Source: an uncultured Candidatus Binatia bacterium
GTDB lineage: Bacteria; Desulfobacterota; Binatia; Bin18
Reading direction: 5' to 3'
Assembly: GCA_965214605.1 (NCBI GenBank)
Contig: OZ243961.1
Coordinates: 2,784,001-2,848,000 of the forward strand
Length of the DNA: 64,000 bases
The position numbers and the translations under genes are program-made. How positions within the stretch are numbered: the stretch's first letter is position 1; every line of letters starts with the position of its first letter. This document shows positions 1 to 64,000 of this stretch, piece after piece. The notes under the pieces are model-generated. The model was not told the DNA's origin. It saw nothing but the letters and a program-made list of their open reading frames with translations, and made no database searches.

Positions 1-1
1 C

Positions 2-1510
2 ACGACCGACGGCCAGCTGTTGCACTGGCAAGTCGAGGATCCGGCCGCGCCGCGTTTGATCCATAGCTTTCCCGTCGGCGACACCCGGAGCGTGTTCGCG
101 ACGACCCTGGGCTGGATCTTGGGCGAGCGCTCGGTCATGGTCGGCGATAACAGCGGCGGGGTGAGCGTCTGGTTTCAGGTCCGCGACCAAGACGCACCGC
201 GCGATAGCCCGTACCGTAAGATTCATGTCCTTCAATCCCATCCCGCCGCGTTGACGACGATGAAGCCGTCGGCTCGTAATAAAGGCTTTCTCACGGCCGA
301 TTCCCTCGGAAACATCCTGCTCCACCACGCCACCTCGGAGCAAACCCTGGTCGAACTGCACACCGACCGGGGAGCGGGAATTGAGATGTTGTCCTTTGCG
401 CCACGCGCCAACGGCGTCTTTGCCATTGATAGCCAGGCTACGCTGTTCGACTGGTCGCTTGATAACCCGCACCCCGAGATCACCCTGACTACCCTGTTTG
501 GCAAGGTGTGGTACGAGGGCTATCAAGAGCCCGATTATACCTGGCAGTCGAGCAGTGGAACCGATGATTTTGAGCCGAAGTTCAGCCTCTCGCCGCTGGC
601 CTACGGCACGATCAAAGGGACGTTTTACGCGCTCTTGCTCGCGATTCCGCTCAGCCTGTGCGGGGCGCTCTACACCTCTCAGTTCATGCATCCGAGCCTG
701 CGCAATGTGGTCAAGCCCTCGGTCGAGGTGATGGCCGCCCTGCCTAGTGTTGTCTTGGGTTTTTTTGCCGGACTGTGGTTGGCGCCGCTGGTGGCCGATA
801 TGATGCCGGCCATTTTTCTGATGCTGTTTGTCTTGCCGGGCGTGACCCTAGTCGCCGCCTTCGTCTGGCATATGGTCCCGCTGTCGGTCCGAAACACCCT
901 GAAACCGGGGATTGAGTTGGTCTTTCTGGCTCCGCTGCTAGTGCTGGTGGTGTACGCCTGTGTGGCTCTCAACGATCCGATAGAGGCCACCTTCTTTGCC
1001 AACGATTTTCCCCAGTGGCTGTACGCCACCACCGGCTCCCGCTACGACCCACGGAACTCGCTGATCGTCGGCTTTGCCATGGGCTTTGCCGTTATCCCCA
1101 TTATCTACACTATTTGTGAGGATGCTTTCTCAAACGTGCCCCAGCACTTGGTATCTGGTTCGCTAGCGCTGGGAGCAAACCGCTGGCAGACCGCGGTCCG
1201 GGTGGTCCTGCCAACGGCCAGCCCGGGGGTCTTTTCGGCGATCATGATCGGCTTTGGCCGGGCGGTGGGGGAAACCATGATTGTGTTGATGGCAACCGGT
1301 AACACGCCGGTCATGGATTTCGATCCGTTTAGCGGCTTTCGCGCCTTGTCGGCCAATATCGCGGTTGAGATTCCCGAGGCGCCCCACGGCGACACCTTGT
1401 ACCGGATCCTCTTTTTGGCCGCCCTGCTGCTGTTTGGGTTGACCTTTGTGCTGAATACCGCGGCCGAGGTGGTACGACAGAACCTACGCGAGCGTTACAG
1501 CAAGATCTGA
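2..1510 (+). CDS. pstC: Phosphate ABC transporter permease PstC, long form with N-terminal beta-propeller-like region; 5' end lies outside the window
   Basis: Frame is open from position 2. Motifs EPKFSLSPLAYGTIKGT, LAALPSVVLG-like and GRAVGETMIVLMATGN; first gene of the pstCAB-phoU cluster. Confidence 0.92.
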   Translation, partial: TTDGQLLHWQVEDPAAPRLIHSFPVGDTRSVFATTLGWILGERSVMVGDNSGGVSVWFQVRDQDAPRDSPYRKIHVLQSHPAALTTMKPSARNKGFLTADSLGNILLHHATSEQTLVELHTDRGAGIEMLSFAPRANGVFAIDSQATLFDWSLDNPHPEITLTTLFGKVWYEGYQEPDYTWQSSSGTDDFEPKFSLSPLAYGTIKGTFYALLLAIPLSLCGALYTSQFMHPSLRNVVKPSVEVMAALPSVVLGFFAGLWLAPLVADMMPAIFLMLFVLPGVTLVAAFVWHMVPLSVRNTLKPGIELVFLAPLLVLVVYACVALNDPIEATFFANDFPQWLYATTGSRYDPRNSLIVGFAMGFAVIPIIYTICEDAFSNVPQHLVSGSLALGANRWQTAVRVVLPTASPGVFSAIMIGFGRAVGETMIVLMATGNTPVMDFDPFSGFRALSANIAVEIPEAPHGDTLYRILFLAALLLFGLTFVLNTAAEVVRQNLRERYSKI

Positions 1511-1534
1511 GGATGGTTGGACTGAGGGAGGGCT

Positions 1535-3163
1535 GTGAATAAGTATTTCTGGAAGAGCGGCGATCCGTTTATCTGGCTGACCGGCGGAGCACTGGGTTTT
1601 AGTCTGCTCATGATCGTTGCCTTGCTCTGGATCGTGGCGGTCAACGCTTTGGGCTTTTTCTGGCCCGACCGGCTCCTAATGGCCCGCCTCAGCGATGGAA
1701 CCGAGTTAATGGGCCAGGTCCGTGACCACGAACAAATTCCCCAGACCGCAGACGGTCATGATGTCAAGTATCGGACCCAGTTTCAGGTTGCCAACCGCGA
1801 CCTCTACGGGGTGGATTTTCGCTGGATCAACGACGACCTGATCGTCGACCGCTGGTATCCGAAAGAGGCGATCTACTTTGAGCGTCTGGAGTGGGGGGCC
1901 TTGTTCGGCTTTCTCAGTTCGGTCAGCGTTGACGGTCAGGTGGTGGCAGAGGGCTTTGAGCAGAGTTGGCGGGCCTTCCAGGACCTCCACCCTCAGACAG
2001 AAGGCATCCGCCACCAGATTGAGCGTATCGAACGTCAGGAAGTCGGGAATATCAACTACGAGATTGAAAGGCTGCGCTTGCGTATTCGGGGCATTGAGCG
2101 ACGCGAAAATGACCCCCAACGCGCGACCGAGCGTATTCGTCCCCTTGAACAAGAGATGGCGGCCTGGCAGCAACGCTATGAGGAAATTGCCGAGCGGCTG
2201 TCGGCCCTGTATCAAAAAAACGCGCGCTACGAGATTGTGGTGCAGGCTGCCGGTGGAAAACACAAAAACCTGCCGCTTGCCCAAGTCGTCCGGGCCTTTC
2301 TACCCAACCAGCTGAGCTGGAGTGAGAAGGCCGAGCTGTATGCGACCAGACTCTGGGAGTTTGTTTGGGAAAATCCACGCGAGTCAAATACCGAAGGTGG
2401 TGTCTTCCCGGCCATTTTCGGTACGGTCATGATGGTCATCATCATGAGTATCGTGGTCGTCCCGTTCGGGGTGGTGGCGGCCCTGTATCTACGTGAATAC
2501 GCCCGACAAGGACCCCTCGTCCGTGCGGTACGGATTGCAGTCAACAACCTGGCCGGCGTGCCCTCAATTGTGTTTGGGGTGTTCGGCCTGGGCTTTTTCA
2601 TTTATCTGATCGGCGGGTCGATTGATTCCTTTTTCTATGAAGACGCCCTCCCGACCCCGACCTATGGGACCGGCGGGATCTTGTGGGCCTCGCTGACCCT
2701 GGCGCTGTTGACGGTGCCGGTTGTCATTGTCGCTACCGAAGAGTCCCTGTCGGCTATTCCGCGCGAGTGGCGCGAGGGCTCTTTAGCCTTGGGGGCTACC
2801 AAGTGGGAAACCCTGCGTAAGATCGTCATTCCCGGCGCCTTACCCGGTATTCTGACCGGAGCTATCCTGGCTATGGCACGCGGAGCCGGAGAAGTGGCGC
2901 CGCTGATGATTACCGGGGTGGTCAAGCTAGCCCCGAATCTGCCGCTCGATGGACACTGGCCATTTTTTCATCTAGACAGAAAATTTATGCACCTGGGGTT
3001 TCATATTTACGACGTCGGTTTTCAGTCGCCCAACGTCGAGGCGGCCAAGCCGATGGTATTTATGACGACCTTGTTGTTGATCGGCATTGTGATTGCCCTC
3101 AATCTTACCGCCATTATGGTACGTAACCGTCTGCGCAGTAAGCTCCGCTTTGGCACCTTCTGA
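1535..3163 (+). CDS. pstA: Phosphate ABC transporter permease PstA with a coiled-coil periplasmic insert
   Basis: [38 protein letters not shown] motifs; operon position. Confidence 0.95.
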
Positions 3164-3180
3164 AAGAGAGGTACGAGCGT

Positions 3181-4032
3181 ATGTCAAAAGACCTCCTGGC
3201 CTCGACTTCCGACGTCGTCGTTTTCCCTCCGGGCGAGCGCGGAAACGGGAAAGAGCCGCTCTCTTTGACGGCTGGCGCGGCGGTTGAAATTCGTATCCGA
3301 GACCTGAGTCTGCACTACGGGAGCAAGCAGGCCCTGTACAATATCGACATGGATATCGAACGGGAGAAAGTGACTGCCTATATCGGCCCGTCGGGGTGTG
3401 GCAAGTCGACCCTGCTGCGCTGCCTCAACCGGCTGAACGACCTGGTCGACGGGGTCAAGATGAGCGGTAGTATCAATATCGGCGGAACGGAAATACTCGA
3501 CCCCGGCTTGGATGTCACTGAGCTGCGCAAAAAAGTCGGCATGGTCTTCCAAAAACCCAACCCGTTTCCCAAAACAATTTACGAAAACATCGCCTATGGG
3601 CCACGCATTTTAGGGATCAGCCAGAAGGCGCGCTTAGACGACATTGTGGAGAAAAGCCTCAAGAACGCCGCCCTGTGGGAGGAGGTCAAAGACCGTCTGC
3701 ATGAAAATGCCCTGGCGCTGTCGGGCGGCCAGCACCAACGCCTCTGTATCGCTCGTACTATCGCGGTTGAGCCCGAGGTCGTGTTGATGGATGAACCTTG
3801 CTCGGCCTTGGATCCGATCGCCACCACAAAAATCGAAGAGTTAATCCACCAACTCAAACAAGACTACACCATTGTCATTGTCACCCATAATATGCAGCAG
3901 GCCGCGCGGGTGTCCGATTACACCGCCTTTCTGTATCTGGGCAAGCTGATCGAGTTTGGCAATACGGATAAGCTGTTCACCACCCCGGAGAAAAAAGAGA
4001 CCGAGGACTACATCACTGGCCGTTTCGGCTAG
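3181..4032 (+). CDS. pstB: Phosphate ABC transporter ATP-binding protein PstB
   Basis: [42 protein letters not shown]-terminal [10 protein letters not shown]. Confidence 0.97.
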
Positions 4033-4091
4033 AAAAGGGGATCGTGCTGCCACAAGCGGGACATGCCGATCACTTTTTATGTGAGGTGCCT

Positions 4092-4781
4092 ATGCCGTTA
4101 CATACCGATCGACAGTACGAGGAAGAGCTACAACAGCTGCGCGCCAAGGTGTTGGAGATGGGCGGACTCGTCGAAAAACAGATCGGCGATGCGATGACCT
4201 CGCTCACCCGGCGCGATTCTGAGTTAGCCAAACGGACGATTCCGCGTGACCATATGGTCAACTATCTGGATGTGACGATTGACGAGGCGTGTACACGCCT
4301 GCTGGCGCTCCATCAGCCGGCGGCACGGGATCTGCGCTTTATCATGACGAGCATGAAGATTGCGACCGATCTGGAACGGATCGGCGATATCGCCCAAAAC
4401 ATATGCGAACGGACGTTGGAACTCAATGAAGAGCCGCCCCTACACCCATACGTGGATCTGCCGCGTATGGCTGAGTGGGCGCGTTCAATGTTACGCGATA
4501 GCCTAGATGCCTTTGTCCGTGAGGATATTGAGCTGGCGCTCGACGTGTGTCAACGCGACGAGTTCATCGATCAGCAGACGGCCGAGGTGTTCAACCGTCT
4601 GTTGGGCCGGATGACACAAGAGCCCAAAACCGTCACCCGTTCCACCCGTATCTTGTTTCTGGCAAAGTACTTGGAACGTATCGCCGACCACGCAACCAAT
4701 ATCGGAGAGATGGTTGTCTATATGGCCAAGGGCAAGAACATTCGGCATATTTCGCCGGTGCCAAGCTCGGTCTCGCTGTAG
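4092..4781 (+). CDS. phoU: Phosphate signalling complex protein PhoU
   Basis: QPAARDLR, DLERIGD, YLERIADHATNI. Start taken at ATG 4092 after GAGGTG. Confidence 0.95.
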   Translation: MPLHTDRQYEEELQQLRAKVLEMGGLVEKQIGDAMTSLTRRDSELAKRTIPRDHMVNYLDVTIDEACTRLLALHQPAARDLRFIMTSMKIATDLERIGDIAQNICERTLELNEEPPLHPYVDLPRMAEWARSMLRDSLDAFVREDIELALDVCQRDEFIDQQTAEVFNRLLGRMTQEPKTVTRSTRILFLAKYLERIADHATNIGEMVVYMAKGKNIRHISPVPSSVSL

Positions 4782-4879
4782 TGCTGCGCTTGAGGGGGCA
4801 GGAGGTCACACGCAGACGAAACGATGACGGTCACCCATCTCGGGAAGGGGACTCCTCGTGCACTTTTGCGAAAGCCGCG

Positions 4880-5608
4880 ATGTCTGAGGCTACACGGAAA
4901 ATTCTGATTGTTGAGGATGAAGACGATATTCGCAGCCTGGTACGCTACAATTTGGAGGCCGAGGGCTTTACGGTTGTGGACACCAGCGATGGCGAACACG
5001 GCCTGCATCTGGCGGCCAAAGAGCGGCCGGCACTGATCATCCTTGACCTGATGTTGCCGGGCTTATCCGGGCTGGAGGTGTGTCGCCTGCTGCGTGCCCA
5101 AGAGGACACTGCTCGGGTGCCGATTCTGATTCTAACCGCCCGAGCCGACGAGCTTGACAAGGTCCTAGGGTTAGAGATCGGAGCCGACGACTACGTCACT
5201 AAACCGTTTAGCCCGCGTGAGTTGGTCGCCCGGGTGAAAGCGATTCTCCGTCGCTCATACGGGCAGCCGAATGAACGGCCCCACGAATATTATGAAAAGG
5301 GCTGGCTGCGGATTGATTTTGATACCTACGAGGTCATCCGCGGTGGCGAGCCGGTTGAGCTGGGTTTGCGCGAGTTTGATCTGTTGAAATTTTTTGTCCG
5401 TCATCCGCACCGTGTCTTTAGTCGGAGCCAAATCCTCGATTTGGTGTGGGGTCCTGACGTGTATGTCGAGCCCCGTACGGTCGACGTCCACATCCGGCGG
5501 CTGCGGCAGCGCGTTGAGCGCGATGCCCCTAAGCCGACGTTGATCCTGACCGTACGGGGAGTCGGCTACAAGTTTAATCCCGAGGCCTTGGAGAAAAAAG
5601 GTGGCTGA
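4880..5608 (+). CDS. phoB: OmpR/PhoB-family response regulator PhoB
   Basis: ILIVEDE, LDLMLPG, GADDYVTKPFSPREL, RTVDVHIRRLR. Real start is probably ATG 4880; the ORF-track 5' extension overlaps phoU. Confidence 0.9.
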   Translation: MSEATRKILIVEDEDDIRSLVRYNLEAEGFTVVDTSDGEHGLHLAAKERPALIILDLMLPGLSGLEVCRLLRAQEDTARVPILILTARADELDKVLGLEIGADDYVTKPFSPRELVARVKAILRRSYGQPNERPHEYYEKGWLRIDFDTYEVIRGGEPVELGLREFDLLKFFVRHPHRVFSRSQILDLVWGPDVYVEPRTVDVHIRRLRQRVERDAPKPTLILTVRGVGYKFNPEALEKKGG

Positions 5609-7223
5609 TGACGACCTGAGGAAGCGGAAGAGGTCATCGCCTCCCTCGTATCGACTGAGCACCGCCATTGTCGTGTTCCCAAGCCTGGCCTGTGCGGGGC
5701 TGTTGGGAATGGTGGGTTTTTACACCCTGCCCGAAGGCGGTCGCCCGGCCTGGCTGTGGTATGCGGCGCTTGGCTTGGGGCTGTTTGCGCTGTTGGGAGC
5801 TTTTTTCTTGGGTCGGAGCGTGGCGCGGTGTCTTGCTGGCTTGCAGGTCTGGGTCTCTGCCGCCCCGGAGGGCGTCCTGCCCCCCGGCCCGCTGGTGCGC
5901 AAAGCCGATGAGATCAGGAGTGTCGAAGACGCCCTCTCTCAGTTGCTGCAAGCGCAACGCGAACAGGTGCGACGTTTACACAACGCCCGCCACGTTCTTG
6001 AGGTGGTACTCCAGAGCATGACCGAAGGAGTCATCGTGCTGGACGCGAGCAGCCATATTCGTTTCTCCAACCGGGCCGCCCACGCACTCTTGGGCCTGCC
6101 TGAAGAGGTCGACTTTCAGGCCAAGCCCCTGGTGGACCTCTCCCGCCATCCTGCTCTCCACGACATGGTCCGGGCCGTGCTTGATAGCCCACCCGGGGCC
6201 GAGGCCCTGACCCAGGAGATTGAGATAGAGGGAGAGCAGGCCCGCTCGCTGGCGGTCAGCGCGATTCAGATGAACGTCTCTTCCCATTTCCTGCCCTGGC
6301 AAAAGAGGGATGGAGAGAGGAACGCGAGCAAGGCGGGCGATGATGATCCCTTCCTTGGCAAGATCGCCTCACCGACCTTGGCGGTGAGTGGGATCATTCT
6401 GGCTCTGCACGATCTAACCGAACTCAAACAGCTCGAAGCTGTCCGGGCCGATTTTGTGGCCAACGTCTCGCATGAGCTGCGCACCCCCCTGACCGCAATT
6501 AAGGGCTATGCCGAAACCCTGTTGAACGGGGCGCTCAACGATCTGCCTATCGTTACCCGCTTCCTGGCCATTATCGACCGTCACTCAGAGCGTCTCAGCC
6601 GTTTGATTGACGATCTGCTCACCCTGTCCGACCTTGAGCTAGGCAAAACCGAACTGCACCGCGACACGATTGTGTTGAGTCAGCTGATTGATGAGGTGTT
6701 CGAGCTGCTCAAAGACAAGGCCGCCAGCGGTCAGGTGCGGCTGAGTGCTGCGGTGCCGGAGTCCTTACCCGCGCTGTCTGGCGACGCCGACCGGCTCCAC
6801 CAGGTCCTGCTGAATCTCGTTGATAACGCTGTCAAATACACGCCCCCAGGTGGGTGGGTAACGGTCTCCGCTCGCACTGCAGCAACCTCGGACCTGAACG
6901 GCGACAACGTGGACGGTGAGAGCGACCCGAGTCTACAAGAGAGCATCGCCCACGTTGACGGGAGGGGCAATGGGCGGGCCGGCTCTGGCTGGCTGGAGGT
7001 AGCGGTTACCGATACCGGCTGCGGTATTCCTGCGGCTGATATTCCACGCCTGACCCAACGCTTTTACCGGGCCGATAAGGCTCGCTCACGGGAACTCGGT
7101 GGGACCGGACTCGGTCTGGCTATTGTCAAGCATATTGTCCAGGCTCACGGCGGATTTTTGCATATCGAGAGTCAGCTCGACAGAGGGACGACGATGCAGA
7201 TCTTTTTACCGTTCGACGGTTAG
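5601..7223 (+). CDS. phoR: Sensor histidine kinase PhoR (TM-HAMP-PAS-HisKA-HATPase)
   Basis: FVANVSHELRTPLT, NLVDNAVKY, DTGCGI, RFYRADKARSR, GGTGLGLAIVKH. Confidence 0.9.
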   Translation: MADDDLRKRKRSSPPSYRLSTAIVVFPSLACAGLLGMVGFYTLPEGGRPAWLWYAALGLGLFALLGAFFLGRSVARCLAGLQVWVSAAPEGVLPPGPLVRKADEIRSVEDALSQLLQAQREQVRRLHNARHVLEVVLQSMTEGVIVLDASSHIRFSNRAAHALLGLPEEVDFQAKPLVDLSRHPALHDMVRAVLDSPPGAEALTQEIEIEGEQARSLAVSAIQMNVSSHFLPWQKRDGERNASKAGDDDPFLGKIASPTLAVSGIILALHDLTELKQLEAVRADFVANVSHELRTPLTAIKGYAETLLNGALNDLPIVTRFLAIIDRHSERLSRLIDDLLTLSDLELGKTELHRDTIVLSQLIDEVFELLKDKAASGQVRLSAAVPESLPALSGDADRLHQVLLNLVDNAVKYTPPGGWVTVSARTAATSDLNGDNVDGESDPSLQESIAHVDGRGNGRAGSGWLEVAVTDTGCGIPAADIPRLTQRFYRADKARSRELGGTGLGLAIVKHIVQAHGGFLHIESQLDRGTTMQIFLPFDG

Positions 7224-7253
7224 GAACAGCCCGACGCGGCATTCGAGGTGCGG

Positions 7254-7895
7254 TCAGACTTCGTGTGCTGAACGTTCCAGCGCCTGCAGAATCAAGTCTG
7301 CCGTCCCTGATTGGCCCCACACGCTCGAATCAATCAACATGTGATAGCGGCTCGGGTTACGCCAATCATCGTGGTAGAAGGTATGGACATAGTCAGCGCG
7401 CAGACGATCCATGCCGGTAATTCGCCGCTCGGCTTCCTCGTGCAAGAGGCTCTCGACTTCCATCACCCGCTTGATACGGGTCTGGAGCGGGGCGACGAGA
7501 AAGACGTGCAGTGCAGTCGGCTGCTGGGCCAGGACATAATTCCCGCCTCGGCCGACAATAATCGCCTGTCCGCCCTCGGCCACCTCTTCAATCAGAGACC
7601 GGGTCATCCGGACGAGTTGGGCGTCGTTGAGCCACAGCGGCGGTGGAATGTCGTAGGCTGACTCAAAGCCGCCCATGCCGAACAGACCGACCATACGCTC
7701 AATAAAGGAATCGACCCGTTCGTCTTTGGAGTCGATATACTCTTCCGACACCTTGTACTGGGTGGCGATTTTGCGAACGATCTCCTTTTCCCACACAGTC
7801 CAGCCCAAGCGGCGGCCGAGGTCGTGAGCAATACGGCTCCCGCCACTGCCATACATGTGAGAAATAGTCAGGACCGACTTGGTTCCGCTAACCAT
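7254..7895 (-). CDS. Cytidylate kinase-like family protein
   Basis: LTISHMYGSGG N-terminal P-loop-like motif, IIVGRGG, and YHMLIDSS, typical of the Cytidylate_kin2 family. Confidence 0.8.
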   Translation of the reverse strand: MVSGTKSVLTISHMYGSGGSRIAHDLGRRLGWTVWEKEIVRKIATQYKVSEEYIDSKDERVDSFIERMVGLFGMGGFESAYDIPPPLWLNDAQLVRMTRSLIEEVAEGGQAIIVGRGGNYVLAQQPTALHVFLVAPLQTRIKRVMEVESLLHEEAERRITGMDRLRADYVHTFYHDDWRNPSRYHMLIDSSVWGQSGTADLILQALERSAHEV

Positions 7896-7991
7896 AGCGG
7901 CCTCCTTTTGAAGCAGAGAGATCGGCCATCATCACTCTCTGTGTTAGCATAACACACTGGTCTCGGGGAACGATGCCGACCACCCTGTGCA

Positions 7992-8582
7992 TCAGCCGTG
8001 CAGTTCCGTTGCGATAATGTAGGTTTCTGCCGAACTTTTGCGCGTCGCCTGGGGTTTACTCGTCTTGACCGTCGTAAAGCTGGTGCGCAGGTCTGCCAGC
8101 AAGGCTCTGTGACCACTATCCATAAACGCCTTGAGTAGGAAGGCTCCGCCCGGTCTGAGGAGGCGGGCGGTGCACGATACGGCAGCCCGACTGAGTTCCC
8201 GGCTACGCGTCTCGTCACGCTCACGGATTCCGCTCAGCTTTGGGGCCATATCGGACAGCAGGATATCGGCCGGTCCGTCGAGCAAGCTGAGCAGCTGGCG
8301 CTGTTGGGCCGGGTCGGTGGCATCGCCCTGGACCGCAGTCACATTGTCTGCCTTGAGAGGGGCGATGGGTTCCAGATCAATGCCGATGACCTTGCCCCGG
8401 GGACCGACGAGCTCAGCCGCCACCTGTAGCCAGCCACCGGGCCAGGCGCCGAGATCGATAACCCGCTGACCGGGCCGCAGCAGACCAAAGCTGTGACTGA
8501 GTTCGAGCAGTTTATAGGCGGCCCGCGAGCGATAGCCGGCCTGCTTGGCCTTTTTATAAAAGACGTCTTTCCGCTTGTACAC
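7992..8582 (-). CDS. rlmE: 23S rRNA Um2552 methyltransferase RlmE/FtsJ
   Basis: GYRSRAAYKL, DLGAWPGGW, SDMAP, KPQATRKSSAETY. Confidence 0.95.
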   Translation of the reverse strand: MYKRKDVFYKKAKQAGYRSRAAYKLLELSHSFGLLRPGQRVIDLGAWPGGWLQVAAELVGPRGKVIGIDLEPIAPLKADNVTAVQGDATDPAQQRQLLSLLDGPADILLSDMAPKLSGIRERDETRSRELSRAAVSCTARLLRPGGAFLLKAFMDSGHRALLADLRTSFTTVKTSKPQATRKSSAETYIIATELHG

Positions 8583-8593
8583 AGAGGGCGCTT

Positions 8594-9361
8594 TTACTTT
8601 GGTGCCATCCGAATCGCTCCATCAAGACGGATGGTCTCTCCGTTTAACATCACGTTTTCAACAATATGGCAGGCCAGCGCGGCGTATTCGGCCGGGGTGC
8701 CCAGGCGCTGGGGAAACGGAATACTGGCCCCCAGGGACTGTCGGGCCGCTTCGGGCAAACCCATCAGCATCGGAGTTTCAAAGATCCCCGGTGCAATCGT
8801 GCAGCAGCGTATGCCGTCCCGAGACAGGTCGCGGGCAATCGGCAGGGTCATGCCCACCACCCCGCCTTTTGAGGCCGAGTAGGCCGCCTGTCCGATTTGT
8901 CCGTCAAAGGCGGCAACCGAGGCGGTGTTAATGATCACGCCCCGTTCCCCGTCTGCCGTGGGTTCGTTTTTGGCCATCTGAGCGGCGGCAAGACGAATGG
9001 CGTTAAACGTCCCGATGAGGTTGACTTCAATAGTGCGTTTGAACGGGCCGAGGTCCAGAGGCGCGCCTTTGCCCAGAGTCCTGCCGGCGGTTGCAATACC
9101 GGCACAGTTGACCAACGCATGGATTGTGCCAAAGGCAGCGGCCGTCTTGTCAATGGCCGCCGCAATCTGGTCTTCGTCGGTCACGTCGGCCTCAACAAAC
9201 AGCGCGTTATCGCCCAGCTCTCGGGTAGTTGCTGCCCCGCGTGAACGACTAAGATCAAGGATGGCGACCTTGGCACCTTTGGCAATCAGGGCTCGGCTCG
9301 TGCCCTCTCCTAGTCCCGAACCACCACCGGTCACAACGGCAACAGTTTTTTGAATATCCAT
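8594..9361 (-). CDS. 3-hydroxyacyl-CoA dehydrogenase type II (HSD10-like SDR)
   Basis: [42 protein letters not shown]. Start set at ATG 9361 (MDIQKT). Confidence 0.9.
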
Positions 9362-9431
9362 CTCTCTCCTCTCGGCTATCAGTTTCCAGTTTCGCGTTCC
9401 CTGAGGCTCTTCGTTCCATCCGGGCTGCTTT

Positions 9432-12400
9432 TTAAATCCCACGCGGCCGGATATAGCGCTGGTAGACTTTGGGCAGCTCGGTCGGCAGCGAGGCCACATC
9501 GTCGAGCACCAAGTAGCGCGACGGTTCGCACATCTCGCGTAAATAATCATGGCCGGCCTTATCAACCGTCAGACAGAAGGTCAGCACCCCGGCCTCTTCG
9601 GCTTCGCGCAGGGCAACCATGGTGTCCCGAATACCGTACGTCGTGGAGCGTCGATCCGGACCGTAATCCATGTCTTGAGGAAAGCCATCACTCAGCAGGA
9701 TTAAGAGCTTGACCCGACACGCCATCTCTTTGAGTTTTTCCAAAGAATGCCGCACCGCCGGGCCCATCCGGGTCGAGCGTTTGGGTTCGATGGCGCCGAT
9801 GCGCCCTTTGACTGTCGGCGACAAAGCCTCGACAAACGACTTGACGTGGTAGAATTCGATGTTGTCCTTTCCCTGGCCTGAGAAACCATAGATGGCGTAG
9901 GAGTCGCCGATCTCTTCGAGGGCCTCTGCCATGAGCACCAAGGTCTCTTTGGTGACGTCGATAATGCGGCGCGGAGCGGCACGGGCTGGGGGCGCCTGCC
10001 GGTCATCGGACTCTTTGTCTCCGGCGTCACGCGCCAGCGGCTCGTCCGTTGAGGCGCTCATATCGAGCAAAAAGAGGGCGGCCACATCGCGCTCGGTCTG
10101 ACGCCGTTCGGTGTACAGCTTGGCCGAGGGAACGAGCCGGGTGCGCATATCGACCACCGCCGTCACCACGGCGTTCAGATCATACTCGTGGCCGTCTTCA
10201 AGGCCACGCACCAGCCGATACTGTTCCGGCCGGATGCGTTGGAACTCGTGCTTGATAGCCGGGGTAAGGGCCGTATAATTGTTGAGCGTCTGAGCAAAGA
10301 ATTCGCCGGCGTCACCGGTCAGAACGATCTCCCGTAAGCGACACCAACGGGTGCGGTAGTCGGCGATCTGATAGTCCCACTCGTCATAGTAAAAGGTCAG
10401 GCCTTCTTCGCGTTGGGGGTGACGGTGGACGCCCGGAATGGCCGGATCGTTCGTGGCGGTGATTTGCTCCATGTCGCCTTGGCCCGGAAGTTTCCCAGTC
10501 AAGTCGCTGACGTATAGCCCTTGAGGAGTGAGCTTGTTCTGCTTGCCCTCACGAATCTGGAGGTCGACACCAGCCTCAATCAGGGCTTTGAGTTCTTCGG
10601 CCGACAGGGGACTCTCGCCCTCTTCCTCCTCCGTTTTGTCCTCTAACTGCAACTTGGGCATATCGATCGGCTCTTGAGCCGGCGGTGGACTCTCGTCATC
10701 ATCCATGTCCGGATCAATCAACGCATCACCGCTCAATTTGTCAAAGACGAGAGAGCCAAAGTCCGAAGCGTCGTCCGGGTTGAGACGAGCGGCGGCCAGC
10801 GAGGATAGGAGCCGCAGGTAGATCTTGGCCGCTGTTATGGCCGAGTCGTACACCGACCAAGTGGACGCTGTATTCTGTTGGAATCGGAGATTGTCCTCAT
10901 GCACTTTGTGCCCGTTTGTGGTGAGCTGATGGGCAGAGGGCAGCAGGTCTGACCACAGTGCGCTCAGGGAAACGAGGGTTTCGGGCAGCAGGGAGGGCAG
11001 GGACGCGTCGTTCAGCCACGTCACGTCTGCGCTGAGGCCTCGATAGACCGTGGCCAGGCAGGCTTGGACACGCTGGGTTTCGGTGAGTACAAACAGTGCC
11101 TCAACAATGTCGGGATGAACAAAGCAGCGAAAATACTCGGCGAGGCCGCCTACCGGAGTCGCATCTTTACGCATGATTTGACGGACCGCGGGCGGGAGAT
11201 CTGACCAGAGCCGGCCAAGCGAGAACTCGTAGGTGCCGAACTCGCGGCGGCCGGCCTGCTGAGCGGCTAAGGTACGGAACAACCGAAAGTTTTCCTCGTA
11301 GGTCTCAAAGACCTCAATCCGGCCCGGCAGGGGAAGTTCCTCGCCGCAGCTCATGGCTTCTTCAAGCGCGGGTGGGTAGGAGAAAAACTCTTGGCGTCGA
11401 ATGCCGACGGGGGTGCCGGTCAACATCTGGACGTATTTACGCAGCAATTCCTGGACATCGTCGAGATCAATGCCCGGAGACATCTGGCGCAGGACCTGAA
11501 AGCTGGTGCGTGACTCCAGGGCAAAATAGGCGAGCCCGGCCTCGGGGGTGTCGACGGCGATGCGCGCGCCTGTTGCTAACCAGTCCTGGAGCCCCTTATG
11601 ACCGGTTTCTTCATACGCCCGGGGTAAGGCCCGGAGCAGCGGCGGGATGGCAGCCGGAAAGGTGTTGGCGAGGCTGATCAAGCGGTGTTGCAGGTCTGGC
11701 TGTTGAGCCAGCCCCACGGCCTTGGCCACCGGTTCCAGCAACGGGAGTAGACCCGCGACCGCTGGCGGGACTGAACGAATCACCGGGGTCAGGGCGGACA
11801 GATAAAAAGACCGCAGCACTGGACTGAGGCTTGACAGGGTTGGTGGCAGACCAAAAAAAATCTCATTGGCCGCTGTGGCAGATCGGTCGGCCGCCTGTTG
11901 GACGGTGGACAGAAACGCCAGACGTTGGGGCTGACTCAAGGCCACAAAACCGTCTGGCAAACGTGTATAAAACGTCCACGGTCCAGACTCTTGGACCAGG
12001 ACGCCGAGTTTTGCCCAGGCCGCTATTTCCTCGGGACTCAGCACTGGGAGGGCGGCGGCTGCCGACGAGAAATAGGACACGGCCAGAAACTCCCCCTTCC
12101 AGCCTTTGCAGCCCAGCAGAAGCCGCCCCTGCTCGGCCCAAGCACGCAGGCGCGGGCCAAAGGGGACGGGCAGCTGATCAAAAAGCGGGGCCGAGGCTTG
12201 GAAGAACTGTGTCCCAAGGCGACGTGAGACCCGCAGGACATCACGACCGATCGCGACCCATTCTTGGGCCTGCTCAAGGCCGCGCCGTCGTACCAAGTCA
12301 GGTGGAATCGCAAAATAGGCAACCGCGCCGTCGCGTGAAGCTGGAACTTGCCCAGCCAAGTCCTCGCCGACTGCCGTCCAGCGTCCAAAACCCTCGGCGC

Positions 12401-12614
12401 CAAACACCCGCCAGGCGGTCGGCGCTTGACGACAAAAGGCTTGGGCCAGGGTCAGTGAGATCTCGGCCAGCCGGTCCCCTGTGCTCAGAATCGTCTCGCG
12501 TACCTCGGATGTCAGCGCTTCGAGTTCGGCCGACAGCGTCCGGCCCGGTTCGTCTCCAAGCAGATGGCGGGTATCAAACCACAGGTGACGGAGGGAAGAC
12601 ATCAGAGATAACAC
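9432..12614 (-). CDS. Large NorD/CbbO-type VWA-domain protein (1060 aa)
   Basis: YYDEWDY..RTRWC motif, [23 protein letters not shown] and LLSDGFPQD; long helical N-terminal region. Confidence 0.85.
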
Positions 12615-12637
12615 CGAAGAGGACCGGCCGCCCCGCT

Positions 12638-13552
12638 TTAGACGTAGGTCAACCAGTGCCTATAGCTGCTGTCCGTTCCCTTGGTGAGGGCAAAGAAACG
12701 CTGTTGGAGGAAACGAGTCACTGCTCCGGGGGTCTCGCCGCGGATAGGTCGGTCGTCGAGTTCGCGGATAGGGGTCACTTCCGCGGCCGTGCCGGTGAAG
12801 AAAACCTCGTCAGCAAGATAGATATCGTCTCGCGTGAGGGGTTCTTCGGACAGGGGATAGCCGCCGTCGCGTAGCAGGGTGATCACCGTGTCGCGGGTGA
12901 TGCCGGGCAGCAGTGAGGTGGAGAGGGGTGGGGTTCTGATTTTCCCCTTACGGACGACAAAAATATTTTCGCCCGGACCTTCAGCCACATGGCCCTCGGT
13001 ATCTAACAACAGGGCTTCGTCATAGCCTAAAGCCCACACTTCCTGTCCGGCTAAAATGGCGTTCAGATAGGTTCCGACCGCTTTTGCTTTAGTCATCAGG
13101 GTATTGACGTGGAAGCGCTGAAAGGACGAGGTCTTAACCCGAATCCCGTTTTTCAGACCCTCTTCACCCAGGTAAGCTCCCCACGCCCAAGCGGCGACCG
13201 CCACCCGAATGGGGTTTGTCCGGGCATGCAACCCACGGTCGCCCTCGCCGACAAACACGAGCGGTCGGATATAGCACTCTTTGAGATTATTGACCCGGAC
13301 CGTTTCTAAACACGCGTGGGTGAGGTGCTCAGGCGTAAACGGAATTTTGAGATCAAGGATATGGGCCGAGTCAAATAAACGCTCAATATGCTCGGCAAGA
13401 CGGAAGACTGCCGAACGGCCGTCCTCACCGGCGTAGCAACGAATGCCCTCAAACACGCCGACGCCGTAGTGGAGGGTGTGAGTGAGCACATGCACATTGG
13501 CCTCGTGCCAAGCGACAAACTCGCCGTCCATCCAAATTTTGCCGTTTTCCAC
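12638..13552 (-). CDS. ilvE: Branched-chain amino acid aminotransferase
   Basis: LTHTLHYGVGVFEGIRCY, AKAVGTY, EGPGENIF, LPGITR, TGTAAEVTPI. Confidence 0.95.
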   Translation of the reverse strand: MENGKIWMDGEFVAWHEANVHVLTHTLHYGVGVFEGIRCYAGEDGRSAVFRLAEHIERLFDSAHILDLKIPFTPEHLTHACLETVRVNNLKECYIRPLVFVGEGDRGLHARTNPIRVAVAAWAWGAYLGEEGLKNGIRVKTSSFQRFHVNTLMTKAKAVGTYLNAILAGQEVWALGYDEALLLDTEGHVAEGPGENIFVVRKGKIRTPPLSTSLLPGITRDTVITLLRDGGYPLSEEPLTRDDIYLADEVFFTGTAAEVTPIRELDDRPIRGETPGAVTRFLQQRFFALTKGTDSSYRHWLTYV

Positions 13553-13763
13553 GCCGTCCTCCTTCGCAAGAAGCTCCCTGCAAATCAGAACACTTAGCGA
13601 AAGTCAATGGAGGAATGGGGAGCTCTTATGGGACGTACTGTCCATGGATGCGCGAAGATGGATTGTTCCCTTTATGAAGTTGATAGCGGTTCTATTGGTT
13701 GGAGTCTTATGCACAGGGACCAGTGCGGTTGGGGCGGTTCGTTACGGGAGTGCGCGACAAGAG

Positions 13764-13795
13764 CAAAGTAGAGCGGGACCGCCCGCTCTACTTTG
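13764..13795. terminator. Perfect 14-bp inverted repeat; probable terminator or REP-like hairpin
   Basis: CAAAGTAGAGCGGG-accg-CCCGCTCTACTTTG, about 55 nt downstream of the minus-strand gene ending at 13851. Confidence 0.55.
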
Positions 13796-13850
13796 TCGGG
13801 CTGCTTTCATTCATTCCTGTCGATCGAAATGTTGACGAAAAAAGAGAAAC

Positions 13851-14849
13851 TCACGCCTCCTCTGTGTCGTGTAAGATCTGTCTGGCTTTCCTAGAGCCGG
13901 TTTTTGTGCCGTGTCTGCGGGCCGCTAGCCGGGCGAGAGAAATATGGCCTAGGAAGTGCTGCTGCTCGACTAGATGCAGCCGGGCCGAAAACGCGGTCTT
14001 GTCAAGCACGGCGAGCTCGCCGCCGATGAGGACCACGTTGCCCCCCACCACGGGAACCACCACGCTGCGCGGCCACGCCATCTCGAAGGTTGTACGGGCG
14101 GCCTCATAGCTGGAGATGCCTGAGTGCAGGTTAGTGGCAACCACACCGCCCGGAGCCAGACAGGCTCGACATTCGGTGTAAAATTCTTGGGTGGTCAAAT
14201 GGTATGGCACACCCTCAACGCGGTAGGCGTCGAGCAAGATCAGGTCATAGAACCGCCGGCCAGCGGTCTGGCGCAGATATTCCCGGCCGTCCTGGACGGT
14301 GATCTGTTGGCGGCCGTCTTGGATAATGCCAAAGAAGCGTTCGGCTGCCTCAACGACAAGCGCATCAAGCTCAACGGTATGCAGCGTCACTCGCTCCAGA
14401 TAGTGGTGGAGCACCATTTGCAAGCGTCCCCCGCCCAGGCCGATGAGGAGAATGCGTAGGGATTGGGGCCGCCAGATCAGAGGGAGGAGCATGGCTTGGG
14501 TATAGGCTGAGGGGAGCACAAGGGGGTCACTGAGGTCAAGCCGTGACTCGATTTCCTCAACCTGGCTGCGCGGGTGGCGGTAACACAGCAAGAGCTGGTT
14601 TCTTGTGCGGCGGACAATGATGTGGTTATAGGCCGAGACCTGCTCGTGCACGATGCCGGACCGAGCTGCGGCACGGACGGCGGCCAGACGTTGGCAAATG
14701 GCGGCCAAGTTGTGCTTTTGCCAGGCGGAGAAGACGGCCGGACGAGGGGGAGAGGTGAACGACGCTCTCTTGGTGATGAGGAGGTCCTCATCGCTGCCCT
14801 TTGAGGAGCGTGCCGAGAGTCTGTGCCGCATCCAACTCATCCAGCTCAT
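13851..14849 (-). CDS. Spermidine synthase-like class I SAM-dependent methyltransferase
   Basis: ILLIGLGGG, VELDALVV, DGREYL, YDLILLDAY, HLTTQEFY, LAPGGVV. Confidence 0.8.
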   Translation of the reverse strand: MSWMSWMRHRLSARSSKGSDEDLLITKRASFTSPPRPAVFSAWQKHNLAAICQRLAAVRAAARSGIVHEQVSAYNHIIVRRTRNQLLLCYRHPRSQVEEIESRLDLSDPLVLPSAYTQAMLLPLIWRPQSLRILLIGLGGGRLQMVLHHYLERVTLHTVELDALVVEAAERFFGIIQDGRQQITVQDGREYLRQTAGRRFYDLILLDAYRVEGVPYHLTTQEFYTECRACLAPGGVVATNLHSGISSYEAARTTFEMAWPRSVVVPVVGGNVVLIGGELAVLDKTAFSARLHLVEQQHFLGHISLARLAARRHGTKTGSRKARQILHDTEEA

Positions 14850-14926
14850 TGAGAGTGTCCGACCTAGGCTGCGTGGGCCGCTCGGTCTTGCCCGCTCAGC
14901 CTTACCTCGGGTCCGTATTTATGGTG

Positions 14927-15343
14927 TCATTTGACCGTGGCGATGGCGAGGCGGTGAAGACCCTCAGTCCGAGCCAGATCCATCACACTCACCACCCGAC
15001 CGTGCTGAACCTCTTGGTCGGCGCGGACCACGAGTGTAATCTCACTGCCCTTTTCCCGCTCGGCCTGGAACACGTCCTGAAGTCGCTCAAGGCTCGTCTC
15101 TTGTTCGTTCAAAAACAGGCCGCCGCTCTTGTCTAGACTCACGGTGAGGCGTTTTCGTTCCACTTGAGGGACAGCTGAAGAGGCCTCGGGCAGGCTGACG
15201 TCAACCTGTCCTTCTCTAGCCTGATTAAATGTGGCTAGAAAGCTGAAAGTGATGAAGAAGAAGATGAACATGTTCATGATGATGTCGGTCAGCGCCACCG
15301 AGTCGAGGCTCAGGTTGGGTTGTGAGTGCTTGCTAAACTGCAT
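14927..15343 (-). CDS. exbD: ExbD/TolR family protein (copy 2)
   Basis: TM helix ALTDIIMNMFIFFFI with the conserved Asp; VSLPEA; VRADQEVQHGRVVSVMD. Confidence 0.9.
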   Translation of the reverse strand: MQFSKHSQPNLSLDSVALTDIIMNMFIFFFITFSFLATFNQAREGQVDVSLPEASSAVPQVERKRLTVSLDKSGGLFLNEQETSLERLQDVFQAEREKGSEITLVVRADQEVQHGRVVSVMDLARTEGLHRLAIATVK

Positions 15344-15995
15344 CGCTGAGCGACTCCTGGAGCTGAGCTTGGGTGAGCATGTCGACGAGGCTTTCGGTAT
15401 GTTCTTCGGTGAGTCGGGTCAGATATCTGACCCGGGTGGTGAGGTGATGATAGATCAGATAGTACGGAATCGTCACACTGAGACCGGCGGCGGTGGTAAT
15501 CATGGCTTCGTAGATGCCGCCAGCCAATATATTAATTGTAATCTGATCGCCCATTGCCTCCCAGCTCATAAAGGCGCGGATCAGACCAATAATGGTGCCC
15601 AGAAATCCCAACATCGGTGCCACCCCAACCACAGCGGCTAGTATGCCCAGATAGGACTCCAGACCGGCGACTACAGCCCCGCCTAAACGTTCAAGCCGCC
15701 GGGTCAATTCGCTAGAAGCGAACTCACGGTACACAATGGCGGCTTCAAACAGCCGACTGAGCGGGCTGGTGTATTCCCGGCAGACGCTCAGAGCGAGCGA
15801 GATATTGCCCTCGGCCAGCTGTGCCTCAAGACGTCGGTTGAGGGTGCTGAGGTGGTTCCGAAAGCGCCACAGGGACCAGAATTTGGCCAGTACAACGGCC
15901 AAGGCGACTACCGACAGGGCGGCGATTATGAACAGTACGGTGCCGCCCTTGGCTAGAAAGAGCCAGACTCCTTGATCTGTTGGTGAAATGGTGAT
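15333..15995 (-). CDS. exbB: MotA/TolQ/ExbB proton channel (copy 2); start probably the non-canonical ATC at 15995
   Basis: APMLGFLGTIIG and GIYEAMITTAAGL. The frame continues upstream of TTG 15902 as QGVWLFLAKGGTVLFIIAALSVVA (TM1) up to a TGA at 16010-16008. Confidence 0.85.
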   Translation of the reverse strand: MTISPTDQGVWLFLAKGGTVLFIIAALSVVALAVVLAKFWSLWRFRNHLSTLNRRLEAQLAEGNISLALSVCREYTSPLSRLFEAAIVYREFASSELTRRLERLGGAVVAGLESYLGILAAVVGVAPMLGFLGTIIGLIRAFMSWEAMGDQITINILAGGIYEAMITTAAGLSVTIPYYLIYHHLTTRVRYLTRLTEEHTESLVDMLTQAQLQESLSDAV

Positions 15996-16065
15996 CGTGA
16001 TATCCTTTCAGCCTTTTTTGTTATCACGCTCACCGTTTTTGGCATAGCCCGGTCTTTGCCGTCGA

Positions 16066-18501
16066 TTAGACTTCACAGTTCTTGGTCACGAAATCCTGGA
16101 TCTGTTTTTTGAGCTGCGGGTCTCCTAGTCGGTTCAGCATGGCTCGGATCCCACGGGCGGTCCGACAGCCGGCCTGCGCGTTGCCAAGCGAGACGTTCAG
16201 AACGGCGGCCTCGTACGAGCCGCGAAACCAGATGGGATCCCCGGCCTGTGAGTCTTGGAGCATTTCCTCCCAGTAGGCCAGCGCTTGTTTCTTATTGCCG
16301 TTGACTTCGGCGATACGGGCTAAGCCGGCCAGGGAGACCAGGGAATAGGCTCCATCCTGGAGGTCGGCGTACAGGGTGGCCGCCTGGTCGTAATCTCTGA
16401 CATCCAGATACAGCTGGGCTAGCTCATATTTGAATTTGTCTTGGGATTCGTCGGCGGCAAAGTCGTTGCGGGCAATTTTATCGCTGTACAGGCGGGCCAG
16501 GGTCCGTTTGGCGGCCTGAAGATTTTCCGCGTCGTTCCGTTTTGTGAGGGTCCGAATGTCTTGCACTAAGACCTGGTCAAGGGCTGTGAGCAGTTCGAGA
16601 CGTTTGGCGGTGTCATAGTTGGCAAAGATGGCGTCCACGTTCTTTTCCAGCTCAACAAACAACCCGGCCTTCTCCAGCGTAATCAGCCGGACGCGGGCCA
16701 CAGTTTCAAAGGCATCTTTATGGACCGGATACTGTTGCTCGAAATCCTCTAACAGATCGGCGATCTGGGCGGCGTGAGTGTCGGTGTCCTCGCTGAGTAA
16801 GACCGCATGCATAAACTTGACCCGGCCGCGATAGTTCCTGAGATTATCGCGTTTTTTGCCCCTGGGATTCTGCCCCTCAAACGCGGCGCTACTCTCCTCA
16901 AAGGCGACCAGAGCGCCGGCGATCCGTTCTTTGAGGTCGTCGGAGCTGATCCCTAGATCTTTGTCGGGATCTTCTTCCCACTGTTCGTAGATTGAGAAGT
17001 AGCTCTGGAGGGTGGCAAAGTCGGCCCGGAACCGAAATTCGGTATTGCCGCGAACTTTCTGGTACGCATTCACGGCTTCGAGATAATTTTCCTGCCCGTG
17101 GTGATACTCGCCAAGTCGAAAGTGCGCCTCGTGCAAAGCTTTTGACCGGTTCTTGGGATCGCGCCTGATGAGCTCTCTGGCGGCGTCCACATACAGGCGA
17201 CCGTTGGTCTGATTCTGTGACCGGGCAAACAGGGCCTCGGCAGCTTTAAAACGCAGGTAGGAGGCGTTGATCACATTTTTGGACGGCTGGCTCTTTAAGT
17301 AGCTGTCTAGGGCGGTGATCGCCTGGCGTGACCTCCCGATTCTCAGCAGGGCGTCGCCGAGATAATACTGGGCGTCCTGCTTATAGCGCTGGGCGCGCGG
17401 GTCGTCTGATTCCAGGACCGTCCGGAGGACCGGAACGGCCTTAGAGTACTGGCCTTTGCGAATAAAGGTTGCCGCGTTGTTCCACGGCAGATAGGGGTTG
17501 AGGGCGAGCTTTTCGTCTTCGTTGAGCTCTTTGGCTAGCAGGGCATCGACCCTGTTCTTCCACGAGGTGTCGGCATTTTGAGATTCTTTGACCCCCAACG
17601 CCAGACCGATTGCCCGTTCCCGGGTCTCTTTGCGCTGTCTGCCCCGTTCTTGCAGGCTGCGCTCAAACAGGCTGGTGGCTTCGACTAGCTGTTGTTCGAG
17701 CAGGTCTTCGGGCGAGGGACCTTGGTTGGGGCGCCTTCCGGTCCTGGCCAAACGGCGGGTCTCTTTGAGGGCGTTGCGGACCTTGGCACGCATGCTAGTG
17801 CTGGTCGCCCGATCTTTCAGCAGCGTCTCAAAGTCTCTGATCGCCCAGTCATACTCGCCAAACTCACGCTCGCTCAGAGCACGTCCAAACAGGGCTTCAC
17901 GTTTGACGCTCGACGCCGGCCCGGAGGCGAACTCGGTGAAGCCGTTAATCGCCTCTTCGAGCAGTCTGGTTTGCCGTTCGCCCTCATACACAAAGGATCC
18001 GATATAATTGAGCCAGTTCAGAAAATACAACGAGCGGGCGGCCACATCCTGGGCGTCTCTCCACCTCGCCTCTTCATAGAGCGCCTCAAGATCACCGTCG
18101 ACAGCCATGATCTCTTGCATCCAGCGCTCCATAGCGTCGGTGTTGGCCTTGTAGATATCTTGCAGGGGCGCACTCAGGTCGGTGTAAATCTGCCGTACGG
18201 TCGAACGGTTGGTCTTGACTGCGGTGGCGAGATCGGAGGCCGCGACAAACTCCATGGCCAGCGGCCCAATGGCCGCGATGGCGTCGAGCTGGCCGTTCTT
18301 GCCGTTGTTCTTCAGCGTATTGGCGCGGCTTTTTGCCTGGGCGCTCCGGGACGACAAGTCCGAGATTGTCGCCGCGCTACTTGAACGAGGGGCTGTAAGG
18401 CCGAACACCCAGGTCAACAGGACACACACAACAACGTGAATACGGAACGCGGAACGTCTTTGAGGCCCACGCTTCATCGTTCTGATTGCTGCACTCATCA
18501 T
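16066..18501 (-). CDS. Large exported TPR-repeat protein (811 aa)
   Basis: Basic plus hydrophobic N-terminus ending SSSA|AT, signal-peptide-like; TPR-like helices ALFGRALS..YDWAIRDFE, AQYYLGDALL..AITALD, AHFRLGEYH..YLEAVNAYQ. Confidence 0.75.
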   Translation of the reverse strand: MMSAAIRTMKRGPQRRSAFRIHVVVCVLLTWVFGLTAPRSSSAATISDLSSRSAQAKSRANTLKNNGKNGQLDAIAAIGPLAMEFVAASDLATAVKTNRSTVRQIYTDLSAPLQDIYKANTDAMERWMQEIMAVDGDLEALYEEARWRDAQDVAARSLYFLNWLNYIGSFVYEGERQTRLLEEAINGFTEFASGPASSVKREALFGRALSEREFGEYDWAIRDFETLLKDRATSTSMRAKVRNALKETRRLARTGRRPNQGPSPEDLLEQQLVEATSLFERSLQERGRQRKETRERAIGLALGVKESQNADTSWKNRVDALLAKELNEDEKLALNPYLPWNNAATFIRKGQYSKAVPVLRTVLESDDPRAQRYKQDAQYYLGDALLRIGRSRQAITALDSYLKSQPSKNVINASYLRFKAAEALFARSQNQTNGRLYVDAARELIRRDPKNRSKALHEAHFRLGEYHHGQENYLEAVNAYQKVRGNTEFRFRADFATLQSYFSIYEQWEEDPDKDLGISSDDLKERIAGALVAFEESSAAFEGQNPRGKKRDNLRNYRGRVKFMHAVLLSEDTDTHAAQIADLLEDFEQQYPVHKDAFETVARVRLITLEKAGLFVELEKNVDAIFANYDTAKRLELLTALDQVLVQDIRTLTKRNDAENLQAAKRTLARLYSDKIARNDFAADESQDKFKYELAQLYLDVRDYDQAATLYADLQDGAYSLVSLAGLARIAEVNGNKKQALAYWEEMLQDSQAGDPIWFRGSYEAAVLNVSLGNAQAGCRTARGIRAMLNRLGDPQLKKQIQDFVTKNCEV

Positions 18502-18522
18502 GTGGGTTTACTCCTCATTCAA

Positions 18523-19758
18523 CTAGCTCAGGTCTCGCAGGAAGCGTTCCATTTCCGTTTCAAACCGACTGCCAAAGGTCAGGACGAGGATCTGCCTGGT
18601 CAGCTGTCTCTCGTCGGTCAGCGGAATGAACTCTCCCCCTCCGGCTTTGGCGATTGAGGCCATGGTGTCCCGGAACTCCTGATAAAAATCGGGCAAGGGG
18701 GATGGGCTAAAGGCGACGTTTGTCAGATGGGCGGTCTGTTTCCACAAGGCTCGCTCAAAGTCTTCATGCATCTTGTCGGCCAGGTCCATGGCGCTCACAT
18801 AGCCGCCCCCGGCCCGGAAGCTCTGGGCGAGATTGAGAATACTGCTGACTGATTCGGGGTGCGGAGAAGAGCCCGACACCACGACCACAATCCGCCGCGA
18901 GTTCTTGCGCCAGCTGAAATCGTGAATCGCCACATCAACGCCCTCGTACACCGCTTCGGGCCAGTCGCCCCCGCCACCGGCTTCGAGGGTGTCGAGAAAG
19001 CTCTGCAGCTTCGAGGTGTTGAAGCTGAAATCGACCCAGCGGGTGACGAACTCTTCGCCCCGATCACGATAGGCCACAATGCCAACTCGGGTGGTATCGA
19101 CCATGTTTTGGAGCGCTTCGATCATGTTGCTGAGGCGCTCTCGGACCGACTCAATCACAAACTGCATGCTGTCGGTCGCGTCCACGACAAGAGCGACGTC
19201 AATCCCGACCCGACGGAGACCACCGACGCGGTCGCCGATGTCACCGCCGACCACACCGTTGAGCGATCCGCTCAGATTGGTGATCTGGGTAGTCAGCCCT
19301 TTGAGATCATCAGAGGTACGACCTACCTGAATCGTGACCGGACTGAAGGCGTTACTCACAATCGGCAAGGCGGTCGGCTTGATGGCCGCGACACGGCCAG
19401 CCAACGGCGGGGGGCCCTCCGACCACTTCTTAACCTTCTTATGCGGCAGCATATCCATTGATAAGGCCCCGGGTAGGTCTCGCAGAGACGGCTCACCCTC
19501 CCAGTCGTCCGGATTTTGTTCGTCGACCTGCGCCGCCGGGTCTTGCGCCGCCGGTAGGGCAGCCACTTTTATGAGCTTGCGGTCGTTGTTGATTACGGTC
19601 ACGGCGGTGGTGGCAAACACCGACAGCAGCAGTAGATGGGCGACGGTGGAGACGGCAAACCAGCGCGCGTTCTTGCCGAACCGGCCTCTGGAAAGCCACA
19701 GGTCTTCTTGGATGTCGGTGACACCGGGCTGGATGTGTTCTTTTTCAGCAGAAGCCAT
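18523..19758 (-). CDS. Membrane-anchored VWA-domain protein with a TonB/TolA-like SxxxH TM helix
   Basis: TM WFAVSTVAHLLLLSVFA; Pro/acidic linker; VWA domain IDVALVVDATDSM, VGIVAYRD, GGGGDWPEA, IAKAGGGEF. Confidence 0.8.
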   Translation of the reverse strand: MASAEKEHIQPGVTDIQEDLWLSRGRFGKNARWFAVSTVAHLLLLSVFATTAVTVINNDRKLIKVAALPAAQDPAAQVDEQNPDDWEGEPSLRDLPGALSMDMLPHKKVKKWSEGPPPLAGRVAAIKPTALPIVSNAFSPVTIQVGRTSDDLKGLTTQITNLSGSLNGVVGGDIGDRVGGLRRVGIDVALVVDATDSMQFVIESVRERLSNMIEALQNMVDTTRVGIVAYRDRGEEFVTRWVDFSFNTSKLQSFLDTLEAGGGGDWPEAVYEGVDVAIHDFSWRKNSRRIVVVVSGSSPHPESVSSILNLAQSFRAGGGYVSAMDLADKMHEDFERALWKQTAHLTNVAFSPSPLPDFYQEFRDTMASIAKAGGGEFIPLTDERQLTRQILVLTFGSRFETEMERFLRDLS

Positions 19759-19809
19759 AGGAGTACTCCTCCTCTTCCGGCTCCTCTCAGAGCCGAAGAG
19801 CGTGCGGTC

Positions 19810-20229
19810 TTAGCCCGCCCCCTGCTGGGCGGCGATGGCAATCTGGTTCGCACCGGCCCGCTGGGCAGCCGATAGAATTTTGACGGCCTCGCCCAGAATG
19901 ACCGATTGGTCGCCCTCAAGGACGACCGGGACATCCTGCATCGTCTCGATAATGGGCCGCAGATACAGTTCTAATTCTGCCAGAGCGACCGGCTGATTAT
20001 TGACAAAAATTTCTTTCTGGGGCGTTACCGTGACAATGATCTGGCGCGGTTCGGACTCGGTTTCTTGGACTCGTGGCAGATCAATTGTGGCGCCCGACTG
20101 GACCATCGCCACACTGGTCACCATAAAGATGATCAGCAGGACGAGGAAGATATCGGTCAGGGGGGTGATGTTGATCTCGGACATGACCTCATCACGTCCG
20201 CCCCTTTTCTTCGGACCGTTCATTGCCAT
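19810..20229 (-). CDS. exbD: ExbD/TolR family protein (copy 1)
   Basis: EINITPLTDIFLVLLIIFMV, IDLP. Confidence 0.93.
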   Translation of the reverse strand: MAMNGPKKRGGRDEVMSEINITPLTDIFLVLLIIFMVTSVAMVQSGATIDLPRVQETESEPRQIIVTVTPQKEIFVNNQPVALAELELYLRPIIETMQDVPVVLEGDQSVILGEAVKILSAAQRAGANQIAIAAQQGAG

Positions 20230-20244
20230 GTCTGTGTCTCCTTC

Positions 20245-20895
20245 CTAAGCGGCGGACTGGACCGCTTCTTTTCTGCTGGTGCGGATCGCGTCGATAATGC
20301 GATCCGCACCAATCGTCATGGCGGTATCAATACGTTCCAGCTTGGTATTGAAATAATTGTAGAAGATAACCGCAATAATGGCGACCGCTAAGCCCAGCGC
20401 CGTGGCCACCAGGGCCTCAGAAATACCGCCGGCCACAATGGCAAATCCGCCGCTGCCCTCGACCGCCATGTTTTGGAAAGATTTGATGATCCCGACGACC
20501 GTGCCCAGCAGGCCAATAAACGGTGCACTCACACCGGTGGTGGCCAGAATCCAGATTGCGCCCTTGAGCCCCTCGGTCTCTTCAAGGCGGCGCTCTTCGG
20601 CCAGGCTGGACAACTGCTCGGTGGATTCGTCCTGCTGGCGAGAGATAATCTCGCCGAACACCCGACCGGCCGGCTCTTTGCTCTGCCCCTGGCTGGTCTC
20701 TAAGGCGGCATTAAAATCACCCTGCTGCAAGGGAGTGACCAGGTCTCTGGCCAGATGTAAGGTTTTCGTCATAATCCCTCTCAGGGTCCATAGCCGCTCC
20801 AGAATGATGGTGATACACACCACCGACATGATGATAAGCGGGTAGCTGACATACCAGCCCTGGTGAATCATATCCATTACGCTTAAGCCTTCCAC
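20245..20895 (-). CDS. exbB: MotA/TolQ/ExbB proton channel (copy 1)
   Basis: APFIGLLGTVVGIIKSF and GISEALVATALGL. GTG start at 20895 after AAGGAGG; the ORF-track extension overlaps padR. Confidence 0.93.
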   Translation of the reverse strand: MEGLSVMDMIHQGWYVSYPLIIMSVVCITIILERLWTLRGIMTKTLHLARDLVTPLQQGDFNAALETSQGQSKEPAGRVFGEIISRQQDESTEQLSSLAEERRLEETEGLKGAIWILATTGVSAPFIGLLGTVVGIIKSFQNMAVEGSGGFAIVAGGISEALVATALGLAVAIIAVIFYNYFNTKLERIDTAMTIGADRIIDAIRTSRKEAVQSAA

Positions 20896-20959
20896 GTTCC
20901 TGTCCTCCTTGTGGTTAAAAACGATGATCTCTAGATGGTTGCCATCGTCCACTTTTGTG

Positions 20960-21565
20960 TTACTGACCCAGATTTTCCTCTTTGGTCGAAGAGGGAGGGG
21001 GCGGTTCTGGACCAACGAAGTTGTCTGGCACGGCGAACTCGTGCAGAAATTGCTCAAGCCAGTCGATCTCGGCCTTGTGGTGGATGAGGCCGTGTTCAAT
21101 AATCTTGGCCTGGGTGGGAGTGACCTTTTTTTGGGCTGTCCAGTAGGTCTGTTGATCGACAATCCAAGCCAACCGTTTTTGGGCCCATTTCAGATGTTTG
21201 TTCAGGGCAGCGCGCAGTTCGTCGGGCTTGATGAAATGCCCAAAGGCTAAGGCCGCGTTAAGGGGATCAAACACCTTCTCTCGGCTCTTGGTGTCAAATA
21301 ACAGGCGACGCAGCTCGGTCTGCAGATACCCACGACCGGCCGAGGTGATCTGGTAAATCTGCCGCATCGGATAGCGCCCTTTCTGTTCGGCCCAGGCTTT
21401 CTCCACATATCCGGAACGTTCGAGCTGGCCGAGGTTGTAGTACAGCGATCCCCCGCTGAGATTGATATACGTTGCGTATAGCCGCCGTTCGACCTCCTGA
21501 CGCAGCTCGTAGCCGTGATACGGTTGCTCGGACAGAAGACCAAGAATGACGAGTTGAACGCTCAC
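20960..21565 (-). CDS. PadR-family transcriptional regulator
   Basis: LVILGLLSEQPYHGYEL, GSLYYNLGQLERSGYV, YQITSAGR; long C-terminal dimerisation domain. Confidence 0.92.
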   Translation of the reverse strand: MSVQLVILGLLSEQPYHGYELRQEVERRLYATYINLSGGSLYYNLGQLERSGYVEKAWAEQKGRYPMRQIYQITSAGRGYLQTELRRLLFDTKSREKVFDPLNAALAFGHFIKPDELRAALNKHLKWAQKRLAWIVDQQTYWTAQKKVTPTQAKIIEHGLIHHKAEIDWLEQFLHEFAVPDNFVGPEPPPPSSTKEENLGQ

Positions 21566-21583
21566 AAAATATCCTTCCTAAAA

Positions 21584-21599
21584 TAGTTCACGTGGACTA
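21584..21599. promoter_or_regulatory. Candidate PadR operator 1 (TAGT-N8-ACTA)
   Basis: TAGTTCACGTGGACTA, a near-perfect palindrome just upstream of the padR RBS. Confidence 0.55.
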
Positions 21600-21735
21600 A
21601 TTGCATAAAGGGCTGATAAACACAATATCAAGAGCCAATATCCAAGAAACGAGCGGCGGCCTGTATTAAGCGGCTGAGCTACGTCCGGTAGACGCAATTG
21701 AATCGGCTTTGTGCCGGGGTTTACTCTCCTCAGAG

Positions 21736-21778
21736 TAGTTTGCACGGACTACATAAGCGAGATTCAAAATTTTGTCAA
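21736..21778 (-). promoter_or_regulatory. Sigma70-type promoter of the padR operon overlapped by candidate operator 2
   Basis: Minus strand TTGACA(21778-21773)-N17-TATGTA(21755-21750); TAGTTTGCACGGACTA at 21736-21751. Confidence 0.55.
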
Positions 21779-21827
21779 GAAAAATTTCGAAGAAAAACGC
21801 TCGGCTCCCTGTCTTCGTTATGGAGAA

Positions 21828-22529
21828 TTACGTCACATGATCTTTCTCAATCACCCCCCGCTCGTGGAGTAAGTTGAGAATAATATCAAGGCTATGGTCC
21901 CACAGCTTGACCTTGAGCTGGTCGTACAAGGTGAAGTTGGCCAGCCGTAACATGGGTCGTTTATCGACAAAGTCGATGACATTGATGCAGCCAAAGTCCT
22001 GCTCAATATTAAACACACGGCCGTCGGTGAGACCCAGAACGGAGGCCAGCAGGGCGTTATTGCTCCCACCGTGGGCAACGACGAGCAGCGTCCGCCAGTC
22101 GGCTTGGGCCAGGATTGTCTCCAGAAACCGTTCCCCGCGTTCTCGGACCTGGCGGAAACTCTCGCCGCCCAGATAGGGCTCGTCCCAGCCGGTGGCCGGA
22201 CTGGTAAAGAACCGCTGGACGGAGCGGAAAATATCGGTCAGGTTCTGCGTGGCGGTCAATTCATCACTCGGGGTGATCTCTGTCAGGTTTGGGTCGAGGT
22301 GGACCTTGAGGCCCGTCTCGTCGGCAATAATCCTGGCAGTTTCGTGGGCGCGTGACAGCGGGCTGGAATAGATGCGGTCAAGACGGACAGCGTGAAACAG
22401 AAGGGCCGCGGTAGCGATTTGTTCTCGGCCGCGCTCGGTCAGGGCTCCGTTGCCGATCGCTCCCTCGTTGGCGGTCCGCTGATACAAGGTTTCTCCGTGG
22501 CGCATGAGATAGATCCGGCGGCGCTCCAT
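21828..22529 (-). CDS. Histidine phosphatase (phosphoglycerate mutase-like) family protein
   Basis: IYLMRHGET, SSPLSRAHETA, GGESF, VVAHGG. Confidence 0.88.
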   Translation of the reverse strand: MERRRIYLMRHGETLYQRTANEGAIGNGALTERGREQIATAALLFHAVRLDRIYSSPLSRAHETARIIADETGLKVHLDPNLTEITPSDELTATQNLTDIFRSVQRFFTSPATGWDEPYLGGESFRQVRERGERFLETILAQADWRTLLVVAHGGSNNALLASVLGLTDGRVFNIEQDFGCINVIDFVDKRPMLRLANFTLYDQLKVKLWDHSLDIILNLLHERGVIEKDHVT

Positions 22530-22554
22530 GGTGGTCTCCCTTTGCACCGGAGTG

Positions 22555-24075
22555 CTAATAGGCCTTGGCAAAAATGATCCGGCGACGGCTCGGCTGGCCG
22601 CTCAGCACACACGTGCCTTCTTCTTCTGGAGCGTTGAGCGGAATACACCGAATCGTGACGTTCAGATCATTTTTGATCGTCTCTTCAACCTCCGGCTGGC
22701 CACTCCAGTGGCTGAGAGCAAAGCCGGCGTGAATCTCCGGTTTGTCAGGCTTGTGAGGGGTGAAGAAATCGTACAGGTCGGCCTTTGAGTCAATGCGGTG
22801 CGTATGTTGATCCCGAAAGCTGCGGGCTCGGTCGAGCAGAGTGTGCTGGATGTCGTCGAGTTGGGTACTGAGCGTTGCGACGAACTCGGTCCGCGACTGG
22901 CTGAAGCGCTCTGAGTGCTGTCGGTCGCGGCGACCGACAAAGACCGCGTCGTTTTCAAGTTCACGCTGGCCGACCTCAAGACGGATGGGCACGCCTTTTT
23001 TAATCCACGACCAGACCTTTTCTCCACCCGAGGCGTCCCGCACATCAAGTTCGACCTGCAGAGGCTGGTCATCGTAGCGCAGGCTCCGCAGCTCTTGGGC
23101 CAACCGCTCGCAGTAGGCTGAAATCTTGGCCCGATTACCCTTGCGCAGCAGGGGCAAAATAACGACCTGACGAGGAGCGAGTTTGGGGGGCAGGACGAGG
23201 CCGTTATCGTCACTATGGGTCATGATTAAACCACCGATGAGGCGGGTCGACACTCCCCATGAGGTCGTCCAGGCGTAGGCTTGCTGGCCGCTGGTATCAG
23301 CGAACCGAATCTCGGACGACCGGGCAAAATTCTGTCCTAAAAAGTGTGAGGTGCCGGCCTGGAGCGCCTTGCGGTCCTGCATCATGGCTTCGATAGAATA
23401 GGTCGATACCGCACCGGGGAAGCGCTCGCTCTGGGTCTTTTCGCCTTTAATCACCGGAATCGCCATGTAACGCTCGGCAAAATCGGTGTACACGTCGAGC
23501 ATGCGGATGGTCTCTTGTTGGGCTTCTTCGGCGGTGGCGTGAACCGTATGACCCTCCTGCCAGAGGAATTCAGCGGTGCGCAGAAAAATACGCGGCCGCA
23601 TTTCCCAACGCACGACGTTGGCCCACTGATTGATCAGCAGCGGCAGGTCGCGGTAGGATTGGACCCACTTGGCAAATGTCGCCCCAATAATGGTTTCGGA
23701 GGTGGGGCGGACCACTAAGGGTTCGGTCAGTTCTCCGGACGGAACGAGCTGGCCGTCCGGTCCGGCCTCCAGCCGATGGTGGGTGACCACGGCACATTCT
23801 TTGGCAAAGCCTTCGACGTGTTCGGCCTCTTTTTGCATAAAGCTGAGCGGAATAAAGAGTGGGAAATAGGCGTTTTGATGGCCGGTGGCCTTGAACATGG
23901 CGTCTAAGACCCGCTGGATGTTCTCCCACAGGCTATAGCCCCAGGGCTTGATGACCATGCAGCCCCGGACCGCTGAGGTTTCGGCTAGATCAGCGGCCCG
24001 GATGATCTGTTGGTACCACTCGGTGTAGTCTTCTTCTCGGGTGGGAGAAATCGCCGTCTTCAGGGCTCGTTTCAT
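22555..24075 (-). CDS. proS: Proline--tRNA ligase, archaeal/eukaryotic-type
   Basis: VRGCMVIKPWG, RPTSET, QWANVVRWE, EFLWQEGHT, QAGTSHFLGQNF, C-terminal AKAY; no INS editing domain. Confidence 0.97.
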   Translation of the reverse strand: MKRALKTAISPTREEDYTEWYQQIIRAADLAETSAVRGCMVIKPWGYSLWENIQRVLDAMFKATGHQNAYFPLFIPLSFMQKEAEHVEGFAKECAVVTHHRLEAGPDGQLVPSGELTEPLVVRPTSETIIGATFAKWVQSYRDLPLLINQWANVVRWEMRPRIFLRTAEFLWQEGHTVHATAEEAQQETIRMLDVYTDFAERYMAIPVIKGEKTQSERFPGAVSTYSIEAMMQDRKALQAGTSHFLGQNFARSSEIRFADTSGQQAYAWTTSWGVSTRLIGGLIMTHSDDNGLVLPPKLAPRQVVILPLLRKGNRAKISAYCERLAQELRSLRYDDQPLQVELDVRDASGGEKVWSWIKKGVPIRLEVGQRELENDAVFVGRRDRQHSERFSQSRTEFVATLSTQLDDIQHTLLDRARSFRDQHTHRIDSKADLYDFFTPHKPDKPEIHAGFALSHWSGQPEVEETIKNDLNVTIRCIPLNAPEEEGTCVLSGQPSRRRIIFAKAY

Positions 24076-24782
24076 GCCGCTCCTCCGTGTCTGTCCACGC
24101 GGTCGCTGAGCAGAGTCTCTGCCAAGCGTAGGTCGTCTGGAGTGGTGATCTTAAAATTGCGCCGCTCTCCGGGCACAATCTGGACTCTGCCACCAAATTT
24201 TTCGATAAGTGCCGCGTCATCGGTGACGCGAATCGCTTTGGCTAGGGCACGCTGGTGGGCCTCTCTGATGAGTTCGACACGGAAGGTCTGGGGAGTCTGC
24301 GCCAGCCAGACCTCTTGGCGCGGCAGCGTCTCGACAACGGTCCGGTTGGAATCACTCCGTTTGAGCGTGTCGGCCGCTGGCACCGCAACGAGCGCTGCCC
24401 CGGCCTGGCTGGCAACCCGAATGCTGTTGGCGATGATGGTTGGGCTGATAAATGGACGGGCGGCGTCGTGAATCACCACGATCTCACACCCCGAATCAAG
24501 CGCGGTGAGGCCAAGACGGACCGAGTCCTGGCGTTGGGGGCCACCGTGTGACAGGCGTATGGCACGCCGAAACGGTCCGTGGGCTTGGAGCAACTCACGA
24601 CACAGGTTTTCGCGTTCAGGCGCAATGACCACAACAAGGGTGGACAGCAGAGGGGAGTGGTCGAGGCTACGCAGCGTGTGTATGAGGAGGGGAACGCCAC
24701 ACACTGGCAGAAATGGCTTAGGGACACGCGTTCCCAAGCGTTCGCCCTTGCCGGCTGCAACAATAACTGCGTTCACGTGCAT
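24072..24782 (-). CDS. ispD: 2-C-methyl-D-erythritol 4-phosphate cytidylyltransferase
   Basis: AAGKGERLG, GGPQRQDSV, IHDAARP, QTPQTF, TDDAAL, NFKITTPDDL. Confidence 0.95.
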   Translation of the reverse strand: MHVNAVIVAAGKGERLGTRVPKPFLPVCGVPLLIHTLRSLDHSPLLSTLVVVIAPERENLCRELLQAHGPFRRAIRLSHGGPQRQDSVRLGLTALDSGCEIVVIHDAARPFISPTIIANSIRVASQAGAALVAVPAADTLKRSDSNRTVVETLPRQEVWLAQTPQTFRVELIREAHQRALAKAIRVTDDAALIEKFGGRVQIVPGERRNFKITTPDDLRLAETLLSDRVDRHGGAA

Positions 24783-24851
24783 AGGAAAAACAAAGGCCGG
24801 GAATACCCCAGCCTCTGCCATTGAGATTGAAACCAGACTAACCTTGCCGAC

Positions 24852-25334
24852 TTAATGGGCGAAAATGGTTTTCAGGTCATCGATAATTTTCTCTTCGGTA
24901 TGTGCACTGGCTATGGAGAGCTCTTTGACGAGCAGGTTGCGGGCCGTGTCGAGCATTTTCCGCTCCCCAAACGACAGCTCTTTGTCGGCTTTAAGTACAA
25001 ACAGATCGCGCAGCACTTTGGCAATTTCTAACACCGAGCCGGTTTTGATCATTTCGGTATACTCTCGGTGCCGCCGGTTCCAGGTCTGTTGATCGACTTC
25101 AATTTTTTTTGTGCGCAGGATGCGATAGACTTTTCTGACCATTTCTTTGCTGATGACCGGCCGTAGTCCTGCCGCTGCAACGTTGGTGGTCGGGATCATG
25201 ATAGTCATCTCGCTCTCTAGAATCCGCAACACATAGAACTTCTGCTCATGGCCAGATATGCTCTTCGCCTGCATCCCCTCAATCACCCCTACACCGTGGC
25301 CAGGATAGACGACCTTCTCCCCAATCTTGAACAT
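24852..25334 (-). CDS. carD: CarD/CdnL family transcription factor
   Basis: FKIGEKVVYPGHGVG, TWNRRHREY with the conserved Trp, LSFGERKML. Confidence 0.93.
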   Translation of the reverse strand: MFKIGEKVVYPGHGVGVIEGMQAKSISGHEQKFYVLRILESEMTIMIPTTNVAAAGLRPVISKEMVRKVYRILRTKKIEVDQQTWNRRHREYTEMIKTGSVLEIAKVLRDLFVLKADKELSFGERKMLDTARNLLVKELSIASAHTEEKIIDDLKTIFAH

Positions 25335-25368
25335 CGGCTTCCCTCCTAGCGGCATTCAGGACCGGAGA

Positions 25369-25397
25369 ATGGTAGCGGATTCGGCCGCTGGCGTCAA
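25369..25397 (-). promoter_or_regulatory. Sigma70-type promoter of carD
   Basis: TTGACG-N17-TACCAT on the minus strand. Confidence 0.65.
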
Positions 25398-25425
25398 ATT
25401 CCTAACTATTCGAAAACAGACAACT

Positions 25426-26004
25426 TTATTCATCTGCCAGTAGTAGAATTTCGACCGCGCGTCCGTGCCCAACTTGGGATCCGACCCACCTAGCAAGGCG
25501 GGCCCTCAGGTACTTACTGCGGAACATGTCGTGGATTCGTTCCGTTTCTGTTGGATCGTCTATGAATCGGGCCCTGCCAGAAAAATGAAAATCGCCAATC
25601 CTCAAGCCTATTCGATTATTTTTCTTGAGGTTTTGATACCAAGCGGTCTTGCCGTTGTTGCCGGCCTGGATATAGAAGCGGGAGGGGTCGTGCTCATAAA
25701 TAAACCAGACGAGGACGCTGCGCAGCTTGCCGCTTTTTCGGCCTATCGTCATAATTTCGACAATCGACTCTGCGGCGTGCGCTTCAAGCTCTACCCGGAG
25801 GCGGTCGGCTAGCTGGGCGCGCGCGATTCTCTTGGCCTGAGGGTCAGGGTGCTCCACCCGGACATCCTGAACCGCTTCAGGATTGGCCTGGGTGGGGCCG
25901 GACTCTTGGGCCAAACTGTCTAGCACGGCCCATCCGGCCAAGCTGGGCCCGAGGCTCAAGCTGCAAAATAGCAAAACATAGTGTCGCAGGCCGATTCGCG
26001 TCAT
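25426..26004 (-). CDS. Deazaflavin-dependent nitroreductase (DDN/F420H2)-like split-barrel protein with a signal-like N-terminus
   Basis: TIGRKSGKLRSVLVWF, KTAWYQNLKKN, FRSKY. Confidence 0.7.
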   Translation of the reverse strand: MTRIGLRHYVLLFCSLSLGPSLAGWAVLDSLAQESGPTQANPEAVQDVRVEHPDPQAKRIARAQLADRLRVELEAHAAESIVEIMTIGRKSGKLRSVLVWFIYEHDPSRFYIQAGNNGKTAWYQNLKKNNRIGLRIGDFHFSGRARFIDDPTETERIHDMFRSKYLRARLARWVGSQVGHGRAVEILLLADE

Positions 26005-26187
26005 TGCTCCCTCCTAATCATGGGCATCTACCAGGCCGATACTCCCATCATTGCCGTTCTGGTGGGCCGATACAATCCTACCGGGCTGGGAATGGAGTTG
26101 GAGTGTCCCCTTTTCCAAACAACAGAGAGTGTGGTAGCCTTGAGCAACTCTAGACTTCACGTCCTATTTGTTTAAGGAGGAATCCGC

Positions 26188-26526
26188 ATGGCTACGCAAT
26201 ATTATTTTCGGGTCGCCGATGAAGCTATTGAGGTGCAAACCGGTACGCACGCTTCCCCCAATATCACGATTTCCATGAAGGAGAGTGATTATCTTGATAT
26301 GATAAACGGGAAATTGAACGGGCAGATGGCCTTTATGAGCGGCAAGCTCAAAATCACAGGCAATATGGGGCTAGCAATGCGGCTGCAAGGGCTGTTTAAG
26401 GCCCGCGGCTCGGATGATGCCGAGGTGACCTCGGTCCAAGAGGTTATTGACGGTTCGGCCGATAACTTCAACAAATCGGCCGCCAAAGGTCTCGACGCGG
26501 TCTTTCAGTTTGATCTGAGCGACTGA
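26188..26526 (+). CDS. SCP2 sterol/lipid-binding domain protein, circularly permuted
   Basis: [27 protein letters not shown] is the SCP2 signature; strong AAGGAGG RBS. Confidence 0.85.
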
Positions 26527-26574
26527 GTCGCTGCCCTCCCTCTCTCGCTTCACGGGTCTTTCCCAAGCTCCCAC

Positions 26575-27771
26575 ATGCCGACCCACACCTTCATTGGCCT
26601 AATGTCCGGCACCTCGCACGACGGGATTGACGCCGCGCTCGTCGATATCACCTTTGCCCACAAACGTTTTCAGACTCGCCAGCGGGCGTTTCGCGCTTTT
26701 CCGTACACGCGCCCTGTGCGTGAGCGTTTATTGCGGCTCAGTCAGGGGGCTGCGGTTCAGGCTGGTGAGGTCGCTCAGGTCAATGTGCTGCTAGGCGAGC
26801 TGTTTGCCAAAGCCGCGCTCAGGCTGTGTCAGGCAGCCCAGGTCTCTTGTGACCGCGTGGTGGCGATTGGTTCACACGGGCATACGATCTACCATCAACC
26901 CCGTCAGCGACCAGGACCGGGCTCCACCCTGCAAATCGGTGAGCCGGCCGTTATTGCCGCCCGGACAGGTATCACCACGGTGGCCGATTTTCGACCCGCC
27001 GATGTGGCGATGGGCGGAGAGGGCGCCCCTCTCGCCCCCTATGTCCATTACCTCTTGTTTCACCAGCCCCAGCGCTCGGTCGCTGTCCACAATATCGGCG
27101 GAATCGCCAACCTGAGCTATTTGCCTGCCCATGCTGGGCTCGACGGCGTCCTCGCCTTTGATACCGGTCCCGGTAATATGGTCATTGACGGAGTGGTACA
27201 GGCGGTCAGCGGGGGAAAAAGGCTCTACGATAAAGAGGGGCGTATGGCTCGCCGCGGCAGGGTCCACAAGCCCTTATTGGCCGAACTCTTGCGCCATCCG
27301 TATTTTCGACGTCGACCGCCCAAATCAACCGGCCGCGAGGAGTTTGGTGCGTCGTATATCCGAGACTTCCTCAGCCGGGCGTCGCGCCTAGAGGCCGAGG
27401 ATCAGGTTGCCACAGCCACAGCCTTGACGGTCGAAAGCATGGCGCGCGCCTACCGTACCTTTGTGTGCCGCCGGGGTGCGCTCGATGAGATTGTGCTGAC
27501 CGGCGGTGGGAGCCTCAACCCGGTGCTCGGTGAGTGGTTGGCCGAGGCACTGCCGCACATCCGGGTACGGACCTTGGAAAAACTCGGATTTGAAAGCCAG
27601 GCTCTTGAGGCGCTGGCCTTCGCGGTGCTGGCCTATGCAACGCTCCATGGCCTCCCGGCGAATGTGCGTGGCGCAACCGGCGCTCGGGCCCAGGTCGTGC
27701 TCGGCAAAGTGGTACCGGGACGCAACTATCGCACAACCCGGATCACAGAGCCTCATGGCGAAGGAGGATAA
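26575..27771 (+). CDS. anmK: Anhydro-N-acetylmuramic acid kinase
   Basis: IGLMSGTSHDGID, GSHGHT, DFRPADVAMGGEGAPL, NIGGIAN, FDTGPGN, PKSTGREEF. Confidence 0.95.
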   Translation: MPTHTFIGLMSGTSHDGIDAALVDITFAHKRFQTRQRAFRAFPYTRPVRERLLRLSQGAAVQAGEVAQVNVLLGELFAKAALRLCQAAQVSCDRVVAIGSHGHTIYHQPRQRPGPGSTLQIGEPAVIAARTGITTVADFRPADVAMGGEGAPLAPYVHYLLFHQPQRSVAVHNIGGIANLSYLPAHAGLDGVLAFDTGPGNMVIDGVVQAVSGGKRLYDKEGRMARRGRVHKPLLAELLRHPYFRRRPPKSTGREEFGASYIRDFLSRASRLEAEDQVATATALTVESMARAYRTFVCRRGALDEIVLTGGGSLNPVLGEWLAEALPHIRVRTLEKLGFESQALEALAFAVLAYATLHGLPANVRGATGARAQVVLGKVVPGRNYRTTRITEPHGEGG

Positions 27772-27775
27772 TCAC

Positions 27776-28900
27776 ATGCCGAAACGTGTGGTCGTTATTC
27801 CCGGTGATGACGCCGCCCCAGAGGCGATGGCACCAACGCTTGATATCCTAAAAAGTCTGGCCCTGGACATAGAGTTTACTGAATTTCCAAGTGGGCAAGA
27901 AGGAGTCGAACAGTACGGGTCGCGAAGAGACTTTCACCAGGCCTTATGCAAAGCGATTGATCAATCCGACACAACCCTGTTTGGCTCAACAAACGGCACG
28001 ACCGGTGGGATTAGCTATCTGCGCTGGGGTAAGCAGACCTATGCCAACGTGCGCCCGACCCGTTGGCTGCCCGGTTTCCGGAGCCCGTTGAAACAGCCCG
28101 AGGGCATAGACCTGGTCATTGTGCGTGAAAACCTCGAAGACCTGTATATGGGGATTGAGGGCGACCTTGGAGTACTGTCAGCTCTGCCTGAGACGAGTGT
28201 GACGAGCTATTTGACGAAAAAACCTTTGGATACGACGCTCACCGGTAAATTCGCCATCAAGGTAATCACCGTCCAAGCGACCCAACGGGTCGTCCGCTTT
28301 GCGTGTGAGCTGGCCCGCAAGCGTAAGGTTCGTGGCGGTCGTGGCCTGGTCACCTGTACGAGCAAGTATAATATGCTGCGTACCAGCGACGGCTTATTTC
28401 GACAGGTTGCTGAAGAGACAGTCAGAGAATACCCCGATATTGAGTATAACCAGTACATTGTCGATGACTTTGCCCACCGTCTAGTGATAGACCCAGGTCA
28501 ATTTGATGTGGTGGTGATGCCGAATCTGTACGGGGACTTGCTCTCAGACGCGGCTTCCGGAACGATTGGCGGTCTTGGTTTAGCACCCAGCGGCTGTTAC
28601 GGTCAGGACTACGCCTATTTTGAGTCCGCCCATGGCACGGCCCCAGATATTGCTGGCCGCAATATTATTAATCCGACGGCAACCTTACTGTCGGCCGCGC
28701 TGATGATGGAATATCTCGGCTGGCAGGACGCGGCGACCTCTCTTGAGGCGGCTCTCGCCCGCGTCTATGCCGAGGGCACGGTTCTCACTCCCGATCAGGG
28801 TGGCTCGTCCTCGACCACCGACTTCTGTCGTGCGGTCAAAGACTATGTTCTTGATCGCGCGAGACACCTCAACGGGGCGTCTCGCGAAAAACACCGGTGA
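27776..28900 (+). CDS. Isocitrate/isopropylmalate (beta-decarboxylating) dehydrogenase family protein
   Basis: VIPGDD, YANVRP, IVRENLEDLY, PNLYGDLLSD, FESAHGTAPDIAG, TPDQGG. ATG 27776 follows AAGGAGG. Confidence 0.88.
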   Translation: MPKRVVVIPGDDAAPEAMAPTLDILKSLALDIEFTEFPSGQEGVEQYGSRRDFHQALCKAIDQSDTTLFGSTNGTTGGISYLRWGKQTYANVRPTRWLPGFRSPLKQPEGIDLVIVRENLEDLYMGIEGDLGVLSALPETSVTSYLTKKPLDTTLTGKFAIKVITVQATQRVVRFACELARKRKVRGGRGLVTCTSKYNMLRTSDGLFRQVAEETVREYPDIEYNQYIVDDFAHRLVIDPGQFDVVVMPNLYGDLLSDAASGTIGGLGLAPSGCYGQDYAYFESAHGTAPDIAGRNIINPTATLLSAALMMEYLGWQDAATSLEAALARVYAEGTVLTPDQGGSSSTTDFCRAVKDYVLDRARHLNGASREKHR

Positions 28901-28991
28901 GAGTCTACTGAGAGTCTACGGTTTCACAAGCGGTCCCCCCGTCAAAGAGGTCTGAGGGTAGGAACGGCGCAGAGAGACGAGGCGTCACCCT

Positions 28992-29153
28992 CTACTGTAC
29001 GCTGTTGAGTTTGCTGCGGCCTCGTTTGATGACAATAACGTCTTGCCCGTTTACGCGTAGGGTACGACGGTCGGCAGAGGCTTGGGACGACGCTTTGCGG
29101 GCGCGGTCTTCACGCCATTTTTTCAGCTGCTTTTCTAGGTTTTTCTGACTCAC
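28992..29153 (-). CDS. Small basic hypothetical protein (53 aa), below the ORF-track size cut-off
   Basis: GAGAGGAGG RBS then GTG; translates as MSQKNLEKQLKKWREDRARKASSQASADRRTLRVNGQDVIVIKRGRSKLNSVQ*; starts 32 nt after the rpoD stop. Confidence 0.65.
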   Translation of the reverse strand: MSQKNLEKQLKKWREDRARKASSQASADRRTLRVNGQDVIVIKRGRSKLNSVQ

Positions 29154-29185
29154 ATATCCTCCTCTCAACTGTTCTCGTGTCAGGC

Positions 29186-30940
29186 TTAGCTGTCGATAAA
29201 TGCCTCGAGGCTTTTCGCCCGGGTCGGATTGCGTAATTTCCGCAGCGCCTTGGCCTCAATCTGACGGATGCGTTCGCGGGTGACGGCGAAGCGTTGGCCG
29301 ACTTCTTCTAGCGTATAATCGGTTCTTTCGTCGATACCGAAGCGCATGCGCAGAATCTGCTCTTCACGGGGGGTGAGCGTGGCGAGCACTTTGCGGGTTT
29401 GCTCTTCGAGACTCAGCGCCATTGCGGCATCGGCCGGAGATAAGGTTTGGCGATCCTCGACGAAATCGCCCAGCGAGCTCTCTTCGTCATCGCCGATCGG
29501 GGTTTCTAGGGACACGGGTTCTTTGACAATCTTGAGGACCTTCCGGACCCTGTCGGCTGGCACTTCCATCTGGGCGGCGATCTCCTCGGGGGAGGGTTCG
29601 CGCCCGAGCTGTTGGACAAGATAACGCGAGGTGCGGAGCACTTTGTTGATCGTTTCGATCATATGGACGGGAATGCGGATCGTTCGGGCTTGGTCGGCAA
29701 TCGCGCGACTGACCGACTGGCGAATCCACCACGTGGCATAGGTCGAGAATTTGTATCCACGTTGATACTCGAATTTTTCCACCGCTCGCATCAGGCCAAT
29801 ATTCCCTTCTTGGATGAGGTCCAAGAAGCCGAGACCACGGTTGACGTAGCGTTTTGCAATACTGACAACGAGACGGAGATTGGCCTCAATTAAACATCGT
29901 TTGCCTTCTTTGGCCTGGGCTTCGCCGCGAGTGATGCTTGACAGCGAGCTGAGCAAGTCCTCGGTGTTAATACCTAGACGGGCTTCAATTTTTTGGAGGT
30001 CCCGGCGCCTGGCGCAGATCTCCTTATCGGCTTTTTGGATTTTCTGGATCTGGGTTTTGCTCAGCTGCCCGGACCGTCCGCCGCCCACCCGCTGCGCCCC
30101 GGATCTCAGCCCCCGGGCCAGAGCAACGATCTCGGAGGCTTTGCGATGGACAATTTCTTCCTGAAAACGGATCGCCCGCTGGCACTCTTTTATTTGATCG
30201 CCCACCTCTTTGAAAGCGTTGACAAGGCGATTAATCTGGTCTTGACCAAGGGAAACGCCTTCTAGGACGAGCCGTGTTTTTGCTTTTATATCAAGCGCTT
30301 TTTGGATCGTCCTTTGCCGTTCTTGGGCGGACAGACGCCCACGCTTGTGCTCAAGCTTCTCTAGTTCCCCGGCGATCCGTCTCAGAGACCGCATCTTGCC
30401 GAGAAACAGCTCAGTCCGGTGGTCTTCTCTGTCGGGTGCCTCGCCGTCGTCGTCGTCGCCAAAGATAAAGCGGGGCTCGATTTCTTCTTGTTTGAGCTTA
30501 TCGCCTAAGGAAAGGACGTAGCGCAGGGCTAGGGGCGACGAAAAAACTTCCTGTTTGATGCGTTTTTCGCCGGCCTCAATTTCTTTGGCAATCGTCACCT
30601 CTTCTTCACGGCTCAACAGTGGGATATTCCCCATCTCCTGGAGATACATGCGAACCGGGTCGGAGGTGTCTGTGATTTGTGGCTCTTCGACTGTAACCGT
30701 CTCTTCCTCCCAATCGCCCTCTCCACGTTTGGGAATATCGATGCTGATATTATTCTCGTCGTCGAGCACGGTGGGCGCTTCAACGTCTATTTCCTCGAGA
30801 ATGGACATCACGCTGTCAATGTCTTCTGCTGGTGCGGCTTTTGAAGCAGCAAGGACAGATTTGTCTGTCGAGGGGCGCGCGATTTTTTCGTTTGAGGCGG
30901 GAGGCGGCTTTTTCCTGTTGGTTTCTTTGCGTTTTTCCAT
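29186..30940 (-). CDS. rpoD: RpoD-type (group 1-like) sigma-70 factor
   Basis: [68 protein letters not shown]. Start ATG 30940 after GAGGAGG. Confidence 0.9.
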
Positions 30941-31143
30941 AGGATCCCGATACCTCCTCTGTATGTGAACTGGTGTGTGTGAACTGACGGCACAGTTCAA
31001 GCGAAGGGCTCCGATGTGAGTCCGGGTGAAGACGGGGGAACAGAACGTCCCCCTGGAATATTTTTGCCTAAGCTGTACAAATTTGTTTAGGAAGGCTGCC
31101 CAGCCAGGCTCTACATCCTAAGTCTGAGGCGTAAAGTTTACCT

Positions 31144-31173
31144 ATCCTATAGAATGCCTAGCCAAGAAGTCAA
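31144..31173 (-). promoter_or_regulatory. Candidate sigma70 promoter of rpoD
   Basis: TTGACT-N18-TAGGAT on the minus strand, about 200 nt upstream of the start. Confidence 0.4.
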
Positions 31174-31246
31174 GAGAGAAATCAAGACACCGGTCAACAT
31201 AACAATCCTTACAATCCTTGGTCCAGCATGATGAGGAGAACTCGAC

Positions 31247-32068
31247 TTATGGCCGTGGGATCATGCCGACGGTTCGGGCCGCCCCAATAGCGGTGGCATA
31301 CTCAGCATGGGGAGGGATATTCAAGTCCACCCCACGCCGTGGGGTCAGGGCTGCTATCCGTTTTTTGAACGCCTCTAAGCGGACCAGTTTTCCGGTAAAC
31401 ACGATGTGTTTATGGTGATGGGTCTGCGCCGCGAACATGCTCAGGGTAAAGGTAATCCAGGCGACCATATTGATTAGGCCCAGCGCCTTGTCGGCTTGAG
31501 TCGGATCGGTCCGGAGTTTCCCAAAGTGGCTGGCGACGGCTTTGGCCGGGACAATACCGACCGGTCCACCTGCAATGTCACCGACGGTCAGATCAACCTC
31601 TGACAAATCTCCCTGGGCGGCCAGCTCCTCAAGCGTATCCAGCTGGGTGATCCCGAGAAAATGGCGTGCCAGACCGCGCAGCGTGCCTCCCCCAATGCCG
31701 GTGCCGCCCAGGTGCCGGATCTGGTCCTTGCGAACAGAGACCAGAGCGGTGCCGGTGCCAAGGGAAACGACCAGAGCGTCCGACTTTCCTGCCAAGCTGC
31801 TTCCGCCCACCCCAATCGCGGTGATTTCTGGAACCTTCACTATCGGCACCCCAAAGATCTCGTCCGCCAACTGGTGGCTCCCCCCGCCGCTGGCGGCAAT
31901 TGCCTGGATGTCGGACAGGGTCCGCCCGGCGCTATGCAACAGCTTGCTTAAAGCCCCGGCCGCCGCTGCCAGTGGGTCGTTGGTTTCTATCGTTTGAACT
32001 CGGACCGTTTTTTCGTCCAGCACAATGGCATCAGTCGTTGAACCGCCGATGTCAATTCCAACAATCAT
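31247..32068 (-). CDS. coaW: Type II (Fumble/CoaW-like) pantothenate kinase
   Basis: GIDIGGSTTD, VSLGTGT, GGTGIGGGTLRGL, VDLTVGDI, ASHFGK, AIGA. Confidence 0.8.
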   Translation of the reverse strand: MIVGIDIGGSTTDAIVLDEKTVRVQTIETNDPLAAAAGALSKLLHSAGRTLSDIQAIAASGGGSHQLADEIFGVPIVKVPEITAIGVGGSSLAGKSDALVVSLGTGTALVSVRKDQIRHLGGTGIGGGTLRGLARHFLGITQLDTLEELAAQGDLSEVDLTVGDIAGGPVGIVPAKAVASHFGKLRTDPTQADKALGLINMVAWITFTLSMFAAQTHHHKHIVFTGKLVRLEAFKKRIAALTPRRGVDLNIPPHAEYATAIGAARTVGMIPRP

Positions 32069-32079
32069 GAACTCACCGT

Positions 32080-33279
32080 CTATGGGAGGTCTATCCGATA
32101 CACGAAGAGGGCATTTTTCCTGACCGGATCATACTGCCTCCATTTTTCGGCCGGAACCTGTTCAGCCGCAACCCGCCGGAACCCACAGCGTTCGAACAAA
32201 CGCCGGGCCCCGGCCTGAGAGGTACAGGCAAACACATACCCCACAGTGGCCGCCTGGGCCTGCTCTATCATCGTCCCGACCAAACGGCTACCAATGCCCT
32301 CGCCCTGAAAACGGGTAATCGTATAGAGCCCCGCGATTTCTGCGGCGTGCTCCTTGGGATAGGGAAGCAGAGCGCACACCCCGGCCAGCTCTCCTCCCAC
32401 CACCCCGAGGCGGGCCCCATGTCCGTGTAACAGCACCTGACTCGTTTCTTGGCGGCTGCGAGGTTTGAGGTAGCCCTCGCGTTCGCCACGCTCGATCAGC
32501 CGCTCGGCTTCATAAAAGTCGTCGAGTCCCAGCGGCTCCACCCGGCAGTAATCGGTCAGGGTAAAGAGCGTACCCTGCCCTTCATAGGTGAACAATTCCC
32601 GTGCAACATCGCCGGGCCGACACAGCGAAACTGAGGCAACCCCACCCTCTAGGGCGGCCCGGACCGAGCGTAACAGCGGACGCTGAACGCCTAGCTGTGT
32701 CCCCCCTGCCGTCTGGGGTTGGTCTAGGAGGTTGTTTAACACGGTTCCATTCATAAAAGACACACGATTTCCTCCAGCCCTGAGCCCGCCGTCCGGGTTA
32801 AGGATGACGAGCTTGTGGACCCTGAGACGAACGGCTAAACGTTGGGCGGGGAATTGGTCATCCAAGGTGAGCGATGCTCTCTTCTCAGTGAGGGGGTCAT
32901 CACTGCTCACCTTAACGCGAGGTGTCACAGTCTGCCTCTGAGGGGTCGGCCGCCACAGGCCGACAAAGACTGGCGTTGTTCTGAGAACTGTCCACATGTG
33001 TTCCAGGATACTATTTTCCTCGGCTCCGGTCGGCAGCGCAATGAACTGGGCGGCCATGACGGGGCGCAACAGTTCCAGGCAGCGTTGGTCCGAGTTGTCC
33101 GTTTCGACGAGAACGATCAGGCGCGTTTCATTGCGCGTCAACTGCTGGCAGACCTCGGCTACCGTCTTAACTGCTGCCGCCTCTCTCAAGTCGTTGGCCC
33201 GTAGGCTGAAAAAGAGACTCTTGCCGCGGAATTCTTTCAGGTAAAATTCTTGTTCGATAAACGAAAAGGTGTGGCTCAT
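32080..33279 (-). CDS. argA: ArgA-like amino-acid N-acetyltransferase (degenerate kinase domain plus GNAT)
   Basis: YLKEFRGKS, ELFTYEGQGTL, YLKPRS, AEIAGLY...FQGEGIGSRL. Confidence 0.65.
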   Translation of the reverse strand: MSHTFSFIEQEFYLKEFRGKSLFFSLRANDLREAAAVKTVAEVCQQLTRNETRLIVLVETDNSDQRCLELLRPVMAAQFIALPTGAEENSILEHMWTVLRTTPVFVGLWRPTPQRQTVTPRVKVSSDDPLTEKRASLTLDDQFPAQRLAVRLRVHKLVILNPDGGLRAGGNRVSFMNGTVLNNLLDQPQTAGGTQLGVQRPLLRSVRAALEGGVASVSLCRPGDVARELFTYEGQGTLFTLTDYCRVEPLGLDDFYEAERLIERGEREGYLKPRSRQETSQVLLHGHGARLGVVGGELAGVCALLPYPKEHAAEIAGLYTITRFQGEGIGSRLVGTMIEQAQAATVGYVFACTSQAGARRLFERCGFRRVAAEQVPAEKWRQYDPVRKNALFVYRIDLP

Positions 33280-36200
33280 CCAACTGGCTCATCTTTGAGA
33301 AGGGAAACGCGGCTCTCCTGTTGTTGACGCCTTTGTGAGGCGTGGGCAAGCAGGGCCTCGACGTCCGTCCGGGCACGCTCATCCCAGGCAAAGTGCACGT
33401 CTTTGGCCGAATGGGCAAACAGCACGACCAAGTCCTTTACCGGATAGGGGGTCAGTTGCTCAAGGGCAAGGGCATACACGTATAACCCAGACCGATAGCG
33501 GGTGGCCTGAACTCTGGCCTGCCCGTCAGTCAGAGCGTCCGTCTTCAGGTCAATAATGACCCAGGCCTTGTTTTCAAGAAAGGCGAGGTCAATGACGCCG
33601 TTCAGGACCAGGTCCGTGTGGGGCGGCGCTTGATAGTGCAGACTGAAGGGCAGGTCGGCAAAACATTCCTGAGCGGCGCAGGCGCTGCTCAGCAGCGGGC
33701 TAGTCAGGACGTTGTGGACGAAGCGTTGTAGGGAGGTACCGTTGCTGACCTCATCACTTGGGCTGTGGCTCGTCTTGGCACTTCGCTTCAGCGCCATACG
33801 CACGGCGCGACCGAGCTGGTGTTCTGGCCCTGGCGAGCGGTGGGTGAGCCCCGTTGGCCTCTCCCGAGTGTGGGCAGAGTCTTGGGCGTCCTGAACGAGA
33901 GACCCGACACGTAAGGTGAGCGGTGATGTCATCTTGATCAGGTGGTCCTTATTGCTTCCCTGAGACACGGTCCGGGGCTGTCTGCCCTGTTCTCTGAGCG
34001 CCTGCTGATCGGCCTGCCAGGTTTGGTAGCGTTCAAGCGCGGGCTGAGTGGGCGGGATGGGGGGGAGTGTCTCTTCTCCGATGAGCGCTGGAGGGTCCGT
34101 GGTGTGTAGAGGGGAGAGATCTTGAGCCGGGCTGAACGGGGTGGCGTCGGCGAGCTGGCTATTGAACCATAGGCTTTGGCCGCTGGTGCTTTCTAACTCG
34201 GGCAGCAGGGGCACGATGAGCCGGTCACACGCCCGTGTTGCGGCGACATACCACAGGCGTCGCTCCTCGGCCTCCTCACGGCTGCCCTCACGGGCTTGGG
34301 CTTCCTGCCAGCCGAGTGTCTGCCAGGCCAAGAGCTGTGGACCGAGCCGCAGTTCGAGGCGACCCCGGGGCTGGAGAAGGCGATCTCCTTCCGCCTTCTG
34401 AATCGACGACGGCTTTTGGCTGCGTTCGATCAGGCCAGGGCGGCTTGGGCGGCCCGGAGCAAGAATGGCATTGGCAAGAATGACGACCGGAAACTCAAGT
34501 CCTTTGGCCTTGTGAATGGTTAAAAAGCGAACCGCCGGGGCGTGCTCTTCGGCGATCACTGCTTCGCCTTCCTCAGTCGCCCTGTGGTGATGGGCAAGAA
34601 AGCGGTTGAAGGCGCTCAAGCTGCGAACACCTTGGTCGGCTAGGCTCTGGGCAAGCTCAATGAGTTTGAGCAAATTTGCCGTCCGCTGGCTGCCATGGGG
34701 GCGGAGCGCGAATAGGGGCACGAGATGGGTCTGAGTATAGATCTCGTAGAGCAATGTCGATGGGCTGCACTGCCGGGAGCGGGCGTGTAGCTCGCGTAAC
34801 ACCCCAAAAGCCGCGCCAAAGCGGTCCGCGTTCGGCAGCTCGGCCGGAAGGTCGTGGGTATACGTAAAGACGCCCCCAGCCGCAGCAAAGTGCAAGAGCG
34901 TCTCGTCTGAAAAGCCGAACAGGGACGATCGTAAGCTTGCCACTAGGGCGGTCCTATCGGCCGGACTGTTGATGGCGCGTAGTAGCACGCGTAGCTCCTC
35001 AACTTCGTCCCGAGTCATATACTGACGTCCGCCAAGAATCTGATATGGGATAGCGGCACTCCGGAAGGCTTCCGCGTAGGCATCCATGGCTCGATAGGTA
35101 CGGAACAGCACGGCAATGTCACCATAGCCAAACGCCTGGTCTCCCCACCCGAGGTTCTGTTTGAGGAAACTGGCCACAGTTTGGGCCTCTGCCTGGCGCA
35201 GGTCTTCGCGTCCCGGGTGGGATGGAAGGAGGGCGGTGGGAATGGGAACCGAGATAACCGCCTGTGCCTGGATAGCCTGGCGTGTGTCTGTACTGTGTTC
35301 TTCGTGCTCTTCCGGTTCTTCTTGGCGGGTTGGGAGCAGGGGACGATAGCCAGGGGCGTCTTCAGAAGCGTTGGACCGAAACACGCGCGAAAACGTTTCA
35401 TTGATCCAGCGCAGAATTGGCGCTCGGGTCCGGAAATTGCTCGACAGGCCCAGCACGGTTCCCTGGCTCTCGATAGTGGTCCGGACGAGCTGGTAGACGG
35501 CTAAATCGGCCCGTCGAAAACGATAAATGGACTGGTGGGGGTCGCCGACCAGAAAGAGCTTGCCGGGTTTCAGCACGACCTGACTCCAGTCGTGAGCCTG
35601 GGGCGTCTGTTCTGCTAAAAAGAAGACAATTTCGGCCTGCAGGGGATCGGTATCCTGGAATTCATCCACCAGAAGAAAATCGAATTTTTGCTGAAAATAC
35701 CGGCGGACCTCCATATTGGTGGCCAACAGATTTCGGGTGTACAGCAGCAGGTCGGTAAAATCGAGACACGTCCGCTGGCGTTTTGCGTCGTCATACACGG
35801 CCAGATAGCCGCTCAGCCACCGAACAAGCTCAAGCGTGTGGTTATGCACCCAGGCCGCGCGGGCATGGCTATGGACATCACGCAGCTGGGCAAAACACCC
35901 GCGAACCTCGTTCAGGCGGTGGGCCGGTTGCCAGTGTGTTTTGTTGCCGATCCGCTCTGGCAGATCTAGTCGGCTATACAAGAGACGCTCCCACAGCGAG
36001 TCGGTGGCGTGGTCCGGCATTTGCTGGATGAGGTTTGTCACCTGTACAAAAGCCCGGTCGCTCGGCTCGGTGCACGCGGACCGGAGCTGAGACAAACGCC
36101 CGATAGCTTGCCGAAAGCTGTCCCGGAATCGTGCCAGAGGGGAGGCCACCGGCTCGGGAAGAAGAGCCAAACAGTCGCGCTGCTCAACAAGAAAGTCACG

Positions 36201-36746
36201 CAAGGCCCGTAGATGGGCCAGGCTCAGACCGGCCCGCAGGGCTGTCTTCAGGCTCTCTGGGCTCGCCTCCATCTCTCGGGCCAGCCAGTCCCGCCAGGTT
36301 TGATCCTGAGCGACCCGCCTCCCAACCCCGTCCAGGACGCTGAAATTCGGATCGACCCGCGCCTCAAGAGGACGCTCACGGAGTAACAGTGCGCAAAAAG
36401 CGTGCACGGTCAAAATCGGGGCCCGTTCGAGCTGGAGACGAGCCGTGAGGAGATTGTCCCGCTCGTCCTGATTGAGCGGGGTGTTCAGGACACTATCAAT
36501 TTCGGTCCGGAGCCGAATGCGGAGTTCGGTCGCCGCCTTTTCGGTGAAGGTGATAGCGGCTATCCGCTCCAGGTGGCTCCGACCGGTTCGGATCACCGTT
36601 AGCAGGCGCTGGAGCAGCACGCTCGTCTTCCCCGTCCCCGCCCCGGCTTCTACCAGAAAGCTGGTGTCGAGGTCACTCTCCGCCTGCCGGCGCGGCTGGG
36701 CGTCTGTCTTGACGGTTTGCTGGGGCTGTTGATCGCTGTCAACCAT
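33276..36746 (-). CDS. addA: AddA-like UvrD-family helicase/nuclease
   Basis: VEAGAGTGKT, ITFTEKAA, VDEFQDT, VGDPHQSIYRFRRA, TIHKAKGLEF, YVAATRA; C-terminal nuclease GVIDL...IIDLKTD. Confidence 0.85.
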   Translation of the reverse strand: MVDSDQQPQQTVKTDAQPRRQAESDLDTSFLVEAGAGTGKTSVLLQRLLTVIRTGRSHLERIAAITFTEKAATELRIRLRTEIDSVLNTPLNQDERDNLLTARLQLERAPILTVHAFCALLLRERPLEARVDPNFSVLDGVGRRVAQDQTWRDWLAREMEASPESLKTALRAGLSLAHLRALRDFLVEQRDCLALLPEPVASPLARFRDSFRQAIGRLSQLRSACTEPSDRAFVQVTNLIQQMPDHATDSLWERLLYSRLDLPERIGNKTHWQPAHRLNEVRGCFAQLRDVHSHARAAWVHNHTLELVRWLSGYLAVYDDAKRQRTCLDFTDLLLYTRNLLATNMEVRRYFQQKFDFLLVDEFQDTDPLQAEIVFFLAEQTPQAHDWSQVVLKPGKLFLVGDPHQSIYRFRRADLAVYQLVRTTIESQGTVLGLSSNFRTRAPILRWINETFSRVFRSNASEDAPGYRPLLPTRQEEPEEHEEHSTDTRQAIQAQAVISVPIPTALLPSHPGREDLRQAEAQTVASFLKQNLGWGDQAFGYGDIAVLFRTYRAMDAYAEAFRSAAIPYQILGGRQYMTRDEVEELRVLLRAINSPADRTALVASLRSSLFGFSDETLLHFAAAGGVFTYTHDLPAELPNADRFGAAFGVLRELHARSRQCSPSTLLYEIYTQTHLVPLFALRPHGSQRTANLLKLIELAQSLADQGVRSLSAFNRFLAHHHRATEEGEAVIAEEHAPAVRFLTIHKAKGLEFPVVILANAILAPGRPSRPGLIERSQKPSSIQKAEGDRLLQPRGRLELRLGPQLLAWQTLGWQEAQAREGSREEAEERRLWYVAATRACDRLIVPLLPELESTSGQSLWFNSQLADATPFSPAQDLSPLHTTDPPALIGEETLPPIPPTQPALERYQTWQADQQALREQGRQPRTVSQGSNKDHLIKMTSPLTLRVGSLVQDAQDSAHTRERPTGLTHRSPGPEHQLGRAVRMALKRSAKTSHSPSDEVSNGTSLQRFVHNVLTSPLLSSACAAQECFADLPFSLHYQAPPHTDLVLNGVIDLAFLENKAWVIIDLKTDALTDGQARVQATRYRSGLYVYALALEQLTPYPVKDLVVLFAHSAKDVHFAWDERARTDVEALLAHASQRRQQQESRVSLLKDEPVG

Positions 36747-36765
36747 CGACGTGCCTTGTTTCTCC

Positions 36766-39700
36766 TCAACTGATTGCGCGCAGCTGCTGCAGGGTGGCCC
36801 AGCGCGGGTCGTGGCGTTTGTGCCGCATCCGTGCCCCGACCTGGCTGCCGCAGATCTCTGGAAAGGGGCACGGGTAACAGGTCTCGGGGTGCGGATAAAA
36901 GCAGCCGGACCGTATCCCCCTCAACACGGTGGTGAGGATAGACCGGAGGACGCGGAGTGACTCCGGCCAGGTCTCTTCGGTAAATGTCGGAGTGGTAGGG
37001 TGGGGGTGCGGGCCGAGCCCGACATAGCTGGCCGATTCCCACCCCAAGTCGGGCCGCAGGCTGCGGGCCGCAAACAGATACAGCGGCAATTGTAGAGCAG
37101 TCCCTCTGGCAAACCGACCGCGTGGCGCTTGGCCGGTTTTATAGTCAATGATTCGGGCTTTTGACCCGGTGGCAGACACATCGATCCGATCGATTCTGCC
37201 CCGTAGGCGAATAGGCTCTCCGTCTTCTAGGCTGAAGTTGACCGGTCGGTCGGGGAAAAACTGCTCCTCATCAAAGTCGCGTGTTGAACCAAAGGCGACC
37301 TCAAAGGCGTGGGGCACAAATGCTGATCCGCTCGCTGTCTCGTGGTGTACTAGGCGAGTCAAACGTTCACGCAACCGTTCCTGTTCAAGCTCCCAGAGCA
37401 GGGGTGGGCCGGTGGGCTGGATTTCGGCAAAATGGGCAAAGTGTCGATCAGCAAGGTGCATCAGCCGCCGGACCAAAAGCTGAGGGTCTTGGCCCTCTAG
37501 GGGCAGTTGATTGGCCGTCTTCAGCCGGGAGAAAAAGTCATACAAAATATCGTGCAGCAAAAGGCCCCGCTGGCGGGGGCTGAGGGCTGCCATATCCTCA
37601 GTAGCGTCCGTTGGGGTCAGACCTAGAGCGTAACTGAGGAAGTAGTGAAAGGGACATCGGGCGTAGGTTTCGAGAGCACTCGGTGAGACGTACAGTCCAG
37701 AGGGAAACAGCTGGTGCTGTAGTCTGTGTTTGGCCTCAGGAGCTTCGAGCACGCCGTCGAAGACGGTCAGGCGTGGACTGTCTAGGCGTTGGCCGATCGC
37801 CTGCTGGGCCGAGGAAAAAGCGGGGCTGGCGAGCGGGAGATAGCCCAGGGTGCTCACATCGCCACTAGCCAGCGCCTGTTCAACCGTCGCCAAGTGGAAT
37901 TCGAGGGCATCTTGGGCCTGCTGGACGGGCCCGGCGTATACTGGAGTCAGCGGAATGCGCTGACTCCAGGCGTCGAGGTCGGCAAAGGTCTGGGCCTGGC
38001 CTCGTAGGGCCTCAAGGACGCGCAACAGGTACCAGGAGGGCAGCTGAGGACGCCCGCTCAGCTTATCGTAGCTGGGATAACTCAGGATAAGGTGTTTGTT
38101 CGCCCCCTGGGTGGCCAAACAGAACAGCAAACGTTCTTCCTCGTGCCGCTGCCCGCGTTGGGCGAGTTCACAGCCGAGCGTCTCGGCAAGGTGTTGGCGT
38201 TCGGCGTCGAGCAGCAGCGGGTCTTGTCGAACGCTGCGCGGGAAGCCCCCGTCAACCATACCGGGGATGAGGACGGCCTGAAAACCAACGCCGCGGGCGG
38301 CCGACAGGTCACCGATGAAAACGCCGTCGGTCCGACAGGCAGGGCGGGGGGTGGCCAAGGCCTGCCTGACGGTCTGCGCCCAGTCTTCGAGGCTTGGGGT
38401 GGACTCGCTAAGATCAAGCTGGGCCAAATCCAGCAGCAGCTCTTCGACTTGGTCGGTGTACACCGTCGGGCTGCTATAGGCGCGGTACAGCCGCAGGCTG
38501 TAGTCTGCCCAGGCTTGCCAGCTCGGCTGGCTCGGCCGCGGCTCCGCTGCGGCAAACAGCCCATGCATAAAGGCGATACAGGCGCGTAAAATGGGCAGTG
38601 CGGTCGCGGATTGGTCTGAGTTTTGGCCTGAGCCTTGGGCCTCGGCTTGGTAGGCTCTTTCAAGTCGAGCCAGACTGTGTTGCCACTCTTGGGTGCCGCT
38701 GACAATACCCGCCTGTTGGACTAGGGCTTGCCAGCGGTCGAGTTGGACGTGCTGAGCGGGTATGTCCGGCAACAGGGTGGCGTAGGGCGGTCGGCTGATG
38801 GTGAGGAATTCAAACATCCGGTCAGGCGCATAGTCTTCGACTAGCAGGCGTGAGAGCAGGTGCAGGGCTTGGCCGGCCGAGGTGTGGAGCAGCGGCAGAC
38901 CGTCGGACAGCCAACTTGGAATGCCCAGGTTCTCGAAGGTCTCGGTCAGCAACGGGCCGTAGCGTGCTGGGTCGCGCAGGACTATACCAATTTCAGAAAA
39001 ACGGACCTTGTGGTCGCGGACAAGAGAGAGGATCGTTCGGCTAATCTCGCGCGCCTCGCGGCTGTCACTCGGGGCTGCCAGGCAGCGAACGTGCGTGGCA
39101 CTTGGCGGTTGGTCTGCAGCGCTGGCCAAAAAGATTTGGTCAGGAACGAACTCTTTTGTGGTCTGGGGCGGAACTTCTTCAAAAAGGGAATGGTGGAGCC
39201 GAGACAGCTCAGAGTCTGCTGCGTGCGTGAGAGGGGTATAGACAAGGCCTAAGCTGCGCAGCCAACTGAGCGTCGGCGTAGCATAGGCATACGCGTTGCC
39301 CGTCCGCCAGGGAAAAAAAACCAAGCCGTCGCGGTCTTGGAGTGCCGCCGCAATCAGGCGGCGCTGGAGCGGGCTGAAGTCATAAAACCCGTACACAAAC
39401 AGGGCGCCCGGTGGTGCTTCAGGCACAAGGGCGGCTTGTTCGAGCATATCCTGGTCATCGTACAGCCGCCGGTCGGTGAGAAAACGCTGGTATTGCTCAT
39501 AGAGTGTGGCAAGACCGTTGATCTTTTGCCGCACGGCACCGGTCAGCCGCGTTCGAGTCAGAAAAGTCTGCAAACCGTCGGCGGTGATGCCGGCATGTTT
39601 ACAATCGGCCAGGGTTTCCAAGACGCCTGTGGGGAAGCCTGGTTGGTCTGCTAGGCCGCTAAAGAGGTGCTCAGGACCGAACTGAGCGAGCAGTTTTTGG

Positions 39701-40041
39701 ATGATCAACGGAGCGGCGAGCCGCGGCAGGGGACGCCAGCCCTGTTGGCCCAAACGGTCTTCGACGCACTCACGGGCAAAATCCATCAGGCTAAAAAACC
39801 GCACCCCTACATGGCCACGTCCAGCCTGGGCAATAGCCTGGCGCAGGTGGTCGGCTAAGGAGTCGTGCGGCACGAGGATGGTCAGGGGGCTGAGGGTCTG
39901 GGTCGTCTGAACAGCTTGGACTGCGGCGATGCAAGCGCCTTGCAAAACGCTGAACGCATCTGTCACAAACACGCGCCGTTGAGGCATGCTGTAATGCTTA
40001 CGGGGTTTGTCTTTGTTTTTCAATGACGTTGTGGCTGACAA
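36766..40041 (-). CDS. addB: AddB-like PD-(D/E)XK nuclease with Fe-S cluster cysteines
   Basis: SPSALETYARCPF, GRIDRID, IIDYKTG, LQLPLY, CYPCPFPEIC; directly upstream of addA. Exact start uncertain. Confidence 0.82.
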   Translation of the reverse strand: MSATTSLKNKDKPRKHYSMPQRRVFVTDAFSVLQGACIAAVQAVQTTQTLSPLTILVPHDSLADHLRQAIAQAGRGHVGVRFFSLMDFARECVEDRLGQQGWRPLPRLAAPLIIQKLLAQFGPEHLFSGLADQPGFPTGVLETLADCKHAGITADGLQTFLTRTRLTGAVRQKINGLATLYEQYQRFLTDRRLYDDQDMLEQAALVPEAPPGALFVYGFYDFSPLQRRLIAAALQDRDGLVFFPWRTGNAYAYATPTLSWLRSLGLVYTPLTHAADSELSRLHHSLFEEVPPQTTKEFVPDQIFLASAADQPPSATHVRCLAAPSDSREAREISRTILSLVRDHKVRFSEIGIVLRDPARYGPLLTETFENLGIPSWLSDGLPLLHTSAGQALHLLSRLLVEDYAPDRMFEFLTISRPPYATLLPDIPAQHVQLDRWQALVQQAGIVSGTQEWQHSLARLERAYQAEAQGSGQNSDQSATALPILRACIAFMHGLFAAAEPRPSQPSWQAWADYSLRLYRAYSSPTVYTDQVEELLLDLAQLDLSESTPSLEDWAQTVRQALATPRPACRTDGVFIGDLSAARGVGFQAVLIPGMVDGGFPRSVRQDPLLLDAERQHLAETLGCELAQRGQRHEEERLLFCLATQGANKHLILSYPSYDKLSGRPQLPSWYLLRVLEALRGQAQTFADLDAWSQRIPLTPVYAGPVQQAQDALEFHLATVEQALASGDVSTLGYLPLASPAFSSAQQAIGQRLDSPRLTVFDGVLEAPEAKHRLQHQLFPSGLYVSPSALETYARCPFHYFLSYALGLTPTDATEDMAALSPRQRGLLLHDILYDFFSRLKTANQLPLEGQDPQLLVRRLMHLADRHFAHFAEIQPTGPPLLWELEQERLRERLTRLVHHETASGSAFVPHAFEVAFGSTRDFDEEQFFPDRPVNFSLEDGEPIRLRGRIDRIDVSATGSKARIIDYKTGQAPRGRFARGTALQLPLYLFAARSLRPDLGWESASYVGLGPHPHPTTPTFTEETWPESLRVLRSILTTVLRGIRSGCFYPHPETCYPCPFPEICGSQVGARMRHKRHDPRWATLQQLRAIS

Positions 40042-40080
40042 AGTGGACGCCGCTCTCTATGAGGGCCCTCATCGTCCACT

Positions 40081-40566
40081 TTAATCAAGTACACATACCA
40101 TAAGGAGCCCGTCTTCGCCGTTCGCATAATACTTGTGCCTCACGCCGACTGTCTCAAAGCCAAATTTTCGGTACATCCCAATCGCGGCCCGGTTGCTGCG
40201 GCGGACCTCAAGAGTTGCCCTACGGGCTCCTACCTGGCGGGCGTGGGCCAGAGTCTGGCGCAACAATGCCTGGCCGGTCCCGCGTTGGCGACAGTCGGGC
40301 CGGACGGCAATGTTGAGGATATGGGCCTCGTCGATAATCAGCCAGCTGCACACATAGCCGACAACACGGCCCTGGTGCTCAGCCACCACAAAACGGCCGT
40401 GCTGGTTGAGGAGCTCGTGGACAAAAGCAGGGCGCGTCCAAGCGGGTGAGGAGCTGGCGCGTTCGATACTGAGAATAGCCGGCAGGTCTGCCTCAGTGCA
40501 GGGGCGGAGCGATACTCCCCCGCCCACTTGAGGGCCGGGCGGGGTCGCGGCCTTGGCGGTCTTCAC
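40081..40566 (-). CDS. rimI: Ribosomal protein S18 alanine N-acetyltransferase
   Basis: DEAHILNIAV, LEVRRSN, YRKFGF, RHKYY..GEDG. Confidence 0.92.
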   Translation of the reverse strand: MKTAKAATPPGPQVGGGVSLRPCTEADLPAILSIERASSSPAWTRPAFVHELLNQHGRFVVAEHQGRVVGYVCSWLIIDEAHILNIAVRPDCRQRGTGQALLRQTLAHARQVGARRATLEVRRSNRAAIGMYRKFGFETVGVRHKYYANGEDGLLMVCVLD

Positions 40567-40570
40567 GCTG

Positions 40571-41920
40571 TTAGCGCTGAAACAGAATCACTTCGAGGGT
40601 TTTGTCCCGATAGCGGTGCTTAAAATTGGCGATCGGACGCTCAAGGGGAATCCGCTTGGTAAAATCGGGCGGAAAAGCCGGTGAGACGGCTGCCAGTTTG
40701 CGGATATCGGGATCCGTCACGCTGCCTTTGACGAGAAAATGATCTTCCCGCAGGGTCAGCTCGTACTCGTAGTCGGGCATTTCGTCGCCAATGCCCAGCG
40801 AGCGCTTCATGGCTGAGACTGGGACCCGGCGCGGAAACTCCAGGCGCAGCAGGTAGGCGTTGCCCTCTTCTTCCAGGCTGTATGCCTCGCCATAGCGGCG
40901 TGAGCGTTCTGTTTTCTCGTCAAACTCGCCACTGTAGTAGCCCTCGACCGGAATAGCCCCCTGCTCTTGCGAGTGCTTGGACCGCATACTCAGAAACGGG
41001 GCGGCCAGGGGAGCTAGGGCCAGACCGTACGGCGCGCCGCGGAACCGTGCCTCGTCGCTCGACGCGCCCTGGAATAAAGCCTCGCGTAGGCGGACTGCGG
41101 TTTCACCTGAGGCGATCACCAGGCCAAGAAAAATACTCGTGTTGGCCTGTTGGCTGAACAGCTCGCCGCCCATTGCGGTATAGACGGCCAGACACAGGGC
41201 GGGATACAGGACCATGTTGAACAGAACATTCATGCCGGTAGACGAGGCCGCGCTAAAGTAGCGCGGATCATCGAGTGCTTCTTCCAGGGCAGTTTTGGTC
41301 GAAGCGGGCAGTGCGCCTAGCAGCGGTTGCAAAAGAGCGGCCACAGAGCCGAGTCCCAGATGAGCCTGGGTCGGGGCAATCCGGGCTCGGGCGGCTTCAT
41401 AGCTCTCGGCGAGCTCTCCGGGAAAGAGTTTCTCGCGAACCTCTTTTTTCGGTGGCGGGGGGGGAGCCGGGGCGGCCGCAGGCTTTGGAGCGACGGCGGC
41501 CGGGGTCGGAGCTGGCGTGGCGGCCGGTTTGGCCGCTCCGTTGGTCTGTGGGGCAGGCGCTGCCGAGACCGCTGGCGCTTCGGCCTCGGCGTTCTTGAAG
41601 CGGGATGGAAAATCCTCCTCAAAGGTCTGGTCCGGATGCAGCTCTTTGGCACGCGCAATTAAGACATCTTCGGTCTCTGGGATATCCGGGTCGGGGATGC
41701 AGCAATCGACCGGACAGACGGCGGCGCAAGCTTCCTGTTCATAAAACCCCACACATTCGGTGCATTTTTGGGGCACAATGTAGAAGATATCCTCAGAGAT
41801 GGCTGGTGAGGTCGCGTCTCCGAGTTCCCATTCCACCCCACCTTGGTAGATAGCCGTGTTGGGACACTCCGGTTCGCAGGCTCCGCAGTTAATGCAGTCG
41901 CTTGTGATCAGTGTAGCCAT
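40571..41920 (-). CDS. YfhL-type 2[4Fe-4S] ferredoxin fused to a Pro/Ala linker, a TM region and an Hsp20/ACD-like C-terminal domain
   Basis: CINCGACEPECPN and CTECVG..CAAVCPVDCC; AAGGAG RBS; one 449-aa open frame. Confidence 0.8.
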   Translation of the reverse strand: MATLITSDCINCGACEPECPNTAIYQGGVEWELGDATSPAISEDIFYIVPQKCTECVGFYEQEACAAVCPVDCCIPDPDIPETEDVLIARAKELHPDQTFEEDFPSRFKNAEAEAPAVSAAPAPQTNGAAKPAATPAPTPAAVAPKPAAAPAPPPPPKKEVREKLFPGELAESYEAARARIAPTQAHLGLGSVAALLQPLLGALPASTKTALEEALDDPRYFSAASSTGMNVLFNMVLYPALCLAVYTAMGGELFSQQANTSIFLGLVIASGETAVRLREALFQGASSDEARFRGAPYGLALAPLAAPFLSMRSKHSQEQGAIPVEGYYSGEFDEKTERSRRYGEAYSLEEEGNAYLLRLEFPRRVPVSAMKRSLGIGDEMPDYEYELTLREDHFLVKGSVTDPDIRKLAAVSPAFPPDFTKRIPLERPIANFKHRYRDKTLEVILFQR

Positions 41921-41957
41921 GGTAAACTGGTCTCCTTACATCAAGACATGTGCCCAC

Positions 41958-41986
41958 TTCGTATCGGTTTTGCCGGAAACGGTCAA
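41958..41986 (-). promoter_or_regulatory. Candidate promoter of the ferredoxin-rimI-addBA operon
   Basis: TTGACC-N17-TACGAA on the minus strand. Confidence 0.45.
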
Positions 41987-42095
41987 CGAGGAGGAGGCTC
42001 GGGCCCGGCCTGCCTGATCGCGTGCTGGCACGCGGCTGAAAAATGGACGAGCAGGGTGGAAAAATCCCAGACAAAACGAGTCAGTGATTGTGAGA

Positions 42096-42380
42096 GGGGC
42101 GGATATCTCGGTGGCTTTGGTTCTCCTTAATAAGGTCACTCGGCACGGTCTGGGCGGGTAACCCCGGCGGAGCTGGCGAGCCCAAACAGGCCGTCCCGGC
42201 CGGAACGGTGAACGTCAATACCGAGTGCCGAAGAAGGCCGGACGCTGCCAAATAGCGGCGAGAGTGGGCCACCGGCGAGCCGAGAACCGTGCGTTCAAAT
42301 CTCTTGAGGCTATCAAGAACCTCCCGCGGGTCGGGGAGAAGACCGGTGAGAGCCTGCAGGGGATGGAGGGTCTCCGTCCC
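42096..42380. ncRNA. Candidate structured non-coding RNA, family not recognised
   Basis: Several long-range complementary segments and hairpins in an intergenic region with no credible ORF (see findings). Confidence 0.4.
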
Positions 42381-42386
42381 ACCCCC

Positions 42387-42668
42387 TTATGTCCCCGCGT
42401 GTTTGGCATCGCACTCGGCCCGACACTGGTTTGAATACTCGTCGGCCTGGGTGCCGCACTCACTGAGCCGATCGAACGCCCCCTGGGCGCGCAGTGTATC
42501 AATGCATTCTTGATTGATCTTCTCCGAGGCGGTCCGGCACTCGCTCCGACACACTGCCAAGGGACTCAGTGGCCTTGGCTTGGGTGGCTCTTTTTCTTCC
42601 TGACACGCGGCCAAGAACACGACGCCGCCGCCAAATATGAGCCCTGCGACTGCTCTCCAGTGGTTCAT
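42387..42668 (-). CDS. Small Cys-rich lipoprotein
   Basis: Lipobox FLAA|C; six further Cys (CRSEC...C...C...CRAEC); GGAGGG RBS. Confidence 0.75.
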   Translation of the reverse strand: MNHWRAVAGLIFGGGVVFLAACQEEKEPPKPRPLSPLAVCRSECRTASEKINQECIDTLRAQGAFDRLSECGTQADEYSNQCRAECDAKHAGT

Positions 42669-42755
42669 CGGGTGCCCTCCATCAATGATGTCCTGCTAAG
42701 CGTTTGCCTGGTAGACAAGGTCAATGACGACCACAAGTAAAGGTCATCGTTTCCC

Positions 42756-42784
42756 TTGATAAGCGTTCCGTGCTCTCATACCAT
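42756..42784 (+). promoter_or_regulatory. Sigma70-type promoter of uvrC
   Basis: TTGATA-N17-TACCAT. Confidence 0.55.
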
Positions 42785-42873
42785 TGAGAGTGTGGCACGA
42801 AAAGGGGAGGGGCAGAGAGCCCTGGTGCACCGGATTTCCGATCAATTCCAACCCAAAGAAAGCAAGACAAGCC

Positions 42874-44766
42874 ATGGCTCCCGAGGAAAAACAGTCGCCG
42901 TCCGGTTCTCCGCAGGCGACCGACTTTGCCACCAAGCTGGTCTCCCTCCCGATGCGGCCCGGGGTGTACATGTTCAAAGATAAGCGCGGCGAGGTCATCT
43001 ATGTTGGCAAGGCCAAAAATCTCCGAGCTCGTGTCCGGCAGTACGCCCGGGGTGGGGATGGACGCCCCCAGATTCGTTTTTTGCTGGCCCAACTCGTTGA
43101 TATGGAGGTCTTGGTCACCCGTAGCGAAAAAGAAGCCTTACTGCTCGAAGACACGCTCATCAAACAGTATAAACCCCGCTACAATATCCAGCTCAAAAAT
43201 AATACCGGCTACTGGCACGTAAAAATTACCAGCCGCGATGCCTGGCCCCGCGTGCTCTTAACTCGGCAGGTGGTCAAAGATGGCAACAAGTATCTCGGGC
43301 CTTTTCATTCCAGCAGTGCGGTGCAGGAAACCTTGGAGATTATCCGCAAAGTTTTTCCTCTGCGGACCTGCTCAGATACGGTCTTTCGGAATCGGACTCG
43401 CCCCTGCCTCGAATACCAGATCAAGCGTTGCTTGGGACCGTGCGCGCTGCCGGTTGAGCCGGACGAATATCAACGTCAGCTCAAGGGCGCGCTGATGCTC
43501 CTCGAAGGCAAAAATACTCAGTTGGTTGACCAACTGACAGCTCGTATGAACGAGGCGGCCGCAGAGCTGCGCTACGAGGTGGCCGCCCGCCTGCGGGATC
43601 AGATTCAGGCCGTTCAACGGACCACCGAAAAACAGCAGGTGGCCGCTCCGCTAGGCAATGACCAGGACGTGTTTGGCCTGTACCGTGAGGGCGGACTGAT
43701 TGAGGGCCAGGTGCTCTTCGTGCGGGCCGGCAAGTTGGTTGGGAACCTAGGCTATAGCTTTGACGACAATGAGTTCCCAGATGAACAAGTCTTATCCGAA
43801 CTGTTGACCCGGTTCTATCAGGGCGAGCGTTTTGTGCCTGATGAGATTGTGCTGCCGCTGCCACTCGAAGACGCCGCGGCTCGGTCTGAACTGCTGAGCG
43901 AACGCAAGGGAAAAAAGGTCGATCTGGTGTGTCCTCAGCGAGGCGCAAAGTTGCGCCTGGTGAGGATGGCCGTTGATAATGCTTGCCATAGCTTTCTAGA
44001 AAAACGCCGGGGCGCCGAACAACGCGAGAAGGCACTCGAAGACTTGCGGGCGGGCCTGCGGCTGCGGACCGCCCCAAAGCGCATTGAGTGCTTTGATATT
44101 TCCAATATCCAGGGCAACTTGGCTGTTGGTTCGCTCGTTGTGTTTGACGAGGGCGAACCGGATAAAAGTCGCTACCGTCGTTTTCGGATTAAAACCGTGG
44201 ACGGGGCGGATGATTTTGCCATGATGTATGAGGTCCTGACGCGCCGCTACAGGCGCGCCGTGGCCGACAATGATCTCCCCGATCTGTTGATGGTTGACGG
44301 CGGCAAAGGCCAGCTCGGGGTGGCCGTGCAGGTGTTCAAAGAGCTGGCTATTGACCAGGTTTATCTGATCGGTCTGGCCAAAATGCGGACCGAGCGTGAC
44401 CCGTTTAGTGAAGAGGTGGCCCGATCTGCCGAACGCATTTTTGTGCCGGGCCGAAAAAATCCAATTATCCTCAAGCAGAACTCCAGCGCGCTATTCCTGC
44501 TCCAGCGGGTGCGGGACGAGGCCCACCGATTTGCGATCAGCTATCATCGTCGGCTGCGTGCCAAAGAACGGCTGAGTTCATCCCTTGATACGATCCCGGG
44601 CATTGGTCCTAGCCGCCGCAAGGCCCTGCTGCGTCACTTTGGCAGTTTGAAGCGGGTCCGGGCGGCCCACCGTGAGGAACTCGCCGCAGTGCCGGGCATC
44701 ACGCCGGACCTTGCCGAAGCCATTGCGCGTCATCTGAAGACGGCACGGGAAGGGCCGGCAGAGTGA
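42874..44766 (+). CDS. uvrC: Excinuclease ABC subunit C
   Basis: PGVYMF..YVGKAKNLRARV (GIY-YIG), RIECFDIS, VDGGKGQL, RDEAHRFA, HhH IPGIG. Start approximately ATG 42874. Confidence 0.97.
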   Translation: MAPEEKQSPSGSPQATDFATKLVSLPMRPGVYMFKDKRGEVIYVGKAKNLRARVRQYARGGDGRPQIRFLLAQLVDMEVLVTRSEKEALLLEDTLIKQYKPRYNIQLKNNTGYWHVKITSRDAWPRVLLTRQVVKDGNKYLGPFHSSSAVQETLEIIRKVFPLRTCSDTVFRNRTRPCLEYQIKRCLGPCALPVEPDEYQRQLKGALMLLEGKNTQLVDQLTARMNEAAAELRYEVAARLRDQIQAVQRTTEKQQVAAPLGNDQDVFGLYREGGLIEGQVLFVRAGKLVGNLGYSFDDNEFPDEQVLSELLTRFYQGERFVPDEIVLPLPLEDAAARSELLSERKGKKVDLVCPQRGAKLRLVRMAVDNACHSFLEKRRGAEQREKALEDLRAGLRLRTAPKRIECFDISNIQGNLAVGSLVVFDEGEPDKSRYRRFRIKTVDGADDFAMMYEVLTRRYRRAVADNDLPDLLMVDGGKGQLGVAVQVFKELAIDQVYLIGLAKMRTERDPFSEEVARSAERIFVPGRKNPIILKQNSSALFLLQRVRDEAHRFAISYHRRLRAKERLSSSLDTIPGIGPSRRKALLRHFGSLKRVRAAHREELAAVPGITPDLAEAIARHLKTAREGPAE

Positions 44767-44770
44767 GCCG

Positions 44771-46229
44771 GTGACAGGGGGGCGTACGCTGCTCAGCGCA
44801 GCCGCGCGTTCCTCAATTGGCCTGAGCTTAGCCCGGCTGCTAGGTGAGGCTGTGGCCTATCGGCCTGGTCTGGGACAGGACGTCGGTGGTCTGAACGGAT
44901 ATCGTATCCCGCTCTTTGCCCTGTGGGTTCTTGACCCCGGTCCGGACAGGCGAGACGGCTCAGGCCACCGCGACTGTTGCTGAAGGCGAGCTCTATCGGG
45001 AGCCGACGCCCCATCGGACCCGTTTATGTCTCGAAGTCAGGACAAACGACTCGCCGGCCGCCTCTATGCGAAGGGGGAACTGGCCGTGCAACTCTTGCGA
45101 TTGCCCTAACTGCTTTCACGCATGGGTACCGGTTTTGTTGGCGGCCATCTCTGTTGTTGGTCAGTGGGGCGGTGCTCTGAAGTCTGGCCGCCATGGTTTT
45201 TGTTTCTGTGCATGAAGAATTGGCCGCTCCGCTCATTTTAGTTAGCCGGATCCGAGTCGTAAGCAGGCGCGAGCAACGCCTGGCCGTGGCCTCTGTACCG
45301 TCGTCCTTCCCCAAACAGGTGGGGGTGATCTCCGGGACGCTTTGGTGCTTCGTCTCTCAATCCTCACCCCCTCTCCCCTTTCCACTCCACCATGCCCGTT
45401 CTGGTGCCTCGTGCTCTAGGCCGAGTGCCTGGCAAGGTTTCTTTCGCCAAGAGCTGTCACTGACAGATCTTGATGTTCGGACAGGGGGACACTGTAGTTG
45501 TCGAGTTTTTGGGCTCGCAGACCGGGGTTATATTGTATGGTGACTGCCGGCTGACCGGTGGAGCACTTGTTGGCGGGAGGCAAGAGTGGGTGGCTCTGAA
45601 TATCTGCAGTGCTAAGAGCGGCCCACCGTTGGCGTATGACGAGGGCTTGGTCTTTTTGGTCCAGCATTTTGGACCGAGCAAATTACTGGTTGAGCGGCCA
45701 GGAGGCGGGCAGCGAACGGTTGAAGCGGGCTCTGTCCACTCGGGTCGTCTGTTGAGACAGTCCGACGGTGTCTGGAGTTCAAATGACGAGACATCACCCG
45801 CCCTGTCAGGCCCATGGTGTAGACACCAACAGCGCCTCTGTAGTCCTGCTCCTGCCGGCTCCGGGAGGCCAACTCGACGGGAGTGAGGCGACTTGGCAGA
45901 GAGTTTTACTCGAAGCGGGTCAGGCGCTCCACAGCGAAATTGTTCAAGTCCCCCCATTACGACAGCTACAGTTCTCAGGAGTGCCGCCGTTCGTGCGGAC
46001 TGTCTCACCACGGGTCGCTGCCGCTTTACTCGGGGTTTCCGCCAGCGTTTTTCCTTTCCGGCCCATGAGAGTATGTCGGGCGGCTCTTTGGGCGGCGGGG
46101 GACGAGCTGTTGCGGGCAGGGTCAAGGACAGGACGGTGCGGGTGCGTAGCGGTGGAACGGGATTTCCGCTTGAGGGGGGCTGTGGGCCAACAGCGATTGA
46201 GACGCTTGGCGAGGCCGATCACGCGCTGA
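44771..46229 (+). pseudogene. comEC: Decayed comEC/rec2 DNA-uptake gene
   Basis: Frameshifted remnants: EGELYREP..RTRL; LDV[+1 nt]GQGDTVVVEF at 45469-45508; TNSASVVL; VQVP/HYDS (cf. KVPHHGS); VSPRVA; RFSFP; QDGA. Confidence 0.75.
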
Positions 46230-46304
46230 GCTCTTCTGCTGCTAGACGCCTTGGGGTGGGCTGTAGTAGGGTTTCTCCTAGAGTTCGACACGAAAGGCGC
46301 TTTT

Positions 46305-47174
46305 ATGGCTCGCACTTCATCTGAGACAACAGCGTTTGATCTGCGTATCTTTTCGTATCTGCCCAACCCCCGGATCTGGAAGGCGACTATCGCCGCCCGG
46401 CTGTGCGGTGTCCGGCTCGATCTCAGGGGCAGCAAGCCGCGCGAGTTATCGAACTGGCTGTGGGATTTTGACGCTCGGCCTCTGACCGATGAGGAGCGCG
46501 AGGGACCCCAGGCGACCGAACGACAAGCGCGGAGCGGCTTTTCAGGCCGTTTGTACAAGACTGAGGCGTTTCTGGACGCCCATCCGTTTGGCACCGTGCC
46601 GGCTGCTTTTAGCCCGGATGGCATGGTTGGCATCTTTGAGTCCAACAGTATTATGCGGGCCGTTGCCCGCTTGGGTCAGGGCACCTATCCCCTGTACGGC
46701 ACGGACGCCTACACCGCGGCGCGTATCGACAGCTTCCTCGACGCTAGCTTGGTGTTTGCCCGAGATATGCAACTGTATTTACTCGCCTTGGCGGACGGCT
46801 CGCTCACGCCCGACCTCCACACTCGCATGAAAACCGCTTTTGAGGGATATCTGAGCGGCATTGAGCGGGGCTTAGCTCCTGACCGTCGGTTCTTGGTCGG
46901 CGACGCGATCACGCTGGCCGATATCTGCTTTGTGGCTGAACTGACGCTCTTCTCCAACGAGAAGACCCAGGCGCCTCGTCTGGCCGAACAGCACCTCGCC
47001 CTGATCTTTCACGACAAGGTTGCAGCCCAATTTCCCAGAGCTTTTGCTCACTATGCCGGACTGTGTCAGCATCCGGCGTTTCGGCCTGACGTGGCACCCT
47101 ATGTGGAGAAGCTAGAACGCAATAGTGCCAAGGATGGGGCGCGTGGAAGTCAGAGTCCCGATATGGTGTCTTGA
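46305..47174 (+). CDS. Glutathione S-transferase-like protein resembling the eEF1B-gamma N-terminal domain
   Basis: SYLPNPRIWKATIAA, FLDAHPFGTVPA, IFESNSI, FLVGDAITLADI. Confidence 0.8.
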   Translation: MARTSSETTAFDLRIFSYLPNPRIWKATIAARLCGVRLDLRGSKPRELSNWLWDFDARPLTDEEREGPQATERQARSGFSGRLYKTEAFLDAHPFGTVPAAFSPDGMVGIFESNSIMRAVARLGQGTYPLYGTDAYTAARIDSFLDASLVFARDMQLYLLALADGSLTPDLHTRMKTAFEGYLSGIERGLAPDRRFLVGDAITLADICFVAELTLFSNEKTQAPRLAEQHLALIFHDKVAAQFPRAFAHYAGLCQHPAFRPDVAPYVEKLERNSAKDGARGSQSPDMVS

Positions 47175-48043
47175 GGGACGGGGAGAGGTGAGCCGGCCCT
47201 GCGCAGGTATACCCCCTCTCTTATTTGCTCTGAGGCCTGTTGTATGATGGAGCGGCAGTCACAAAAGGACGTGTCTAAGAGTGCGGCATTGCGTTCACGG
47301 AACTGTGGATCCCGCCTCTTGTCAGGCAGAGGAACAAAAAACACCCCCTGCACAAAGTCGCTATCTTTGAGCCGCTGTAACAGGCCTCTGCGGCCCAGTT
47401 TGCGCAACGCAACAGCCATGAGCTTCCCGAGTGCAGATAACAGGACGTTTCTTGCGGAGACAGACTCGTTGACAATGTGTCGCTCGGTCTGGAGACACGG
47501 AGTGGTCCCGCACAGAGAGGTCAGCACATCCAGAGCAGTTGCGGTGTGCTTGGTCAGGGTCGAGAAAGAGATGGTGAGAACATCGACATCAAGCCGATAG
47601 ATGTTGACGAGTTGCTCTGGTTGAAGCCTATCCCGTACGACGGCGTCCTCTAAGAGCCGCGGACTGATCCAGGCCTGCCAATACCCTCGACTCTTTCTAA
47701 ACCGGAGCATTGAAGCAGCACGCGCACGGTGTCTCCTGAAGAGCACGACAAGCAGGAGCCGATGACCGCTGCGTTTGAGCGCCTCAACACCTGTAGAGAG
47801 CAAAGGATCTTTGTAGGCGAGATTGGCGATGTCGGCCACTATGGCTTTGTTGCCAGCGTTTCGTTGGGACCACACCCGCTTGAATTGTTTTGGCGACCGG
47901 TAGTAATAGGCCTCTTTCGACTCCAGAAATGCAAAGCCTGGGTGATGTTTCAGGTTCTCGTACAGGAATGTACTCCCGGACCGGCCTGGCCCTATCACGA
48001 GCAGATAATCGTACCTCACGGGACGGCTCAGCTTATCGCACAA
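47150..48043 (-). CDS. Sulfotransferase-family P-loop protein
   Basis: VIGPGRSGSTFLYENLKHHP...KEAYY (5'-PSB-like) and FRRHRARAAS (3'-PB-like). Confidence 0.7.
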   Translation of the reverse strand: MCDKLSRPVRYDYLLVIGPGRSGSTFLYENLKHHPGFAFLESKEAYYYRSPKQFKRVWSQRNAGNKAIVADIANLAYKDPLLSTGVEALKRSGHRLLLVVLFRRHRARAASMLRFRKSRGYWQAWISPRLLEDAVVRDRLQPEQLVNIYRLDVDVLTISFSTLTKHTATALDVLTSLCGTTPCLQTERHIVNESVSARNVLLSALGKLMAVALRKLGRRGLLQRLKDSDFVQGVFFVPLPDKRRDPQFRERNAALLDTSFCDCRSIIQQASEQIREGVYLRRAGSPLPVPQDTISGL

Positions 48044-49061
48044 CGCTGGGCCGTTTCCCCTTCTTCCAAATCGGGCAGAAGAAGCCGACTCCCCAACTCA
48101 GGTGCATGGTAGCTAGGATTAAGGGGAGAAGGAAGGTGCAGGGGGCACGGCGATGAAAACCGACGGCCAACGACCCGACCACCAGGGTGGAAAGGTAGAC
48201 GAGGGGCAGCGCACTCGCCATCTGTATGAATCCGGAGCCGGCTAACACCACCGAGGCTATGAGACCGAGCACCAACAGCGGAGCGGCGAGCTGCCGGGGC
48301 CGCAGCGAAGTTGGATGCTTGCTTAACATAACCCGTTTCCACCGACCATAGTCGAAGTACTGCCGCGCCAGTGTCCGAAGGTTGCCGCGGGGCCGGTAGA
48401 GAACTACCAGTTTGGGATCGAACCAGACCCTTCTGCCCCGCTTGCGCAGTCGCCAGTTGAGTTCGGCGTCCTGATTTCGCATTAAGGTCGGGTCGAATCC
48501 CCCCACCGCTTCCAGCTCCTCCCGTCGAAATGCCCCCAAGTAGACGGTGTCGGTGGGTCCCTCGACCCCTCCTAGCCGGTAGCGTGCGTCTCCCACCCCT
48601 AGGGGGGTAGTCATGGCGATCACCAGCGCCCGTTCGAATGTGGAAGTCCCGATAGGCTGTTGTTTGCCGCCGACGTTGGCCGCTCCGGTTCTCTCCAGTG
48701 TCTCGACAACCCGTTGCAGGTAGCCGGGTGGAAGCACCGCATGGGCGTCGCACCGCACGATGATCTGACCTATTGCCTTTCGAATCGCGCGGTTGAGGCC
48801 GGCCGAGGTGGACTGGGCCGGATTAGGGATCACGTGCACTGTCGGATACGCGCAGCGGACTAGCTCCGCGGTCGCCTCGGTATCAGACCCATCGGCCAGG
48901 AGCACTTCTACTAGACCCGCGTATTCTTGGGATAATACCGAATCAAGCGTAGCGGCAATAACCGCTTCCGCATTCCGGGCCGGGATAACCACCGAGACTG
49001 AGGGATTGGGAGAAGTAAGAGAGGCAGATGTCACAGCCTGCTGGTCATTAGCGCTCACCAT
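48033..49061 (-). CDS. Glycosyltransferase family 2 (ExoA-like)
   Basis: SVVIPARN, ADGSD, VRCDAH, GGFDP..RNQDAELNWRL, RQYFDYGRWK; C-terminal TM helices. Confidence 0.9.
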   Translation of the reverse strand: MVSANDQQAVTSASLTSPNPSVSVVIPARNAEAVIAATLDSVLSQEYAGLVEVLLADGSDTEATAELVRCAYPTVHVIPNPAQSTSAGLNRAIRKAIGQIIVRCDAHAVLPPGYLQRVVETLERTGAANVGGKQQPIGTSTFERALVIAMTTPLGVGDARYRLGGVEGPTDTVYLGAFRREELEAVGGFDPTLMRNQDAELNWRLRKRGRRVWFDPKLVVLYRPRGNLRTLARQYFDYGRWKRVMLSKHPTSLRPRQLAAPLLVLGLIASVVLAGSGFIQMASALPLVYLSTLVVGSLAVGFHRRAPCTFLLPLILATMHLSWGVGFFCPIWKKGKRPSVVR

Positions 49062-49218
49062 GTCAAATTTTCCTGCATTAGGTCCATTTTACCCAACCTA
49101 GAGACAATGGATTAAAGCCCATGCTGAGCGCAGGGAACTACAGAAGACTATAGGGACCATTTCAAGATGGCAAGACCCCTAACGACCCCCGTCTCTGAGG
49201 AGCTGCTCCCAGCCATAA

Positions 49219-49247
49219 TTGATTGCCTGGTGTCCCTCTGGCACAAT
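49219..49247 (+). promoter_or_regulatory. Candidate promoter of aspS
   Basis: TTGATT-N17-CACAAT with TG just upstream of the -10. Confidence 0.4.
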
Positions 49248-49267
49248 AGCTTACTCTGGACGGAGGG

Positions 49268-51091
49268 ATGACTACACAGTCGTTCCTCCTTTTCCGTATG
49301 GAGGGCAAGGGAGACACTGTGGAATCTTTAGGCGACTGGCGGCGGAGCTGCCTCTGTGGAGTTCCTCGGAGCAACCAGGTGGGGCAAGAGATAGTCCTGA
49401 TGGGCTGGGTCCACTCCCAGCGCGACCACGGCGGCGTCACCTTTATTGACCTGCGTGACCGTTCGGGGCTGGTCCAGATTGTGTGCAGTCCCCAGGTCAG
49501 TCCGGCTGCCCATAACCGGGCCAAACTCCTGCGGGCCGAGTTTGTGGTGGCCGCCCGGGGCCGGCTGGAGCGGCGCTCGGCCGAAACGATCAACTCGAAT
49601 CTGCCGACCGGCGAGGTTGAGCTGGTCGTCGATGAGTTGCGAATTTTGAATCCCTCCCAGACTCCGCCCTTTCCGATTGAGGACGACCCCGAGCCTAGCG
49701 AAAATACCCGTCTACGCTATCGCTATCTGGATCTGCGGCGGCCAAAGATGTTTGAAAATCTCCGTCTGCGCCACCGTCTGGCCAAAATTGTCCGGGATTA
49801 TCTGGATGGTGAAGAATTTTTGGAAATTGAAACGCCGATCCTGACCCGCAGCACCCCCGAAGGCGCGCGGGACTATTTGGTGCCGAGTCGCGTGAATCCA
49901 GGTGCTTTTTTTGCCCTGCCCCAGTCTCCACAGCTGTTCAAACAGCTCTTGATGGTCAGCAGCTTGGATAAGTATTTCCAGATTGTACGCTGCTTTCGGG
50001 ATGAAGATCTGCGGGCTGACCGCCAGCCGGAGTTTACTCAGATTGATGTTGAAATGTCGTTTGTCCGACCCAATGACATTTTTCGTCTGATCGAAGGTAT
50101 GATGATCCGGCTGTGCCGGGAGGTCAAGGGCTTTGAGCCGCCTACCCCGTTTCTGCGCTTGCCGTATGCCGAGGCCATGGCGCGCTACGGGACTGATAAA
50201 CCGGATATCCGGTTTGGTCTGGAGCTGCAGGAGCTGACCGAACTGTTCAAAAACACCGACATCAAAGTCTTCCGCGACGTGGTTGCCAGTGGCGGAGTTG
50301 TCCGCGGGATTGTCGTACCAAATGCAGGATTTTCGCGCAAAGAGATCGACGATCTGACGCCGCTGGCGATCAGCTTTGGGGCCAAAGGTTTGGCTTGGTT
50401 TCGGATGACCGCGGCTGGCTGGCAGTCTCCTCTGGCCAAGTTTGTCGACGACCAGGATAAACAGGCTATTACAGCGGCGCTGGAGCTGAAAGAGGGCGAC
50501 CTCGTGGTGATCGTGGCCGATACCAAACCGGTGGTGTGCGACGTCTTGTCCCGGCTGCGGCTGCACCTCGGAGACGCCTTAGGACTCATTCCTACACAGG
50601 AGTTCAACTTCCTGTGGGTGACGGATTTTCCGCTCCTCGAGTATGATGCCGAGACCAAACGGTATACCGCCATGCACCATCCGTTTACCTCTCCGCACGA
50701 CGATGATGTCCCCCTGTTGGAGACCGCCCCCGGAAAAGCCCGTGCCTTTGCCTATGACCTCGTCCTCAACGGCGTGGAGCTGGGCGGGGGCAGTATAAGA
50801 ATTCATAGCCAGGACATCCAGCAACAGATCTTTGCCCTGTTAGGCATAAACGAGGTCGAGGCGCAGGAGAAATTCGGTTTTCTGATGGAGGCGCTGTCAT
50901 ATGGGGCTCCCCCACACGGGGGGATTGCGTTGGGTTTCGACCGCTTAGCCATGCTGTTTGCCGGGGCCGACTCGCTGCGCGAGGTGATTGCCTTTCCCAA
51001 GACCGCCAAGGCCGTATGTTTGATGACAAACGCCCCTAATCGGGTTGATACCAAGCAGCTACACGAACTCAATATCAAAGTGGCCGAGTGA
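49268..51091 (+). CDS. aspS: Aspartate--tRNA ligase; true start possibly GTG 49319
   Basis: RDHGGVTFIDLRD, STPEGARDY, ALPQSPQLFKQ, CFRDEDLRADRQPEFTQID, GAPPHGGIA. Confidence 0.97.
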   Translation: MTTQSFLLFRMEGKGDTVESLGDWRRSCLCGVPRSNQVGQEIVLMGWVHSQRDHGGVTFIDLRDRSGLVQIVCSPQVSPAAHNRAKLLRAEFVVAARGRLERRSAETINSNLPTGEVELVVDELRILNPSQTPPFPIEDDPEPSENTRLRYRYLDLRRPKMFENLRLRHRLAKIVRDYLDGEEFLEIETPILTRSTPEGARDYLVPSRVNPGAFFALPQSPQLFKQLLMVSSLDKYFQIVRCFRDEDLRADRQPEFTQIDVEMSFVRPNDIFRLIEGMMIRLCREVKGFEPPTPFLRLPYAEAMARYGTDKPDIRFGLELQELTELFKNTDIKVFRDVVASGGVVRGIVVPNAGFSRKEIDDLTPLAISFGAKGLAWFRMTAAGWQSPLAKFVDDQDKQAITAALELKEGDLVVIVADTKPVVCDVLSRLRLHLGDALGLIPTQEFNFLWVTDFPLLEYDAETKRYTAMHHPFTSPHDDDVPLLETAPGKARAFAYDLVLNGVELGGGSIRIHSQDIQQQIFALLGINEVEAQEKFGFLMEALSYGAPPHGGIALGFDRLAMLFAGADSLREVIAFPKTAKAVCLMTNAPNRVDTKQLHELNIKVAE

Positions 51092-51126
51092 TCGCTCGGG
51101 GGCAACCCGATCTGGAGAGTGAACCG

Positions 51127-52530
51127 ATGGGGAAGTTACCCCACTGGGGGCGATGTTTGTCCGTCCTCCTGTCTCTTTCCCTGACCCTCCTGCTCCTCCC
51201 TCCAGCCCGAGAGGCGGCTCCGAGTACCGTTGCCCCGCCAACCCCCTGCGGCGGTCTATCGACCGAGAGTTTTACTCTCCGGCCGGACGACCCGCGCTGG
51301 CCAGCCTTTCTCGCCTGGGCCAGGGAGCGGCGTCTTTTCACCTTCACCCTAGTCGGTTTTACCGCGTCGGGCCTCAGCGTCCACTGGGCAACGGGCACGC
51401 AGTGGGAAACACAGGTGACGCTGCCCGTGGGGCAAGCCCTAGCCCATCTGATCGCCGAATGGCGGTGGCAGGATACGGATTTCCCCGAGTTTTTTGCCCC
51501 GCGGGGCGGTATGTACGGGGTGAATCTGGCCGAGCGTCTGGCCCTGCTTGATACCGACACCCTCGCGGCCTGGCGGATATTTTTCGACACCCTGCCGGCC
51601 AACGCGCCCCTCTCCGCTCATCTGTCTGCCGTTGCTCCAGACGGACAGTCTGCCGAGGTCACGTTCGGCTCAGACCGCGTTGTCACTTACTCGGCCCAGC
51701 GCGTGGTGCTTGACCTCAGCAGCTTTTTGACCGACTGTCGTCTCTCCCCATTTTTTGAAGCCGCTGACCAGAGCGGAGGTCGGGTCAGCCAAAGGCGTGG
51801 CCTGACACGCCAGCAGGACGCCACTCCGCTCCGCCACCCCAGCCCCTCCCCCCACCGTGGCCAGGTGCTCTACGAACAGCAGTGCGCCGGTTGTCATGGG
51901 ATTGAGGGCGACGGCCAGGGCGTCGTTGCAGCACATCTGACTCCTCGACCACGCGATTTTACCCGCGCCCTTTTTCGTTATCGCTCGACCCCAACCGGCC
52001 AGCTCCCGACGGATGAAGATTTACACCGCTCGGTAACGCACGGCTTGGCTGGCAGCGGGATGCCCGCGTTTGGGGCTTTTCTCAGCCCAGCCGACATCCG
52101 CGACATGGTGGGCTACGTGAAGCAGTTTTCTCCTCGTTTTGAGCGGGAAAGCCCCCCGCGCCGGCTCGACATCCTAACCCCGCCTGCGGTGTCTGCAGAG
52201 CGCGCGGCGCGTGGCGCGCAGCTCTACCAAGACTCGGGCTGCGCAAGTTGTCATGGCGATACAGGGAAAGGCGACGGCCGTTCCGGACAAGATCTGAAAA
52301 CCTCTGAAGGAGAGCCGATTGCGCCCCGGGATCTGACGGATAAATGGCGCTTCCGCGGTGGCTATAGCGCCCAGGCGGTGTTTCAGCGTTTGGCGACAGG
52401 CATGGATGGGTCATCAATGGCGTCGTACAGCGATGCGCTGACGGAAGACCAAATGTGGGATCTCGTGTTTTATGTCCTGACCTTATCGCCTCGGGAAAGG
52501 CCGCAGGCGAGAGCAGATACGACACCCTAA
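51127..52530 (+). CDS. Exported dihaem c-type cytochrome with an unrecognised N-terminal domain
   Basis: Signal-like LSVLLSLSLTLLLLPPAREA; CAGCH...GSGMPAF and CASCH...GSSMASY; PRPRDF and APRDL motifs. Confidence 0.85.
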   Translation: MGKLPHWGRCLSVLLSLSLTLLLLPPAREAAPSTVAPPTPCGGLSTESFTLRPDDPRWPAFLAWARERRLFTFTLVGFTASGLSVHWATGTQWETQVTLPVGQALAHLIAEWRWQDTDFPEFFAPRGGMYGVNLAERLALLDTDTLAAWRIFFDTLPANAPLSAHLSAVAPDGQSAEVTFGSDRVVTYSAQRVVLDLSSFLTDCRLSPFFEAADQSGGRVSQRRGLTRQQDATPLRHPSPSPHRGQVLYEQQCAGCHGIEGDGQGVVAAHLTPRPRDFTRALFRYRSTPTGQLPTDEDLHRSVTHGLAGSGMPAFGAFLSPADIRDMVGYVKQFSPRFERESPPRRLDILTPPAVSAERAARGAQLYQDSGCASCHGDTGKGDGRSGQDLKTSEGEPIAPRDLTDKWRFRGGYSAQAVFQRLATGMDGSSMASYSDALTEDQMWDLVFYVLTLSPRERPQARADTTP

Positions 52531-52548
52531 TAAGGAGAGGAGGTCCGT

Positions 52549-53382
52549 GTGGGAAAACTCGATGGACGGACGGCAATGATCACGGGTGGGGCAAGTGGGA
52601 TTGGTGCGGCAACGGTAGGACTGTTTGTTGAAGAAGGGGCCCGGGTGCTGATTGCAGACCTCCAGGAAGAAAAGGGGCGGCAGCTGGCCGCTAGTCTGGG
52701 AGAAAACGCCGCCTTCCTCAAGGTGAATGTGACCCGCGAGGCAGACATACAGGGGGCGATTGCTGGCCTGGTGTCGCGCTGGGGCCGGCTTGACTGTGTG
52801 TATAACAATGCGGGGTTTGGGGGAGCCCTGGGTCCGATTGAGACGACCGAGGTTGAAGACTACGATATGACCTTTGACGTGTTGCTCAAGAGCGTCTTTT
52901 TGGGCATGAAGCATGCCGCTTCGGTAATGAAGCGGCAGCGTGCCGGCAGCATTATCAGTACGGCGAGTGCTGCTGGCCTGGAAGCCGGTATGGCGCCCCA
53001 TCTATACAGCGTTGCCAAGGCCGGAGTCGTGCAGCTGACAAAGTCTGTGGCCCTAGAACTGGGCGAGTACGGGATTCGAGTTAATTGTATTTGTCCGGGG
53101 GCAATTGTGACACCGCTGGCGGTCGGTCGGCCCGAACCTCGAACGGATCAGGTGCAGGCCCTGCGGGAAAATGCCGCCCGCATGCACGCCCTCAATCGGG
53201 TGGGGGAGCCCGAAGAAATTGCGCGGGCCGCACTGTGGCTAGCGAGTGACGATTCGAGCTTTGTGACAGGCCAGGCCTTAGCCGTTGACGGCGGGGTGAC
53301 GGCTGGCCGGCCGTGGCGTAGCCTGCCGGAGTTTCAGCGCACCCCGCACCCGATTCGGATGTACCGCCTGCCCGAGGAATGA
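52549..53382 (+). CDS. Short-chain dehydrogenase/reductase
   Basis: TGGASGIG, NNAG, YSVAK, VTGQALAVDGG. Confidence 0.92.
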   Translation: MGKLDGRTAMITGGASGIGAATVGLFVEEGARVLIADLQEEKGRQLAASLGENAAFLKVNVTREADIQGAIAGLVSRWGRLDCVYNNAGFGGALGPIETTEVEDYDMTFDVLLKSVFLGMKHAASVMKRQRAGSIISTASAAGLEAGMAPHLYSVAKAGVVQLTKSVALELGEYGIRVNCICPGAIVTPLAVGRPEPRTDQVQALRENAARMHALNRVGEPEEIARAALWLASDDSSFVTGQALAVDGGVTAGRPWRSLPEFQRTPHPIRMYRLPEE

Positions 53383-53944
53383 GTGAGACGGGGACGGTCC
53401 CGAGGCACTCGGCAATGTGAAAAGAATCGCGGCGGTCAGGGCGATGGTAGTGGCAGTCGTCCAAGTGTGGAGTGTATGGCCGCCTTTGAGCTCTGTGTGC
53501 TCGGCAAGTTCTTTTTCGCTTCCACGGTTCATTCTGGAGCTTGGTGAGCGCCGTTGCTGTAGCCTGCGGCGTCTTTGTCTCGCTTGAAGGCGTTGTCGGA
53601 CAAGCGCCAACGCTTGCCCGCGTTCCTGTCGCCCCCCGACCCTCTCTCTCACCAAATTCGCGCCTGCTGAAAGCTACCTTTTCGCCCAGAGCACTCTCTT
53701 GAGTGCCCGACCAAGATATTTTGTTGGGAGAGGACGGCAGTGGTTTTGTCTGAACAGGCGCAGTGCAGACACAATAGCGATTGAACGTCTCTGAAGAAGG
53801 CGTGTGGGAAGAGCCGGATGATATTAAGGAGCATGGCTCCCGTTGCGAGTGGAGATTCCCCTTTGGGTTGGTTTGAGACGCTTCGTGTCGATGGAGCCGT
53901 AAAGCGTCGGTCCAACGATCTTCTTCCCCCTGTACTCTTTCTTG

Positions 53945-54622
53945 TCAGTGAGGGGAGGAAGGCAGCGGTCTGTGTCGCGGTCCATTCTCCTGCTGCGCCT
54001 CTTTGCGGGCCTTTTTACCCAGATATCCGCCGTGGTGGAATTTTGCGTAGTCGGCCTTGGTAAAGCGTTTTCTGTCCATCAATACAAGCGCAAGCGCGTC
54101 GCCTAGCGCCATCATCGCCGTTGTACTCGACGACGGGGTCAGGCCGAGTGAACAGGCTTCTTTGATCGTACCAATACTCAACACCACGTCACTCTGGCGG
54201 GCGATAGGAGAACGCGGATGGCTGGTAATGGCGATGAGCGGCATGCGGTTGAGCGCCTTGGCTCGATCGAGCATTTCGATCACTTCTCGCGTTTTGCCGC
54301 TATTGGAGAAGGTGATCATCACATCGTCTTTGGTGACCAGGCCAAGATCGCCATGGGCGGCTTCTCCAGGATGCAGAAAACAGGCCGGGGTGCCGGTCGA
54401 TGACAGGGTGGTGGCAATTTTCAGCGCCACGATTCCGACTTTGCCCATACCGGTGGTGATGACCTTGCCTTTGCAGTTCTGCAAGAGGTGGACCGCATGG
54501 AGAAAGTTGGCGTTGAGCGGAATGGCCCGAATGGCCTCTGCCTCAGCGTTGAGAATAGCCTGAGCCCGGGTGAGTTCGGGTGGTGGATCGGGTGACTTCT
54601 TCAGTTTCTTGTGAGTCGGCAT
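53945..54622 (-). CDS. kdsD: Arabinose-5-phosphate isomerase KdsD/GutQ-like, SIS domain only
   Basis: TGMGKVG, STGTPACFLHPGEAAHGDLG, SNSGKT, TPSSSTT, FHHGGYLG; no CBS pair. Confidence 0.8.
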   Translation of the reverse strand: MPTHKKLKKSPDPPPELTRAQAILNAEAEAIRAIPLNANFLHAVHLLQNCKGKVITTGMGKVGIVALKIATTLSSTGTPACFLHPGEAAHGDLGLVTKDDVMITFSNSGKTREVIEMLDRAKALNRMPLIAITSHPRSPIARQSDVVLSIGTIKEACSLGLTPSSSTTAMMALGDALALVLMDRKRFTKADYAKFHHGGYLGKKARKEAQQENGPRHRPLPSSPH

Positions 54623-54624
54623 CG

Positions 54625-56709
54625 TTACTTGTGCGCCCGTGTCCGGCGGCTGCTCGGGACTTTCTTTGCCGTCCGACGGGGAGCCACTTCAGGCGTTCCG
54701 GTCGGGGCAGACAGCCCGAGGCTCTGCTGTTCCAAGACATGTAGACGGTTACGCAGCTCGGCGGCTTCTTCAAACTCTAGGGCGGCCGCGGCATGCTGCA
54801 TGGCTTTGCGGGTCTGTTCGATGTGTTTGGCCAACTGCTGGGCGGACAGATATTCTTGGCTCTCCTTGGCAACGGACGGAAGGTCTCCATAGTCGGCTTC
54901 GGAGACCTTGACCAAGGGCGAAGTCAGGGCTTTCTGGATACTTTGCGGCGTGATCTTGTGCCGTTTGTTGTGGGCCGCCTGAATGCGGCGCCGGCGCTCC
55001 GTCTCGTCAAGCGCCCGGCGCATGGAGACGGTGAGCGTATCCGCGTACATCAGGACTTGGCCGTTAACATTGCGGGCGGCCCGGCCAATGGTCTGGATCA
55101 GGGAGCGCTCAGAGCGCAGATAGCCCTCTTTATCGGCGTCGAGAATAGCCACCAAGGACACCTCAGGGATATCCAACCCTTCGCGCAGGAGATTAATCCC
55201 GATCAACACGTCAAACGTGCCGCGCCGCAGGGCGCGAAGGATTTCGACCCGCTCAATAGTGTCGATGTCCGAGTGCAAATAGCGGACTTTAATGCCGATA
55301 TCTTGGTAATAATCGGTCAGATCTTCGGCCAGACGTTTGGTCAAGGTCGTGGCCATGACCCGCTCGCCCTTTTCCACCCGTTTGCGGATTTCTTCCAGCA
55401 GGTCATCAACCTGGTCGTTGGCTGGCCGGACAACAACTTCGGGGTCGAGTAGGCCGGTCGGGCGGATCAGTTGCTCGACCACGTGCCGCTGACTTTTGTC
55501 CAGCTCATAATCACCGGGTGTGGCCGAGACATAGATGGCCTGACCTAGCTTGCGCTCAAATTCCTGGAAGCTGAGCGGCCGATTATCAATTGCCGAAGGA
55601 AGCCGAAAACCGTATTCCACCAAGGTGGTCTTGCGCGAGCGGTCACCCCGGTACATGCCACCGATTTGCGGAATAGTGACATGGCTCTCATCAATGAAGA
55701 GCAGATAATCGTCGGGAAAGTAATCGATCAAGGTGTAGGGCGGCTCGCCCGGCTGTCTGCCGTCCAGATGCCGGGAGTAGTTCTCAATGCCCGGACAGAA
55801 GCCCATCTCGGCTAACAAGGCCAGATCATAGAGGGTTCGTTGTTCTAGGCGCTGGGCTTCCAGAAGCTTGTTTTCGGCTCGCAACTCCTCGAGTTGTTGG
55901 TCGAGTTCGGCGCGGATTGAAGCTGCCGCAGTCCGGGTGCGGCTTGAGGTGGTGACATAGTGACTGGCCGGATAAATGGTGGCTTTATCCAGACGACGCA
56001 ACACTTTTCCCCGGAGGGGGTCAATCTCCACCACCGCCTCGACGCTGTCGCCAAAGAACTCAATCCGGACAGCTCTGTTCTCCTCGTAGGCTGGGAACAC
56101 CTCGACAACGTCGCCGCGCACCCGAAAGGTGCCACGATGAAAGTCGAAATCGTTCCGTTGGTACTGGATGTTAACAAGTTTACGCAGCAGGGCGTCACGA
56201 TCGACCTCGGTGTTTTCCTCAACAAACACGATCAGATCAAAATACGACTCGGGAGACCCTAGGCCATAGATGCAGGAGACGCTAGCAACGATGATGGTAT
56301 CGCGGCGCTCTAACAACGCCTTGGTGGCCGAGTGGCGCATCTTGTCGATCTCTTCGTTGATGGCCGCGTCTTTTTCAATATATGTATCGCTCTGAGGAAC
56401 ATACGCCTCCGGCTGGTAGTAGTCGTAGTAACTGACAAAATACCGCACGGCATTGTGGGGAAAGAGCTCGGCAAACTCAGCGTACAGCTGGGCCGCGAGC
56501 GTCTTGTTCGGGGCGATGATGAGGGCTGGTCGGTTTGATCGGGCAATGACATGGGCCATTGAGAAGGTCTTGCCCGAGCCGGTAACGCCAAGCAAGACTT
56601 GATGCTGGCGGCCCTGGTTGAGTCCCTCAACGAGGGCATCAATCGCCTGGGGCTGATCGCCCTGGGGCTGAAAATCCGAAATGAGCTGAAATGTGTCTTC
56701 CCGCTGCAT
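54625..56709 (-). CDS. uvrB: Excinuclease ABC subunit B
   Basis: [51 protein letters not shown]. Confidence 0.98.
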
Positions 56710-56923
56710 AACTCTCCATCCTAGCAAGAATCCAAAAGAAAGCAGAGAGTGGTCGGCCGTATGGGGGGAATCACGCGGGGGCGGACAAGATGGACGATGA
56801 TGAGCATCTGAGCACAGGCGTCCACCTTGGTTGCAAAATGGCCGAGCTTATGGCTGACTACACGGAGAGAGCTTGATGAGTCGGACGCTCTTTTACTGAC
56901 TCTTCTGGGAGGTACAAGACAGC

Positions 56924-57331
56924 ATGGAAGTGAGGGGCAAACGATCGTATTGGTGGACATGGGGCAGGCTTACAACGCTGGCTCTCAGCGTTTTTGTCTT
57001 CGCCTCGTGGGCCACTGCTCAGCCTGGTACTGCGCAAGAAGCAGTCCACAAGTTCACAGTCGTCAATGTGTCATTCGAAGGCTCGAAGATGTTTGTGCCT
57101 TCGGTGTTGGCCGTGTCCAAGGGAGCAAAAGTCTCCGTCACTGTCATCAATAATATTCCCGGCGACCCTCCTAACCACGGGTTTGCGATTCCGGCGTTTG
57201 AGGTTGAGACCGTGGTCAATCACGGTGAGAAAAAGACGGTTGAATTTATGGCTGACAAGGCGGGGATTTTTGACATTCGGTGTCAGTTGCATCCAGCCCA
57301 CGTGCATGGACAGTTGATCGTGAAAGACTAG
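56924..57331 (+). CDS. Exported cupredoxin, nitrosocyanin-like
   Basis: Signal peptide; NHGFAI...ADKAGIFDIRCQLHPAHVHG. Confidence 0.85.
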   Translation: MEVRGKRSYWWTWGRLTTLALSVFVFASWATAQPGTAQEAVHKFTVVNVSFEGSKMFVPSVLAVSKGAKVSVTVINNIPGDPPNHGFAIPAFEVETVVNHGEKKTVEFMADKAGIFDIRCQLHPAHVHGQLIVKD

Positions 57332-57340
57332 CGATCGGTT

Positions 57341-58348
57341 TTAGGCCGGGTGTCTGTCCACCTTCTGCAGTAACATCTCGATAAGGAAATCCGTCTCTAT
57401 GCCCTCGGCCTCGGCCTGAAAGTTGAGCAAACACCGGTGGCGTAGGGCGGGCAGGGCCACATCGGTAATATCTTCGTAGCTGACGTTCACCCGTTTATCT
57501 AGGAGAGCGTTGACCTTCGCTCCTAAGGTAATCGCCTGCGCGCCGCGCGGACTGGGGCCAAAGCGTAAATATTGGTTAATCTCGGGCAGGGCCTCGGCAT
57601 TGCCTGGGGTTGCCGAGGCAATCAGACGGGCGATGTAGTGGTTCAGCGGCGGAGCCAGTAAGACTTCCCGGACGAGCCCCTTCAGCTGTTCAACCTGGGC
57701 GGCGGCCTGTTCCTCAGAGTCGAGCAGAGCGTGCACCTCATAATGCTTTTCGGTGGTCGTCCGATTGAGGATTTCGGTCAGTTCCCCAGTATTGGGCGAG
57801 CGAATGATGAGCTTGAACAAAAATCGGTCGAGTTGGGCCTCGGGCAGCGGATAGGTCCCCTCAATTTCAATCGGATTTTGGGTTGCCATGACAAAAAAGG
57901 GCGGGGGCAGGCGGTGTGTCTGGCCAAACACGGAGACCTGGTGCTCTTCCATGGCTTCCAGAATGGCCGACTGGGTTTTGGGCGTGGCGCGATTGACTTC
58001 GTCAGCCAGGACGATGTGGGTGAAAACCGGACCTGGCTTGAACTCAAAAGACCGCTCGTTGCCGCTTTCGGATAAGACTTCCGTGCCCACAATATCCGAC
58101 GGCATCAGGTCGGGGGTAAACTGAATCCGCTTGGAGCCTAAGGTCACCGCCCGACTCAGGGATTTCATCAGCAGGGTTTTGCCTAAGCCGGGCGCGCTCT
58201 CCAGCAAAACATGCCCCCCGGCAAAAAAGGCGGTCAGCACTTTACGCACAATCTCGCGATTGCCGACAATAACGCGTCCGACCTCTTCCTCTAGCGTGCT
58301 GAAGAGCTGACAAAAGCGCTCTATACGGTTTTCGTCTGCCTGGATCAT
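57341..58348 (-). CDS. moxR: MoxR-family AAA+ ATPase
   Basis: HVLLESAPGLGKT, RIQFTPDLMPSD, LADEVNRATPKTQSA, ATQNPIE, YPLPEAQLDRF, GPSPR. Confidence 0.93.
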   Translation of the reverse strand: MIQADENRIERFCQLFSTLEEEVGRVIVGNREIVRKVLTAFFAGGHVLLESAPGLGKTLLMKSLSRAVTLGSKRIQFTPDLMPSDIVGTEVLSESGNERSFEFKPGPVFTHIVLADEVNRATPKTQSAILEAMEEHQVSVFGQTHRLPPPFFVMATQNPIEIEGTYPLPEAQLDRFLFKLIIRSPNTGELTEILNRTTTEKHYEVHALLDSEEQAAAQVEQLKGLVREVLLAPPLNHYIARLIASATPGNAEALPEINQYLRFGPSPRGAQAITLGAKVNALLDKRVNVSYEDITDVALPALRHRCLLNFQAEAEGIETDFLIEMLLQKVDRHPA

Positions 58349-58358
58349 GTCTGTCCGG

Positions 58359-59789
58359 TTATTCGAGAAGCGGGCGGTACTCCAGGGGGATGCGCTGGCT
58401 GGTCTGCGTTGGCGCGCGCGGCCGGTTCATGAGCGGAGCGTTCCTGTACGGCGTGGTGGGCTGGGCCGGACTGGTATTGGCCGTCCGTTGCTCGGTGTCG
58501 CTCTGATCCGCCTCCCCGGCTGGCACCCGGACTTTGACAAAGCGCACGTCTTGGGTCAGAAAGCCGCCCACTTTTTCTCCAGCTTGGACAAACCGCTGAG
58601 CTTTTCCTTGACTCGGGCCTTCACCGCTGTCCTGCTCTTTGGGGGCCGTTTGGTTGGGGGGGGCGGACTGGGAAGCGGGCGTGTCTGGTCGGTGGTGTGG
58701 GTGTTCTCCGGGGCGATTCGGGTCTTCTCCTTGGGAGCGCTGTGCGGGATCGTGCCGGGCCGATATCTCAGTCGCTCCTTCTGCCTGGTGGTTGGACGGC
58801 TGCTGCTTTTCGCCGTGCTGCTCGGGCTGCTCAAATTGAATGCCGCCCCCCTCCTGTTGGGGCGACTCGGTCTGACGGTTCTGATCGCTCTCTGACGCCC
58901 CGTTATCCCGCCGGTGTTGGCGTGCTTCGGTTCCCTCAGCCGCTGAGGGGCGTTCGTTGAGGCCCGCAGACTGTTGCTTCTTGCTCAGGTCCTGCTTGCC
59001 CACCCCGTCCTGCTGACCCTCAGTGGTAAACAGGTTGAGGTCGATTGGCAGCAGCTGAGGGAGCTCGATATTGAGGGTGATTCGCTTCTTAGCCTCCTTG
59101 GTCAGGCGTTCTTTTTCGCGTCGACTCAGATCCGGTGCTCTGAGTTGCTCGACTAGGGCGACGAGCTCAGCGCCGGCCGCTCTCTCTTGTGGCGTGGTGC
59201 CCCGCGTCGCCAGTTCATGGGCTCTTTTTTCGAGTTCGGCCAGCTGTAGCGGCTTTTGTGAAGGGGGCAGAGGGGAAGAATGTAGGGCTGAAATAGGCCG
59301 AGACGGCGGCCAAAACAGGCTAAAAGCTACGGCCACACCCAGGCCGAGCAGTCCGATTGGCACACGCCTGTCTAGCCGAAACGGCAGATCCCGTTCCGGA
59401 ACAAAAAATGTCGTCCGCCTGGCCGCGTCACGCTGCAGCAGGGGCAACAGACCGGTGTGTTCTGGAGGCTGTGAGAGGGTGGTTAAGGTCAGGAAGCGCT
59501 CTTTGCTCAGTGTTTTCTCGTCCAACAGTGCAGCCACGGGTTGGGGCTTGGTGCTGTTTTGAGTGCGGCGGATGGCCTTCCAGAAGAAGAAAGCCCACAC
59601 GCCGAGGGGACCGAGTAGCAGAGCGAGTGGCCAGGACAGGGTTGCCAGCAACAAGAAGCTGCCCAGACCGATCGTCAATCCTAGGGGCAGAAAGAAGCCG
59701 AGGACGTTGAGACACCGCTGGCGACGGAGGCGCTTGGCCGTCGTGTTGATCAGGGCCAAGGGGGCGGAGAGGGGTTCTTGCCGAGCCAT
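58359..59789 (-). CDS. Membrane protein with a Gln/Pro-rich C-terminus, MoxR-associated
   Basis: Three hydrophobic segments, LDEKTLSKERFLT, low-complexity tail ending IPLEYR; stop 10 nt before the moxR start. Confidence 0.7.
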   Translation of the reverse strand: MARQEPLSAPLALINTTAKRLRRQRCLNVLGFFLPLGLTIGLGSFLLLATLSWPLALLLGPLGVWAFFFWKAIRRTQNSTKPQPVAALLDEKTLSKERFLTLTTLSQPPEHTGLLPLLQRDAARRTTFFVPERDLPFRLDRRVPIGLLGLGVAVAFSLFWPPSRPISALHSSPLPPSQKPLQLAELEKRAHELATRGTTPQERAAGAELVALVEQLRAPDLSRREKERLTKEAKKRITLNIELPQLLPIDLNLFTTEGQQDGVGKQDLSKKQQSAGLNERPSAAEGTEARQHRRDNGASESDQNRQTESPQQEGGGIQFEQPEQHGEKQQPSNHQAEGATEISARHDPAQRSQGEDPNRPGEHPHHRPDTPASQSAPPNQTAPKEQDSGEGPSQGKAQRFVQAGEKVGGFLTQDVRFVKVRVPAGEADQSDTEQRTANTSPAQPTTPYRNAPLMNRPRAPTQTSQRIPLEYRPLLE

Positions 59790-59798
59790 GGATCTGTC

Positions 59799-60851
59799 TT
59801 AGGAAGGATGTCTTTTGGAGCGGTATTTTTGAAAACGCCGGACAGCCCGATTGTGCTCGGCCAGAGTGACTGAAAACTGGTGGGTGCCATCGCCGCGCGC
59901 CACAAAGTACAGGTAGTCCGTGTTTGCCGGGTACAGGGCGGCCCGCAGGGCGGCTAGGCCGGGGTTGGCAATCGGGCCTGGCGGGAGACCATGGATCACA
60001 TAGGTGTTATACGGCGTTGGCGTTTGCAGGTGGCGGCGGGTGAGATTCCCGTCAAAATTTCTAATGCCGTAAATAACGGTTGGATCGCACTGAAGTCGAA
60101 TGCCCCTGCGGAGCCGGTTGTGAATGACCGATGCGATCAGCGGACGTTCCGCGGCCTTGCCGGTCTCTTTTTCAATAATTGAGGCCAGCGTCACCACCTC
60201 GTGCTGGCTGAGCCCTAACTCGACGGCCCGCCGGTCCAGGGTCAGATCCCAGGAGGCATAAAACCGGGCGAGCATCGTGCCTAAGATCTCTTGGGCCGAG
60301 GCGCGAACCGAGAACTGATAGGTGGCCGGGTAGAGGTAGCCTTCGAGGCTGTTTGCCGGCAGTCTCCAATCGGCCAGAAATTGAGGATCGGCATTGAGAC
60401 ACAGAAAGCTCTCAGCCGCTCCAAACCCCCGCTGTTCGAGCAGCCGCGCAATCTGAGCCAAGCTGAAGCCCTCGGGAATAGTGATGGACTGGTGCACAAG
60501 CTGGCCCCGGCTCAGCTGATTGAGCAGAGCCAGCGGAGAGAGGGGCTCAGGAAAGAGATATTCTCCGTGCTGGATCTTTCTGTCCACCCCGCTCAAGCGG
60601 GCCCATAAGCGAAAGACCTGGACCTGGCTTAGCAGCCCTTCGGCATGCAGATGCCGGGCAATTACTTCGAGTGACGAACCGTTTTGGACAAAGAAACGAA
60701 CGGGTTGGAGCAGTGGTGGGCCCGGTGTGACCAGAGCACGATAGCCAAACCAGGCAACACTCCCACCGATCAGAAGCGGCATGAGCAGGATCACCAGGAG
60801 CAGGGAGTACTTTCCCCGTTTGCCTGTTTGCATGGCAAAAAACACTACCAT
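59799..60851 (-). CDS. mltG: Endolytic transglycosylase MltG
   Basis: TIPEGF, LEGYLYPATY, LASIIEKET, LQCDPTV, PYNTY..GLPPGPIANPG, YLYFVA. Confidence 0.95.
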   Translation of the reverse strand: MVVFFAMQTGKRGKYSLLLVILLMPLLIGGSVAWFGYRALVTPGPPLLQPVRFFVQNGSSLEVIARHLHAEGLLSQVQVFRLWARLSGVDRKIQHGEYLFPEPLSPLALLNQLSRGQLVHQSITIPEGFSLAQIARLLEQRGFGAAESFLCLNADPQFLADWRLPANSLEGYLYPATYQFSVRASAQEILGTMLARFYASWDLTLDRRAVELGLSQHEVVTLASIIEKETGKAAERPLIASVIHNRLRRGIRLQCDPTVIYGIRNFDGNLTRRHLQTPTPYNTYVIHGLPPGPIANPGLAALRAALYPANTDYLYFVARGDGTHQFSVTLAEHNRAVRRFQKYRSKRHPS

Positions 60852-60954
60852 TCCCCGCTTTGCAACACAATCTGGGCCGCCGCCGTTGTTCTTGACAATC
60901 TTGTCCAGGGCTGGCAGGCTTAGCCGTATTTTCCGTCCGGGGGTCGGATACTAA

Positions 60955-62466
60955 ATGGGATATGATGATGAGGGTACTTCCCACATCCGTATAGGGCACC
61001 AAGCTGGCCAAATTCAGCTCCTGATTCTTGCTCCTATTCTGACCCTTTGTTTTTTAGGGCTTGTAGTCCGCAGTGCCAGCTCGGCCGTTGATCATCGGAT
61101 TGAAAAGCAAAAGGTTGCCGAACAGCTCAAGCAGCGGTTGAGCGAGGTCCATAACGACCTCACTCCGCCGAGGCTGAGCCGCCCCGACGCCTTGCTCCTT
61201 CCCGCCCCAGAGATGACGGCCGACCCGCCCCTGCCGCCAGGTGAGCCGTCTTCTGTCGCTGAGTCGATCGCTGATCAGCCCGAGGTCGTGGCGGTTGCGA
61301 GTGCCGAGCGGCTGATTCAGCCCCAATCCTTTCCGTTCCAGACCACGCACCAAGTGCGGAAGAACGAGACCTTTGAGACCATCCTCCGAGGCCAGGGGCT
61401 TGGACGTCAGGAGAGCGGGAAATGGATTGCAGCCTGGATTGCGGCCGCCAAAAAAGAGAGACAAGTCCGCAAACTGCAAATCGGTCAGCGCTTCTCCTTT
61501 CTATTTGACAAAGGTCCTGCGGCGCCGATTCTGAGCAGTCTGAGCTATGAATTCAGTGCTCTCTCACAGCTGGTTCTTGAACGAACGGCGGACGGCGGCG
61601 TCACCTCCCACCTTGAGACGCTACCGACCACTTTGGTATGGCGGGCGACTGCCGGGCGGATTACCAGCAGTCTGTATGAGGCGGCGGTGAATAAAGCCGG
61701 GGTGCCCGACCGGATTGTTGACGAAATAATCGATCTAGGGTGGAATCTCGACTTCTCTTCCGACCTCAGAGCCGGAGACATCTTCAAGGTGATCTTTGAA
61801 GAGTACCAGCGTGACGGCAAGCCGGTTCAATACGGGCGCGTCTTAGCGGCTGAAATCGTTAATCGGGGCAAGGCTTCGAAGGTTTTTTTCTCCGACCAGA
61901 ACGGACGTTTCCTGCGTTACCCGCTGCGTTTCACCCGGATTTCGTCGGTGTTTACTAAGAACCGGTTTCATCCTATTCTTAAACGCCACCGACCCCATAA
62001 CGGCGTTGATTTTGCCGCCCCACGCGGCACGCCGGTGCGGACGGTGGCCGATGGGAAGGTCACCTACGCCAGCTGGAAGGGCGGATTCGGTCGGCTTGTC
62101 CGCATCGACCATCCTGGGCCGTACGCTACTGAGTACGCCCATCTCCATAGAATTGACAAAAGGGTCAGGGTTGGAGCGTGGGTCAAGCGCGGTCAAAGGA
62201 TTGGCAGTGTGGGGGCGACCGGTTTGGCCACTGGACCACATCTCCACTTCGGGTTGTTTAAAAACGGCAAATACGTCAATCCGTTGAGCACAAATTTACC
62301 CTACATCGCCCCTAAAACCGACACCCAGAAATCCGACCCGGTCCAGGTCAAGCTGAAAAAAGCGCTGGTCGAATACCTGGCTCAGCTAGAATTTGACCAA
62401 ACCTTGGCAACCCGAGTATTTGCCGCTGTGACCCCGGCCCCACCGCCAAACCAGCCCCGCTCCTGA
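60955..62466 (+). CDS. M23-family peptidoglycan DD-endopeptidase (MepM-like)
   Basis: RFHPIL..RPHNGVDFAAP, YAHL, GATGLATGPHLHF; N-terminal TM helix. Confidence 0.9.
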   Translation: MGYDDEGTSHIRIGHQAGQIQLLILAPILTLCFLGLVVRSASSAVDHRIEKQKVAEQLKQRLSEVHNDLTPPRLSRPDALLLPAPEMTADPPLPPGEPSSVAESIADQPEVVAVASAERLIQPQSFPFQTTHQVRKNETFETILRGQGLGRQESGKWIAAWIAAAKKERQVRKLQIGQRFSFLFDKGPAAPILSSLSYEFSALSQLVLERTADGGVTSHLETLPTTLVWRATAGRITSSLYEAAVNKAGVPDRIVDEIIDLGWNLDFSSDLRAGDIFKVIFEEYQRDGKPVQYGRVLAAEIVNRGKASKVFFSDQNGRFLRYPLRFTRISSVFTKNRFHPILKRHRPHNGVDFAAPRGTPVRTVADGKVTYASWKGGFGRLVRIDHPGPYATEYAHLHRIDKRVRVGAWVKRGQRIGSVGATGLATGPHLHFGLFKNGKYVNPLSTNLPYIAPKTDTQKSDPVQVKLKKALVEYLAQLEFDQTLATRVFAAVTPAPPPNQPRS

Positions 62467-62521
62467 CCCCCCTCCTCAGGTCGCCTTAGGCCGCTCTCTG
62501 TCAGAGGCTGCTGGCCGGGAG

Positions 62522-62550
62522 TTGACACTCTCAAGTCGCTCACGTAGGTA
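62522..62550 (+). promoter_or_regulatory. Promoter of rplU-rpmA-obgE
   Basis: TTGACA-N17-TAGGTA; the ATG begins 8 nt after the -10. Confidence 0.55.
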
Positions 62551-62557
62551 GGTGAAG

Positions 62558-62872
62558 ATGGCATATGCAGTTATTCGAACTGGTGGAAAACAGTACCGGG
62601 TGGAGCCTGGTGAGTTGCTCAGAATCGAATCCTTGAAAGGCGAGCCCGGCAGCCAAGTGCAGTTTAGTGAGGTGCTGCTCACCTCAAGTGGGGGGACGGT
62701 GCAGGTTGGTATGCCAACCGTTGCTGGAGCCAGTGTGATGGCCGAGATTGTCGAGCACGGCAAAGAGCAAAAAATTGTTGTGTTTAAGAAAAAACGACGC
62801 AAAGGATACCGCCGCAAACATGGCCATCGCCAGCAGTTTACGGCCGTGCGCGTCCAGAGCATCAGTGTCTGA
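62558..62872 (+). CDS. rplU: 50S ribosomal protein bL21
   Basis: [30 protein letters not shown]. Confidence 0.98.
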
Positions 62873-62898
62873 TTTCTATACCTTGGGGAGGACAAGCC

Positions 62899-63177
62899 AT
62901 GGCGCATAAAAAAGGACAAGGATCAAGTCGGAATGGACGCGACAGTCCGGGCCAGCGACGTGGTGTGAAACTCTTTGGCGGTCACCACGCCAAGGCCGGT
63001 AATATCATTATTCGTCAACTCGGTACCAGAATCTACCCAGGTTCAAACGTTGGTATGGGGCGTGACTATACGCTCTTTGCCAAGGTCGACGGCATTGTCC
63101 GTTTCGAACGGATGGGGAAGACCCGCAAACGGGTGAGCGTGCATCCGGCCCCGACAGCCACCTTCCCTGCATCATAA
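62899..63177 (+). CDS. rpmA: 50S ribosomal protein bL27
   Basis: [26 protein letters not shown]. Confidence 0.98.
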
Positions 63178-63323
63178 GTGTCATCAGTTTAAGGTGGGGG
63201 ATGGCTCTCATCCTCTTCGCTATCATCATCCACCTTGGCGTGCCGCGGGTCATCCTCCCGGTTCACAAAGATGTCGTCCAGGCTGAGGATGCAGAAGGAG
63301 ACCGGCGCCAGTCTCATTTTTGT

Positions 63324-63347
63324 AAAGCCCCGCACGGGGCTTTTTTT
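63324..63347 (+). terminator. Intrinsic terminator between rpmA and obgE
   Basis: AAAGCCCCG-ca-CGGGGC followed by TTTTTTT. Confidence 0.75.
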
Positions 63348-63352
63348 GTGCT

Positions 63353-64000
63353 ATGCACTTCGTTGATGAAGTTCGGGTTTTTGTCAAAGCGGGCAACGGC
63401 GGCAATGGCTGTATCAGTTTCCTGCGCGAAAAATACCGCCCCCGAGGTGGGCCCAATGGCGGCAATGGCGGCAATGGTGGGAGTGTGATTTTTCAGGTTG
63501 ACCCGCAACTCAGCACCTTACTCGACCTGCGCTATACCCAACATCTCCGGGCGGCGGACGGTGAGCATGGACGTGGCAAGGATCAGAACGGTCGTAACGC
63601 CCAGGATCGTGTTGTCCGTGTGCCGCCCGGGACCCTCATTCGTGACTTTGACAGCGGAGCAGTGCTGGCCGACCTGACCCAGCCCGGCAGCCAGGCCGTT
63701 ATGGCCAGCGGGGGAAGAGGCGGGAAGGGCAATAGGTTTTTTGCCTCGGCCAGAAACCGACTGCCGCGTCAGGCTCAGCCTGGACAAGCGGGAGAAGAGC
63801 GCACGTTGCGGCTTGAGTTGCGCGTCCTGGCCGACGTGGGCCTAGTCGGATTTCCGAATGTTGGGAAATCGACCCTATTGTCTAGCGTGTCTGCTGCCCA
63901 GCCCCGGATTGCGGATTTTCCGTTTACCACTTTGACACCCCACCTTGGTGTCGTCCGCTACGGAGACGACGGCACGTTTGTGATGGCCGACATTCCCGGA
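63353..64000 (+). CDS. obgE: GTPase ObgE/CgtA, truncated by the window end; absent from the ORF track
   Basis: ATG 63353 gives MHFVDEVRVFVKAGNGGNGCISFLREKYRPRGGPNGG; later ADVGLVGFPNVGKST, FPFTTL, ADIPG. Confidence 0.96.
   Translation, partial: MHFVDEVRVFVKAGNGGNGCISFLREKYRPRGGPNGGNGGNGGSVIFQVDPQLSTLLDLRYTQHLRAADGEHGRGKDQNGRNAQDRVVRVPPGTLIRDFDSGAVLADLTQPGSQAVMASGGRGGKGNRFFASARNRLPRQAQPGQAGEERTLRLELRVLADVGLVGFPNVGKSTLLSSVSAAQPRIADFPFTTLTPHLGVVRYGDDGTFVMADIPG

Follow-up and report, generated by a model that had tools for sequence, protein, structure and literature searches.

The locus considered here raises the question of what a motor of the ExbB/ExbD family drives when it is encoded beside a VWA protein and a large TPR protein, and whether a second ExbB/ExbD pair in the same cluster belongs to the machine. 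The locus lies in a 64,000-nucleotide stretch of DNA from an uncultured Candidatus Binatia bacterium (contig OZ243961.1, positions 2,784,001 to 2,848,000), referred to below as the window. A preliminary description read the cluster as an envelope machine in which two motors, or a hetero-motor, drive a VWA domain against a TPR scaffold without a TonB C-terminal domain (TonB_C) or a receptor. The ExbBD-type motor with a membrane-anchored VWA protein, the TPR partner and the lack of TonB_C and receptor have held, the coupling of these parts being deduced from synteny and motifs; the dual motor has not. The conserved unit is four genes, exbB-exbD-VWA-TPR, not seven. This core is probably a Ton/Tol-like force-transduction module with a VWA-headed transducer and a TPR partner, regulated by PadR in one family (f1) and with ExbB2-ExbD2 outside the core. 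What was observed directly is which genes are present and how well they and the operator are conserved, together with topology, fold and motifs and the lack of TonB_C domains and receptors nearby.

Table 1. Features of the locus, with positions counted from the first nucleotide of the window
Feature	Position	Strand	Evidence and remarks
Seven-gene set padR-exbB1-exbD1-VWA-TPR-exbB2-exbD2	14927-21565	-	Pfam and ORF coordinates
exbD2, partner of ExbB2, TM Asp D20	14927-15343	-	PF02472 8.2e-24; overlaps exbB2 by 11 nt
exbB2, second ExbB, full length only from a non-canonical ATT/ATC start	15333-15989	-	PF01618 3.5e-24
Hairpin between the TPR gene and exbB2	15986-16038	-	-21.5 kcal/mol, z -2.47; 3' arm over the likely ATT/ATC start of exbB2
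TPR protein, secreted, 811 aa, all-helical solenoid	16066-18501	-	Several Pfam TPR families
VWA-headed TonB/TolA-like protein, 411 aa	18523-19758	-	PF00092 1.3e-10; also Pfam VWA_4 and VWA_2
exbD1, motor dimer subunit, TM Asp D26	19810-20229	-	PF02472 3.4e-26
exbB1, motor pentamer subunit, MotA/TolQ/ExbB family	20245-20895	-	PF01618 4.6e-31
padR, 201-aa PadR-family regulator, C-terminal Vir_act_alpha_C-type domain	20960-21565	-	PF03551 5.6e-17; PF10400 3.3e-4
Proximal PadR operator-like site TAGTCCACGTGAACTA	21584-21599	-	34 nt upstream of the padR start codon
Distal PadR operator-like site TAGTCCGTGCAAACTA	21736-21751	-	Overlaps the -10 of a TTGACA-N17-TATGTA promoter-like site

The tight minus-strand cluster of seven genes has been borne out by Pfam matches for all seven and by their coordinates. 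Every gene is on the minus strand, the gap between padR and exbB1 is about 65 nt, and the gaps after exbB1 range from -11 to 76 nt when exbB2 is counted from the ATT start. The genes would thus be co-transcribed as an operon; since scans for promoters and terminators gave counts at the level of shuffled sequence, co-transcription of padR with exbB1 is proposed from the gap of about 65 nt only. The start of exbB1 given in the list of open reading frames (TTG 21162) lies inside padR, and the true start is likely the GTG at 20895, placed 8 nt after AAGGAGG, which gives a protein of 216 aa compared with about 214 aa in relatives. Both ExbDs keep the TM Asp in their translations, as had been claimed. 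The channel motif P-x-x-G-x-L-G-T is likewise present in both ExbBs, whereas the second motif in ExbB1 reads G-x-x-E-A-x-x-x-T, one residue longer than described.

The four-gene core is widely conserved. Of 53 related loci, 48 carry all four genes and five are truncated by contig ends; the loci are kin, mostly of one class, and the counts therefore overstate their independence. The gene order is exbB-exbD-VWA-TPR in 44 loci and VWA-exbB-exbD-TPR in four. The synteny search suggested in the preliminary description, for exbB-exbD-VWA-TPR-exbB-exbD, has thus recovered its first four genes, while padR and exbB2-exbD2 are confined to one family. The core was found in 16 of the 19 Binatia families sampled and a match to the VWA gene in 73 of 101 Binatia genomes; the module appears to be dispensable, since the other 28 sampled genomes are without such a match. 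Besides the core, no further gene family was common to the diverse loci. One cluster of open reading frames outside the core, found in 15 loci, encodes an unrelated SCP2-domain protein and was set aside. Left out of the synteny counts were 27 loci that share the VWA domain only (L060-62, L065-75 and L077-89). Look-alike clusters include members of the Planctomycetota and Verrucomicrobiota, an observation offered as a lead only. All four of the Planctomycetota VWA relatives examined (L062, L069, L070 and L073) are without motor genes, occur in contexts such as FHA-VWA or a zinc-ribbon VWA protein with Hsp70-like genes, and do not belong to the published PVC family.

The protein that would take the place of TonB or TolA is the VWA protein, whose predicted topology is of the TonB/TolA type. 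In the AF2 model a TM helix (residues 30-62) is followed by a disordered segment (62-181, pLDDT below 50) and a VWA head (185-411, pLDDT mostly above 80). The TM helix carries S37 and H41, an S-x3-H pair that all 28 aligned homologues keep, at identities down to 36%. The pair also occurs in 10 order-variant or distant loci with a readable N-terminus, among them L044, L049, L054, L055, L056, L058, L059, L063 and L064; the position is unreadable in L028, L041 and L076, which stand outside that count. The Leu and second Ser of an SHLS motif are not clearly kept in the same 28-sequence alignment, where F48/L47 and T50 occupy those positions. In the linker, G88, S91, L92, G97 and L99 are invariant in the alignment and form a motif that begins about 26 residues past the TM helix; the AF2 monomer has no beta strand at this candidate motor box. 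The D-x-T-x-S site of the head corresponds to D193-x-T195-x-S197, of which D193 and S197 are invariant across the 28 sequences. Foldseek matched the head best to BatB and to VWA domains of the integrin type (I-domains).

Taken together with the motor genes, these features suggest how the module may work. An inner-membrane motor, driven by protons, would be built from ExbB1 and ExbD1, and the VWA protein would dock on it via the S37-x3-H41 of its N-terminal TM helix, as TonB and TolA do. The disordered linker bearing the candidate motor box would span the periplasm, and the head would be a MIDAS-like metal-site domain replacing TonB_C. Motor docking and force transduction by the VWA protein are thus proposed. 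ExbB1 falls in the VWA-linked clade of the ExbB tree (99/99). The motor of the window scores far under the cut-offs of the NCBIfam ExbB/ExbD equivalog models, and the best NCBIfam matches of its proteins are the tolQ and tolR models, again well under their cut-offs.

The TPR protein may be an obligate periplasmic partner, acting as a scaffold, a regulator or a ligand. It has a Sec-type signal peptide (AxA-type signal peptides are found in its homologues), two conserved C-terminal cysteines (C779 and C809) and an all-helical model with a pLDDT of 87. Its best NCBIfam match is tol_pal_ybgF, well under the cut-off. Prediction of a complex between TPR residues 45-811 and the VWA head (183-411, without the linker and each with its own alignment) gave scores of 0.24 and 0.27 against a mark of 0.32. 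Foldseek matches of the TPR model were rejected as kin, being generic solenoids with TM-scores of at most 0.26. Among them are chains K and L of PDB 9hmf, large periplasmic TPR solenoids that act as scaffolds in the Campylobacter flagellar motor, at a 5:2-type stator; TM-scores of 0.15-0.24 to these chains reflect generic solenoid likeness and give no sign of kinship.

The absence of TonB_C and of a receptor from the window was confirmed at the scale of the genome, none of whose 2 TonB_C and 9 Plug matches falls within C1:2784001-2848000. A TonB_C protein or receptor merely displaced in this window, which had been named beforehand as the refuting outcome, was not found: 53 related loci covering 800 kb contain no TonB_C and one TonB-dependent receptor, which lies 6 kb away in L042. 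In 24 sampled genomes with the VWA gene, there is no TonB_C within 100 kb of that gene, and the nearest Plug among the 150 of 178 matches listed is 27 kb away, in G015. No operon protein has a TonB_C domain in Pfam searches, and neither the operon proteins nor the flanking genes match the TolB or OmpA-like families, in keeping with the claimed absence of TolB and Pal. The genome holds canonical Ton and Tol-like sets elsewhere, including a separate canonical TonB locus, and a TolQ-like locus apart from the module, at C1:678-681 kb, has a neighbour that is weakly of the TonB_C type. The module resembles the Ton system in its ExbB/ExbD-family motor, S-x3-H TM anchor, long flexible periplasmic linker and three-domain layout; it differs in the lack of a TonB_C domain in the operon and of a TonB-dependent receptor nearby. 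Similarly, it shares with Tol-Pal a single operon with a motor, an S-x3-H transducer and a periplasmic TPR protein (CpoB/YbgF in Tol-Pal), but has no TolB or Pal, and its transducer carries a VWA head in place of a TolA/TonB_2 domain.

One family permits a comparison of heads within a single motor clade. The VWA gene was found in none of the five genomes of family f3, in which a motor of the ExbB1 clade adjoins an S-x3-H protein with a TonB_2/TonB_C head; S-x3-H can be read in the TonB_2-headed f3 protein of L101. The VWA protein of the window has no significant similarity to the TonB_2-headed protein or to the neighbouring VWA/Glucodextran_B protein of f3, and the motor alone is common to both. 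The ExbB1-clade motor goes with VWA heads across most Binatia families and with a TonB_2-type head in f3, which supports the idea of head swapping on a common anchor-and-motor chassis.

The second pair is of another kind. ExbB2 is 27% identical to ExbB1 and falls in another clade of the ExbB tree, grouped weakly (91/72) with TonB_C-linked ExbBs of other families. Orthologues above 60% identity were found in five of five f1 genomes and in no other family, identities elsewhere being at most 41%. The window's genus has no canonical start codon for exbB2, and from the first canonical start (TTG 15902) most of TM1 would be missing. Translation likely begins at a non-canonical ATT/ATC near 15989, since the frame is open upstream and the extended protein aligns with full-length relatives. 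The arms of the hairpin ahead of the gene are kept in L011 but not in L010. In the window and five relatives (L010, L011, L020, L021 and L024) the pair comes immediately after the TPR gene, whereas in eight other relatives a stretch of 3.3-5 kb with unrelated genes, among them a molybdopterin oxidoreductase gene and genes of the opposite strand, lies between the TPR gene and exbB2. In L012 a partial 42% match to ExbB2 was the only one found, 7.3 kb downstream of the TPR gene and at the end of the locus; L025 is without the pair, and L014 has none within 7.4 kb.

These results bear directly on the reading in which ExbB1D1 and ExbB2D2 are both integral to the machine, with the VWA protein worked against the TPR scaffold either by a pair of stators or by a hetero-motor. 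Such a machine would account for the immediate adjacency in six loci, for the position of the pair within about 8 kb of the core throughout f1, for the lack of a transducer gene beside exbB2-exbD2 and for the TM Asp kept in both ExbDs. It is nevertheless unlikely, as an integral part would not be expected to be confined to f1 when the core occurs in 16 of 19 families, to be often separated from the TPR gene or lost as in L025, to come from another clade or to be without a canonical start codon. A dual motor or hetero-motor is thus not a conserved feature, and ExbB2-ExbD2 lies outside the core, as an orphan motor that is specific to f1 and differs in lineage from the first pair. A variant of the two-motor idea is a long shot as well: the VWA transducer of f1 may be served by two non-orthologous stators, the cognate ExbB1D1 and a captured Ton-type ExbB2D2 without its TonB, the latter expressed at a low level through its non-canonical start and the start-masking hairpin, with a ligand-sensing PadR gating all of it. 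If true, the result would be a Ton-like machine that swaps stators and is under chemical control, and the ligand of PadR would point to the function of all vWA force transducers.

Two further readings give the VWA protein another role. Bat operons contain a MoxR ATPase and a DUF58 protein beside BatA-E, and we know of none with an ExbBD motor. BatA, BatB and BatC of Bacteroides and Leptospira resemble the present proteins as membrane-anchored VWA proteins with a TPR protein, the closest solved structure to the VWA head is Bacteroides BatB (3ibs, E 5e-9 in Foldseek), and the NCBIfam BatC model matches the TPR protein weakly (25 bits, cut-off 175). A static complex of this type, with the VWA protein as an anchor and not a force transducer and with neighbouring ExbBD proteins that energise something else, is improbable: Pfam found no MoxR or DUF58 domain in 14 proteins scanned around the locus, the S-x3-H docking motif of the VWA protein sets it apart from the Bat proteins, and a static anchor leaves both the invariance of that motif and the strict adjacency of exbB and exbD in two gene orders unexplained. 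Machinery for surface adhesion or gliding like Agl-Glt of Myxococcus, with a VWA adhesin moved by the motor as has been suggested for CglB, is more improbable still. It offers analogous parts, namely a TolQR-type motor, a VWA protein and a TPR protein, and gliding has been raised as a possibility for vWA force transducers in the parts consulted of PMC12204202. Against it, the VWA protein is anchored in the inner membrane with a linker of about 120 residues, and neither a conserved outer-membrane or Glt-like partner nearby nor any other gene shared by the diverse loci was found.

The proposed Ton/Tol-like force-transduction module is headed in f1 by padR, which among the 53 related loci is present only in the clade with VWA identities of at least 52%. 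Every NCBIfam PadR model scored the window protein below its own cut-off. The protein has a wHTH domain, a C-terminal dimerisation domain and an inverted-repeat site at its own promoter, the features expected of a PadR repressor from sequence. All 15 loci (the window and the 14 relatives that reach upstream of padR) have TAGT-N8-ACTA, with at most one mismatch allowed and a variable spacer, at position -34/-35 relative to padR; an operator-related site is also present at -167 in L010. The exact motif TAGTC-N5-[AG]AACTA has three copies in the 4.37-Mb genome, two of them at padR, compared with 0-1 per 2 Mb in shuffled sequence. TAGT-N8-ACTA resembles the PadR consensus ATGT-N8-ACAT and is proposed as the operator to which PadR would bind; its conservation is a new element of the present analysis. 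Placed ahead of the four-gene module as a dedicated repressor, PadR would bind two such operators in its own promoter region, and a small-molecule signal would turn the module on.

The layout is not entirely new. Motor-driven force transducers of the vWA type, with the SHLS motif and adjoining tolQ, tolR and TPR genes, have been proposed in silico (Mol Biol Evol 2025, 42(6):msaf138, PMC12204202), the only description of this kind found in full-text searches of the literature. The earlier statement that no characterised system has this layout accordingly stands for experimental work and falls for computational description, as far as the parts consulted of that paper go; its main text has no word with 'Binat' or 'Desulfobacter'. 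As described there, the SHLS transducers share with the window a Ser/His docking motif in the TM helix, a linker predicted to be disordered that bears a conserved motif (in the window a candidate motor box), a vWA C-terminus and adjacent TolQ/ExbB-like, TolR/ExbD-like and TPR genes. They differ, on the same account, in that the PVC systems have a heterologous pair of ExbDs and the core of the window has one (two ExbDs were seen only in L063), and in that the TPR gene is upstream of the VWA gene there and downstream here. The host class, Binatia, is a further difference, and f1 adds PadR with its conserved operator and the orphan ExbBD pair. By TM motif, fold and synteny, and within what the consulted text describes, the locus is a regulated variant of the published kind of vWA transducer.

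Overall, vWA-headed force transducers would be a third partner class for Ton/Tol-type proton motors. The class was proposed by the 2025 paper (PMC12204202), and the locus in the window does not establish it. The locus adds handles on the class, namely a dedicated PadR with a nearly genome-unique operator and a comparison of VWA and TonB_2 heads within one motor clade, and shows that the dual motor, conspicuous as it is, was added in one lineage and is no part of the design. As to the cellular role, stress-induced envelope maintenance or tethering may be guessed at. The ligand of PadR, once identified, would reveal the condition in which the machine is needed.

The seven genes of the tight minus-strand operon that the preliminary description had placed from padR to exbD2 (14927-21565) have all been found by ORF calling and Pfam, and that description also holds for the transmembrane (TM) Asp of both ExbDs, for the P-x-x-G-x-L-G-T motif read in both ExbB1 and ExbB2, and for a window without TonB_C or receptor. 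The intergenic gaps from exbB1 through exbB2 are 15, 51, 21 and 76 nt, and exbB2 and exbD2 overlap by 11 nt. The TTG inside padR given as the exbB1 start in the ORF list was rejected; the GTG preceded by AAGGAGG is the most likely start. The same strand carries a spermidine-synthase-like gene (13851-14849; Pfam 2.4e-10, NCBIfam scores below cut-offs), which lies 3' of exbD2 in 12 related loci and directly 3' of the TPR gene in locus L025, and which looks like a conserved neighbour in f1, the family of the window's lineage, with no evident tie to the machine. Also on this strand, a 1060-aa protein (9432-12614) belongs to no NCBIfam family and resembles VWA only weakly, at its C-terminus, with a score under the cut-off (19.5 bits); with this query it was matched only in the nearest relative, L010.

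Genes of the operon and the second copy of the putative operator, in window positions
Feature	Position	Strand	Basis and remarks
second TAGT-N8-ACTA copy	21736-21751	-	overlaps -10 of TTGACA-N17-TATGTA site
padR	20960-21565	-	Pfam
exbB1	start GTG 20895 most likely	-	Pfam; 8 nt 3' of AAGGAGG
exbD1	19810-20229	-	Pfam; TM Asp D26
VWA protein, 411 aa	18523-19758	-	Pfam
TPR protein, 811 aa	16066-18501	-	Pfam
exbB2	start near 15989 (ATT/ATC) indicated	-	Pfam; alignment to full-length relatives
exbD2	14927-15343	-	Pfam; TM Asp D20

A locus search with one genome per species yielded 80 loci encoding a VWA-protein relative, on which synteny was scored by tblastn of the window proteins. The VWA gene adjoins motor and/or TPR genes in 53 of these; the other 27 are VWA-domain-only matches and were excluded from the synteny counts, and four of them checked by Pfam have different gene contexts. 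All of exbB, exbD, VWA and TPR are present in 48 of the 53 loci, in the window's order in 44 and as VWA-exbB-exbD-TPR in 4, and in the remaining five (L011, L023, L031, L037, L056) the contig end falls where the absent gene would be. Clustering of all ORFs of the 53 loci gave no fifth gene family common to diverse loci. At a threshold of E <= 1e-25, a VWA-protein match occurs in 73 of 101 sampled Binatia genomes (including unpublished genome G087) and in 65 of the 89 of high quality, counts that are not independent because the genomes are kin; by family, matches were obtained in 0/5 genomes of f3, 0/6 of f14 and 2/11 of f7.

In an alignment of 28 homologues with identity down to 36%, the invariant residues of the VWA protein are S37 and H41 in the TM helix, G88, S91, L92, G97 and L99 in the linker (consensus EGEPSLxDLPGxL), and D193 and S197 of the D-x-T-x-S metal-site motif in the head. 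The S-x3-H motif was read too in the order-variant and the most distant loci. The AlphaFold2 model consists of a helix (30-62), a disordered region (62-181) and a confident VWA domain (185-411), which, among solved folds, comes closest to BatB and to integrin or anthrax-receptor VWA domains; no NCBIfam model matches the protein. TonB and TolA have the same three-domain layout but a different head. The TPR protein is modelled as an all-helical solenoid (pLDDT 87) with Foldseek TM-scores of at most 0.26, and its best NCBIfam matches are weak and generic (tol_pal_ybgF, 36 bits with the cut-off at 90; BatC, 25 with the cut-off at 175). Its homologues have Sec-type signal peptides ending in AxA, no conserved lipobox, and two conserved Cys near the C-terminus (C779, C809), which together fit a soluble periplasmic protein.

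Family f3 is without the VWA gene, and there an ExbB1-clade motor adjoins an S-x3-H protein with a TonB_2/TonB_C head, whose sequence is not significantly similar to that of the window's VWA protein; no TPR gene was found at the motor locus. One motor clade is therefore found with different heads, consistent with the VWA protein acting as a transducer. In f3 loci L148 (G002:C1, 5230-8702) and L149 (G011:C121, 5130-8797), where the motor is 3' of the TonB_2-headed protein, an FG-GAP/MORN-like protein precedes and a convergent 420-430-aa VWA + Glucodextran_B protein of another VWA family flanks. A TonB-like transducer with a free VWA protein as its neighbour may represent a related layout.

By the criterion of the preliminary description, its reading would fail if homologous loci routinely held a TonB_C protein or receptor that is merely displaced in the window. 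HMMs made from the genome's eight receptors and 22 TonB_C segments of Binatia genomes, run on every ORF in the 53 loci (800 kb), gave no TonB_C match and a single receptor match, in L042, 6 kb downstream; as a control, all of the genome's own receptors and its TonB were recovered. Among 31 genomes sampled for TonB_C and Plug, none of the 24 bearing the VWA gene has TonB_C within 100 kb of it, and the nearest Plug is at 27 kb among the matches listed (150 of 178). The window's 4.37 Mb genome, in which the window is C1:2784001-2848000, has two TonB_C matches, each beside ExbB homologues, and nine Plug matches, all outside the window. Displacement of a TonB or receptor therefore does not account for the locus. 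Elsewhere in this genome (G000:C1:1272740-1274800), the canonical TonB has two distinct ExbB paralogues as neighbours, one of them within an open frame of 464 aa, an arrangement reminiscent of TonB2-type clusters with a TtpC-like large ExbB. At G000:C1:3676700-3679300, the gene of a TonB-dependent receptor appears to be split among several short frames, and its Plug match contains a single in-frame TAG.

The dual motor of the preliminary description did not hold up as a conserved feature. ExbB2 has 27% identity to ExbB1, and its orthologues (>60% identity) were found only in f1 (5/5 genomes), with best matches of other families at <= 41%. In the ExbB tree, the ExbB2 clade (100/99) is apart from the VWA-linked ExbB1 clade (99/99) and joins, weakly (91/72), ExbBs beside TonB_C genes in f12 and f15, a join that is unsure because of long branches. 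Of the exbB-exbD-VWA-TPR-exbB-exbD synteny that the preliminary description proposed to search for, the four-gene part is kept in 48/53 loci, whereas by tblastn the second pair is directly 3' of the TPR gene only in five close-clade loci and the window. Eight other close-clade loci have a molybdopterin oxidoreductase and opposite-strand genes between the TPR gene and the pair, which is there 3.3-5 kb downstream. In L012 the sole trace is a partial match (42%) at 7.3 kb, where the locus ends; a search of 7.4 kb in L014 did not find the pair, and L025 lacks it. The pair is an orphan motor specific to its lineage, linked to the core yet separable from it. No canonical exbB2 start precedes TM1 in the window, L010 and L011; since the open frame continues upstream and can be aligned to full-length relatives, an ATT/ATC start is indicated. 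A conserved GAAAGGA-N-ATCACGAT(C/T) lies ahead of exbB2 (window 15987-15994 region), and a hairpin (15986-16038; 17-nt arms, -21.5 kcal/mol, z -2.47) that spans this likely start in both the window and L011 may restrain translation of the second motor.

In 14 of 14 close-clade loci that extend far enough upstream, padR is 5' of exbB1; no more distant locus has it there. We infer padR-exbB1 co-transcription across the ~65-nt gap. Both the window and all 14 loci carry a 16-nt inverted repeat, TAGT-N8-ACTA, 34-35 nt upstream of the padR start; its arms are conserved and its spacer varies. The exact motif occurs three times in the window's genome, twice at this locus, and 0-1 times per 2 Mb of shuffled sequence. 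The pattern is that expected of an autoregulated, dedicated PadR repressor, with the repeat as the putative operator that it would bind. In ten loci (L012-L019, L026, L027), the padR frame has ATT in place of the window's GTG start (21563-21565), giving ISVQLV versus MSVQLV at the N-terminus, and after the upstream in-frame stop the frame offers no canonical start before the conserved N-terminus, which suggests ATT initiation of the repressor in their genus.

The main text of PMC12204202 describes vWA force transducers that combine an SHLS TM helix, a disordered stretch containing a motor box, and a C-terminal vWA domain, whose genes adjoin tolQ-like, paired tolR-like and TPR genes and for which there is no known phenotype; 'Binat' and 'Desulfobacter' are absent from that main text. 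A full-text literature search gave no other paper on this kind. Unlike the paired tolR-like genes described there, the Binatia core has one ExbD, and its TPR gene is downstream of the VWA gene. By analogy, the VWA protein would dock on the motor and pull. The earlier interpretation is supported in part: the core belongs to the vWA force-transducer kind, in a Binatia form, and the additions of f1 are the orphan second motor and a putative PadR switch with a defined candidate operator.
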